From positions 9,920,001 through 9,984,000 of the forward strand of contig NC_135910.1 of assembly GCF_964194155.1 (NCBI RefSeq): a stretch of DNA of 64,000 nucleotides. Direction: 5' to 3'. Below the pieces are notes generated by a model. That model saw nothing but the letters and a program-made list of their open reading frames with translations. It did no database searches and was not told the origin of the DNA. A program made the position numbers and the translations under genes. This document shows positions 1 through 64,000 of this stretch, piece by piece. This DNA comes from Cetorhinus maximus (taxonomy: Eukaryota). How positions within the stretch are numbered: the first letter of the stretch is position 1; the number at the start of each line of letters is the position of its first letter.

Positions 1-29
1 TAGATATACTGAGGCTGTTTGATTGTGAC

Positions 30-200
30 AGTATAGAGTATCTAACCAATGCTGTAGTTACTGAGTGTCTAACCAATGCTGTAGTTATCCTGAGAGTGTT
101 TGATAGGGACAGTAAAAGGGACCTTGACTCTATCTAATCCATGTTGTACCTGCCCTGGGAGTGTTTGATGGGGCGGTGCAGAGGGAGCTTTACTCTGCTT
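30..200 (+). repeat. Degenerate ~65-bp dispersed satellite-like repeat (tatctaacc.tgctgtacctgccctgggagtgtttgatgggacagtgtagagggagctttactc)
   Basis: About 3 units here; a reverse-complement copy lies at ~26110-26200. Confidence 0.6.
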
Positions 201-1314
201 CAAGCTCAATGTTGATGCTGGGTTTATTTCATCACTGAAATGGACAGGGTCTGTTCAGTGTTTCACTCTCCATGTAGCCTGGTGCAGTTTCCAGACTTAG
301 GCGCGAATTTACAAACCAGCTGATAAAGCATTTGGCAGAGAATGAGTCACCAAATTGAGCACTGCTCAGAGTCATTAACTGGGATTCATGCCCCGTCTAC
401 TCACCCAGACACAGAATAGAGGGAATGTTGAGCATTGGTTTGTACCAGCCCAATCAATTGATGACCAGCAGTGCCAACTGCCCAGCACTCCTCAGCATTA
501 GCTTTACAATGTCAGCTTCACTTCTGGATGGAGCTCAACCCCTGAACCTCAATCACTTGCTCATGTACCCTCTCCCCTTGACATACAGCACACCATATTG
601 ATTAAGGCGTCCTAGAATCATCCATGACACCCACTTGGAACCGGCAATAGGTGAATTGCTGGGCACATCAAGAAGAATCTAACTTGATTTGTAATTTTCG
701 TGGTGGTTGCTTTAAGTGTGCAGGCAGCTTGCAAGGCACAGACTAGCAAACGGATCCCCGGAGGCTGCGCCCAAAGGTAAGTTTACTAGTTTTTTCTACT
801 TATCAGCCTGGAAACCCCATCGGTCTGGACCATGTGCCAGTCCGGAGACTGCACCAGTCTGGAGACTAACTACATTGCAGAAATGGGGTCAAAAATGAAC
901 TTTTAAAAATGCTGATGGCAGTGCAAGCAACAAGTTTTAATCTAGAGCCATTTTGGGGGAGGGCTATGACTTCAAACCTCTTGTTATTTTAGTTGGTTTT
1001 GGCTAATAGTCTTTCAATCCAGCCCTCTCATTAAGCTCAGACATCAGCCCACTCAGCACAGACTGAGGCAGTGGAACAGTGGCTGACAGCTCCCTTACCT
1101 CAACAAGCTTCCATTACAACAATAAACAAGTAAACAGGAAGTTACACACTAACACAGCCCATAACAGGAACCAGCATTGTAGACAAAAACAGGTCACGGG
1201 GGTCATGATCATCAGTTGTTGTCGTCGTGAGATATTTTAATGGAGGGATGAGTCAGTGGAGTCCAACTAAATCTCAACGAGCTGCACAGCTACCACAGGA
1301 CAGGAAGCAAGAAG

Positions 1315-1560
1315 TTGGCATTTTTATAGCACCTTTCACGACCTCAGGAGGTCCCAAAGTGCTTTACAGCCAATGGTGTACTTTTATATTCAATGTTGTA
1401 AAGTAGGAAACTACAGCACCCCATTTGTGCACAACAAGCTAATCTGCTTTTTGGTGATGGTTGATTTAGGATTGTTGGTCTGGACACCAAGGCAAGAACA
1501 CCTTCGCTATGTTCCAAAATAATGCCATGGGAAGTTTTATGTCCATCTGTGAGGGCAGTT
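1315..1560 (-). mobile_element. Deu-domain (SacSINE1-like) SINE, 3' part
   Basis: Similar to the fuller copies at 35188 and 32155. Confidence 0.6.
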
Positions 1561-1564
1561 TATA

Positions 1565-3010
1565 GGAACATAGGAATAGGATTGGTCCCTTGAGCTTGTT
1601 CCACTATTCAGTTAGATCTAGGTTAATCTGTATCTTAACTCTATCCACTTGCATGGCATCATGTCCTTTCATACCTTTAACTAGCAAAAAATCTATGGTT
1701 CTCAGATCTAAATTTATTTAATGAACCAGTATTGACAGCTTTTTGTGGGAGAGGGTTCCACACTTCTACCACCCTTTGTGTAAAGAAGCATTTCCTAACT
1801 TCTCCTCTGAATGGTCTGGATCTAATTTTAGGTTTACAGTCCCTTATCCTAGACTCCCCCATCAGTGGAGAAAGCTTTTTTATATACACTCCTGGGATGT
1901 GAGTATCATTGGCATGGCCAACATTTATTCCTCATCCCTAATTGTCCTTGAGAAAGTGGTGGTGAGTTGCCTTGTTCAACCGCCTAGTTCATGTTGTGTG
2001 GGTACACCCGCAGTGCTGTTAGGGAGGGAGTTCCAGGATTTTGACCCAGCAGCACTGAAGGGATAATGAGTGGTTCCAAGCTAGAGTGGCATGTGACTTG
2101 GAGGAGAGCTTATAGGTGGTTGTGTTCCATGCATCTGTTGCTTTTGTCTCTCTTGATGGTAGAGATCATGGGTTTGGAAGGTGCTGTCAAAGGACCCTTA
2201 GTCAGTTGCTGAAGTGCATCTTGTTTATGGTGCACACTGCTGCCACTGTGCACCAGTGATGGAGAGAGTGAATGTTTAACGTGGTGGATGGGGTGCTGAT
2301 CAAGCGGGCTGCTTTGTCCTAGATGCTGCTGAACTTTTCGAGTGTTGTTGGAACTGCACTCAACCTAACTTGGGCCTTGTAAATGATGAACAAGCTTTGG
2401 GGAATAAGGAAGTGAGTTACTCAGCACAGAATTCCCAGCCTCTGACCTACTCTTGCAGCCATAGTATTTATATGGCTGGTTAAGTTTCTGGTCAATGGTA
2501 ACCCCCAGGTTGCTGATGGTGGAGGATTTAGTGATGGTAATACTGTTGAATGTCAAGGAGAAATGGTTAAATCTTCTCTTGTTGGGAATGGTCGTTGCCT
2601 GGCACTTCTGTGGCAGGAATGTTACTTGCGACTTATCAGCCCAAACCTGAATGTTGTCCAGGCCTTGCTGCATGCGACTGGGAATGCTTCAGTATCTGAA
2701 TTGTTGCAAATAGTGCTGAACACAGTACAATCATCAGTGAACATCCCCATTTCTGAGCTTGTGTTGGCATGAAGGACATAAAGCAGATCAAGATGTCAGA
2801 GCCTAGGATATTGCCGTGATGTCCTGAGGTTGAGAGCTTTTCTCTATTTACCTTTTCAATTCCTTTCAAAATCCAAATGCCTTAATAAAATCACCCCTTA
2901 ACCTTCTATGTTCCAGGGAATACAAGCCTAGTTTATGTGACCTGTACACGGTATTCTAGATGTGATCTTATCAGAGATTGTTTTTTATAGCAATAGCAAA
3001 ACTTCCTCCT
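1565..3010 (-). mobile_element. CR1 LINE 3' fragment interrupted by a HER1-type CR1 LINE fragment (~1880-2830)
   Basis: Peptides FFTQRVVEVWN (CR1 ORF2 end) and MQQGLDNIQVWADK (HER1-type RT). Confidence 0.75.
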
Positions 3011-3429
3011 CTTTATATTCTTGCCCTTCCAACATCTCATCTGAAAGATAGCATTCTCTCAGTAGTACATTGGGAGTGTCAGCCTAGATTTTTTGCTTAA
3101 GTCTCTGGCGTAGGACTTGAAGCCACAACCTTCTGACTCAGGACGTGGCTGAATAAAGAAGAAAGAAAAAAAAATTACAGCCATAAAGCAGTTTTATGCC
3201 TTTAGGTTTGTGTATCACAATCAGTGAAGTACTTATGAAGTATTGCCGCTGTTCTAGTATAGGGAAACACAGCAGAGCCAGGCTTGACATGGAACATGGA
3301 AATCTCCATCACTGGATTACGCTTACAGCCAGTCCTGTTTACTGATAGTTGTGCTTGTTTTACAGGTTGTTCCTTTAAGAAAGAGGAACTGTTAGAAATA
3401 GGGAATGGCCCAGAGACTCAAACAAAATT

Positions 3430-3945
3430 TGTGACCACTTTGCAGAACACCTTCATTGAGTCTGCACGCATGACCCCAAGCTTCCTGTCACCTGTCATTT
3501 TAATTCACCACCTTTGCTCCCACTCTGACCTTCCTGTCCTTGGACTGCTAGTGATCCAATGAAGCTCACACAAGTTCAAAAAAATACCTCATCTTTCCGC
3601 TGGACACTTTACAGCCTTCTGGACTCAACGCTCAGTTCAACAATTTTAGCTCATAACCTCTGCCTCATTTTGCTTCTTTTATTTTTGCTGGCCTTTTCGC
3701 TTGTCTCTTTCTTATTTATTTTCCTGCCAGCCTGCCATTCACACCTCCTCTAGCCTAGTCACATCTTTTGGTTCTTTACTTGTCCCATTACCATTTCCTT
3801 TGGCCTTGCACCATTTAATTTCTCCCGCCCTCCATCCTATTACAGATCTTCACTTTTGTTCTTCTTTCCACCTCCCTAGCCTTTACCTATCCAATTTTTA
3901 ACTTTTCCCAGTTCTGCTGAGAGGCCATTGGTCTGAAACATTAGC
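3430..3945 (+). mobile_element. Penelope-like element 3' fragment
   Basis: Homologous to 39075-39830; ends in a hammerhead-like ctgctga..gaaac motif. Confidence 0.65.
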
Positions 3946-3979
3946 CAGAATTTGAATCTCTCCTGGGGGCAAGATAGCA

Positions 3980-4193
3980 ATTTTTTTTTTATTCATTCAA
4001 GGGATGTGGCCATCACAGGCTAGGCCAGCATTTATTGCCCATCCCTAATTGTCCTTGTTCAGAGGGCATTTAAGAGTCAACCACGTTGCTGTGGGTCTTG
4101 AGTCACGTGTAGGTCAGACCAGGTAAGGACAACAGATTTCCTTCCCTAAAGGATATTAGTGAACCAGATGGGTTTTTATGACAATGGTTTCAT
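3980..4193 (-). mobile_element. HE1-type V-SINE, 3' part
   Basis: Reverse complement of 62150-62356; shares its 3' tail with the HER1 LINE. Confidence 0.75.
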
Positions 4194-4489
4194 AGGGGAG
4201 AATTTTCTCCCTGTCGGAGGGGTTGTGCAGGGGCGGGCGCAGGCGGGCGTGCAGCCAATTGCCACCCCCGATTGGCTGGGCGCTGCCATTTTATGTGGGC
4301 GGGCCAATTAAGGCTCGCCTAGCGTGACCTCTGTGCCTCAGGAAGATTACTTTCACTTATGAGACATTGAATAAAGATTTTTAAAAATTTTAAGGACATG
4401 TCCCCTCATGTGAAACATTAATTTTATTTAAAAATTTTCAAACACTTTAAAAACGTTCATGAAACCTCGACTGTGGATGAGGTTCCATG

Positions 4490-4928
4490 AAACACTCCTC
4501 CATGCCTTTGTTACCTCTAGACTCAATTATTCCAATTCTCCGTAAATGTGAGCTTGCCCTAAACTTTGCTGCCTGCTTCCTCACTCACAGCAAGTTCTGT
4601 TCACTCATCACACCTCTGCTCGTTGACCTCCATTGGCTCACGGTCTGGCAATGCCTCAATTTTACATTCTCATTCTTGTTTTCAAGTTCTTCCATGGTCT
4701 CACCCCGTTCCTATCTCTGTAAGGTCCACCAGCCCCATAAACCTCCAAGATCTTCCCCTCTTTGAAGATGTTCTTTAAAACCTCCCTCTTTGACCAAGCT
4801 TTTGACCACCTGTCCTAATATTTCCTTATCTTCCTCGGTGTCAAGTTTCTTTTTTGATAATGCTGCTGTGAAAATCCTAGTAGGCTTTACTATGTTAAAG
4901 GTGCTATATAAAATTAAGTAGTTGTTAT
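4490..4928 (+). mobile_element. L2-clade LINE 3' end
   Basis: ITPLLVDLHWL motif; tail aaggtgctatataaa..gttgtt is shared with the Deu-SINE copies. Confidence 0.7.
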
Positions 4929-5169
4929 TTTACCAGACTGCCCAGGCTGGGGCTAAAGCAGCTATCATCCTGGGAGTCCCCTCTTATGCAGGGGATCATG
5001 TTTAGCAAATGCGAAGGTTTTGCACCCCACCACCCCCCCCAAACAGGCTGCATGGGAAAAATGAGCCAGATTTTGGGATCTGGTATTCTCGGAATGTGGG
5101 AATTAATGGCATAATCAGCATTTAATGTCCCTCCCTAGTTGTCCTTGAGAAGATGGTGGTGAGCCTCTT

Positions 5170-6058
5170 GCTCTTCTCCCGATAATCCTTCTGGTGGTGG
5201 TGACACTCCAACCCTTCTGCATGAATAACATGTCCAAAGAATTCCATTTGTCTTCATTTAATATTATTTAAGAGTTTGTTCTTCCAGCCTTATTCAATAC
5301 TTCTTCGGTGGTTTTTTCTCCACCCAGATTATCCATAGGATCCTTCTTAAGCGCCACATTTTGAAGCTGTTGATTTTCTTTTCTTCTATTTCCCAATGCT
5401 TCAAATTTCATATTTATAACTCATTACTGACCAGACATAACATTTTAGTACACGGAATCTCGTTTCAAGACTTAACTTGGTGTTTCTTAGAAGGTTACTT
5501 AATTTTGTAAAAGCACTTTTGACTTGTCTAATCCATTTTTGGATTTCAGTACTGTTTTTGACATTGGTTACTGTAATTTCTAGATAGTTGAACTGATTGA
5601 CGTGTTCTAACTTGTTTCCATTTACTGTGATGTTGCACACTGGAATACCCTTTTCCTTTGTCATTACCATAGTTTACATTTTCTTGCAGTTGAGTGTAAA
5701 TCCATATCTATCACTTTCCTTTACAACTGCATTGATTCATTTTTGCACGTCTTCTTCATTTGTTGCGACAAGTATAGTGTTGTTAGCATAGTGAACGTTG
5801 TTGATGACTCTCCCTCTTACCCTTATACCATCCATCCCTCCAATCCCTCTGAGATGACGGAGAAACAGTCCGGTGAGAGAACACAGCCTTGTCTAACTCC
5901 TCTTTTGATCACTGTCCAATCACCAAGTTCGTTCTCATATCTGATTGTCGCTACCTGATTCCAGTAAATATTCCTTATGAATTGAAGATCTTTCCTATCG
6001 ATGTTTATGTCTTCCAGAAATTTTATGAGATGATTGTGTGGACTTTATCAAATGCTAC
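5170..6058 (-). mobile_element. RTE-clade LINE fragment (reverse transcriptase, degraded)
   Basis: Minus-strand peptides KRGVRQGCVLSP, LEHVNQFNYL and RFRVLKCYVWSVMSY; AT-rich. Confidence 0.7.
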
Positions 6059-6449
6059 TGACCACTGATCAGGTTAAATCATAGTTTCTTGCCTGGTGTT
6101 TCAGTGATGACATAAGATGACATTTAGGCCATACCAGATGGTTAATGTGATCTCACTGTTCATCCAAGTACTAGCTTCTGCTCCTCCATTGTTCTAGCCA
6201 ATCAAATACTAACACCTCACGTGGGAAGCCTTCCACACAATGTGAGAAAGGTGCCAGCTTGTCTTCTTGTTCCTGTTTTATAATTGTCATGTCTAATCTC
6301 CATATACTAATCAGACAGTAATCCCATAATGTGATTAACTTCTGATTCACATGAGTTTAAATGTTATCACTTTGAACAATTTGCAATGCAGGATGGTTAA
6401 TATGACCAAACAAAAGATATCCATTTTACCTCTCTGCCCAATATTCTTG

Positions 6450-8095
6450 CACAGTTCATGATGGTGAAGAGAATGAATGTTTAAGGTGATAGGTGTGATG
6501 CTGATCAAGTGGACTGCTTTGTCCTGGATGGAATCGCGTTTCTCAAGTATTGTTGGAGCTGCTAGGCAAGTGGAAAGTACCCCATCACACTCCTGACTTG
6601 GGGGTTATAGTTGGTGGAAAGGCATTGAGGAGTCAGGAAGTGAGCTACTCAGCACACAATACTCAGCCTCTGACATGCTTTTGTGGCCAGATTATTTACA
6701 TGGCTGGATCAGTTAAGTTGACTGCCAGAATGTGGATGGTGGAGGATTCCACAATGGTGATGCCACCAAATGTCAAGGAGAGATGGTTAGACTCTCTACT
6801 GTTGGAGATGGTCATTGCCTGGTAATTGTATGGCACCAATGTTACTTGCCACTTACCAGCACAAGGCTGGATGTTACCCAGGTCTCCATGCATGTGGGCA
6901 CAGATTGTGGATGGAAAAGTGAATATCCTCACTTCTAACTTTATGATGGAGGAACAGGGCATTGATGAAGCAGTTGAAGATACTTGGGCCCAGGACATTA
7001 CCCTGAGGACCTCCTGCAGTAATATCCTGGGGTTAAGATGATTGGCCTCCAGCAACCACAACCATCTTCCTTTGTGCTGGGCATGATTCCAGCCAATGGA
7101 GCATTTTCCCCCACTTCCCACTGACTTCAATTTTGCTAGGGCTCTTTGATGCCAGTCAAATGCTGCCTTGAAATCAAGGGTATCACTTTTACCTCATCTT
7201 TGAAATTCAGCTCTTTTGTCCATGTTTGAACCAAGGCTATAATGAGGCCAGTAAGAACTAAAACTGTGTATCGGTGAGTAGGTTATTGTTGAGTAAGTGC
7301 TGCTTGATATCACTGTTGATGACACCATCATTTTGCTGATGATTGAGAGTAGATGGGGCAGTAATTGGATGATTGGATTTGTCCTGCTTTTTGTGGACAG
7401 GACATACCTGGGCAAATTGATGGGTAGATGCCAGTGTTGTGGCTATACTGGAACAGCTTGGCTTGGGATGCAGCTAGTTCTGGAGCACAAGTCTGAAGTG
7501 TACAGCCAGGATGTTGCAGGGGCCCATAGCCTTTGCTGTATCCAGTGCCTTCAGCTGTTTCTAGATATCAAATGGAGTGAACTGAATTGGCTGAAAACTG
7601 GAATCTGTGAAGCTGAAAACCTCATAGGATGCTGAGATGGATCATCCAATGGCACTTCTAGCTGAAGATGGCTGTGAACGCACCAACCTTGTGTTTGCAC
7701 TCACATGCTAGGCTCCCTCATCATTTAGGATGGGGCTGTTAATGGAACCTCCTTCTCTCAATTGTTTCATTATCCCCGCCACTCATGTCTGGATGTGGCA
7801 GGATGACAGAGTTTTGATCTGATTCGTTGTTTATGAGAATGATTAGCTCTGTCTGTTTCTGCTGTTTAGCATGCATTTGGTCCTGTGTAGCTTCACCAGC
7901 TTGGCACCCCTTTTTTAGGTATGCATGACTTTCTCTCCTACTTTCTTCATTGAGCCAGGACTTGCCACCTTGCTTGGTGGTAATGGTAGAGAGTGATGGA
8001 TATGCCGGGTCATGAGGTTACAGAGCATGGTGGAATACATTTCTGCTGCTGGTGGTCCATGTGGATGTCCAATTTTGAATTGTTAGGCCTGTTCT
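6450..8095 (-). mobile_element. HER1-type CR1 LINE internal fragment
   Basis: Homologous to 12330-13575 and 44640-46345; peptides DLGNIQ and KWQVTLVP. Confidence 0.75.
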
Positions 8096-8115
8096 AGTGA
8101 GAGTGAGAGTCCACA

Positions 8116-10215
8116 TTTTTTCAAAAATATCCTTCATTCATAAAATTTATAAAAATACATTACAAAACATTTCAAATTGCATGTTACAGAAAGTGCAATA
8201 AAATTCAACTTTTCCCTATGCAACATGTTCCACTCCGAGCCTCAAAACAATTGCAATATTGCAATACTCTTGATATTTGCAATATACATTCCATGCCAGG
8301 CATACAGCCTGAGGGCAAAACATTTCAAATTGTCTAATTAAGTAAGTGCAATAGAATTCAACTTTTCTGCATACAGCGTGTTCCATTCTGAGGTGTCTCA
8401 ATACAATTTCAATACTCTTGATACTCATAATGTACATTCAATGTCAGGCATACAGCCTGAGGGGTTCTACACAGTTTTCAGCCATTCGGTGTACCATGGC
8501 TGAAAGGCCTTAGGCAGTGATCTTTCCCTATTTCACCCCTACGGCGGCTGCCTTGAGCTTTAGTGCGTCCCACAGCATATAGTCCTGGACCTTGAAATGT
8601 GCCAGTCTATAACAATCAAAAGAAGACAACTCTTTGCACTTGAAGACCAGCAAGTTTCAGGCTGACAAAGAGCGCTTTTCACGGAGTTGATGGTCCTCCA
8701 GCCTCAGTCGATGTTTATCTCAGTGTGCATCCCTGGGAACAGCCCGTGGAGCACCGAGTCCTGCTTCACAGAGTTGCTCAGGATGAACCTTAACAAAACC
8801 ACTGCATCTCTCTCCAGACCTTCCATGAAAAGGCACATTCCAGAAGGAGGTAGACAACAGTCTCTTCTCCACCAAAGCCACCTTGAGGGCAACATGTGGA
8901 GGTCTGGTCATGTGGGAAGGATCTGGTAGGGAGGGCCTTTCTCGACACCAGCCAAGCTATGTCTTGTTGCTTGTTTGAAAATCCTGGTGATAAGGCATTT
9001 TGCCAGTCTGCTCAGGGAACCACCCAACAGGACCCACCATCTCCTTTTCCTGCAAGGTTATGAGAACGTTATGTGTGGACCACTGCCTCTTGGACTTGTG
9101 ATCAAAGGTGTTTTTCTGCATTAAACTTTTCCACAAGGGATAGGTGGTACGGCATGGTCCAACTACTTGGAATGTTCTGCAGCAGTGTGGCCAGACCCAT
9201 CCTTCGCACACCAGGGACAGGTAGAACCTCAGTACGTAGTGACACTTGATGTTTGTGTACTGAGGGTCCATGCACGGCTTGGTGCAGCCACACACAAAGG
9301 TGCCCATCAGGATTAGGGTGATGTTGGGTGCATTTTTCTCCCTTTATCTAGGGATTTATACATTGTGTCCCAGCAAACATGTCCATTTTTGACCTCCAGA
9401 TAAAGTGGAAGATGGCTCGGGTGATTGCCACAGTGCAGGAGTGAGGAATGGGCCACACCTGTGCCACATCAAGCAACACCGAGAGCGCCTTGCACCTGAT
9501 GACCAGGTTCTCACCTGCAATGGAGAGCGAACATTGCTCCCAATAGCTAGTTTTTGTTTTACCACAGCTACTTGCTCCTTCTAGTTTTCAGCACACGCCC
9601 TAGCCCCTCTGAACCATATCCCCAGCACCTTCAGGTAGTCTGACCTGATGGTGAAGGGGATGAAGGATTGGTCAGCCCAGTTCTCAAAGAACATGGCCTC
9701 GCTCTTGCCATGGTTTACCTTGGTCCCGGAGGCCTGTCCAAACTGGTCACAGATGCTCATCAGTCTGCGCACCTACAGTAGATCCAAGCAGAAGATGGTG
9801 GGTGACATCGTCCATGTACAGGGAGGCCATGACCCGAGTGCCCGCACTGCCCGGAATTGTCATCCCTTTTATGCCTGCATCTTTTCTGGTGGACTCGGCA
9901 AAAGGTTTGATACAACACACAAATAGGACAGGGGAGAGAGGCCAGCCCTGCCGGACTCCAGATTTAATTGGAAAGCTTTTGATTCCCACCCAGTGATTGA
10001 AGCTGCTTGACTGATGTTTGTGTAGAGCAGTTGGATCAAACTCCCTCCCCAAACTCCACATTGGAGAGCACATCCATCATGTAGGTGTGTGATATTCTGT
10101 CAAAGACCTTCTCTTGATCCAGACTAATGAGGCAGGTATCCAACCCCTTGTCCTGCACATAGGCATCAGATCCCTGAGGAGCGCAAGGCTGTCAGATGTC
10201 TGCCAGGTACAGCAC
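8116..10215 (-). mobile_element. Tx1/L1-clade LINE, 5'-truncated and frameshifted
   Basis: Peptides FPIKSGVRQGWPLSPVLF, SLYMDDV, SGTKVNHGKSE and YLKVLGIWF; A-rich tail at ~8116. Confidence 0.8.
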
Positions 10216-11099
10216 AGGTTGAGTGAGAATTGAGAGTGCACATGGAAATTCAGGGCCACTCTGCCTTTAAATGGCGTTATGACTTTGATACAGCAGGGAA
10301 TGGTTTCAGAGTGAAGCTATATGTTGAACAGTGATGCTGTGCTTTGGGCCTGGCAAACTTGCACTATCCTCTATGTTGGCTTTATGCAAATAACACTTCC
10401 TGTTCATGCAGTGCCTGAGTGCAGTGCATGGGCTGCAGATTTAGCAGCATTTCCGATCCGACAAAACAACAGTGATTGACCGAGTGAAAACCACGGCACT
10501 AACGGTACAAAGCAACAGCTGAGAGCAGCCCATCAGTGCCAGAGAGGATGGCTGATGGGGGGCGGTTTATATTCCTGTCGAGCAGTGGCTACACATCACA
10601 GGGAAAGCCAGCAGCTTTATTGATCGAGTTTTACATTTGAAAATCAACATGTGAATTTTCAGGTGCAAGAAAGGTTCAACAAGGGAAATCATCCCTTACA
10701 CACATCTCTCCACACCGCATATCTCCCCCTGGCTCACCTACACCCACCCACCTTCTCCCTATAATCCCCAAATGTCACCAATCCACCTTGTCCCCATATT
10801 CCTCAAGCCCACTGACCAGCCTTCACCCATATCTCTCAGTTTCACCTCCCTCAAACTCTCAGTAACTTGCCTTGTCATCAGTAACTCACTCACTTCACAT
10901 TCTCAGTAACTCGCTCTCTGGCATGGGTGTCACTCCAAGATAGTATAATTCACAGGAACATAAGAACAGGAGAAACTAAATTAACATTTGGCCTAGCATC
11001 AACTGGCATTTGTGGAAGAGAGTTCTAAATTACTACCATCTTTTGCGTGTAGAAGTGTTTCCTAACTTCACTCCTGAGAGGCCTAGTTCTACACCCTTT

Positions 11100-11730
11100 T
11101 CTTTTATTTTTACATGGGATGTGGGCGTCGTTTTTATTGCCCATCCGTAATTGCCCTTGAGAAGGTGGTGGTGAACCACCTTCTTGAACTGGTGTACCCC
11201 ATGTGGTGTAGGTACACCCACAGTGCTGTTTGGGAGGGAGTTACAGGATTTTGATCCAGCAATAGTGAAGGAATGGCGATATAATTCCAACTCAAGACGG
11301 CGTGAAGTTTGGAGGGGAACTTGTAGCTAGTGGTGTTCCCATGCATCTGCTGCCCTTGTCCTTCTAGGTGGTAGAGGCTGTGGGCTTGGGAGGTGCTGTT
11401 GAAGGAGTCTTGGTGAGCTGCTGCAATGCATCTTGTCGATGGAACACAATGCTGCCACTGTGCGTCGGTGGTGGAGAGATTGGAGGTGGTGGATGGGGTG
11501 CCAAACAATTGGGCTGCTTTGACCTGGATGATGTTAAGCTTCTTGAGCGTTGATGAAGCTGCACTCATCCAGGAAAGTGGAGCATGTTCCACCACACTCC
11601 TGACTTGCCCCTTGTCGCTTGTGGATAGGCTTTGGGGAGTCAGGAGGTGAGTTACTCGCCACAGAATTCCCAGCCTGTGATCTGCTCTTGCTATTTATAT
11701 GGCTGGTCCAGTTCAGTTTCTGATCAATGG
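11100..11730 (-). mobile_element. HER1-type CR1 LINE 3' end nested in another CR1 (flanks ~10955-11100 and ~11730-12330)
   Basis: HER1 tail present; flanks encode EKLFPLVGESRTRGH and LYKALVRPHLEY. Confidence 0.75.
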
Positions 11731-12329
11731 TTCTATGCCCTCTGGTCCTAGATTCCCCAACCAATGGAAATAGCTTCTCTTCATCTACCAAGACAAACAT
11801 ATGAGGGAGAGAAGGGAAAAAATAAAGAATAATGTTGACAGAGTTAGATGAGAAAAGACAGTAGGAGTTGAAGTGGAGCATAAATGCCACATGGACTGGT
11901 TGGGCCAATTGTTTCTGCGCTGTATATCCTATCTACCCTATCTGTTCTCCATAATATCTTGAAAACGTAAATCAATTCCCCTTAATCTTCTAAATTCCAA
12001 GGAATACAGCCCTAGTTTGTGTAATCGTTCCATGTAATTTAACCCTTAGAATGCCAGTATCATTCTAGTAATTCTACACTGTAATCCCTCCAAGGCCAAT
12101 ATATCCTTCCTTAGGTGTGGTGCACACAGCTGAACACGGTATTCCAGGTGTGGTCTAACCAGAGCTTTGTATAGCTGTAACTTTACTCCCATTCCCATCA
12201 TTAATGAATACAGCCAATAGCTGAGGCCCAACACAGATCCTGGTCACATCCTGCCAATTAGAGTTCCTACTCAATACCTCCTGCTGCTCAGCTAATTTCC
12301 TAACTAGGTCAATAATTTGTCTTCAATTC

Positions 12330-13577
12330 CAGGGCCACTCAGCTCCTGACTCATTATAGCCTTGGTTCAAACGTGGACAAAGGAGCTGAACTCCCGAGGT
12401 GAGGTAAGAGTGACTGTCCTTGACATCAAGGCCGCATTTGACTGAGTGTGGCAGCAAGGAGCCCTAGCAAAACTGGAGTCAATGGGAATCAGAGGGAAAA
12501 CTCGCCGCCGGTTGGAGTCATACCGTGCACAAAGGAAGATGGTTGTGGTTGTTGGAGGTCAGCCATCTCAGCTCCAGGACATCACTGCAGAAGCTCCTCA
12601 GGGTAGAGTCCTCAACCCAACCATCTTCAGCTGCTTCATCAATGACCTTCCTTCCATCATAAGGTCAGAAGTGGGAATGTTCGCCAATGATTGCACAATG
12701 TTCAGCACCATTCGCGACTGCTCAGATACTGAAACAGTCCATGTCCAAATGCAGCAAGACCTGGACAATATCCAGGCTTGGGCTGACAAGTGGCAAGTGA
12801 CATTCGTGCCTCACAAGTGTCAGGCAATGACCATCTCCAACAAGAGAGAATCCAACCCTCACTCCTTGATGTTCAATGGAATTACCATCACTGAATGCCC
12901 AACTATCAACATCCTGGGGGTTACCATTGACCAGAAACTGAACTCGACCAGCCATATAAATACTGTGGCTACAAGACCAGTCAGAGGCTAGGAATCGTGC
13001 AAGGAGTAACTTACCTCCTGATTCCCCAAAGCCTGTCCACCATTTACATGGTACAAGTCAGGTGTGTGATGGAATACTCTCCACTTGCCTGATGTGTGCA
13101 TCCCCCACAACACCCAAAAAGGTTGACACCATCCAGGACAAAGCAGCCCGCTTGATTGGCACCACATTCACAAACCTTCACTCCCTCCACCACCAATGCA
13201 CAGTAGCAGCACTGTGTACCATCTACAAGATGCACTGCAGGAATTCACCAAGGCTTCTTCGATAGCACCTTCCAAACCCATGACCACTACCATCTAGAAG
13301 GACAAGGGCAGCAGATAGATGGGAACACCACCACCTGGAAGTTCCCCTCCAAGTCACTCACCATCCTGACTTGGAAATATATCGCAGTTCCTTCACTATC
13401 ACTGGGTCAAAATCCTGGAACTCCCTTCTTAACAGCACTGTGGGTGTACCTACACTACGTGGACTGCAGCGGTTCAAGAAGGCAGCTCATCACCACCTTC
13501 TCAAGGGCAACTAGGGATGGGCAATGAATTCTGGCCCAGCCAGCGACGCCCACATCCCGTGAATGAATAAAAAAAAC
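12330..13577 (+). mobile_element. HER1-type CR1 LINE, 5'-truncated, with RT and complete 3' tail
   Basis: Peptides PQGRVLNPTIFSCFINDLP and MFANDCT; tail gatgggcaatgaattctggcccagccagcgacgcccacatcccgtgaatgaataaaaaa. Confidence 0.85.
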
Positions 13578-15310
13578 ATCAACTTTAGCCAACAGTCTCT
13601 TATGAGGACCCAGATGCCTTCTGAAAGTCCGTATAAATAACATCCATAAATATTCCCTTGTCCACTTTTATGATCACCTCTTCAAAAATATTTAATCAAG
13701 ATCGTCAGGCATGATCCACCCTTTACAAATCCATGCTGGGTCTCTATAATCAGCTGAAAACTTTCAAGGTGTTCACAAGTTCTTTTCTTAATTACTTACT
13801 CCAATAATTTCCTGACAACATTTGTTAGGCTAAGTGGTCTATAATTCCCTGGTCTATCATTCCCTCTTTTCGCCTTTCTTAAATAGTGGAGTGACATGCA
13901 ATTTTCCAATCTAAAGGAATGGTTCGTGAATGGAGTATTCACAGGTCACTGGACGGGGATGCTATAGGGAAATGATCGGGAAACTTGCAGGGAAATTACT
14001 TGATGAGGTTGCAGTGAAGTTCTGCGCTGTAACCATTGTTCAAAGGGTTTCAGTTGAGCGATCCTGTCACGACGTGTCAATGTACTGTTACTCCATTTCA
14101 GAATCAACCGATCTGAGTGGGGATTTCCCCTTAGGAGAATTTTCAAATTAGGGTAGTGGGGTTTTAGCAGTGAGTTTTCACAGAGGCTCAGTTCTGGTAA
14201 CATCTCGCTGTGGAAACTCACTTCAATCTTTGCATTCTCGTCCATTAGTTGTAAATATCACACACCATTTCATGAATGGGCATTGCAACACTAAAGATCC
14301 TCAAAATTGGGGTTTGTATGAATGAATGACTGACTGAATGAAACAGAAACATAGAACATCTACAGCACAGAAGGAGGCTTTTCGGCCTATCATGTCTGTG
14401 CTGGCCAATAAAAAGCTCTCTTGCCTAATCCCACTTCCTAACACATGGTCTGCAGCCCTGTAGTTGCTGTACTTCGAATGCATATCGAAGTATTTTAAAA
14501 ATGCGACAAGAGTTTCTGCCTCTGTCACCCTTTCAAGCATTGAGTTTCAGACCCCCGCCACCCTTTTGATGAAAAGATTCCTCAACTCCTACACTAAATA
14601 TTCTGCTAATTACTTTAAATCTACACTCCCTGGTCATTGACCTGTGAATGGAAATAGGTCCTTCCTACTCACTCTATTATAGACACTTAATTATTTTATA
14701 CATCCTCAATTAAATCTCATTTCAGTCTCCTCAGCTCCTATGAAAACAACCCAAGCCTATCCAATTGTACTTCACAGCTAGAATCCTCCATTCCTGGCAA
14801 CTTCTTCATAAATCTCCTCTGTGCCCTCTTTAATGTGGTCGCATCCTTCTTGTAATGTGGTGACCAGAACTATGCTGTAGGGTCACTACATATAATTTCC
14901 CTGCAACTTCAGTGAGTTTCCCGATCACTTCCGTAGGGCATCCCCATCCAGTGACCCTGTGAATTCTCAATTCACAAACCATTCCTTTGGATTGGAAAAT
15001 TGCATGTCGTTCCACTACTTAAGAAAGATGAGAAGAGAGAAACCAGGAAATTCTAGACTAATTAGCCTAACAGAAGTTGTCAGGAAATTACTGGAGTAAG
15101 TAATTAAGGAAAGAGATTGTGAACACCTTGAAAATTTTCAGAGAAAGCCAGCGTGGATTTGTAAAGGGTATATCATGCCTGATGAACTTGATTGAATTGT
15201 TTTGAAGAGGTGATTATAGCAACGGACAAGGGAATGTTTATGGATGTTATTTATATAGACTTCCAGAAGACATCTGGGTACTCATAGGAGACTGTTAGCT
15301 AAAGTTGAAT
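13578..15310. repeat. Old local inverted duplication (arms ~13578-14000 and ~14894-15310)
   Basis: Both arms carry the same CR1 fragment plus the same adjoining junction (caggtcactgg..cttgcagggaaatta versus taatttccctgcaa..ccagtgacc). Confidence 0.7.
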
Positions 15311-15354
15311 CTCGAGGGATTGAAGGCCTAACTAGTATATTATACAGTTCTAGC

Positions 15355-17300
15355 ATAACCTCCTAGCTCCTGTAAAATATCTTGCATGCCTTCTTAACCA
15401 ACTTATCTACCTTTCCTACTACCTTCAGGGATCTATGGGCATGCATTCCAAGGTCCCTCTGTACCGCCATATTTCTCAGAACGCTACCATTTGCATTTTC
15501 CCTTGCCTTGTTTGCCCTCCCCAAATACATTACCTCACATTTCTCCAGATTGAATTCCATTTGTCAATTTTCTGCCCACCTGGCCTGTCCATTGATACCT
15601 CCCTGCAGTCTGCAGTCTTCCTCCTCACTATCAATCGCAACGCCAAATTTTGTATCATTGTCTAAATCATGAATCTATACCGTGAAAAGCAAGGGGCCCA
15701 GTACTGAGCCCTGAGGAACTCCACTGGAGATAGCCTTCCAGTCACAATAATACTCGTCAACCATTACCCATTGCTTCCTGCCGCTGAGCCGATTTTGGAT
15801 CCAGTTGGCTACTTGGATCCCATGGCATTTACTTTCCTGACCAGTCTGTCATGTGGCACTTTGTCAAAAGCCTTGCTAAAATCTATGTGAATCACATCAA
15901 ATGCGCCACCCTCATCGACCCTCCTTGCCACCTCCACAAAGATTCAATCAAGTTAACCAGACATGCCCTTCCTTTAACAAATCTCTGCTGGTTGCCCTTG
16001 ATTAATGTGTGCCTTTCTAAATGACAATGTTATCGTCCCTCAGTCTATGTGCCAATAATTTTTCCATCAGTGAGGTTAGGCTAACTGGCTTATAATAACT
16101 TGAGCTATCCCTTCCTCCCTTTTTAAACAATGGTACAATGTTAACAGTCCTCAGGCATCATACCTACAGTTAGGGAGGATTGGAAAATAATGGTGTATAT
16201 CCAGTACCCTTAAAATTTCCTCTCTCGCTATATTTATTCCATCCAATATGTCACACTAGTCCTTCTTAATTAAAGGTCGGGATCATACTCTTCTTTTGTG
16301 AAGGCAAACACAAAGTGTTCATTAAAGAACCATGCCCACGCCTCTGCACGCAGACTACCTTTTTGTTCTCTATTCAGCCCTATTCTTTCATTAGTTATCC
16401 TCTTTCTTTTTAGCAATTTATAAAACATAATTGGATTTTCTTTGATTTTGCTTGCCGATATTCCCTCTTTGTTTCCCTAATCTCCCTTTTAACGTCACCC
16501 CTACACTTTCTATACTCCTCTAGGCTTTCTGCAGTATTGAGGTATCTGACATAAGCTTCCTTTTTATTGCCTTATCCTAGTCTGCATGCTCTTTGAGGTG
16601 GGAGGGATAGTTGGTGGAAGGAGCCCCACCCTTTTCCTTTGTGGGTACATATTTGTTATGAACCCTCCCTATCTCCCCCCTGAATAACCCTCACTGCTCT
16701 GACACTGATTTACCTTCAAATAGATGTTTCCAGACCACTTTTGCCAAATCACACCTCAGCTTAGTAAAATTGTCCTTTACCCAGTTTAAAACTTTTGCTC
16801 TGGTTCTATCTTTGTCCTTTCCCTTAACTATGTTATATCTAACAGAATTATGATCACTACTACCAAAGTGGTGCACCACTGATTCCACTTCAATTTACCC
16901 ATATTCATTTGATAAAACTAAATCCAGAACAGCCTCTTCTCTTGCTGGGCTTTCTACAAACTGGCCAAAAAGTTCTCCTGAATATATTTTAAGAATTCTG
17001 GGTGCCCTATACTTTTTACATTGATTTTATCCCAGTTAATTTAAGGGTGGTTGAAATACCTTACTATTACTATTCTATTATGTTTGCCCTTCTCAGCAAT
17101 TTGCTTATGTATTTGCTCTTCTATCTCCCTCTGACTGTTTGGGGTCTATAGTACGCTCCCAACTGTACTATTAGTTCCTCAGTTCAGCCCATATAGCTTT
17201 ATTTGATGGCCCTTCTATATATCATCCCTCTTTTAACCAATCTTGCAAGACCTCCCCCTTTTTATGTATCCCTCTCCCATCTGAATACCCTGTAACCAAG
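15355..17300 (-). mobile_element. CR1 LINE ORF2 fragment (endonuclease to RT, degraded)
   Basis: Peptides HFGSSDHNSV, MEFNLEKCEVM and RDLGMH; the PQGSVLGP region is at ~15695-15720. Confidence 0.8.
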
Positions 17301-18277
17301 GATATGGTACTGTTCAGAATGTACTCTGAGGGAGTACAGAATAAGGGGCCATATCCTTAAAATTAGGAAGGACTTCATCACTCAAAGGGTAATGGAAATC
17401 TGGAACTCTACCCCCAGGTAAGTCGCTTAGGCTGGGGGTCAATTAAAAATGTCAAAACTGAGATTGAGAGATTTTTGTTAGGCAGGGGTGTTAAGGAATA
17501 TGGAACCAAAGCGGGTAAATGGAGTTGAGATACAGATGAGTCATGGTCCAAATGAATGGCAGAACAGGCTTGAGGTGCTGAGTGGCTTACTTCTGTTCCC
17601 AAGATTTCCACAGATTTGATGTACTAGGAGGGAGTGAGTTTGAGTAGGAGATGGGAGAATGTGTGTTAACATAGTGAGGATGGAGGAAGAAGGGAGAGTG
17701 CATTGGACAGGATAGTTAAAGCTTAAGAGGAGCAAGACAGGAAGAGTCAAAAGAGTGGTGACCATAAGAGAGAAATATATTATTCATTCACATTGACAGG
17801 CTGCAGTAGAGTAAGTGCAAAGCTCTCAGAGCCCTAGGATTCAAACCCAAGAGTCCGCTGACTGGTGAGAGCCATTGGCATCAGGAAATAAACAGACATT
17901 ATCCTAACAATGGAGGGCTCGAACTTGGAATGAAGTGTTGGAAGAGATATATTGTCCTCCTTGTTCCCTTTCTATTGGCCATTAGAGTCTGAACCAATAA
18001 CAAATCATAATCCTCTGAACCCACCCATCACAACAGCACCCCAACCCCTCCCACCTCCAGAAGCCACGAGGGGAGAGAGTTTTCTGATCTGAGCTGAATT
18101 TTCCTTTAACTTCAGGAAGCCCGGATAGAAAAACATTTTTTTTGGCCCTGTTGTCCTCAGCAACAATTCTCCAGCTTCAACATAAATCACTGTTAAGTTT
18201 CTCTTTTAGGTTTGGCCATTAATTAATTATTTGACAAGAGGTAGAGAATATAAGTTACGATGTAATGATGAATCTGA

Positions 18278-18810
18278 TTTTAAAATTCCTGTTTTCAAAT
18301 CTATCCATGACTTCGCCCCTCCCTATCTCTGTAATATTCTGCAGACCCACATCCCTTTGACATATCTGCGCTCCTCTAATTCTGGCTTCCTGAGCTGCCC
18401 CAATTTTAATTGCTCCACTATTGGTGGCGGCAACTTCAGTTGCCTGGGCCCTAAGCTCTGGAATACTCTCCCTACACCTCTCTGCCCCTCTACCTCCCTT
18501 CCCTCCTTTAAGACATTCCTTAAAACCTACGGCCGTGATTTTCTGATCCCACCCATGGTGGGAATCATCGTGGGCGGCATGGAAAATTCGATGGACCAGC
18601 CAAAGGTCCGTTGACCTTGTGTGGGAAATTTCTGTCCCGTGGCGGGCGGGACCAGAAAATCTCGGTCTACCTCTGACCAAGTTTTTGGGCATGTGGTCTA
18701 ATATCTCCTTTTGTGACTCAATGTCACATTTTGTGTTATAGTACTCCTGTGTAGCACCTTAGGAGATTTAATTACATAAAAGGTGCTATATAAATGTGAG
18801 CTGTTGTTGT
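18278..18810 (+). mobile_element. L2-clade LINE 3' end containing a MITE insertion
   Basis: FSCLGPKLWNTLP..FKTFLKTY and the L2 tail. Confidence 0.75.
18531..18667. mobile_element. 137-bp MITE, PIF/Harbinger-like
   Basis: Imperfect TIRs ggccgtgattttct / agaaaatctcggtc and a 3-bp tac duplication; it interrupts the L2 sequence aaaacctacctc. Confidence 0.65.
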
Positions 18811-19284
18811 TAGGTGCATTTGTGGGCTCTACACTATAGGTGAGGCAATAAAATTGTTCATAACATTGTTATATTAATTTGATTCTTTATGAAGAAATGG
18901 GACTGCGTTCATAGAAATAGACTTATTTTTCCAATGATTGAGGGGTCTGGAACGAGGGGACATGATATAGGATTAACCATTTGAGATTTACTACAGATAG
19001 CAGGAGATTTTATTTGAAGCAGAGTCGCGAGGCTGAGGAATGAAGTAGTAATTGAAGCGGAGCCCTCATCAATATTTAAGAAGTAGATCTGATAGGTGAC
19101 TGAGGAAAGAGGAAATGAAGGGATGTTGGTGGGCATGTGGGATTGGGACCACTGCTTGTAACGAGGATAAACCCCAATGTGGACTGGATGAGCCCTGGTG
19201 ACTGTAACATTTCTGTAAATCTGTAGAGACGTTACTGTTATTTCGCTGGAATTCCTACAGATCTTCCACTGAAATTATAGCTCC

Positions 19285-19642
19285 TTTGACAGCATCTTCC
19301 AAACCCATGACCTCTACCACCTAGAAAGATCCACGACCTCTACCACCTAGAAAGACCTCTACCACCTAGAAAGCAGACACATGGGAACACCGCCACCTGC
19401 AAGTTCCCCTCCATGCCACACACCATCCTGACTTGGAAATAGATCGCTGTTCCTTCACTGTCGCTGGGTCAAAATTCTGGAACTCCCTCCCTAACAGCAC
19501 TGTTGGTGTATCCTACAACACATGGAGTGCAGTGGTTCAAGAAGGCAGCTCACCGCCATCTTCTCAAGGGTAATTAGGGATGGGCAATAAATGCTGGTCT
19601 GGCCAGCGATGCCCACATCCCATGAACGAATAAATAAAAAAC
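19285..19642 (+). mobile_element. HER1-type LINE 3' end with internal triplication of acctctaccacctagaaag
   Basis: Matches 13260-13577. Confidence 0.75.
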
Positions 19643-19999
19643 ATTATTGGGAAGAACCCTTGCAGAAATTCAACCCCAGTGTGACTAAAGTGGGACATTT
19701 ATTTGTCATTTCTTGGTCCATACCTGGAATTGATGGAGGTCTTTCAGAACGAGAACAATCTCTCACGTCCATGGACTGGTGTAATCCGCAAATTTTTAAA
19801 TATTGCATTACAAAGTACCTCTTCCTCTGTTTCATTCCTGAACAGCGTGATCAGCAAGTGACTCAGAACTGACTCTGATACCATATGCCCAACAAGTTTC
19901 ACCAGTCACTCTCCTGCCATTGCTAATCAAACTTATCAACCCGACAATAATTATATCATAATTAGTAAAAGCCTCACATATGCTGCCTGCAATAAAAGA

Positions 20000-20265
20000 A
20001 AGACTTGCACATATACAGTGGCTTTTATACATCCCAAAGCACCTTACAGCCAATGAAGTACTTTTAAAGTGTGGTCACTGTGGTAATGTAGGAAACATGG
20101 CAGCCAATTATTGCACAGCAAGATCCCACAAACAGCAATGTGGCAGTGATCAGATAATCTATTACTTTTTTAAAGCGATTAAAATAGGCCAGGACGCTTT
20201 CTTCAAAACAGTGCTGTAGAATCTTTTACAACCACCTGAGAGGGAAGTCAAAGCCCCTGTTTAAC
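20000..20265 (-). mobile_element. Deu-domain SINE, 3' part
   Basis: Matches 43918-44200. Confidence 0.65.
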
Positions 20266-20799
20266 AAGTCAACCAAGACACAGGATAGTGCAGAAGTTTG
20301 CGTCCGTAGCGCTCTGGGAACTGTGCCCCAGGAGTTGTCATTGCCCCTGAGGCTGTGTCCCAGTTAGAGAGGGCACCTTTGGCAGAGCAGGGAGAAAAAT
20401 AAAGTGGGAAGGAAACTGTGGAGAATATTTTATCTTTAAATGCTTCCACATGCTGCTTTACAACGGCAATCTGCCCTGATTGTATTAATGAGATAGCTCA
20501 GAGCCTCCCAGAAAATTCTCATAAAGCACCTGCACATGTTTGAAGAGAAGCCTCAGCAGGGTTTACCGGAATGTTCTGCAGCTTTTGACAGAAGTGATAA
20601 AGTGCGAGCTGCCAAGGGCAGCGAGAGGAAACACTTGTGCATTTGAACAGAGCTCATGTGTCAGCAGCATCCTCTGGGGGCAGGGCTCCATGGTTCTTGA
20701 AGGGGAAACTTTAATTGCGGTTACAGTATCATATTTATAAACCACTTTTATGAGTTTCTAAGGCTATTTTGATTAATAATGTGTTTTGAACATAAGATA

Positions 20800-21150
20800 A
20801 GGAATAGCTGGCCATTCAACCCATTTCACAACAGGAACTCTTCAAGCCCCTTGAGCTTGTCGCACAGGAACAGAAGTAAGTCACTTAGATCCTCAAGCCT
20901 GCTTTTAAGGATCAGGAGTAGGCCATTCAGCCCCTCATGCCTGTTGCACAGAAACAGGAGGAGGCCATTCAGCCCCTTGAACCTGCTACATTGGAACAGA
21001 TATAGGCCATTCAGCCCCTCAAGCCTGTTACACAGAACAGGAGTAGGTCATTCAGCCTCTCGTAGCTATTAACGTGGGAACACCAATAGACCATTCAGCC
21101 CCTTGAGCCTGTTGAACAGCAACAGGAGTGTGCCATTCGGCCCCTCAAGC
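20800..21150 (+). repeat. Minisatellite, ~40-bp unit, about 8-9 copies (aggccattcagcccctcaagcctgttacacagaacaggagt)
   Basis: Tandem units visible directly. Confidence 0.8.
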
Positions 21151-21397
21151 ATTTTCAGTGTCCGGTGGCTCAGAATTGCTGTTTGTGAAGTGAATTAAGG
21201 GCTAATATTAAAACGTAAATGAGAGTTTTCTTGTTTCTTGTTTGTTTCTCACAGCAGTCTCCTGGAGATTAATCCTCAATTCAGGAAGACTCTAGGTCAA
21301 TTCTGGTTGGCAGCCCCATCAAGGACACTTTGGCTGCCCCTTTCCAGCTCTTTCACTCCCTCCTGGAAACATGTGCTTTCCAAGTGTCAGTAATGGA

Positions 21398-21790
21398 TTT
21401 AGGGGGTAGCAAGTTTGCCTCTGAGGCAGAAGGTTGTGGGTTCAAGCCCCGCCTAAGCATGTAATCCAGGCTGATACTCCCAGCACTGAGGGAGTGCTGC
21501 AATGTTGGAGACTCTGTGTTTTGGATGACTTATTAAAACAAGGCTCCACCTGCTCTCTCAGGTGGACCGAACAGATTCCATGGCAATTTCAAAGAAGAGC
21601 TGGGGAGCTCTCCCTGGTGTCTTGGCCAGTTTTTAATCCCTCAACCAACATCACGAAGAACAGTTCAGTGATGTTTGTGGAATCTTGCTGCGTGCATATT
21701 GGCTGTGCTCCCTACATTGCAAGTGACTACACTTCAAAACACTTTGCTGTCTGTAAAGCACTTTGCGGTGTCATAAAAGGTGCTGGTTTT
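21398..21790 (+). mobile_element. Deu-domain (SacSINE1-like) SINE
   Basis: tRNA-like head, Deu core and L2-type tail. Confidence 0.7.
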
Positions 21791-22996
21791 TGAAAGAAGG
21801 AAGTAAGGTAGTGAGGTGAAGTGGTTTAGAAAGAGTTCGAAGCAACAGGTGGACCTGATATTATGTACAAATCCCAGCACAGGAGGGAGAGACCATTTGT
21901 TGCCCTTCTCAAGAGCAATTAGGGATAGACTTTAAAAATGCTGACCTAGACAGTGACTCCTACATCCCATGAAAGGATGAAATAAAAAAGTTTAACTGGA
22001 CAGTAGCAACTACACAGCGATGTTAAAGGTCCAGAATCACTGGACATTGCAACCCTCCACACTTACAGAGGATCCCCTAAGGGGCTAAAAGCCTCACGAT
22101 CCATGACCTCTGAACCCCCATTGCTGTGGAATCAGCAATAAATTGAGATTGCTTCCACAGCAGAACCAGCCAGTTTAAACAGGTAGCACCTGGCACTGAT
22201 GGTGCAGATTACTGAAAAGTTACACCCATCCCACACCTGACTTTTCACTTCCTTCACCAAATGAGGAAGTGAAGGGGTCACTGACAGATCTGTTTTTGCA
22301 AAATACTGCAAGTCTATTTTAATTTTGTTACAGATGCACACTTACTTTAACCCCTCATTCCCCCTCTCTTCTCTATCTTCCTTTCCCCGCTCTCTTCCTT
22401 CCCACCCATCCCTCCTCCTTCCCCATCCTCCATCCTCCCCCTCAATCTCCCCATCCTGCCCCTACCCTCCGCCACCCCCACCCCCCAACCTTCCCATCCT
22501 CCCTGCCACTATCCCCTGCCTCTCTGCTTCTTCCCCGCCACCAAATGCATCCACATACACCCACTCACATTCTGCATTCTACCTCGGGTCAGGGTTTGGG
22601 TGGAGGTGTGCTCTGCACCAGACAGGCTGCTTTGTGAGGAGTTATGAATCTCACAGGCACCGTGGGCTGTCCCCACCTTTTCTCCTCTTCAGTCATTTCC
22701 CTGAGCTATCGGTTTCGTCAAACCATTTCACTCTCATTCTCTCTGACTCTACAAGATACCCATTGCAGTGAGCAACTGCTGTCAGATCAGCCCATGCATG
22801 ACACCATGGAAATTCAGACCGAGCTGACCAACTATAACAGCCTTCGCAGCTTTACAGGAACTGTCTGACTAGCCCCTGGTCCTGGATGTTAATCGGTTTA
22901 AGAACCATTTATCGCAATGGCTCAGTGAGTGAGAATGTCTGATCAGACGCACACTCAACAGATAACAAACTTCCTTCATCAAATTCAAATGAGGAA

Positions 22997-23450
22997 TCAA
23001 CAACAACTTACATTTATAAAGCTCCTTTAACATAGTAAAACATCCCAAGGTGCTTCAGAGGAGCATTATCAGACAAAAATTTGACACCGAGCCACATAAG
23101 GAGACATTAGGACAGATGATCAAATCTTGGAAAGAGGTAGGTTTTAAGGAGCAGGGTTGGAGAGGTTTAGGGAGGGAATTCCAGAGCTTAGAACCCCAGG
23201 CAGCTGAAGGCATAATCGCCAAAGGTGGAGCAATTCAAATCAAGGATGCTCAGGAAGCCAGAATTAGAGGAGCGCAGATGTCTCAGAAAGTTGTGGGGCT
23301 GGAGGGGACGAGGCCAGGGAGGGAAACGAACACAAGGATGGGAATTTTAAAGTGGTGTCAGCGGTTTGATAGCCAGTGTAGGGAAGTGAGCACAGGAGAT
23401 GATAGATGAACGGAACTTGGTATGAATTAGAATGTAGGCAGCAGACAAGA
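22997..23450 (-). mobile_element. L2-clade LINE 3' end
   Basis: Reverse complement of 18278-18810. Confidence 0.7.
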
Positions 23451-23699
23451 GTTGTCGGATGGGGAATTAGCTGAATAGAGAAAGTAGAATCCAATCAAGG
23501 GGTTCAACTCAATGACAGAGTTTGTAAGAGTTCAGGTGCAGCTATTTTAAATATGTCAAACGAGAGATCAACGACTTTATCACTGAGTTATGCAGCGTAA
23601 TTAAGATTCTTTCTGTAACTAAGCCATAATACGTTCTGCAGACTTCCTCAGTCTGCGCGATCATTGCATTACCCCGACAGGTGCCCTGCAGCCCAGTCA

Positions 23700-23852
<153 letters not shown>

Positions 23853-24144
23853 TCATACTTTGACACACTGCCTGCCTCCAACAGCAGCTGAAATAAAGGT
23901 TTCACTCACGTGTTCATTTCCTGTCCTAGGACTGAAAACACCCACTGTGCCTTGCTGCCCTCTGGTGGCTGTCGGCAGGACAGTCCCCCATGCGACTTAT
24001 TTCTTCTTGTTTCGACTCCATTTTATCCCCACCTGCCTAGTCCACCTACCTCTCCAACCCTCACCAGGATGTACAGCCCCTCTACCCCTCCAAACCTCAT
24101 TGAAATGTTACCCTTACATTCCTCTCTCTACAGATACTGGTTGA

Positions 24145-24702
24145 CCTTTTTTTCATTCTTTCACAGGACATGAGCGTCGCTGGCTAGGCCAGCATTTTTA
24201 ACTCCATCCCCAATTGCCCTTGGGAAGTGGATGCTGAGCCACCTTCTTGAACCATTACAGTCCACATGGTGTAGCTACACCCACAGCGCTGTTAAGGAAG
24301 GAGTTCCAGGATTTTGACCCAGTAACAGTGAAGGAACAGTGATATGGTTCCAAATCAGGATGATGGCACTTGGAGGAAAACTTCCAGTTGGTGGTAATCC
24401 CATGTGTCTGCTGCCCTTGTCCTTCTAGGTGGTAGAGGTCACGGGTTTGGAAGGCATTGTCGAAGGAGCCTTGGTGAGTTGCTGCAGTGCATGTTGTAGA
24501 TGGTACACACTGCTGCCACTGTGCGTCGGCGGTGGAGGGAGTGAATGTTTGTGGATGCGTTGTCAATCAAGCAGGCTTCTTTATCCTGGATGACGTTGAG
24601 CTTCTTGAGTGTTACTGAAGCCACACTCATCCAGGCAAGTGGAGAGTATTCCATCACATTCCTGACTTGTGCCTTGTAGATGATGGACAGGCTTTGGGGA
24701 GC
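24145..24702 (-). mobile_element. HER1-type LINE 3' end
   Basis: MEYSPLAWMS..LKKLNVIQDKEACLI and the HER1 tail. Confidence 0.8.
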
Positions 24703-27062
24703 ATTTCCAGCAGTTTCTGTTTTTATTAACAGATAGCTGGTTCCCTCTTACCCAGTGTAGCCTGTAGAAAGACCATCTTAAGCCAAGCGCAAAATCATCG
24801 TGTTGGGTAGTGGGGGTTTGGGAACTGAGAAGATAACAAGGTCAGGGCTCCAGCTCCAGTGTAAGCTTTGAAAATTATCAGTGCTCTATGCCTCCTTGCC
24901 TAACCACACTCTGGAAATGCCATCAGCAGGAAAGGTTAGAGGAGAACTGACCAAAACAAAGATAAGAAAGGATGCAATGGAGAGAGAGGTTGGAAGTGAG
25001 GGTTCGATTGTTCATCAGAAGGCAATCCTTTCTGGCATCTTTCCAGAAACCTGAGTGTGTTAGAAGATCCCTCCTATTCATATTTTTCCTTTTCTCCCAA
25101 GTCTAGTGAATGGGGTAGAAGTTATGTTACAGTTGTAAAAATCTATGGTTAAATTGCATCTGGTGTTTCAGCGCTGGGCACCACACCTCAGGAAGGATAT
25201 ATTTAAACTATAGGAGCTGTAACACAAATTTACCAGAACATCCTTGGTCCTTATACTTGCCTCCTTAAGACTTTTGAAGTGATTTCACATAAAAGTAGCA
25301 CTCCTCTACCCTGCATTATTTGTGGTTTGACCCAGAAAGGCAATTTAAATACTAAAATCTGCTGTGAGCCATTGCTTTAGGCCGCAACTTGTGCATATTG
25401 ACCAATTCTAGGCCCCATAATTCCAGCAGGATGTCAATGTCTTGCTTTCAGAGATTTACCAGAATGGTACAGGAGATGAGGGACTCCAGCTATGTGGAGA
25501 GTCAGGGGCATGAGCCACTCATTGCAGAATCTGACCTGATCTAATAGCCTTCGTGTTTACGTGGCTGGTCAATGCCAACTTCCTAATATCGAGTTGACTT
25601 GTGTGAAGTGGGGAGTGGGGTGTGTGTTCATGGCTATATATCTGTTCCTATATTCATAGACAAACTGGACACTCATGGAGTGGCAGGCCTTTCTGTTGAT
25701 GGAGGGGATACTGGGAGTGGATGGTCACTGGAGTAAGGTGAGCGATGGCCAGAACTTAGAGCCTTCAATGCACAGAAGTTCAACCCAGAACTAAGTGATC
25801 CAGTGTGTTTGTCCAAAAACCTCTAGTCATTTCCACATATACCCTGATGGTATCTAAAGTGCAATCTTACCTACCTTGATCAGCTCAACAACCTCCAATT
25901 AGGGGCCTATCCATAGCTCAGCACGGGATTGGATAGGACACGGGGCAGGTGGGATGGGGGGGTGGGGGGCTGCAGTCTGACTCTGGGGGAAAGAGGAACA
26001 TTGAAATGAAAATTTAATCGTCAAGGGTCATCTTGCTGAAAATAAGGGTGCCAGGGAATATAAATGTTTTCACAATAACACCCAGTGTTAAGTAGCAAAC
26101 AGTCCTAGACAGCTCCCTCTACACTGTCCCCATCAAATGCTCCCAGGGCAGGTACAGCACAGGTTAGATACAGAGTAAAGCTTCCTCTACAGTATCCAAT
26201 AAAACATTCACTAATGAGAGAAGATGTTTGGACAGGAACTTTCCAGGTGTTGGATTGACCTCATCCCAAAGGATCCTTGGAACTGCAGATGGTCATCCAG
26301 CCTCGAGTCAGAGCTAATTCTCCAAACAATTATCTCCTCTCAAGAGCATGAACCATCCTGTAGCCCTCTCACAAGCATAGTATCAGCCTGCAGCCTTCAG
26401 GGGTCAGAGATGAAAGGGTGTTTGACCAAGGCAGTAAACCATTGAACTGTGTACACGCTCAGAGAGCCCACTGCCACTCTCAATGGCTGGCAGGAGCCAG
26501 AGAAACAGCACAGGAAATGTCAAAAGGAAAAGGTTTATTGCTTTAAATTAATTCTGTTAAGCTCAAAAGCGGCACAATGTCATTTCATTATTTAGTTAAT
26601 GCTGACAAAAACAGGCATGGAAGAAATCAGGACTGGAATGATCCACTTGTGAACTGACCCAGGGTGGGGGATGGGGGAGGGACAGAAGCAGAACAAACCC
26701 CAGCTTCACAGTTATGATCAGTGTGCCTCCACAATGCTTTGGCACTGTTCCTCAGTCTCTGGCTGCTTCAGTCCCTCTACGTCCCCTCGATCGAGCTCCA
26801 AGATCTTGCCTGGCTGCTCAATAAATAAATTTGAGTGGATCTCCCTTGGTCACAAGCTCCAATGTTGGCATGCTCTGCCTGCAGTGTGTGCCAGGGATAG
26901 TCTGCACCCATCTCACCTCCATCATGGAAGTGACAGAGTGAATGTCCACTTTACATAAAAGTTACAGCATTGAAAAATATACAAGACTGTCACAGTCAAA
27001 AAAAAAGACAACAACTGGACAAAGCCTCCATGACGGGTAACAAAGGAAGGGGGATAAAGAGT

Positions 27063-27212
27063 TGGGGCCTGCGGAACCTGGACCCCACATAGGGTCTGGG
27101 GCCTGCAGAACCCCTACCCCAGGGAGAGTCCGGGGCCTCCGGAATCCCGACCCCAGGGAGAGCTTGGGCCTGCAGAACCCGGACCCCCCCTGGGGAGTCA
27201 GGGCGTGCGGAA
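27063..27212. repeat. GC-rich minisatellite, ~32-bp unit, about 4-5 copies (ggggcctgcagaacccggacccc..gggagagtc)
   Basis: Tandem units visible directly. Confidence 0.75.
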
Positions 27213-28195
27213 ACCATATCCCAGGAGAGTCAGCACCTTCAGGTAAGGAAAAAAGTGTGAGAAATAAACAAATCAAATGACTTAGCATCTTCAAACATAC
27301 CCATAAGTCAATGTTTATCAAGTGTTACACGTTACCATCCAGGAGTAACATAGGCATGCAGGAGAACAAAAATATATATATCTCAATATTAACATACATA
27401 CAGAAAGTTCAAATTGGGCATGAAATCTATAAGAATAAATGGCCATTGTGAAGCCCTGGGCTGAATTTGGGTTTGGGAATAGGAGGACCTACAATCTGCC
27501 TTCTGCCTGAATACCCCAGACTGTGAAGTGGGAGAATAATCAGCACCCTTTTTCTTGAGCTGCCATCTCAGGAATAGTTAGAGCCTTTAGAAGGACCGAA
27601 AAGAGAGCAGGTATGCTCTAATTGGGCATTGGGACGGGAACTTTTTTTTATTCTTTCATGGTATGTGAGTGTCGCTGTCTAGGCCAGCATTTGTTGCCCA
27701 TCCCTAATTGCCCTAGAGAAGGTAGTGGTGAGTTGCCTTCTTGAACAGCTGCAAGTCCACCTTATAAACAAGGAATACTCTCCCCCTGCAACTCCAGTGC
27801 TCAGACACACAGGTAGGTCAGTCTGTGTCCCATCTCTGCAGCTCAAAGAAACTTCCTATTCACTATGAGCACCTCCACATCAGAAGTAGAGGACCACCCC
27901 TTCCCTTCAGGACCACACAAAATTTTACAGCACAGAAGCAAGCCATTCATCCCAACCAGCCCATGCCAGTGTTTATGCTCCATATGAACCTCCTCTCACC
28001 CAACTTCATCTAATCCAACAGCACAACCTTGTATTCCTTTCCCTCTTGTGCACAAATCTAGTTTCAACCGTGTAGGCTTGTTACATGTACAAGTGTCTGC
28101 CAGCAGACGCTAGAAGCCATCTCATCCTCATGGGAAAAGCATGATCCCAGTGGCTTTAAAGTGGGGACTCTGCAGGAGCGGCCAGAAACTCCGCA

Positions 28196-28293
28196 CAGAG
28201 AGAGAGAAGACAGAGAGAGAGTAGACAGAGAGAGAGAAGACAGAGAGAGAGAAGACAGAGAGAGAGAAGACAGAGAGAGAGAAGACAGAGAGA
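28196..28293. repeat. 15-bp purine-rich tandem repeat (cagagagagagaaga) x about 6
   Basis: Seen directly; about 110 bp downstream of the SERTAD1-like stop codon. Confidence 0.9.
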
Positions 28294-28404
28294 AGGGGTG
28301 TAACTGCAGCCCAAAGAATTCTTGTGCAAGTCTTGCAGGTTTTCAGAAACATCAGTTAATGTTTCAAAGTCTACAAAAGAGAATAAAGCCCCCTGCACAA
28401 ATCG

Positions 28405-29215
28405 TCAACCAACAAGGAGGTCCATCAGATTCTCCAGCTCAGTGAAGTCCATCCGGCTGTTGTGGGGCTTTGTTGAAGGGGAGCCTCGCGAAGCTTTGAT
28501 AGGCTGGCTGGTGGGACAGGCCCCAGGGGAGAGGCCCTGCTGGACGTCATACATGGAGGTGTCAATATCCTCGAAGATCGCGTCGAGGGAGCCATCGATG
28601 AGGAAGTCATTGGAGTCGGCGATTTCGAAGGCCGCGAAGATGGAGTCGGGGGGCCTGGGCTCTGCTCGGGGGTCCAGGCTCGCTGGCTTCAGTGGCAAGA
28701 GGTGGTCATCTTCAGGAGGAACCTGGCTTGGTGGAGGGCTCAGGTCCTCCACAAAATCCAGGTCTTGGAGGATGGTGGAGATGGCGGAGGACAGCGAGCT
28801 GTCATTACCCGAAAGGAGGGAGAAGGGCACCTCTGTGAGGCTTGGCGATGGTGCCCCGCTGAGGTTATTGTTCAGGTCAGTGGTGGTCTCCGCTGCCGGC
28901 TTTGAGACTGGCCCCAGCTGCTTGGCACCACTGGCAGGTTGCTCTGGTGGCTGTGCTGGCTCCAAACAGGCTGTGGGCACCTCGTTGCGGCCACTCTCCC
29001 GGTGGATCTCCGCTTGCAGCCTGCGCAGGGTGTTGGCGATCAGCACCGAGCGGTGTAGGTTGCGCTCAGCCAGCACACAGTTCTGGTGCAGTTTGAGTAA
29101 CGAGAGGTCGAGCAGCGTGCCGCAGTGGAAGTTTTGCGGAGCACACTCTGCCGCAGGCTGCCCGCCGCCATCATCTTCATGGCGTTTCCGCTTCACTCCT
29201 TTGCCCAGTGGGAAC
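28405..29215 (-). CDS. SERTAD1: SERTA-domain protein, SERTAD1 (TRIP-Br1)-like, main coding exon; start codon not in this exon
   Basis: Contains LGKGVKRKRH, the SERTA domain LLDLSLLKLH..LHRSVLIANTLRRLQAEI, LSSAISTILQDL, IFEDIDTSMYD and C-terminal ELENLMDLLVG*. Acceptor ttgtattttgttttgcttag|G at 29215. The motifs are closest to recalled SERTAD1. Confidence 0.85.
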
Positions 29216-29595
29216 CTAAGCAAAACAAAATACAAGAAGCTTCCGTCAGCAACTCAATCAGAAAGTGCCAGAAATCCTCAGCAGGTTCAGGCAGCATCTG
29301 TGGATAGAGAGATAAAGTTAACATCTCAGGTCACCAGAACTGGCAAAACCTAAGAGATTTAATAATTTTTAAAACAAGTACAATGGCAGAGACAAAAGAA
29401 GGGAGAGGGAAGGGAAAAAAACAAAAGGGAGGGATCTGCAATGAAAACAGAAAATTCCGTAAATACTCTTTAGGTTTGGCAACATCTGTGGAGAGGGAGG
29501 GGGAGAGACAGACAGAGTTAAGATATCAGTTCGAACAGAAGATAATTGAAACGTTAACTCTGTTTCTCCCTCCGAAGATGCTGCCTGACCTCCGT

Positions 29596-31249
29596 ATCAA
29601 GTATGAAAGTAAGGATAGCATGGGTGAGAGTTTCAGCAGCTGATGAGCTGAAGTATGGGCAGAGGTGAAAGTGGGCAGTCCTGGTGATGGGGGAGGATAA
29701 GGGATCGGAAGCTCAACTATGGCTCAAACAGGGTGCTGAGGTTGTGAAGAGTTTGGTTCAGCCTCTCAGTGGCCAGGGAGAAGGATGGAATTGGTGACAA
29801 GGAAATGGAGTTAGTGGCAGGGGCTTCAGTCTATCCAATCTTTATTGGAGGAAATTTCTGCTCATCCATGACTGGTTGACCTTTCTCTGGCACTAGTTCT
29901 AGCACCTTAAATAGCTTGACTGAGCTACCTCAAAGCAGACTGGGTTCTAACGCATGGAATATTTCCAGCATTTGTTGCTGTTTATTATAGATTTCCAGCA
30001 TCTGTAGCATTTGGCATAATTAAAAAGGTCAGTGATTTAAAAAAAAAATTCTTTCACAGGACGTCACTGGCTAGGCCAGCATTTATTGCCCCTCCCTAAT
30101 TGCCCTTGAGAAGCTGGTGGCGAGCTGACTTCTTGAACCACTGCAGTCCATGTGGTGTCGGTACATCCATAGTGCTATTAGGGAGGGAGTTCCAGGATTT
30201 TGATCCAGCGACAGTGAAGGATCAGGAATATAGTTCCAAGTTAGGATAGGACGCAGGAGCGATTTAATGACTAAAGGGGTGAGGGTGCAAGGCAAATAGA
30301 GATGGTACTGGGATAAGTAAAGACACAAAAGATGGGCCTGGAGGAGGTGTAAATGGAAAAAGCAAAATCATTATCTGCCACTCCTATCTTGGGAAAACGA
30401 GAGCAGTGGTTATGATATAAAAGCTGTTAACTCAGTGTTGAGGTTGGAAGGCTGTAAAGTGCCTGATCAAAAGATGAGGTGATGATCCTTGAGTTTGCAT
30501 TGAGCTTCACTGGATCAGTGTGGGAAGCCAAGGGCAAATAGCACAAGTAGGAGTGAGAAAGGAGAATTAGAACGGCAAATGATCAGAATCCCAGGGTTGC
30601 ACTTGCAGACTGAATGGAGGCATTTTGCAAAGCGGTCGCCCAATCTGAATTTGGTATCCCCAATGTAGAGGTGACCGCATTGTGAACAGCAAATATAATG
30701 TACCATGTAAATTGCTGTTACACCTGTTAGGGGTTTTTGGGACTCTGGACAGTGTTAAGAAATGAGGTGAAAGGTCAAATACAATCAGTAATGAAGAAGG
30801 TTGCAAGGTTGAAAGTTCTTGCCCTTCAATGAGGATGCAGGACAGACACCCCCCAGTGGCCCACTGCGGTACTGTGTCCATCCATGAGTTAAACCCCAGT
30901 CTGTGTTGAGGTAGCTCAGTCAAGCTATTTAAAGGTGCTAGAACTAGTGCCAGAGAAAGAGACGGATCAACCAGTCATGATGAGCAGAAATTTCCTCCAA
31001 TAAAGATTGGATAGACTGAAGCCCCTGCCACTAACTCCATGTCCTTGTCACCAATTCCATCCTTCTCCCTGGTCACTGAGAGGCTAAAGCAAACTCTTCA
31101 CAACCTCAGCACCCTGTTTGAGCCATAGTTGAGCTTCCGATCCCTTATCCTCCCCCATCACCAGGACTGCTCACTTTCACCTCTGCCCATACTTCAGCTC
31201 ATCAGCTGCTGAAACTCTCACCCATGCTATTCTTACTTTCATACTTGAT
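29596..31249. repeat. Recent local inverted duplication, ~365-bp arms (29596-29958 and 30881-31249)
   Basis: The arms are near-identical reverse complements, including both L2-derived and flanking non-L2 sequence. Confidence 0.9.
30260..30780 (-). mobile_element. Penelope-like fragment (GIY-YIG endonuclease)
   Basis: VHYICCSQCGHLYIGDTKFRLGDRFAKCL. Confidence 0.75.
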
Positions 31250-31762
31250 TGTGCCAATGTGCTTGTGGCTGGCCACCCAACTTCCACTTCTAAAATTCAG
31301 CTCATCCAGTACCCTGCTATGTCCTAACTCGCACCAAGTCCTGTTCACCCATCACCCTGTGCTCAGTGACTTACTTTGGTTCCCATCCACCAATGTATCA
31401 AATTTAAAACCCCCACCCTCATGTTCTATTCCCTCCCTGACCTTGCTCCTCCACATCTCGAACTTCCTGAAAAGCTCTGAGAACTCTATGTTCCTCTAAT
31501 TCTGGCCTCTTGTGCATCCCCCCACTTCCATCACCCCACCATTGGTGGCCATGCCTTCAGGTGCCTAGGGCCCAAGCTCTGAAAATCTTTTCTTAAACCT
31601 CTCCACCTCACTTTCCTTCTTTAAGGCACTCCTTAAAATGAACCACTTTTGGTCACCTGACCTAACTGTTTCCTTCTTTGGCCTGATATTAATTTTTGTT
31701 TGATTTACATGCTGATGAGGCACCTTGGGATGTTTTACTAAAGGATCTATATAAATGCTTGG
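30965..31762 (+). mobile_element. L2-clade LINE 3' fragment
   Basis: gctgaaactctcacccatgc, catcaccctgtgctc, and the L2 tail. Confidence 0.7.
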
Positions 31763-32156
31763 TTCCAGCCACTGTTTGCTGTCTGATGAGCCTCACTGAA
31801 CTGTGCGCGCCTGGGCAAGGATAGAACCTCATGGAATAACCATGAAACTGGCTCACACGCAAAGACAGCCAGCTATTGCTTTGAGACCTTCATTTGGGGG
31901 GGGGGGCAGTCAGCACTTATTGGCCTGAGGACATTGAGTCAACATATAGTGTCAGATTGGATCAGGAAGGGGTGGCAGGTTTCCTTCCCTAAACAACATT
32001 AATGATCCGGTTTGTTGTTTAAAACAACAATCTGGTAACGTTGGTTACCTGCGTTAAAAAATTGAACTTAAATTTCACAATTTGCCATGGCGGAATTTGA
32101 ATTTATGAGCTCTGACTTGCTGGCCCAGTAACAGAACAACCAGGCTGCTGTACCCT

Positions 32157-32613
32157 AACTTGCATTTATACTGTGATTTTCATGACCACCGGATATCTTG
32201 AAGTGTTTTACAACCAATGAAATACTTCTTTTGAAGTGTCATCGCTGCTGTAATTTAGGAATCGCAGCAGCCAATTTGCTCACAGCAAACTCCCACAACT
32301 CCCATATGATAATGATCAGATAACCTGTTTGTGTGATGTTGATTGAGGGATAAATATTGGCCAGGAGACCGGGGAGAACTCCCCTGCTCACCTTTGAAAT
32401 AGTGTCACAGGATCAATACATCCACATAAGAGTGCAGGCGGGATCTTGGTTTAACATCTCACCCGAAAGGCAGCACCTCCAAAAGTATAGTGTTCCTTCT
32501 GTACCGCACTGGAGTTTAGCATGGATTTCATGCTAAGGTCCTGAAGATGGACTTGAACACATAAGCTTATGACTCAAAGGCAAGAGTGCTACTCACAGAG
32601 CCACGGGTGACAC
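32157..32613 (-). mobile_element. Deu-domain (SacSINE1-like) SINE, near full length
   Basis: tRNA-like head, Deu core and tail. Confidence 0.75.
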
Positions 32614-32909
32614 TGTGGGTGTCTTGTGGGTTTTTACATCATTAAATGGCTCTTATGTAATATCCCAAATCAATGTGATGAAAATCTTGGCTGTCCACTG
32701 GCAGCAAATTGAGCTTGTTGCTGTCTCAGGAGATGAGAGGTGCACCCTTCGCCGTCCCCGCCCCTTCTAGGAAGCAAATTCCTTGACTGTAGGGGATAAA
32801 TTGAGAGGAACACACAAGCTGCCCTCCCCCGAGGAATGGTTAGACATTAACCGCCGACTCTACCAACTTTACACAAGAATAAATTTTGCCGCCAAAGGTT
32901 CTTACGCAC

Positions 32910-33003
32910 CTGACGGCAGCCATTGGCTGCTTCCGAGAGACTGCCTCGCAAGCCGGTGAGATGTCCGTGCTTTTCACGCCTCGTCTTCAGAACCATTCAA
33001 CAC
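32910..33003 (-). CDS. Candidate upstream exon of the SERTAD1-like gene (5'UTR plus ATG GCT GCC GTC AG at 32923-32910)
   Basis: Acceptor tttttttcctttgtttttag| and donor CAG|gtgcgt bound 94 nt of unique sequence. The phase-2 end joins 29215 in frame, giving MAAVR-FPLGKGVKRK (274 aa in total). Confidence 0.5.
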
Positions 33004-33665
33004 CTAAAAACAAAGGAAAAAAATTGGATTAGCTCAGGTTCCGTTACAAAGAATGTACAAGGAAATAGGTCATTCGGCCCAATGGATCCATGCTGACCTT
33101 TATGCTCCACATGAGGTTCCTCCAGTCCTATTTCATCTAATCAGCATACCCTTTCACCCTAAAATATATTTATTCTGCTTACCTCACTACTCCCTCGGTA
33201 GCGAGTTCTACATTCTCGCCACTGTCTGGATTAAGAAGTTTCCATTGAATTCCCTATTGGATTGATTAGTTTATATTTATGATCCCTAGTTTTGGTCTTC
33301 CTATAAGTGGAAACATCATCACTGTGTCTACCCTATCAAAGCTCTTCATAATTTTAGAGACTTCTGTTAGGTCAGAGCGAAGGACCCCAGTTTCTCCCAA
33401 ATTCCTTACTGAATTCATCATAGGGACTAATGGTCCCTAGTTTTGATCTTCTCCGCAACTGGAAAGATCAAAATTCTCAGGGGAAAGCTGAAGAGAGCAG
33501 AGGAGATGATGTCAGTCACCCATGGGTGCTGGAAGGAAATGGGGGCTAATTAATGGCTCCCTAGGATCTGGGATTGCCCTCATGAACTGGAGAGAGGCCC
33601 ACACGATGCCAACATTCACAAAGGGGGACATCAGGACTAGGAAATTACAGACCCAGTAGCTTTAG

Positions 33666-34250
33666 ATGTCAGCCTTAGCTCAGTGGGTAGCATTCTCACC
33701 TCCAAGTCAGTAAGTCACGGGTTCAAGTCTCACTCCATCAACTTGAGCAGGAATCCAGGCAGGGCTGAGGGTGTACTGCACTGCATTGTTGGAGATGACG
33801 TCTTTCAGATGAAATGTTAAATATTACTTGATTGACTTTGGGGGTTGGAGAGAAATTTGCCAGATTTCTTCCTCCCTAAATTGTTGCATCAGCCATGGCG
33901 TGGACTGGAGCACAGCAATCTAGACTGACACTTAAGTGCCTTACTAAGGAAGTGCAGTGCTATCAGGCATGAGAGGAGACGTTAAACCAAGGCTCTGTAT
34001 GCCCTCTTGGGTGTACATAAAAGATCGCACAGCACTATTTCAAAAAGGAGCAGGGGAATTCCCTCCAGTGTCATGGTGAATATTTATCCCTTAATCAACG
34101 TCACAAAAAAAAAACAGATTATCTGATCATTATTTCATTGTTGTTTGTGGGAGCTTGCTGTGTGCAAATTGGCTGTCATGTTTCCTACATTACAACAGTG
34201 ACTACACTTCAAAAGTACTTTGCTGGTTGTAAAGCACTTTGGGATTTCTA
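33666..34250 (+). mobile_element. Deu-domain SINE with a ~150-bp internal insertion
   Basis: Head gtcagccttagctcagtgggtag; the core resumes at gagacgttaaacc (~33977). Confidence 0.7.
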
Positions 34251-35187
34251 TGCTACTGGTTAAGGACACTAAGGTTGGATTTTACTAGATTGTAGGAAAA
34301 AAATTGTGTTGGAAGAGCTCCTGAGAAAGTTAGAGTTAAATAGAAGACAGTGCAACCAGAAGACATTGCATTCAACACAGTAAAGGTGCAAGGATGGCAT
34401 TAACTCTTTGCTGCCTCCATAACTCTTATCCTTCATCATTTCCACCACTAAGAAACTAATGTGCCTCCTCTTTCTCCCACCTTCCCCAGCAAACTCTAAA
34501 AGCAGTTTGCAGAGACTCTCCCAACCCCACTTAGTCCTTCAATGATTACAACTCCACACTACTGAGATTGTTTGTGGTACCCCCACCCCAGCTCACTCAC
34601 TGATCAAGTACTGAACCTGGAGATTTTCTCACCTGTCAATTGTTCACAGCCACTAGACACTGTGTCACTGACTGAAGACTAGCAGAAGTATCCCTTTACC
34701 CTGGTTAACACTGTTCCAATATACAGTACAAAATAAAGAATATATTACCCCTTTGACTGGTAACACTGCCCTGTGTACAGTACAGAATAAGGAGTATATT
34801 ATTTTTCTATCCTTGATAACATTGTTTTACAAACCAGGATAGCCCAAGCCTGATTCCTGGTCTATACAGAGTTGACACTCAGCAAGGTACCTTTAAGTGG
34901 GATTAAAACAGGCAAGGTACTTACTGTAGATTCCAGCCCAGTGACTTCTGCTGTTTAGTGCCATGCTGAAGTTTAGTGAAGCCAGGTCTGAGTTACTCCT
35001 CCGACCCATTCCCAGTCAAGGCCCAGGTTGCAAAGGTGTGATGAGAGGACACACTTTCAATTGGGCCCTACCAGTGCTGAGGCTACTCAGATCAGAGCCC
35101 TGTACACTTATATGCCTTTGAGTGCAGAGAAGCTGAAGACCCCCTCACCAATTCTAACTCCCAGCTTATCTGATTCCTTCCCTGTTG

Positions 35188-35985
35188 GGTGTCAGCTGTG
35201 GCTCAATGGGTAGAATTTTTGCTTCTAAGTCAAGCAGGTTGTGAGTTCAAGTCCCACCCCAGAGGATTGAGCACAAAATCAAGGCTGACATTTCACTGCT
35301 GTACTGAGGGAGAGTGGCACCATCGGAGGTCATCAGATGAGACATTAAGCCGAGGCCCCAACTTCCCAATCAGATCGACATTAAAAAGATCCAATGGCAC
35401 TATTTCAGACAAGAGCAGAGGAGTGTGCCGGGTGTCCTGGTCAATATTTATCCCTCAATCAACATCACTAAAACTGGTTATCTGATCGTTTATCCCAGTG
35501 CTGTTTGGGGGGAGCTTCATGTGCACAAATTGGCTGCCAGCGGTTCATACCTTAAAACAGTGACTACACTTCACGTTTGTGTACAAAATTATGAGGGGAA
35601 TAGATAGAGTGGACAGGAAAAAATTGTTTCCCTTGGTGGAGAATTCTAGAACCAGGGGACATAGATTCAAGATAAGTGGCAGAAGGTGTAGGGAGGAAAT
35701 GAGGAAGAACTTTTTTACGCAGAGGGTAGTGGGTGTCTGGAATTCGCTGCCCAAGTTGGTGGTAGAGGCAGAAACTCTAAACTCTTTTAAAAAGTACCTG
35801 GATCTGGACCTTAAGTGCTGTAAGCTGCAGGGCTATGGGCCGGGTGCAGGAAGGTGGGATTAGAAAGGGCACCTGGGTGTCCTCGGGCTGGCATGGACAA
35901 GATGGGCAAAATGGTCTCCTTCTGTGCTGTAACTTTTCTATGGTTCTACTTCATCTGCTGTAAAGCTCTTTCAGATATCCTGAGT
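35188..35985 (+). mobile_element. Deu-domain SINE interrupted near its tail by a young CR1 3' end (~35576-35947)
   Basis: The CR1 ORF YKIMRGIDRVDRKKLFPLVENSRTRGH..FFTQRVVGVWN is intact; the SINE tail resumes at ~35948. Confidence 0.8.
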
Positions 35986-35999
35986 CTTCCTCTCCTGTC

Positions 36000-37320
36000 T
36001 GTATAAGGGTGTCGGTACACAGGAGGGGGAGGGACAGGGAAGACGGATACGCGTTGTCCCTTATAACAGACATCAGTTCCCCTAATTGCGAATCACTTGA
36101 TTCTCAGTCCGAGTGTTCAGATCCCGATTTCAGTCACAGACCCAGGGGGGCGTGGCTCATCCAGAGAGACCACCCCTCGCTGTGGAACATAAAAATGTAA
36201 CTAGCGGGAGCAGTGTTAACAAGAGTAAAGGGAGGAGGCTCAAGCAGAAGAGTTAGAATCACATCAGGAAACAGGGCGAAAGGTTGTCAGAAACCGGAGG
36301 CTTCCAAAGACAAGGAGAACGGACCCAAAAACGACAGCTCTGAACGAGTCAGATGCTTCCCTCCACTGGGACCGGGGGGGGAGGGGGGAGGGTGGTTAAC
36401 CACTAAGAGGGGGGTCCAGGGAGATGCCCGAGCTCCCACCATCAACATCACAATTTAAACCTGCCCCCACCGGAGTGATATCTCCACTTGACGGATTCCC
36501 GGAGAATGTCAGGCCGGCCTTTCCGAAGCAAGTCACAAATAAAACCCGGAGCAGAACTAAAACCAAAACTCCCGCTCCGTGGAACTGCTTGGGATGGGGA
36601 AACCCGAGTCCCCATCATCATCATCATCATCAAGTGACTGGGGAGACAGAGGGAGAGAGAGAGAGAAAGAAAAGGAAGATCTCCCCAGCCTTGCTCCCAA
36701 TCCCAAACACAGCAACAGCTTAGAAATAACACAGGCAGCACCTTAGTGATCTGGGGAGAGCCAGCTGGACATAGTATGGGCTCTGAGAAATTACACCCTG
36801 CCACTTGCCTCGATTCCCTTGAACGTTTAACCTAACCGCTATATACAGCAGGGAAACAGACCATTCGGCCCAACTGGTCTGTGCTGGCGTTTTATACTGT
36901 CCCACAAAAGCGTCTTCCAATCCTGCCAGAATATTCCTTTCTACTTCATATGTTTTACCCAAAAATACGTCAAGACCACAAAACACTCTGCATACCTGCC
37001 AGGGATGCCCCGAGCTGCCTGGATCCGTGCCGGCTGGTTCCTGTCAAACAGCAGCTGAGAGACTCCCATCCCCATCACATGATATAGAGTAAAGCCAACC
37101 CACGCACACAGGAAGTGAAACTGAAAGTTAAGGAGCCTTGCTCCCTCCCCCTGCCGTTCACAGTTACTCACTGACGTCGTGCTCCACAGGCGGCTGGTGA
37201 CTGCAATTCCTCCCACTCACCAAGCAGCATAGAAATTGGTATTAAAATCCCAGGCTTTCCCGAATGGCATCCTCCACTGGCTGGCTGCATCCAAGTCAGG
37301 TCGCCATGTCAGATTCAACG
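36000..37320. promoter_or_regulatory. Unique CpG-enriched regulatory region with ETS-IRF/ISRE and CRE-like motifs
   Basis: GGAAGTGAAACTGAAAG at 37111-37127, tgacgtc near 37172, KLF/SP-like ggggcgtggc near 36147. About 1.3 kb with no recognisable transposon. Confidence 0.45.
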
Positions 37321-39074
37321 TCCCACTTTCGAGCAGCTTCATTTCAAGCATACCTGTCAACTTAACCCGGAGGGGCCCCAGAGGTTAGGGGTTCAAATCC
37401 CACCACGGCAGCTCGTGAATTCTTAAAATCCAGCCCATTTGGCACCAGAAATTTATAACCTTAAAGACATCCAAGTGGGTGGCAGGGTCCTTTCTCCGGA
37501 CCTTACCCAGTCTGGCGTGACTCCAGCCATACACTATTAATGCCCTCGAGGCACCTCTGCACTATAAGTAATAAAAAACCAGCCCTGGCTACCACCAATA
37601 GGAGCAAATATCAAACAGCTGGGGATCAGAGCAATGGAGAGTGACAGGACGGAGGGGGAACGCAAGGAGTTAATGGGACAATTGAAATTTCGAACTGGAG
37701 GAAGCTACAGTGACAAAGTGGGGGCTGAGAGAGCAGCCTACACGCGAGTCACGGCTGACTCACCCCATATCACGACGATCAGAGCAGGATAGCAAAAATC
37801 AGCTCAGCAATGAGTGCTTATGGCTGAGATAGATAGATCCTTGTAGGGTGGGGGTATCAAGAGATATGGAACAAAGGTGGGTGAATGGGATGGAGATAGA
37901 CAACAGTCACGATCTTGATGGCAGAACAGATTCGAGGGGATGAATGGCCTCCCTCTATTCCTACCAGATCAGGGAATAAAATAACACGAATTCTGGAAAC
38001 CAGAAGATATTGAAGATGGGGTGGCAACCGTGCCTTTACCAGTTGATTACCCTGTTGCTTTGATTTCCAGAATGTTTTGCATTACCTGATGTGTGCCCTG
38101 CAATCTGACTGGAAACCAAGAATAGAGCTCGATTTAAAAGGTGCTTCCATTGACTGCACTGCCAATTCAAGGGAAACATTCGACTTAGATTTAGTCCTTT
38201 CCTGTGCCTAGTGGCACATGAGGCAGACAAAACACTTGCTTATGTCTGTTTCCATGGCTAGTTTTTTCCTGGAACAGGTCACCAGCCTGTCGTCAGAGGC
38301 TATAGCTTGAGGAGTGCCACTCTGCATCAAACATGGCTGACCAGGAGCGTCTCCTGCTCTTACTGCCTGCCATAGGTGTATCAGAAGGATTTACAAGCTG
38401 GTAATCAACCTGTCTGGTCATGTTATGAACGCACCTTCTGTGGCCATCAAGACCTGGAATGGGACTCACGCCACAAGACTTCCCTAAGGAAGCATGAGCA
38501 GAGTTATATGAACTTCCCAACCTGCACACAGACAGAATATAGGGAATAGCCAGAGGAATAACATAAATTTTAAAACCATATTTAGCCCTGGTGATACCAC
38601 ATCTGGAGTGGTGCGTGAAGTTCTGGTCTCCCCATTTCAAAACAAAAAGATATATAACCCAGAAATAATTATGACAGCTTTACATAGAATTTACACAGTG
38701 GAGCAACTGGCCATATCAGCCTAGTTACTCCATATGCATCACCTCCCATTCCATCCATCTTAGCCCTTCAGCATACCTTTCTATTCCTTCTTCTTTCATG
38801 TAGTCAGCTAGATTACTTTTGAGAGCACCTAAGCTATTCATCTCAACCACTTCCTGTTGTACCAAGTTCCACATTCTAGCCACTTATTGAGTAAAGGAAT
38901 TTCTCCTTATATCCCTATCGGATTTGTTAGTAACTATCTTGTATTTATGGCCTCTGGTGTTGAATTATCCCACAAATAGAAACATGCTCTCTACAGCTAC
39001 ACAGTGCAACATGTTTATAATTGATCATTTTAAAAACCTCTATACAAGTTTGTATAGAACATTGGCTAAACCAT

Positions 39075-40724
39075 AAGATAAAAGCAAAAAACTGCGGATG
39101 CTGGAAATCCAAAACAAAAATAAAAATGCCTCGAAAAACTCAGCAGGTCCGGCAGCATCTGCGGAGAGGAACACAGTTAACATTTCGAGTCCGAATGAGC
39201 CTTCAACAGAACTAAGTAAAAATAGAAGAGAGGTGAAATATAAGCTGGTTTAAGGGGGGTGGGACAGGTAGAGCTGGATAGAGGGCCAGTGAAAGGTGGA
39301 GATAACCAAAAGATGTCACAGACAAAAGGGCAAAGAGGTGTTGAAGGTGGTGTTATTATCTAAGGAATGTGCTAATTAAGGGTAGAAAGCAGGACAAGCA
39401 AGGTACATATAGCCCTATTGGTGGTGGGGTGGGGGAAAGGGATCGAAATAGGCTAAAAGGTAGAGATAAAACAATGGATGGAAATACATTTAAAAATAAT
39501 GGAAATAAGTGGGAAAAGAAAAATCTATATAAATTATTGGAAAAAAAGGGGGATCAGAAGGGGGGTGGGGATGGAGGAGAGAGTTCATGGTCTAAAGTTG
39601 TTGAACACAATATTCAGTCCGGAAGGCTGTAAAGTGCCTAGTCGGAAGATGAGGTGCTGTTCCTCCAGTTTGCATTGAGCTTCACTGGAACATTGCAGCA
39701 GGCCAAGGAAGGACATGTGGGCATGAGAGCAGGGTGGAGTGTTGAAATGGCAAGCAACAGGGAGGTCTGGGTCATGCTTGCAGACAGACCGAAGGTGTTC
39801 TGCAAAGCGGTCACCCAGTCTGCGTTTGGTCTCTCCAATATAGAGGAAACCGCATTGGGAGCAGCGAATGCAGTAGACTAAATTGAGGGAAGTGCATGTG
39901 AAATACTGCTTCACTCGAAAGGAGTGTTTGGGCCCTTGGGCGGTGAGGAGAGGGGAAGTAAAGGGGCAGGTGTTGCACCTTCTGCGGTTGCATGGGAAGG
40001 TGCTGTGGGAGGGGGTTGAGGTGTGGGGGTGATGGAGGAGTGGACCAGGGTGTCCCGGAGGGACTGATCCCTGTGGAATGCCGCCGGGGGGGGGCTGAAG
40101 GGAAGATGTGTTTGGTGGTGGCATCATGCTGGAGTTGGCGGAGGATGATCCTTTGAATGCGGAGGCTGGTGGGGTGATAAGTGAGGACAAAGGGGACCCT
40201 ATCATGGTTATGGGAGGGAGAGGAAGGTGTGAGGGCGGATGCACGGGAGATGGGCCGGACACGGTTGAGGGCCCTGTCAACCACCGTGGGTGGAAAACCT
40301 CGGTTAAGGAAGAAGGAAGACATGTCAGAGGAACTGTTTTTGAAAGTGGCAACATCAGAACAGATGCGACGGAGGCAAAGGAACTGAGAGAATGGGATGG
40401 AGTCCTTACAGGAAGCAGGGTGTGAGGAGCTGTAGTCAAGGTAGCTGTGGGAGTCGGTAGGCTTGTAATGAATATTGGTGGACAGTCTATCACCAGAAAT
40501 TGAGACAGAGAGGTCAAGGAAGGGAAGGGAAGTGTCAGAGATGGACCATGTGAAAATGATGGAGGGGTGGAAATTGGAAGCAAATTTAATAAATTTTTCC
40601 AGGTCCAGGCGAGAGCATGAAGCAGCACCGAAGTAGTCATCGATGTACCGGAGAAAAAGTTGTGGGAGGGGGCCGGAGTAGGACTGGAACAAGGAATGTT
40701 CCACATACTACATACATACACATA
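39075..40724 (-). mobile_element. Penelope-like element (RT plus GIY-YIG), 5'-truncated, 17-bp TSD
   Basis: FLRYIDDYFG (RT) and NLVYCIRCSQCGFLYIGETKRRLGDRFAEH (GIY-YIG), in different frames. TSD aacattggctaaaccat at 39058-39074 and 40725-40741. Confidence 0.9.
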
Positions 40725-40740
40725 AACATTGGCTAAACCA

Positions 40741-41245
40741 TGTTTAGAGTACTGTGCACAGTTTTGGTCTTCATATTACAAAATGGATGTAGAGGTATTA
40801 GAGAGAATGCAAAAAGAAATATCCAAAGGGATACCAAAACTGAGAGGTTCTAACTATCATGAAAGTCCGGAGGGCTCTTTTTTCTAGGGATCTTTAAAAT
40901 TATGAAAGGGTTTGACAGGGTAGAAGTGGAGAAATTGTTACCACTTGAGGCATTGATCAAAACAGGAGATTATAAATATGCAATAGTTCCTAATAAATCC
41001 AATAGGTAATTCGGGAAAATCATCTTTACCCAGATAGTGATGACAACAAATCACTCAATACCACCCAAGGTAGTCGAGGCAAATAGCACAAATGCATTTA
41101 AGAGTAAGCTAGATAAACACATGAGGGAGAAAGGAATAGAAAGACATTATTAACGAGTTAGATGAAGAGGGGTGGGAGGAAGCTCCTGTGGAGCATAAAC
41201 ACCAGCATAGACCAGTTGGGTCCAATGGGCTGTTTCTGTACTGTA
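40741..41245 (+). mobile_element. CR1 LINE 3' fragment (target of the Penelope insertion)
   Basis: gagtactgtgcacagttttggtct..; CR1 tail. Confidence 0.7.
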
Positions 41246-41339
41246 GGCTCGTCGTAACTATCAGGTCTCCTCCAAGTTCAGACAAGAAAAGCCCCAATCT
41301 GTTGAAGCTTATCTGATAGCGTTATTATTCTTTGGTTTC

Positions 41340-41822
41340 TCCAATTTTACTTGGGGTCGATGGTCACAATGCTGGTTGATCACTTTTCTCTATCTCCTCC
41401 TTTCAATCCCGCTGTGTGTTTAAGTCTCTCATCATCCCATCTTTCCATCTAGTCTTAGACCTTCTTCTTCTACTCCTTCCTGGCAGCCCCATCTTCATCA
41501 CTCACCTCACCACATTTCCTCCCTCTCTCCTCACATTTCAATCTCTTCTCAGCTACTTTCTTCGATGGTCCCACAATCTTCACTCACCCCTTGGTGTTCT
41601 GGTTCCTGATTTTTTTTCCTTTCTTGTTACTTCATACATCCATCTCAGAATCCTCACCCCAGTCGCTCCCCTCTTCTTGGATGTTGCCCAAATTCCTGTA
41701 AGTGTCTTGTAGCTTCTTCCTTTCAGTTTCAGATATTTTTCTATCATATAACACTCAGCTACACATCTTCCAATTACTCCAAGCAGAGCTAATCAATCAA
41801 TCTGTTGCTTACTTTCCCAGTC
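41340..41822 (-). mobile_element. RTE-clade LINE 3' fragment
   Basis: Minus strand encodes a degraded KVAEKRLK..VMKMGLPGR.RRRRSKTRWKDGMMRDL. Confidence 0.55.
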
Positions 41823-42350
41823 GCTGTAATCTCTCAATTCTGGTACCATCCTTGTAAATATTTTTTGCACTTTCACCAGTGCTTCTATGCCCTTTCTATA
41901 GTGTGGAGACAGGACAGTGCATAGTATGTGAATTGCAGCCTGACCAGGACACTATACAAGTTCAGCATAACTTCACTACTTTTGAATTGTTATCCCTAGA
42001 AATAAATCTCAGCGCTACATTGGAATTTCATTGTTTTGCTGACCTGTATTGTTACTTTATTATTCCTGGATCCCTTTGGTCTTCTATCAGGTTCAGTTTC
42101 CATTCAGTTTCTTATTTTCTAGCCCTTAATTTACATTAAAGTTAATTTGTATACTGCAAGATTTTTTAATGTCTTCTTCTATGTTGCATTCTCCCTCAGT
42201 ACTAGCCATACACACAGTTTGGTGTCATCTACAAGTATGATATTGAGTTACTCATTCTGGAGTCCAAGCCTCTGCTTTCCAGTTCGTTTTTTAGACAATT
42301 TGCTATCCATTCAGCCAGTTGCCCACTGACTCCACATGCCTCAACCTTTG

Positions 42351-43389
42351 TGTTATGACCACAGCCGATGTTAATTGCTAAGCAAACCCAAATCTCAGAG
42401 GGAAACTTGGCTTACAGGCCATATCTTATTTTTTGTATTCTGAAAATGAGAAGAAAACATACTGAGCTTAGCAGCAATAAGTCCAGTAACACTTTTGGGA
42501 TTTTAAAAATTAAAAGTAAAAGTTTAATTAACAAGAAGAAAACAAAGCACACAAGATTATAGTTATGCAGTTAAAATTAGTCTGACAAAACATTCCCCCA
42601 AAAGACTCCCTACTGGATCAGACCCACAAGTAAACACCTTCCAGGCAACACTCCCTTATAGATGTTTAACTATAAAAATCCAGTAATATTACCCAGGCAA
42701 ACTGATGTAGCTTTAATAAAGGGATACCACATGACCTCTTAAACTTTCTTCCACTCTGCTGTGTAAATCCAACACTTCAGAACAAGACAACTTTTTGCAG
42801 CCCGACTTTTCTGGCTTGACTGGATGGATGATTCAAACTGCATCTTCTTCCAGCCTAGAGCTGTTTCCAGGAGATCTTCCTCATATAGCCAACAGCCAAC
42901 AACCCCTAAGCTCTCCACAGCAACTGTAAAATACCTTTTACTCCCTTTCATCGCAGGTTCTATTGTTCTGACACGTCTTTGAAACTCAAATCCTTCCAAA
43001 TATAAAATCTTTCATGTTTCTATTTTGTCTCTGCTTTCAGGTCAATTAAATGTAATATGCCATCTTTTTACCCATGGAACTCCTGTAAGATGCAGACGTG
43101 TTTCTTGTAACCTCTGACTTCCCTTTGATATTCAAAAGAACTCTCAACTTATCTAAAAATGCAAATGTTAAAACCAACCTATTTACTTATACTTGAAACC
43201 CACCATAATATCTCATTACAAATGCACGCCTAATGCCTCTATCCTTTCATATCTTAAACCTGCCAGACAACCTGTCTCTAGTGACGTTTCCCCAGCTTAA
43301 TCAAGTCATTTACACACACACAGACACACAGCCTTCCTCACAGAATGGCACAGTATTCCCCAAAAATATTTTAAAAATCCATTCTCAAA
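42351..43389. mobile_element. Probable solo LTR (~1.04 kb) inserted in a CR1 fragment
   Basis: Begins TGTTATG; 5-bp direct repeat ctttg at 42346-42350 and 43390-43394; CR1 sequence resumes after it; the terminal CA is degraded. Confidence 0.55.
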
Positions 43390-43917
43390 CTTTGTAATGA
43401 GCCTACTATATGGTACCTAATTAAAATAACAGTAATGGAAGATTACAGGAGGGTTCAGGGCACAAGGTGTTAATGGGATAATTGACATTTCTACCTGGAG
43501 GAGTTTGAAGGGATCCGTGGGGGTTGTAAAGGCAGGAGAGGAGCCTACTCATGAATCAGGGCTGACTCATCCCACTGCATGATGAGGGTTGGATCCAGAG
43601 TCCTCAACTGCCTAGGTCCTAAATTCCAGAATTCCTTTCCACAGCCTCTCCATCTCTCTCTCCTCCTTTACAGGTTCTCCTTAAAACCTACTTCTTTAAT
43701 CAAGCATTTGATCACCTGCCCTAATATTTCTCACATGGCTGAGTGTTCGTTTTTACCTGACTACATTTCTGTGAAGCAGCTAGGGACATTTTTAAAGGCG
43801 CTCTGTTACTGCAAGTGACTGTTAAGGGAATGATTGACGTATGAGGAAAGATTGGCTATTCAACTCTCTCTTCATAAGCAAAAACCAAGAGAGGACACAA
43901 GAGGGACGTTTAAAAAA

Positions 43918-44385
43918 AAGACTTGCATTTCTAGAGCATATTTCATGATTATTGGATGTCTCAAAGTGCTTTACAGCCAATTAAGTGCTTTTTTGAACTG
44001 TAGTCACTGTTGTAATGTAGGAAGCAGGATAACCAATTTGCACACAACAAGCTCCTACAAACAGCAGCAAGACACGACTAGATAATCTGTTTCAACGGTG
44101 TTGATTGAGGGATAAATATTGGTCAGGACTCTAGGATAACTCCCCTGCTCTTCTTCGAAATAGTGCCATGAAGATTTCTGCATCCATCTGAGGGGGACAG
44201 ATGGGGTCTCAGTTTAAAGACTCACCCAAAAGACAGAACTTCTGGCAATGCAGCATTGCCTCAATACTGCACTGTGTGTTAGCCGTGGATCAGTTGGTAG
44301 CACCCTTGCATCTAAGCCACAAGGCTAGGGGTTTTAAGTCCCACTCCAGTGCTTGAGCACAAAAATCAAAGACTGACACTCCAAT
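43918..44385 (-). mobile_element. Deu-domain SINE (minus) abutting a second SINE head (plus, ~44276-44385)
   Basis: Similar to the other SINE copies. Confidence 0.7.
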
Positions 44386-44639
44386 CGGGGACGATCCAGG
44401 ACAGTCTTGCAGTCCACAACCTCCCATATATTACAGCCCTGACATACTGCCTGCACTGCTATTTCTAGTCTTTATTAATTTGTTTTGCAGTAATTTATCT
44501 CTAGAGCCAACAGGATCACTTGAGATCTGGTATTAATTATTTGATGGGTTAGTTTGTTAGGTAAATTAGTAATTTACAGATTATTTATAATTGATGTAAC
44601 CCAGAGAGCCAATGTTAGTTGAATCCCTGTAACATAGTT

Positions 44640-46345
44640 TTTTTTTATTCTATGAAGAGGGGCAGGGGTTGCTGGTTAATTTGTTGCCCATCCCTAACTG
44701 CCCTTGAGAAGGTGGTGGTGAGCTGCCATCTTGAACCATTGCAGTCAATATGGTGTAGGTACAGCCACAGTACTGTTAGGGAATTCCGGGATTTTGACCC
44801 AGCGACACTGAGAGAACAATGATATATTTCCAAATCAAGATGGTGTGTGTCTTGGAGGGTAACTTGCATGTGGTGGTGTTTCTATTAATCTGCTGCCTTT
44901 GTCCTTCTGGGTGGTAGAGGTCATAGGTTTGAAAGGTGTTGTTGAAGGAGGCTTGGTGAGTTGCTGCAGTGCATCTTGTAGATGGTACACACTGCTGCCA
45001 CGGTTCGTCGGTGGTGGAGGGATTGAATGTTTAGGTGGTGGATGGGCGGCCGATCAGGCGGGCTGCTTTGTCCTGGATGGTGTCGAGCTTCTTGAGTGTT
45101 GTTGGAGTTGCATTCATCCAGGCAAGTGGAAAATATTCCATCACACTCCTGACTTTTGCATTGTATATGAAGGACAGATTTTGGGGAATCAAGTGGTGAG
45201 TTACTTGCTGCAGAATTCCCAACCTCTGGCCTGCTCTTGTAGCCACAATATTTTTATGGCTAGTCCAGTTCAGTTTCTGGCCAATGGTAATCCCCAGGAT
45301 GTTGATAGTGGGGGATTCAGCAATGATAATGCCATTGAGTGTCAAGAGGAGATGGTTGGATTATCTCTTGTTGGATATAGTCATTGCCTGGCACTTTTAT
45401 GGTGCAAATGTTCCTTGCCACTTATCAGCCCAAGCCTGAATGTAATGCAGCAAGACCTGGACATGGACAAGGACTGCTTCAGTATTTGAGGAGTCACGAA
45501 TGGTGCTCAACATTGTGCAACCATCAGTGAACATCCTCACTTCTGACCTTATGATGAAGGGAAAATCATTGATGAAGCAGCTGAAGATGGTTGGGCCTAG
45601 GACACTACCCAGAGGAACTCCTGCAGTGATGTCCTGGGACTGAGATGATTGACCTCCAACAACTACAATAATCTTCCTTTGTATTAGATATGACTCCAAC
45701 CAGTGGAGAGTTCCCCCCCCCACCTCCCCCCTCCCGATTCCCATTGACTCCAATTTTACTAGGGCTCATTGATACCACACTTGGTCAAATGCTGCCTTGA
45801 TGTCAAGGGCAGTCACTCGCACCTCACCTCTTGACTTCAGCTCTTTTGTTCACATTTGGACCAAGGCAGTAATGAGGTCAGGAGCTGAGTGTCCCTGGCG
45901 GAACCCAAACTAAGCGTCAATGTACAGGTTATTGCTAAGTAAGTGCGGCTTGATAACACAGTCAATGACACTTTCCATCACTTTGCAGATGATCAAGAGC
46001 AGACTGATGGGGTGGGTTGGATTTGTCCTGCTTTTTATGGATAGGACATACTTGGGCAATTTTCCACATAGCTGGGTAGATGCCAGTGTTGTAGCTGTAC
46101 TGGAACAGCTTGGCTAAGGGCGCAGCAAGTTCTGGAGCACAAGTCTTCAGTACTATTGCCGGAATATTATCAGGGCCTTTGCAGTGTCCAATGGCTTAAG
46201 CCATTTCTTGATATTAGGTGGAGTGAATCGAATTGGCTGAAGACTCCCATCTGTGATGCTGGGGACCTCAGGAGGAGGCCAAGATGGACCATCCATTTGA
46301 CACTTCTGGCTGAAAATGGCTGCAAATACTTCAGCCTTGTCTTCC
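44640..46345 (-). mobile_element. HER1-type CR1 LINE, 1.7-kb 3' portion
   Basis: GVPLGSVLGPTIFSCFIND, AKVRSVMEYFPLAW and the HER1 tail. Confidence 0.85.
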
Positions 46346-46899
46346 CTCCATCATGTTCAGAAGTGGTCCACTTGGGTTATTTAGTCCCCTAAGATTTAGT
46401 TATCGAATCTGATTTATTTCTTTATACTTTCACCTAATTAGCTTCGATTTAGGTTGGCAGGAGAACACATGGCGGTGTGGGGGCAATGAGCAAAAGGGGG
46501 AGTGGGGGCAATGAGAGAAAGGGGGAGTGGGGGCGATAAGAGAAAAGGGGCAGGAGAAGATGGGGTAAGACTGTTGGAAAGTGTAAATCTGAAGCGAAAA
46601 CAATGACCAGTCAAACAGTCTGGGACAGTGCATGAAGATTAACCACTCGTGTGGTATCAGAGAGCATCTAACACCCACAGAAACAAACGCCAATGACAGT
46701 TACAAAGGAGAATGGATTAAAGCCGGACACTCACTGTCACTAAAATGGTCTCTTGCAACCTGCCAACTCTGGCCCATTTTGGGCATTGGCGACCCAGCTG
46801 TATTCAGGGCACTGAGCCTCAGGAACTTTCCGTACTGATGCAAAACTTTATACCCCCTATTGACTCCAAACCTGCTCCCAGAATGTTCTCCCTCTCTGA

Positions 46900-47600
46900 A
46901 CGGTGCCGGTAGAGTTAAACTGGAGAGGAGGGGACAAGGTCGACGCGGAGTCTGCTCTATTCGTCACGATCCCGAAGGCGCTCTCTCCTGCCAGGCTGAG
47001 GAATGAATCACTCGCTATTTACGAAGTAGTACTCACGCAATTCTTACCGCCTCTTACCTTCTTCCTCTCGCTCTCCCCCGCGCGCCTTCCCCATCTCCAC
47101 TATTTTTTTTTGTTGTCTTTCACTCATTTTTTGTTTTAATTAAAACATCAGGATCGCGGGGATTCCCAACAAACTAGAGCTTTGGGGAAATTGAATTTGA
47201 CTCGAAATCCAATCTTTAAAGTCAAAGTAACAACTCTTATTTTAAAAAAAAACTCAAGAAGATCCTTCCTTTACCACGAAAGTATCCACTTTGGAAAGAT
47301 ACATGAAACTGACACTTTGTAACTCACCCTCTGTGTCCAGCCAGCGCGCCACATTGTAACCTTTCGCTGTGTCAGTTTCACTCGCTCCGGCGAGTGTCAT
47401 CTGCTTCCGACCGCGCACCCGGATCTAGTTGCTGGGCAACTTGACAGGGGTGGTGTGGAGGGAGGAGAAAGGTGGAGAGAGGCAGGGGGAGGGCATTTGT
47501 TCCCCTCCCTCCCTCCCTCCCTCCCTTCCTTCCTTCCGGGCGCTAAAGCTGCTGCCGTCAGGGTGCCTCTCGGGAGTTGTAGTTCTGAGGGTGTCAGCAG
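46900..47600 (-). promoter_or_regulatory. CpG-enriched region with candidate first exon(s), probably a promoter of the SERTAD1-like gene
   Basis: Unique CpG-rich sequence with minus-strand donors AGG|gtgagt (47327), AAG|gtaaga (~47057) and GCG|gtaaga (~47047). Confidence 0.45.
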
Positions 47601-48811
47601 CAGTGAAGCAAAGACTTTGAGACATTCACAGAAGTGTTACAGCACAGAAGGAGCTCATTCAGCCCCTTCGAGCTCGTCCAATTAGATCTCGGCGGGGTCT
47701 GTGTCTCGTTTTTGGGGGGGGAGGGTGAGAGTCTTGAACTGTCCAGCGGGAATGCCTAGCACCAACGAAACTTTTTCGCCCTTCCAAATTACACTTCTGA
47801 GAGTTTGGGCACATTTTGGGTGTCCCCCAAAGGCCATTCTCCGCATGTGAACCAAGGCAGCAAGTGTCTATGGGTTATAGTACCCATCTCAGCCACCTGA
47901 CATCCCCTCCTGGCAAGTTACTGGTTAGTAATCAGGAGAGAGGACTTTGGCCTGTATCCCAAGGACTCTTGAGATCAACCGAGATCAGTTAAAAGGTGAA
48001 AAACACTGGACCTGTGAGTGTTGTTGTCAAGGGCACATTTATTGACCAACCCTAGTAGGCCATGGGAAGGTGGCATTGGGCCTCCTTGCTGAACTGCTGG
48101 ATGATGGTGCACCTACAATGGTGATAGATAGGGAGCTCTAGAATGCTGACCCAGTGATGCATAAGGAACAGCGACATATATATATGACTAAGTCAGGTTG
48201 GTATGTGACTTGGAGTATTGCTTAGGAGGACCGGGCGACTTCGGGCCCAATGGGGTTTCTCTTGTGACATGTCCAGACTTGTTAGAGACGATTGCTGCGA
48301 TTGGTCAACAACTCAATTATTGGCGTATCATGTGACTAGATGGACCTTGGTCTTTTACTTCCAGCAAGTTTCAGGTGTTTCACGTGATGACCTTTCCAAG
48401 ACCAACAAGGTCTTTTGGTCTTTTAAAGTTTAAATTCAGCAGCTGTTGCGCCTGGGACTAGAGAACGCATATAATTTCTTCCAGTGGAGCTCTAATCTCA
48501 CACTAACTTTGGCACAAGATCGGTGAAAAACAACTGTTTCTCTAGGGCTTCCCAAATCACGCAAGCGATTTCTGTGAAAAAAAATGTGGTTTCTGTCGTT
48601 TGACTATGAAACACGTTCAAGTGCACGCTATTGCTTTTATACTAACATTGAGTTGTACAGAGATGCATGTTTCAGACTCCCTGCTTATGAAAAATCCTAT
48701 CCATCATGAATAAGGATGTTAGGACAAAATGCTTGCACAGCCTTCTCTAGTAAGGCCTTGAATGGCAAGCACCATAGATGCTCATTCACTACATGGAGTC
48801 GTTCATATACA

Positions 48812-48912
48812 AACTGAAACAGAATTACCTGGAAAAACTCAGCAGGTCTGGCAGCATCGGCGGAGAAGAAATCAGTTAACGTTTCGAGTCTTCATGACCC
48901 TTCGGCAGAACT
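48812..48912 (-). mobile_element. Penelope terminal fragment with hammerhead-like motif
   Basis: Minus strand gttctgccgaagggtcatgaagactcgaaacgttaac; homologous to 39110-39212. Confidence 0.65.
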
Positions 48913-49908
48913 ATACAAATTGCTTGCCAAGGCTTTTCCAGGCAGTTTTAGAAGAGGCAGAGTTCAACATTTAGTATACAGCTACACACTGCTTTGAACA
49001 TAGGAGTAGGCCATTCGGCCCATCAAGCCTGCTGCACCATTCAATCTACCTCAGTGCCCTTTCATTATCCTCAGATCCCTTGATGTCGTTAGTCTCCAGA
49101 AATATATCGATTTCCTGCTGAACATGCTCAATGATTGACCTTCCACGGCCTCTGGGATAGAGAATTCTAAAGATTCACCACCCCACGTGAAAAAATTCCT
49201 CCTCATCTCAGTCTGAAATGGCCTACCCCTTATCCTGAGATTGTGTCCCCTGGTTTTAGGCTCACCAGCTAGGAGAAACATCCAGCCCATCACACCCTTG
49301 AATTGTCCTGCGACATTTGAGAAATTGAACCTCGAACGAGGCAATTGGATTTCTAGATGGTTGTTGAATTTGATTAAAGGTTACATTTTCAATGGGGACC
49401 ATGGGGAATGTTTGTGTTAAGCTAGTGGTGTTCACTATACTCTACCTTCTACTTCAAAGGTAAACATTACTTATGTACTTTTAACACTCATATACCGGAT
49501 AGCCCTTGGACGTGCATGATAGCACCCATTCTCACACAAGGAATTCCGTTACATCTAGGCCAACACTCCAGTATAGGACCAAGGGAGTGCTTCATCATCA
49601 AGCAGCCAAGTAATCACATGATTTGTATTCAAGGGAACTGCTTCTATACCAGTATAATTTTAAAGTCTGGTTTTATTTTTGAATCTGTAATCTCACTGTT
49701 ACAAAGCAGCATGTTAAGAAGTGAGATACAGGACACTTTAAAACAATATACATCAACAGCATGCATTTATAAAGCGCCTTTAACATAGTAAAAGTCCCAA
49801 GGTGTTTCACTGGAGCTTTATCCGAAAAAATTTGATAGCAAACCACATAAGATATTAGGACAGGTGATCAATAGTTTATTAGGACAGTATGTTAAAAAGC
49901 ATCTTAAG

Positions 49909-50064
49909 NNNNNNNNNNNNNNNNNNNNNNNNNNNNNNNNNNNNNNNNNNNNNNNNNNNNNNNNNNNNNNNNNNNNNNNNNNNNNNNNNNNNNNNNNNNN
50001 NNNNNNNNNNNNNNNNNNNNNNNNNNNNNNNNNNNNNNNNNNNNNNNNNNNNNNNNNNNNNNNN
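49909..50064. other. Assembly gap (156 N)
   Basis: Run of N. Confidence 1.
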
Positions 50065-50455
50065 ATGGGGGCGAGGAGGATGGGGGGGTGAGGAGGAGGA
50101 GGAGGATGGGGGGGCGAGGAGGAGGAGGATGGGGGCGAGGAGGATGGGGGGTGAGGAGGAGGAGGAGGATGGGGGGGCGAGGAGGAGGAGGATGGGGGGC
50201 GAGGAGGAGGAGGATGGGGGGCGAGGAGGATGGGGGGGTGAGGAGGAGGAGGAGGATGGGGGGGCGAGGAGGAGGAGGATGGGGGGCGAGGAGGATGGGG
50301 GGCGAGGAGGAGGAGGAGGATGGGGGGCGAGGAGGAGGAGGATGGGGGGCGAGGAGGAGGAGGATGGGGGGGCGAGGAGGAGGAGGATGGGGGGGGCGAG
50401 GAGGATGGGGGGCGACGAGGAGGATGGGGGGCGACGAGGAGGATGGGGGGTGGAG
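50065..50455. repeat. G-rich compound microsatellite (GAG)n-GAT-G6-8 inside an L2 3' end (~49750-50665, minus)
   Basis: Seen directly; L2 sequence is continuous on both sides of the gap and repeat. Confidence 0.9.
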
Positions 50456-51779
50456 AGAGGCAAGGAGGTTTATGGAGGGAATTCTAAAGCTTAGAGCCTA
50501 GGCAGCTAAAGACACAGCCACCAATGGTGAAATAATGAAAATCAGGGATGTGCAAGAGACCAGAATTGGAGGAGATCTTGGAGGATTAGAAGAGCTTAGC
50601 GAGACAGGGAGGAGTGAGGTCATAGAAGGATTTGAAACAACGGATGAGAATTTAAAAATGTTGCCAGGCCGAGAGCCAAGGCAGGTCAAAAAGTCAAAGA
50701 CAAGAATATGTATGGCAGGGTATGAAGCATAACCAAACTGAACTAATCCTAGAGAGGCATAGATTTCCAATCCAGGTTTTGCAAGGGGAAAGTACCAAGA
50801 TCTCAGGACACTACTGCGCACTTTGTGGGTATGGGTGGTGCATAGTTAGAGTGTGTGAGGCCTCCAGAAAAACCCTGGTCACAGCAAAAGCGTATTCTAC
50901 ACAGACCATCTGGCTCACAACCTAACACACTGTCTCTCCCCACCCCACCATAATCTATAGTAAACCTAACTCCATGGAAAGCCTTGAGAAAGAGTGAATT
51001 TCAGATAACCCTGCAAAATTCCTCTCTAGCTCTTATATGCAAGATCAAGGAATTGAGGGTGATCCTTGCTGCACCACCAAGTAATGTCCAGGCCATTATT
51101 TATCCTTCAACCAACATTGCTTCATATATATTTTTTAAAATTGGTTATTTCACTAATTGTGGTTTGTGAGATGTGTGTGTGTGTGAAAATTTGCTGCTGC
51201 ATTTTCTATACACTTCAAAAAGTACTGCCAAATATTCTGGAAAGTCCAGAGATTGTAAAAGGTGCTATATAAATAGTCTTTGTTTTCATCCACCAGGAAA
51301 TTCGAGGCCAAAGTGTACCCGTTGTTGAATGCAAAAAAAAATGAAAGATCTTAAGCAGGAAAATAAAACTGCAGATGCCATAATTCATGTAATTTTAAAA
51401 ATTTTATTTTAAGAAAATGTAAATACCTGCATTTTCATTGGACTAATTGCATAGACATTTGAGCAGCACCACAGTCTGCTTGACACACTAAACCACAGCA
51501 CATCTGCTGGCACCAACCAGGTCCTTCATTAACAGCTCAAATAACAAGGACCTCATACATCCAAAGTCACTGTCCTTTTTACTGTCCTCACCCCAATGGG
51601 GAACAAGGCTTACCTGTAGATACAAACATCGAACAGCAGACTTTGGAGCTGGAGACACTGGCTAACCAGGTTAATCAAGACAGGGGAGTCAGTAAATCTC
51701 CCCTCAGTGGCAGGAAACCTTGGTATTCGAGGCTTTTATAACAGAAAAGTTAACAGTTCCCACGAGGTCTGTTCAGCAA

Positions 51780-54700
51780 TCTTTATTGGAAAGTGCATGT
51801 GTGGGGACATGAGATGCACCAATCCCTCTTTAAACAGGCTGGGGTCATGCAGGAAGAGTCTAGAGGGCAATTGGCCCCAGTGCAGCCATACTTCAGCACC
51901 TTTGTGCCTTTCAGACAGGAGGAACTGTGACCAAATAAAAACCTCTCAAATCCACTGCTTTTCCCTAGAGGTCCGTGTTTAACAGCTGTGCTGGGTTCAT
52001 GTGGAACTGTTTACAGGTAGGATGTGTAATTTCACTCTAAAAGACTTACTGCATTGAAGCAAAACTTCCTGTGTTAAACATTTCCATAAATATATAACTA
52101 TTAACATTAAATAAAATTCACAATTCTCCCTTAATGAGATAGTCTTTTTTTCAATATATTTATATATACACATAACACGCACAAGACTTTTCTGAACTAC
52201 CTGCTCTCCCCAATATAGAACTGACATAATCAAAACAGGCTTTTAACTGTTGCCATCCTACAGTAAGTTAGCTTTAAGAGTTCTAAGACTTGTGACCCTT
52301 ATATTGCAATGAAAGGATAATTGTTAAGTTCCCCATTTGAATTCCAGAAATTCTGGTGGTCTGGAATTAGCTTTTACCGCCCAGAGAAAACACGCAACAG
52401 ATCAGTCAGCTTGGGGAAGAGAGATCGATTAATGAACAGTCACACCCAAAAGAGCGACCTATCCATCTCTTTCAGTTGCTGATTGACCTGCTGAGTGCTT
52501 CCTTAGCCAGACAATCTTGGGCTTCTGGTGTCGATCGAGTGGCGAGGCTGGTACAGCACGTCCTCCTTCTCCAGCCTCCAGTGACTGATCCGAATTACAC
52601 AGCAGGAAAGCCCATTCCAAAACACTGCGGACTACAGTTGCCTTGGCACGGGATAAAGAAGAGCTGCATGTCAGGTCAGTCTGTGCAACCTGGACTGGAA
52701 GCAGGAAAAGAAGAAGCACTCTGCTTGCTAGCCTGCCACTGACACGCTCAGCACTGCCAGAACCAATCATTAAACCAGTGATTAATGATACTCCCAAGAT
52801 TATCGATTAACAGCAGGTTCCTGCCAACCCCTTCCAACACCACACTCCCATTGTTACTGGTTGAATTCCCACTTCAAGACCTGCTTTTATCAAAAGCAGA
52901 TGTGCAAGGTAGTCCCTACCTTTAAAGAAATGCTTACTGGACAACCCTTCAGTGCACCATGAAAAATAAACAGGTGAAAACTTTTAAACATTTTTGACAG
53001 TTTTGTTTCTTAAATAGCCAAACTGAAGTGTGGTTTGGGGGAGGACGAACGCATACTCACCAACTGCTCATGTCCATGATTAAACATCTTTAAGCAAAAT
53101 TTTTTTTTTAAAAATCCTTTCAGTGCTAAGAAGCTTAAAACTTGCATAGAACAAAGTGAGCTTTACAGACAAACATTAAGTGTACAGTCCCTCCCACATG
53201 TGGGAAGCAGCTATCAGTCTGGCAGAGGTGCTAAACTCGGCACCAAATTTTTAGGCATCGAGGTCTCTCAAATATTTGAACACTGAAACGCAGGTAGTGT
53301 CGCAAAGTGGCCAATTAGAAAGGAAACTAAACATCAGATGCTGTAGATGAGAGAGAGAGACCGGAATTCTGATTCAATAAGGGCCTCAACACTCCAGGTT
53401 ACAAGTTCAGAATTGCCAACGTTGTAAAATGAATTTGCCTATAATTATTCAAAAGCCTGTTAACAGTAGGAGGGAGCATCGTGTGTACAAATGAGCCTTG
53501 TGCCGAAGATTAAAAAAAAACATTCACTGACAAGTGGAGTAGGAAAGAAAAAAGTTATACAATCAAAACATGGCTTAAAATAGGATTCAAGATTCAGGCC
53601 ACGGGACATCAAATGAGACTTCACTATGCGGGAACAGTGAATGAAAAGACTGTGGTTGGGGAGTGGGAGTTTCATTAGAAATCACATTATCTGCTCAGTA
53701 TCCTCAGATAACAGGTGCAAAACCAATATAATATAAAGTGACAGAATAAATAAAAGCGAGAAGCATGCACCCAGTTTCTCCATTGTTTCACCCTCCCAAA
53801 AATGATAGTCACTGTACTGCCCAAGTGTATGGAAGGTAAAAATCAGCAGGGATCAGGGCAGGGTGAGCAAGTGAGACAGCACAGCTGCTGGAAGAATGAT
53901 TCAATGAACCCTTCCAACATGGTAAAGCCATTAACTCGAATCTCTAGCATGCACACATCAGTTCAGCGACCCACGTGGTTGTGGGCCACACTCTCACTGT
54001 TGGTCACTAATGATGCTAGGAGGCAACTTTCCTCACTCCGTGTTAAAACACTTGCGTTGCTTCATGATTAGCGATTGCTGCCATACAAAACTCACTTTAT
54101 AGATGTAAAAATCACCCTCACTGGATGCCCCCATTTAATTTCAAACCAAGCCCTTTAGGGAAGAAAACTATATGAACTGCCGTGTCTGGGAGCATTGGCT
54201 GAAAAAACAGTCTTGTTTTTAAAATCACTGCCTCGTGAAACAGATAACTCTAGGACTGGCTCGGAAAGCCGAGCCTCTTCTCCTCGTTAAATTTATATTT
54301 AAATCAGAACCCTAACCAGCACCGTCCCCCATTTCCCCCCACCCCGCCCACAAATAAACACAACAAATTATGTGGCTTATATAAAGTACAAAAATTCAAC
54401 TCAGATTACTGTAAAACTCTGTTCCATGCAATGTGCCGCTAGGAAACAAAGATTAAAAATATTTAACTGTGCCTATAGTGCGGTCATGAAACACCAATCA
54501 GTTAATATGGCTATTTAACCTATCTTCACATATAAAAACTGAAAAGGGACCTTAACCTTCTACAGCAGTGTCCATATTCTTAATATCTACCTACATCAGA
54601 AAATAAATCAAGACGCTTTAAATATTACTAAACAATACTGAATGGTACAGCACCCCCTGCAGTGAAAAGCATGTGTCAAAACCTGGGGAATCGGAAGATC

Positions 54701-56001
54701 TTCCACCCCGTGAAATTTAGATCTTACACCTTGTATTCTGCAGGTAGAAGTATATCAACATTCTGTGGCAAACAAAAACACAAACAGCGACTAAGGATCA
54801 GTGCAGGGTCACTTCCACACCACCACACTGTACCCGTTGGAACTGGCTAGTTAGCTGAATAAAGGCTTTTGCAGACAAGGGCTTATCAGTCTCTGTCAAA
54901 TACCAGTGGCCTTCAAACAGTCCACCTTCAGCCATTATCCACCGCACCAGTAGCGGACGGCAAGTCTGAGTTCAGAAAAGGCAATGTACGTAGCTGACTC
55001 CATTAGAATAGGAATCCTCGGGAGGCTGGGAGGCTCGTGGGTGAAATTTTGGCAGCCAGACCAGATTCCCACTGCAAGGGAGAGCATTAAGGCATAGGAC
55101 TGCTTAGGACCACAGCAGCAGGATGACTGTGGGGCAGGGATTCAATACAATAAACTTTCTATGCCCCTTAGCAGATTAAAAGGTCCACAGTGCAAGTTTG
55201 GAGCATCGGTGGGGAGAGGGGCTTAAGCAGGAAACTGGTCTCAAAAGCTGGACAACAAATGTGCCAAGTCTTGAAACAACAGCATTACAAGACATTTGGA
55301 GTCTGGCCCCGTTACTCATCTCAAAAACTGCAGAGATTATACACATCAGTTGCACATTCACCTGGCAGGCACCAATCTAAAGCCTTTGGTTTGAAACCAC
55401 GTCCACTTCTGATAAGCCTTCCTGAGCCACCTCCCCTATAACTGGCAAGTGGCAATGGAGACCCAGTGGCTTCACTCCAGGGGCAGCTTCATTCCAGTTC
55501 CCCCACCGTCTAACATCACATTTTGTTGCTTCACATTCAAAACAGAGGTAGGCTCAAAAAGGACAACTCTTCCCTTGTATAATCTCAATAAAAAATAAAC
55601 TTCAAATCCAGCTCCTGGACAAATAAAAGCAAAAGTCACAGAAAACACACACACACTTTCAGCGCGATGATTAATTAAAAAAATTCAACCTTATTTCTAG
55701 GATACAATATGGAGTAACTTTGATCTGTCTCTCATAGGGCCCTGTGCAGCTGCCCAGGGGCATATTTGTTCAATGATGTTGGTAGGGCCCAAATCAATTG
55801 ATAAAAATTACATGTATTTACAGCCCCTAACTCCCCAAATTGTATACACTGATTTGAAATGTTGCCCCATGTTGATTTGGAGCCCTGAGTAGAAATTGAG
55901 CAATGGGACTGTGCCAGGATTGCGTCCCTCTGATAGCGAGGGGGGAGGGTGTCTTTGGCTTGTGGAGGTCAGTCAGTAGCCTGTCACAGTGAGGTAGCTC
56001 C
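51780..56001 (-). other. Probable long 3'UTR of the SERTAD3-like gene
   Basis: About 4.2 kb with no recognisable repeats. Minus-strand AATAAA at ~51782, Pumilio elements (52163-52170, 55815-55822), ATTTATTTA near 52107. Confidence 0.5.
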
Positions 56002-56835
56002 TCAGGAGCTGACCAGGATCTCCATGATGTGATCCAGGTCATTCAGGTCAGTCCTTAAGCTTGGATTAGCTCCCAGCGAAGAAGAGGAATTGCATGAGGA
56101 GAAGGTCTTGGCCAGGTCATCAGCCACGCCGGGGGGTGCCACCCGGCCACTGGGAGCCGGCCCCACCGCAGCCGCGTCGCAGTCACACACGGAGGTGTCA
56201 ATGTCAAGGAAAAGGTCATCCAAGGTCACACCTACGAGGTAACTGGAGCTCATGATCTCAAAGCTGCCGAACACGGACTCCAAAGGTCTAGGAGGCTCCA
56301 GGGGATGGATTTCCTCTTTGTCTCCATCTTCTGCCGTTGTGTCCATAGCCTCTGACGAGTCCAAATTTTCCTGCAGGGGTGATTGTGAAGGGCTCCCATC
56401 GATAACGATGTCAAGGTCCCGGAGGATGGAGTTAATGGTGGAAGAAAGGGAGAAGTCCTCATCGGAAGCAGTGGACATGTAGTCCTCAAGGCCATCACCA
56501 AATCCAGCTGGGTGGCTCTCAGTGGTCAGCCGCGAGGGCGGGGGCTCCCGCTGACTGCCCAATTCCACGCACCCAGCATCTAAGGCCATGGCAGACACCA
56601 GTTGGCTGCTTTCCAACCGGATCTCCTCCTGAATCTGCCGCAGGGTGTTGGCAATCAGCACAGTGCGCCGGAGACTCAGCTCCGGCAGTGTCCGCCCACT
56701 TTGCATCTTATTCAGTGAGGTGTTGAGCACTAGCTGCCGCTTGAGGCTATAGGATTGCGGACAGTCGGCGAGGTTCTGACAGGAATCCAGACCTCCATCG
56801 GCATGGCGTTTCCGCTTCACACCCTTCCCAACCAT
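56002..56835 (-). CDS. SERTAD3: SERTA-domain protein, SERTAD3 (RBT1)-like, 277 aa, single coding exon
   Basis: Acceptor ctttcctttatcttggcag|GTCTCA ATG. Protein has MVGKGVKRKRH, the SERTA domain SLRRTVLIANTLRQIQEEI, EDFSLSSTINSILRDLD, LDDLFLDIDTS and DLDHIMEILVSS*. These motifs best match recalled SERTAD3. Confidence 0.85.
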   Translation of the reverse strand: MVGKGVKRKRHADGGLDSCQNLADCPQSYSLKRQLVLNTSLNKMQSGRTLPELSLRRTVLIANTLRQIQEEIRLESSQLVSAMALDAGCVELGSQREPPPSRLTTESHPAGFGDGLEDYMSTASDEDFSLSSTINSILRDLDIVIDGSPSQSPLQENLDSSEAMDTTAEDGDKEEIHPLEPPRPLESVFGSFEIMSSSYLVGVTLDDLFLDIDTSVCDCDAAAVGPAPSGRVAPPGVADDLAKTFSSCNSSSSLGANPSLRTDLNDLDHIMEILVSS

Positions 56836-58844
56836 TGAGACCTGCCAAGATAAAGGAAAGCTGTTAACATGGGCACAAGCACATGTGGTACAAAGCCCGA
56901 GAGAGTAGAAGACAACTGGCACAGCACCCAATCTGCGTTAATACTAGCCTACCTGGGATGGGCAACATAAGAGTTGTTAGTTACATAGTGGTTACAGCAC
57001 ACAAGAGGCCATTCAGCCTAACTGGTCTATGCCAGCATTTATTCTCCAACCAAGCCTCTGATTACCCTTTTTCATCAAAACGCATCAGTACACCCTTCTT
57101 AGACTAGTAAGAATGAGGAAAAATTCATTCAGTCTGGTTCCCGTTTGATCTCCAAAAGCCTAGAATTATACAGAGGAGGAGACCATGCCTGGGTTAGAGC
57201 TATCCAATCCCACGCCATCCCCATAACCCTGCAAATGTTTCCTTTTCAAGTATGTATTCAATTCTCTTTTGAAGTGACTACTGAATCCACTTCTACCGCC
57301 CCTTCAGGCAGCACACTCGCTGTGAACCAACATTTCTTCTCATCACCCTTCACTTCTTTAAGCCTAGGCTGAAAAATTCAGATGTAATCAAGTGAGGGAC
57401 ATTGTCAGGCTCGGTTGTGAGTCCATAGAAGGTCAAATAGCCTGTCAAAACTTGTTGTAGGCTCATGCGAGGAGCTGGATGAGGATCTTTGAGAGACTGA
57501 GGATGCAGAAGGAAATTGAGAAAGAAAGACACTATGGCACTACTGGAAGAGAAGACAGGGGTTCTACCAATGCCCTGGCCAACATACTACCATTGCTAAA
57601 AGTGAATAACTGTTCATTCAGCGCTGCTTCTGTTGACAGTAACTAGTCCAAAAATAGACCATGAGGCATTTTTCAGTCATCCTAAAGTCGTGACGAGGTT
57701 AGGCCTTTCTTTAAGCAACAAGGAACTGAAACAGAACAGTGACTATGAAAAGGAGCCCTGGAGTCTGAACACTCTTTCCTTTCCCCTCCCATCAACAACC
57801 ATTACTGAAGGAGCAAAGGTCATGTTAGATACACCCGATAACAAACGTACTGTTGATTTTCTAAGAGCACAAAGCTCTAAATGAGGAATCGGCACAGCCA
57901 ACAGAAGGACTGTGGCAGTCTTGTAAAAAAAACTAAAGCCCTGCTGAGAGGGAAAGAGGTAAGACGTTTAATTCAAAACATCCCCCCCTATTTTCATGTA
58001 TACTGATAGAACTTACTGTCAGGGCCCATTTTGAATCTTTACTGGCTCTCTCCCTTTCCTTACATAAAAGCCCATTTTCATTTGTATGGCTACACATCTA
58101 AGCTCCAACATGCCCGCTCCAATCATGCACGCTTCCAGCAGTAGTACTGGCAAGGAATCAGGAGCTGTGCCCTTGGTCACTGTTCCTGCCAACCCCTTCG
58201 AAGTGGAAAACAAATTTCCTGCTGATGAGGTTCGTTAGGAAGGTAGGAATAGAGCCAGAACAGCCAGGGCTTTTGATGTGCAGAGACCGTCATCATATTG
58301 GAGAAACCTAAGATTTTGTTTCCCAATGTGAATTGCACCATCCCATTTGGAGGGGAACTGGCAGAGCACAGCTTGGTGACTGCTGCAAAAAACACTGGAG
58401 TTTAACCTGCTAAAACCACACAGCTTCCAATACAGAGCAATGGTAAACAGCAGCTGCTTATCCAACACAGAACTACCATAATTATCAGATATGCTGGCTG
58501 TTCAATCCAGTGGGATTACCCAGCTCTCAGTGACAAATTTACTCACCAGGATCCATCAGTGAGCCAGGTCACCATTGGTGGCCCAGAGCACTCCAGATCA
58601 GACTCAGTCACTGAATCTGTCATTAGCGGGTTGACTGTTCCAGTAAACCTAGAAACATGGGCTTAAATACCATCATGGCAGTTTGAATTTAGCTTGGTAA
58701 TAATCTGGAAATGCAAAACTGGTATTGGTAAAAAGAGGTCCTGAAGTCTCTGGATTGTATTAACATCCCAAATGACTCATTTGTCCTTTAGGGAAAGAAA
58801 CCGCCCATCTTTATCTGGTCTACCTTTATGTGAATTAAGATCAT

Positions 58845-59372
58845 AATAAATAAGAGGAATGGACATACGGCTCTTTGAGCTGGTTCTGCTATTCAATACG
58901 ATTGTGGCTGACATTCTCCCTCAATTCCATTTTCCTCCTATATCTATTCATTCCCAAATAACCAAACATCCGTCTACCTCAGCCTTAAATTTATTTAATC
59001 TTGGAGCATCGACAAAGCTCTGGGGTGGAAAATTCCCAAGGGTCACAACGCTAAGAAATTTCTCCTCACCTCATTCCTAAAGGGTCAGCCCCTTTTCCTG
59101 AGACTGTGCACTCGTGTTCTAGATTTCCCAGCCAGAGGAAACAACTGCTGTCCTGTCAAGCCCCTTCAGAATCCTGTATATTTTCAATGAGATCATCTCT
59201 CATTCCTCTAAACTCCAGAAATTGGTCCATTTTACTCAGCCTCTCCATTTTCATAGTACATTGCTCCCATCCCAGGAACCCATCTAGTGACCCTTCATCA
59301 TACCACCTCCAAGGCAAGTATATCCTTCCTTAGATATGAGGATCACAACCGCCCACATTATTCCAGGTGTGA
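58845..59372 (-). mobile_element. CR1 LINE 3' fragment
   Basis: Similar to other CR1 tails (aaatttctcctcacctc, caaggcaagtatatccttccttag). Confidence 0.65.
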
Positions 59373-59614
59373 CTTCAGGCACAGGTTGATACTTAACTCC
59401 CCTCTGTTCTATTTGAGAAGGCAACTGCACACAGTGTAACACCCCCTCACTACACACGAAAGACTAATCCCATAATTTTTAATCCCTCGATATAAACTAA
59501 TGGCAAAACCTTCGTCTCTGAAAAGAAGGTTCCTGAAAACCTGTCTCAACGGGTTGAGAGGAACAGAATATAGTGGAGGCAATGATTCAGTAAAGATAAT
59601 ATGCATTAAAATTA

Positions 59615-59905
59615 CAATCCTCCCCAGTTCTATCTGGACCAGAACAACCCCACCTTATCCTGAATCTCCCTGCATTCTGACACCTCTGCTACCTCAACCT
59701 ATAATCCCCCTCCCCCATCCTGTGATTCCTCTCCCCAGCCTGTAATGCCCAACCCCCAAGCCCCTCCCCCAGACTCAATCTATAATGCTCCTCCCCATCC
59801 TATGATGCCCCTCCCCCATCGTGCGACTCCTCGCCCCCAGCCTGATTCCTTACTCAGTCTGTGACACCCCTCCCCCCTCCCAGCCCCTGACGCCCCTCCC
59901 CCTCC
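59615..59905. repeat. Degenerate ~20-bp C-rich tandem repeat (cccctcccccatcctgtgat-like)
   Basis: About 10 degenerate units in presumptive SERTAD3 intron 1. Confidence 0.55.
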
Positions 59906-61210
59906 TGGCCTTCCAGACTCCGCCCTCTTTCGCGCGTGCGTGCTCCGCCGTTTGGCGTCTGCCGCGCGATGAATTCTGGGAGTTGGAGTCCGCAGACCGA
60001 AGATGCCGCCCGTCCCCCCGTGGGTGCCGGCTACACAGCCGCCTGGCCCGGTAACTCCCGCGGGCCGGGCCGGGCCAGGCCTGGCCTGGCCCTTCGAAAA
60101 CTTCGTCCCACCCGAGTATTGACTCAAAAGCAGAACTACACCCCCCAGACCGCATAGCGGCGCTCTGCACATGCGCACTTGGAGTCGTGCAGTAGCCAAA
60201 TGCACCCCCCCACCCCCACCAAACAAGACTCGTCTCGCACCCTCCCCAACCGGGTCCGGTGGGGGTAAGGGTCTCGGTGCCCTCCCGGGGATTGATCCTC
60301 TCTGGAAATACACCTCCTGGGACACCGGCCGTTCCAGCTGGAGATCCCAACTGGCTTCACCCGGGTGAAAATCGGGCGGTCCAGAGCGGCCGTTTAAACG
60401 AGCACCCGAAGAGCCATAAAAATTGGACGGCGAATAAAAAATAACTCTCCCCGGGGAAGCGGGGGCGCTACCTGCTTAGTTACTTGGAAGCGATTTTTAA
60501 AAAAATTTCCGCGAGCGGTCACAGGGCCCTGAACATCACCGGCTCCGCTGCTTTTCCCTCCTCACCGACCCCCGGCCGCCATGACCCGTCCGCTCCCCGC
60601 CGAGTTCTTCATGTTATTTCTCTCTCCCTCTCCCCCCCCACCCCGAGAGCTCCGGCAATCAAGACTGGCCGAGCAGAAGCTCCCGCCCCCTAGCGGTGCT
60701 CCCATTGATCGCGACCGAGCGACTCTGGTCCAATTAGAGAGCATGATCTCCATCCCCCACCTCTGATTGGTTGGGCCAGCCGTCCATCATCGGAACGCGC
60801 TGATGGACAGTCGGATCAGCCAATCGTAAGCGCGAGTCAAGCGGCAACCGTAAAAAACTTCGTTTGAAATCCGAACAAATCAAACATATGGCGAGCAGTC
60901 GCCGGGTTAATCATCGATCGTTAAGTTTCGAATTAATCATCCAGTGGCGTATTGGCATGGTCAAATCATCGGCGTTCAACGCCATTTTTTTATTTTTAAC
61001 CTCCGTTGCTAAGCTACCGCAAAGGTCGATTGTGATTGGCGGAGTAGGGAGGGGGGGGTTAGCGCTATGAATGGGTTGGCCAATGGCGTGTCGGCAGCGG
61101 CCCTCTGTCATGCTGCGAGACGTCACTGAATGGGCGTGGGCTGCAGGCGGCCCCACCCACCCACCCCCGTGAGGGCGGGGCCCCGCTTCAGTAGGCGGGG
61201 CGAGCGGCGA
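59900..61210. promoter_or_regulatory. CpG island / bidirectional promoter between SERTAD3-like and thioredoxin-like genes
   Basis: CpG-dense. Six CCAAT boxes (60730, 60766, 60820, 60951, 61035, 61080), GC boxes near 61172 and 61195, CRE-like gacgtca at 61119, CHR-like tttgaa at 60863, YY1-like cgccattttt near 60980, NRF1-like tgcacatgcgca near 60166. Confidence 0.75.
60566..60690 (-). other. Candidate first exon of the SERTAD3-like gene (5' end approximate)
   Basis: Donor TCG|gtgagg at 60565 lies just downstream (minus strand) of the CCAAT cluster. SERTAD genes typically have a short first exon and one coding exon. Confidence 0.5.
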
Positions 61211-61578
61211 TGGGCGTGGTGGGCACCATCAAGTGCTTGGTGGAGTACGAGGTGGCGCTGCGGATCAGCGAGCAGCAACTGGTCATCCTACTCTTCTCTG
61301 CCAACTGGTGCGAGTTCTGCCAGATGATCCAGTTGTACTTCGACCAGTTCGCCGAGTGCTACCCGAACGTCGTCTTCTACGAGGTGGACATCAACGTGGC
61401 CAAGGATGTGGTGCAGCGCTGCCACATTGAGTGGTTCCCCACCTTCCAGTTCTACAAGGCTGGGGTCAAGGTCTTCCAGTTCAAGGGACCCAACCGCTGC
61501 CTCCTGGAGCGGATGATCCAGAAGCTGCAGGGATCCAAGTCGCAATGCTCGCCTAGATTAAACCCAACCGACACCTAA
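61210..61578 (+). CDS. Intronless thioredoxin-like protein, 122 aa, atypical WCEFC active site
   Basis: Colinear with cytosolic TXN: LVILLFSANWCEFCQMI, VVFYEVD, cis-Pro motif FPTFQFYK, FKGPN. Strong Kozak context (gcgATGG), very high third-position GC, intact ORF. Confidence 0.85.
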   Translation: MGVVGTIKCLVEYEVALRISEQQLVILLFSANWCEFCQMIQLYFDQFAECYPNVVFYEVDINVAKDVVQRCHIEWFPTFQFYKAGVKVFQFKGPNRCLLERMIQKLQGSKSQCSPRLNPTDT

Positions 61579-61768
61579 ACGTCTCCTGTGGCTATGTTTT
61601 GTCGTTATGGTCGTATCTATGGCTGGGCTTGACTAGCTTGCACCCTGGGTCTCTGCTGGCAGGAGTCCCACTTCAGGGATTTGAGCATAAACATGTTAGG
61701 CTGACGCTCCCGTGCCAGGGAATGGGCAGCATAAGGGGCTAAGTTTCTGTTTCACTCCCACCCCTAGG

Positions 61769-62468
61769 CAGGGTTGGCCAACCTTCCAGGATTGGCCTGG
61801 ACTGTCCCAGGAATTGAAGGATCCATCTCCAGCACACTGCCTGTGTGCCACGCTGAAGAAAACTTTCTCTTTTTTTGTTTGTCGTTTTCTTTGAACGTTT
61901 CTCTTTACCAGATATAAAAAATAATGAAAATAAAGGGGAGGGGCTGACAGTCAAGCATCATGCAATTGGGTTATGAGTCTTTTTTTTTTGCTTTCCAATT
62001 GGCGTAGGAGGAGGCAATGGCATAGCGGTATTGTTGCCGGACCAGTAATCCAGAGACCTAGGGTAATGCTCTGGGGACCTGGGTTTGAATCCAGCCACGG
62101 TAGATGGTGGAATTTGAGTTCAATAAAAAAAAATCTGGAATTAAAAGTCTTAACGATGACCGTTGTTGTAAAAACCCATCTGGTTCACTAATGGAAGGAA
62201 ATCTGCCGTCCTTACCTGGTCGGGCCTATATGTGACTCCAGACCCACAGTAATGTGGTTCACTCTTAACTGCATCCCTGAACATGGGGAATTTGGGATGG
62301 GCAATAAATGCTTGCCTACCCAGTGGCACCCACATCCCATGAATGAATTAAAAAAAGGAAGGCAGTACACCCTGAGGATGGATCTGTTGGCTGACTAATG
62401 GCTGGAGTGTGGGGACAAGTCATATGATAAAATCTCCAGGAATACATTTAATCACAGTTGGCAACCCT
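61769..62468. mobile_element. Non-autonomous DNA transposon (hAT/Blackjack-like MITE) containing a HE1 SINE
   Basis: TIRs agggttg(g)ccaac and gttggcaaccct; related ends at ~21255-21317 and ~38020. Confidence 0.55.
62008..62356 (+). mobile_element. Full-length HE1-type V-SINE
   Basis: tRNA-like head with A and B boxes, V-domain core ctggttcactaatg..ggaaatctgccgtccttacctgg, HER1-type tail. Confidence 0.85.
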
Positions 62469-62614
62469 ATTATTAGGTCAGGCCTCAGCCTTGACTCAAT
62501 GGGTTGCACATGTGCAGAGACAGAAGCCCACCCAAGGAATTTGAGCATAAAAAATTTAGGCTGGCACTCCAGTGCCAGAGAATGGTAGCGTAGTGGCTAT
62601 GTTTGTGTTTCACT

Positions 62615-62978
62615 CACACCTCTGAGTCAGAAAGTTGTGGGTTTGAGTTCCACTCCAGGTTTCCAGCACAAAGATTAGTCTGACACGCTGGAGGTGCTGT
62701 CTTTCAGATGAGATATAAAACCCTGTTTGCCCTCTCAGGTGGAAGTAAAAGATCCCATGTTACTACTTCAAATAAGAGATGGGGAGTTATCCCTGGTGGC
62801 CTGGCTGATATTTATCCCTCAACCAACATCACAAAAACAGATTATCTGGGTCATTATTGTTTGTGGGAGTTTGCTGTGAGCTGCATTACAACAGTGACTG
62901 CACTTCAAAAATACTTCATTGGCTGTAAAGTGCTTTGGGGCATTCAGTGCTTGTGAAAGGTGGTATATAAATGCAATT
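62615..62978 (+). mobile_element. Deu-domain SINE followed by a decayed HE1 copy (~62985-63285)
   Basis: Similar to other copies. Confidence 0.7.
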
Positions 62979-64000
62979 TTTTAATGTTACTAAACTAATT
63001 ATCCAGAGATCTGAACTAATAATTTAAGGACAGGAGTTCAGATTCTACTGGAGCAGCTGGGGAATTTAAGTTAATAAATAATATGCTAAGTATTAGTAAT
63101 GGTGACCATATAACTACCAGATTGTTGTTAAAACCAATTTGGTTCACTAATGCTCTTTCCAGGAAAGAAATCTGCCATCCTTACCTGATCTATGTATGAC
63201 TCCAGACCCACAGTAATATAGTTGAGTCTTAACTGCCCTCCAAAATGGCCTATCAAGCCATTCAGTTAAGGGCAGTTAGGGATATGTACATACAAACATA
63301 CAAAATTAGGAGCAGGAGTAGGCCATTTGGCCTCTTGAACCTGCTCTGCCATTTGATAAGATCATAGCTGATCTGATTGTGGCCTCAACTCTACTTTCCT
63401 GACTACCCTGTACAACCTTTGACAATTTAGTGCTGAATTAGGGAAGGTTTTATATTTACAGCAGGAACTGATTGAGCTGTCTCAACATTTCCTGTAATGG
63501 GGTGAGCGGGTAAGGGTAGTAAACACTGGCCGTTCCAGTGATGCTCAGGACTTTTGAATGAATTAAAAAGCTACTGAGGGTGTGCTTCACTGACAGATGA
63601 GACATTAAAGCTAGGCTCCATCTGTCCTCTCGGGTGGATATAAAAGATTTCAAAGCACTGTTTTCCTAGAATCATAGAAACTTGCAGCACAGAAGAAAGC
63701 CATTGTGCCTGTGGTGGTCAGTACAAACAATATAAGGGCACCCTAAAAAAAAAGAGCCTTACAAACTTATGCATTGCAGACCACTTCTCTTGGGAAAACA
63801 CTGCAGCCGACTGGCCCGTGCAGAGGCAGGCACTGAAATTTGGTTCAGCTTACTTCATCTCTGCCAAACTCACAGCATCAAATGTGCCCAAAGGAAGGCC
63901 AGAGGTGACACAGCGACAGATGTTCCCTCAAGCACCAACAACAAGATCATGAGCTGCCAGTTCTGTGGATCTTGCTTCGGACTTTTGAGCCATTGAAGGA

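Follow-up and report, generated by a model that had tools for sequence, protein, structure and literature searches.

An intronless thioredoxin frame in which both the active-site dipeptide and the buried catalytic acid are replaced raises the question of whether it is a functional gene, how it arose and what chemistry it could perform. This frame, which we call gene A (protein P0001), lies at 61210..61578 on the plus strand of the window, by which we mean the whole 64,000-nucleotide stretch of Cetorhinus maximus DNA analysed here, and it translates without a stop into a single-exon thioredoxin-like protein of 122 amino acids. It matches the Pfam Thioredoxin family (PF00085) with an E value of 4.5e-17 and aligns with human Trx1 without a gap over residues 7-106, and unbroken contigs from two sequencing runs (X1, 61182-61767; X3, 61205-61690) span most of it. 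The start codon stands in the context GGCG-ATG-G and GC3 is 0.89, with 100/107 GC-ending codons in the domain versus 9/15 in the tail (Fisher p=0.0013). This C-terminal tail of 15 amino acids (61531..61575, plus strand) is predicted to be disordered, with pLDDT below 50 for residues 110-122. The first AATAAA 3' of the stop, a candidate polyadenylation signal, is at 61929..61934 on the same strand. In the Trx1 alignment the active site reads WCEFC (residues 33-37; 61306..61320, +), Leu28 (61291..61293, +) replaces the buried catalytic Asp26, and IQL stands where TXN has IKP. The protein carries seven cysteines, at positions 9, 34, 37, 50, 71, 97 and 113, of which only Cys34, 37, 71 and 97 are invariant (14/14) among the gene A sequences. 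On the intact frame, its start context and GC3, its colinearity with cytosolic thioredoxin, the active-site and IKP replacements, the number of cysteines and the different codon usage of the tail, a first-pass annotation had thus been accurate.

Gene A is conserved. Protein searches, together with the members of the clusters found, yielded intact orthologues, 60-93% identical, in 13 named sharks, skates and rays; the search itself gave seven clusters among eight candidates, every one from a shark or ray and titled 'thioredoxin-like'. The motifs WCEFC, WFPT and FKGPNRCLLE are present in all 14 aligned sequences (the 13 orthologues and the present one). A profile search of the same protein database added no further gene A orthologue, and a HMMER scan covering 1.84 billion representatives of 50% clusters found a single A-type cluster (243 bits), the next-best single-domain match being a canonical WCGPC protein at 107 bits; of the other 148 new proteins, three were nearer A than TXN, all of them weak multi-domain matches below 50 bits. 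The protein and profile searches found no gene A orthologue in chimaera or in Heptranchias. Since both have other members of the cluster described below, the missing A may reflect incomplete annotation, and in the scanned library, clustered at 50%, such an orthologue would be concealed within the cluster of P0005. The suggestion that the gene is specific to cartilaginous fish stands for the cluster as a whole in all searches run, the profile search and the HMMER scan included, while A itself was found only in elasmobranchs. Against the contig of a relative (X2, 17 differences), codons 13-107 show six synonymous and five non-synonymous differences, giving a pN/pS of 0.21 (p=0.01), a small-number estimate from 11 differences in a single pair, and codons 108-119 of the fast-evolving tail show six non-synonymous and none synonymous. 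On these substitution counts the domain is under purifying selection, as a dN/dS-type check proposed beforehand was meant to reveal. Gene A is an old, retained, elasmobranch-wide gene inside a cartilaginous-fish cluster. Stops or frameshifts with neutral evolution, zero expression, or orthology to a described gene had been named in advance as grounds for abandoning it, and none of them appeared.

Another finding from this study, and one that the first-pass annotation had missed, is that gene A is not a lone gene. A search of its own genome places it first among four intact, intronless thioredoxin genes on the same strand, followed by gene B (WCSNC, 105 aa; G000:C33:9990910-9991227, +; L003:1450-1767), gene C (WCNNC, 106 aa; G000:C33:10001883-10002203, +; L005:1495-1815) and gene D (WCETC, 204 aa with a low-complexity N-terminus; G000:C33:10010810-10011424, +; L006:1198-1812). 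These lie 10, 21 and 30 kb downstream of A, that is, 7-27 kb beyond the window end, and were for that reason invisible to a reader of the window. An own-genome search with gene B found no fifth member. The GC3 of B-D is 0.82-0.94, and the possibility that they are pseudogenes was rejected, the flagged internal 'stops' being natural terminators. Genes B-D have orthologues throughout sharks and rays, and Callorhinchus has proteins of the C and D types. In S. torazame the consecutive locus tags scyTo_0016843-46 correspond to D, C, B and A on one contig of 102,270 bases, and in C. punctatum the consecutive accessions GCC31411-13 correspond to C, B and A. Protein identity is 42% between A and shark TXN and 32-36% between A and B-D. 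None of the four paralogues departs from W-C-x-x-C or the PT loop, and position 26 is hydrophobic in 38/38 cluster sequences (Leu in 14/14 A sequences; Met, Phe and Phe in B, C and D), compared with Asp in 4/4 WCGPC TXNs. In the extension of gene D (L006:1198-1494), the first 9-17 residues are conserved from shark to skate and the remainder is variable; the conserved residues are a possible targeting signal.

The cluster is flanked by two SERTA genes and by an exon that matches human BLVRB at E 1.6e-7. The matching 80-kb human region lists PLD3, HIPK4, PRX, SERTAD1, SERTAD3 and BLVRB and no thioredoxin in the gene list of a GWAS paper, as far as its available part goes (PMC5025747). The second SERTA-domain gene, SERTAD1-like, lies at 28405-29253 of the window on the minus strand; its frame opens without an ATG, so that the true start is probably further upstream or in a separate exon. 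Elsewhere in the neighbourhood, a 668-aa open frame at G000:C33:10043397-10045403 (+) carries C2H2 zinc-finger-like motifs, judged by eye, towards its C-terminus, and its first 201 residues have no Pfam match. An exon of a serine carboxypeptidase S28 gene, which we take to be PRSS16-like, lies at L023:8240-8539 (G000:C33:10102240). Short frames at G000:C33:10079936-10081608 (-) resemble endogenous-retrovirus integrase and envelope fragments. Long frames at 39585-40706 of the window (-), split over two frames, resemble the reverse-transcriptase/GIY-YIG end of a retroelement, and a 373-aa frame among them has no Pfam match. Literature searches returned no paper on a four-thioredoxin cluster in sharks, among listings and the openings of abstracts from a library that covers few of the subscription papers.

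Gene A is transcribed. Contigs cover its ORF in 7/7 runs examined, from five studies; these are seven of 13 runs guessed to be RNA, none annotated as such, and they were retrieved by matching this stretch, so that their coverage of gene A is by choice. In X11, the run whose organism best matches the DNA, coverage of gene A extends over 61387-61565 only. Two runs, X3 and X8, contain contigs in which 56839 is followed directly by 60470; the ends of the skipped segment read CT..AC, which is GT-AG on the minus strand, and these two runs are therefore spliced RNA. Depth falls to zero in places flanking gene A, for example at 59740-60105 and 61015-61115. The presence of gene A in runs from five studies may mean broader expression. 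The splice joins delimit a non-coding first exon of a SERTAD3-like neighbour at 60470..60602 (-), an X1 piece reaching 60602, and its coding exon is at 56002..56835 (-; Pfam SERTA, E 2.7e-15). Gene A and this gene stand head-to-head and share a CpG island at 60001..61500 (CpG o/e 0.99 for 60001-61000 and 0.62 for 61001-62000). On the SERTAD side of the island, at 60634-60870, are several CCAAT boxes and a TTTGAA at about 60863, which resembles a cell-cycle CHR site. On the gene A side, a putative proximal promoter module at 61079..61178 (+) consists of GCCAAT (61079), a half-CRE-like CGTCAC (61121) and a GC box (61173), and it recurs 5' of the sister genes. Across 184 kb the plus strand holds exactly four copies of the pattern CGTCAC..GGGCGG, one no more than 90 bases from each cluster-gene start, and in A, B and D a GCCAAT lies upstream of it. 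Shuffles reproduced the short pattern in 3-18 of 5000 and the long pattern in none of 5000, for a pattern chosen post hoc from sequences already inspected. The motif was not found 5' of the parent TXN.

How did the cluster arise? The canonical TXN, confirmed in this genome by exon mapping to have five exons with GT-AG boundaries as the first-pass annotation had stated for vertebrates, lies at G000:C2:177342899-177361655, on a contig other than that of gene A. Gene A runs colinearly across all parent introns at another locus, which is the mark of a retrogene. Neither a poly-A remnant near the stop nor a convincing target-site duplication flanking the gene was found, and neither would be expected given the age of the insertion. 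An 11-base repeat, GGGTTGGCCAA, present upstream and at 61771, was rejected as a target-site duplication because its upstream copy is the CCAAT box that A has in common with genes B and D. Eight intronless TXN copies elsewhere in the genome, 89-100% identical in DNA to the L002 query, which is itself one of them, indicate that TXN mRNA has been retro-copied in this lineage. The L002 copy (L002:1492-1812, G000:C18) is intact, matches the parent exons at 98-100% and has a GC3 of 0.42, and none of the scanned promoter motifs was found upstream of it; of the seven further processed copies, several have stops or frameshifts. A second intron-containing WCGPC thioredoxin gene, with Asp26 kept, lies just upstream of TXN at G000:C2:177292492-177306177 (L024-L026), together with a lone exon at 177330862 (L028); we take the position of this tandem gene to recall that of mammalian TXNDC8 next to TXN.

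Phylogenetic analysis used 49 rows in tree 1 and 32 in tree 2, with the hybrid chimaera model P0040, the isoform P0043, short or partial matches and near-duplicates excluded. Tree 1 supports the clades of A (100/100), B (99/96), C (100/97) and D (100/98), and B+C at 99/97. The stem of the A clade has 1.2 changes per site and the branches inside are short, which points to a burst followed by stasis. Joint monophyly of A-D has 81/80 in tree 1 and is an open polytomy with vertebrate TXN in tree 2, with a long-branch warning in both. The cluster as sister to shark TXN gives a p-AU of 0.17. The comparison with TXN, TXNDC2, TXNDC8 and TXNL1 called for earlier was carried out to the extent that tree 2 nests gene A in the vertebrate TXN clade at 93/89, in trees that hold no named TXNDC8 or TXNL1 sequence. 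The hydrophobic residue at position 26 in all 38 sequences and the common promoter module favour a single insertion. From sequence, we consider it highly probable that one old retro-insertion of TXN was followed by tandem DNA duplication, promoter included, before the chimaera split. A TXN cDNA would have inserted between SERTAD3 and BLVRB and acquired, at the SERTAD CpG island, a promoter of CCAAT, CRE-like and GC-box elements. It would have lost Asp26 and the GP dipeptide, and gene and promoter would have been duplicated together before the chimaera and elasmobranch lineages parted. The proposal of an old retrogene holds, then, in that A is TXN-derived, intronless, retained and transcribed, with no poly-A or target-site trace, and is amended in that four tandem paralogues make A itself probably the product of DNA duplication after one retro-insertion.

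As for its chemistry, an AlphaFold model of gene A from the 14-sequence alignment has a plain thioredoxin fold (pLDDT 86), and its top Foldseek matches are human Trx1 at an rmsd of 1.0-1.1 A. ESM Atlas matches are generic thioredoxin clusters only, and a homodimer prediction for residues 1-108 without an alignment scored 0.01 (mark 0.32). All 14 A sequences have W-C-x-x-C at the N-terminus of helix 2 (35-50 in the model, beginning in the WCEFC motif) and the conserved proline of the facing loop. In human numbering, Trp31, Cys32, Cys35, Asp58, Cys69 and Pro75-Thr76 are kept, and D26L, G33E, P34F, P40L, C73W, M74F, S90K, A92P and E95C are fixed in 14/14. D60N (11/14), D61V (11/14) and K72E (12/14) are near-fixed, with D60 and D61 lost in all, and position 39 is Arg in 5/14 A sequences and Lys or Arg in all B-D. 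Shark TXN itself has Gln36 and Ser72, so that the changes of A at those two positions are less telling. Two loops stand out in 14/14 sequences: W75-F76-P77 (61432..61440, +), where TXN has CMP and where homology suggests a cis proline, and K92-G-P-N-R-C97 (61483..61500, +), where TXN has SGANKE and where Ala92 has become Pro and a new invariant Cys appears. The 91-92 loop of thioredoxin also docks substrate. The claimed rewiring of the CXXC dipeptide is thus borne out by a WCEFC fixed in 14/14 but describes too little, as the remodelling reaches well past the dipeptide, across the surface that faces substrate and reductase.

Published mutants give some guide to the effect of such changes. In the available part of one study, Asp26 activates Cys35 in thioredoxin, and in an ancestral bacterial Trx, D26I lowers insulin reduction by 72% and raises the Tm by 10 C, a single surface Lys (A39K) restores activity, and Glu at 30, 73 or 74 marks the least active variants (PMC9601870); the D26I comparison is with this other scaffold. 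For human Trx1, K36E and D60N mostly lowered the efficiency of TrxR1, according to the portion available (PMC8189816). The accessible text of PMC2749146 has the residue preceding cis-Pro bonding to substrate and XX substitutions shifting CXXC potentials. The fixed surface changes, taken with these mutant data, predict a slow, partner-specific oxidoreductase. Cys34 would attack a partner disulfide and Cys37 resolve it, as in Trx1, minus the buried acid, while G33E, P34F, P40L, D60N, D61V, K72E, C73W, M74F and A92P would form an aromatic docking face that should fit one partner, and TrxR1 and generic substrates poorly. The residue changes of gene A predict a weaker fit to TrxR1. We are inclined, with some confidence, to regard gene A as a redox-competent but slow, partner-specific enzyme with an aromatic docking face.

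A setting for this enzyme is suggested by proteomics of catshark sperm. In the part of PMC11083954 available, the spermatozoa list holds 535 proteins, and A0A401PZS9, which is gene D of S. torazame, is in the spermatozoa sheet and absent from the seminal-plasma sheet of Table S2; neither sheet contains the accessions of A, B or C, so that one of the four cluster genes is present. By rough estimate, the chance that a list of that size includes one of any four genes drawn at random is below 1 in 10. Among the proteins compared, the gene D peptides are common only to D orthologues. Gene A has one 8-residue peptide common to two catshark species, and its absence from the proteome thus weighs little. 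The 'TXNDC2' in the text of PMC11083954, in the part available (A0A401PCP3, scyTo_0001399), was considered and is a locus other than gene D. The word 'thioredoxin' was not found in the main-text passages available of PMC11979771, in the main text of PMC13052469 or in PMC5278576. The match is suggestive for the cluster, and gene A itself is not in the list. For the germ-line specificity proposed in the first-pass annotation, the protein evidence is thus indirect and confined to gene D. The chances that spermiogenesis is the setting of gene A appear about even. A bolder version, which we put forward tentatively and think rather improbable, is a sperm thioredoxin system evolved independently by cartilaginous fish, in which four retro-derived, Asp26-less CXXC enzymes, differing from one another in their fixed active sites and docking faces, would first form and later rearrange disulfide cross-links in sperm chromatin or tail, and A would act as a dedicated oxidase or isomerase that bypasses TrxR1. 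If true, this would be an ancient convergent counterpart of the mammalian Sptrx genes, with a chemistry undescribed for vertebrate cytosolic thioredoxins.

The same residues could be read in other ways. Gene A might be a broadly expressed reductase of the ordinary type, carried by the SERTAD3 CpG island and active, for example, in proliferating cells, with other residues offsetting the lost Asp. Its head-to-head position with a SERTA gene on an island holding CCAAT boxes and TTTGAA, the coverage of its ORF in all seven runs from five studies, the retention of both cysteines, Trp and the cis-Pro position, and the rescue of D26I by one surface Lys, in the part of PMC9601870 available, all suit this reading. 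However, that coverage follows from how the runs were retrieved, a five-exon canonical TXN exists in the same genome, and P40L, C73W, M74F, A92P and CEFC are fixed in 14/14 with D60 and D61 lost in all; we consider an ordinary reductase unlikely. It is also conceivable that A forms or isomerises disulfides in cysteine-rich sperm proteins and is not a reductase. Shark protamines are rich in Cys and gene D is in the sperm list, but A is not, and we know of no electron acceptor for such a reaction. The shifts of CXXC potential by XX substitutions (PMC2749146, in part) and the oxidising activity of mammalian Sptrx-1, as worded in a reference title in the available part of PMC11276731, would agree with it, and we judge an oxidase or isomerase to be quite unlikely.

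The loss of Asp26, the heavily remodelled surface and the extra invariant Cys71 and Cys97 would also fit a non-catalytic adaptor or metal-binding subunit of thioredoxin fold, in which the cysteines are structural. Non-redox proteins of this fold, such as Dim1, typically have no cysteine pair, whereas all four paralogues keep W-C-x-x-C and the PT loop without exception. Hydrophobic replacement of D26 does stabilise the fold, in the available part of PMC9601870, and even so an adaptor seems to us very doubtful. That A is a processed pseudogene or a retrocopy intact by chance, like other TXN retrocopies here, might be entertained since one of the eight intronless copies is intact. Those copies, however, are 89-100% identical in DNA to L002, whose GC3 is 0.42, as against 42% protein identity and a GC3 of 0.89 for A, and A is intact in 14 species, has a pN/pS of 0.21 and is represented in RNA contigs; conservation from sharks to rays refutes this reading, and we give it hardly any weight. 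Taken as a whole, the reading that we prefer, of gene A as a conserved, transcribed tandem paralogue predicted to exchange dithiols and disulfides slowly and with a specific partner, perhaps in the male germ line, seems to us an evenly balanced proposition.

The fold and probable chemistry of gene A are already familiar. The shark cluster, by comparison, is an apparently unstudied vertebrate gene family known in databases only as 'thioredoxin-like', and in it both sharks and rays retain changes at positions regarded as central to catalysis by thioredoxins. Its four members are natural variants with which the influence of Asp26, of the XX dipeptide and of the docking loops on rate, potential and choice of partner can be tested. 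Should the link to sperm hold for the cluster as a whole, retro-derived thioredoxins would have been recruited convergently to the male germ line, a result with a bearing on shark reproductive biology.

Compared with known systems, gene A most resembles vertebrate TXN/Trx1 (human PDB 1ERT, 1ERV and 4POM), with which it shares the fold, a gap-free alignment at about 40% identity, W-C-x-x-C, Asp58, Cys69 and Pro75-Thr76; the best Trx1 chains match it at 82-87 bits, and the human thioredoxin-like chain 1gh2 at 40.6 bits. In contrast to TXN, which has four introns, lies on another contig and carries CGPC and Asp26, gene A is intronless, has CEFC and Leu, and adds P40L, D60N, D61V, K72E, C73W, M74F, A92P, E95C, a 15-aa tail and membership of a four-gene cluster. 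WCGPC, a buried Asp26 and a five-exon gene at the TXN locus, which define canonical TXN, are all absent from A. The mammalian TXNDC2/Sptrx-1 and TXNDC8/Sptrx-3 are likewise extra, sperm-linked thioredoxins, as the available parts of PMC11276731 and PMC3667087 describe them. Gene D resembles TXNDC2 in its low-complexity N-terminal extension, its automatic naming as 'TXNDC2-like' in two species and its presence in the shark sperm list. Of the TXNDC2 layout, an N-terminal extension plus a WCGPC domain, A has neither part, and D has the extension but WCETC. A koala 'TXNDC2-like' protein, the sole sequence of that name in the tree, keeps WCGPC and Asp26 and is nested in mammalian TXN at 100/98, so that the likeness to TXNDC2 is probably convergence; its grouping with D was rejected (p-AU 0.007) and with A was borderline (0.049). 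This koala model (P0086/P0091) falls in a 90% cluster with ordinary TXN and has a Pro-rich extension, and it may represent TXN with an alternative first exon and not TXNDC2. Gene A is not TXN and, from the residues and trees, probably not TXNDC2. Drosophila Dhd and TrxT are extra thioredoxins specialised for the germ line, TrxT with a C-terminal extension, and both keep WCGPC. They differ from gene A in having an independent origin, and a Thioredoxin-T chain (6z7o) is among the structure-chain matches of A. The engineered D26I thioredoxin, in the available part of PMC9601870, shares with A a buried Asp changed to a hydrophobic residue beside an intact CXXC. Unlike that engineered protein, the cluster is natural, its change is fixed in four paralogues of sharks and rays, with the C and D types in chimaera too, and it is combined with new XX dipeptides.
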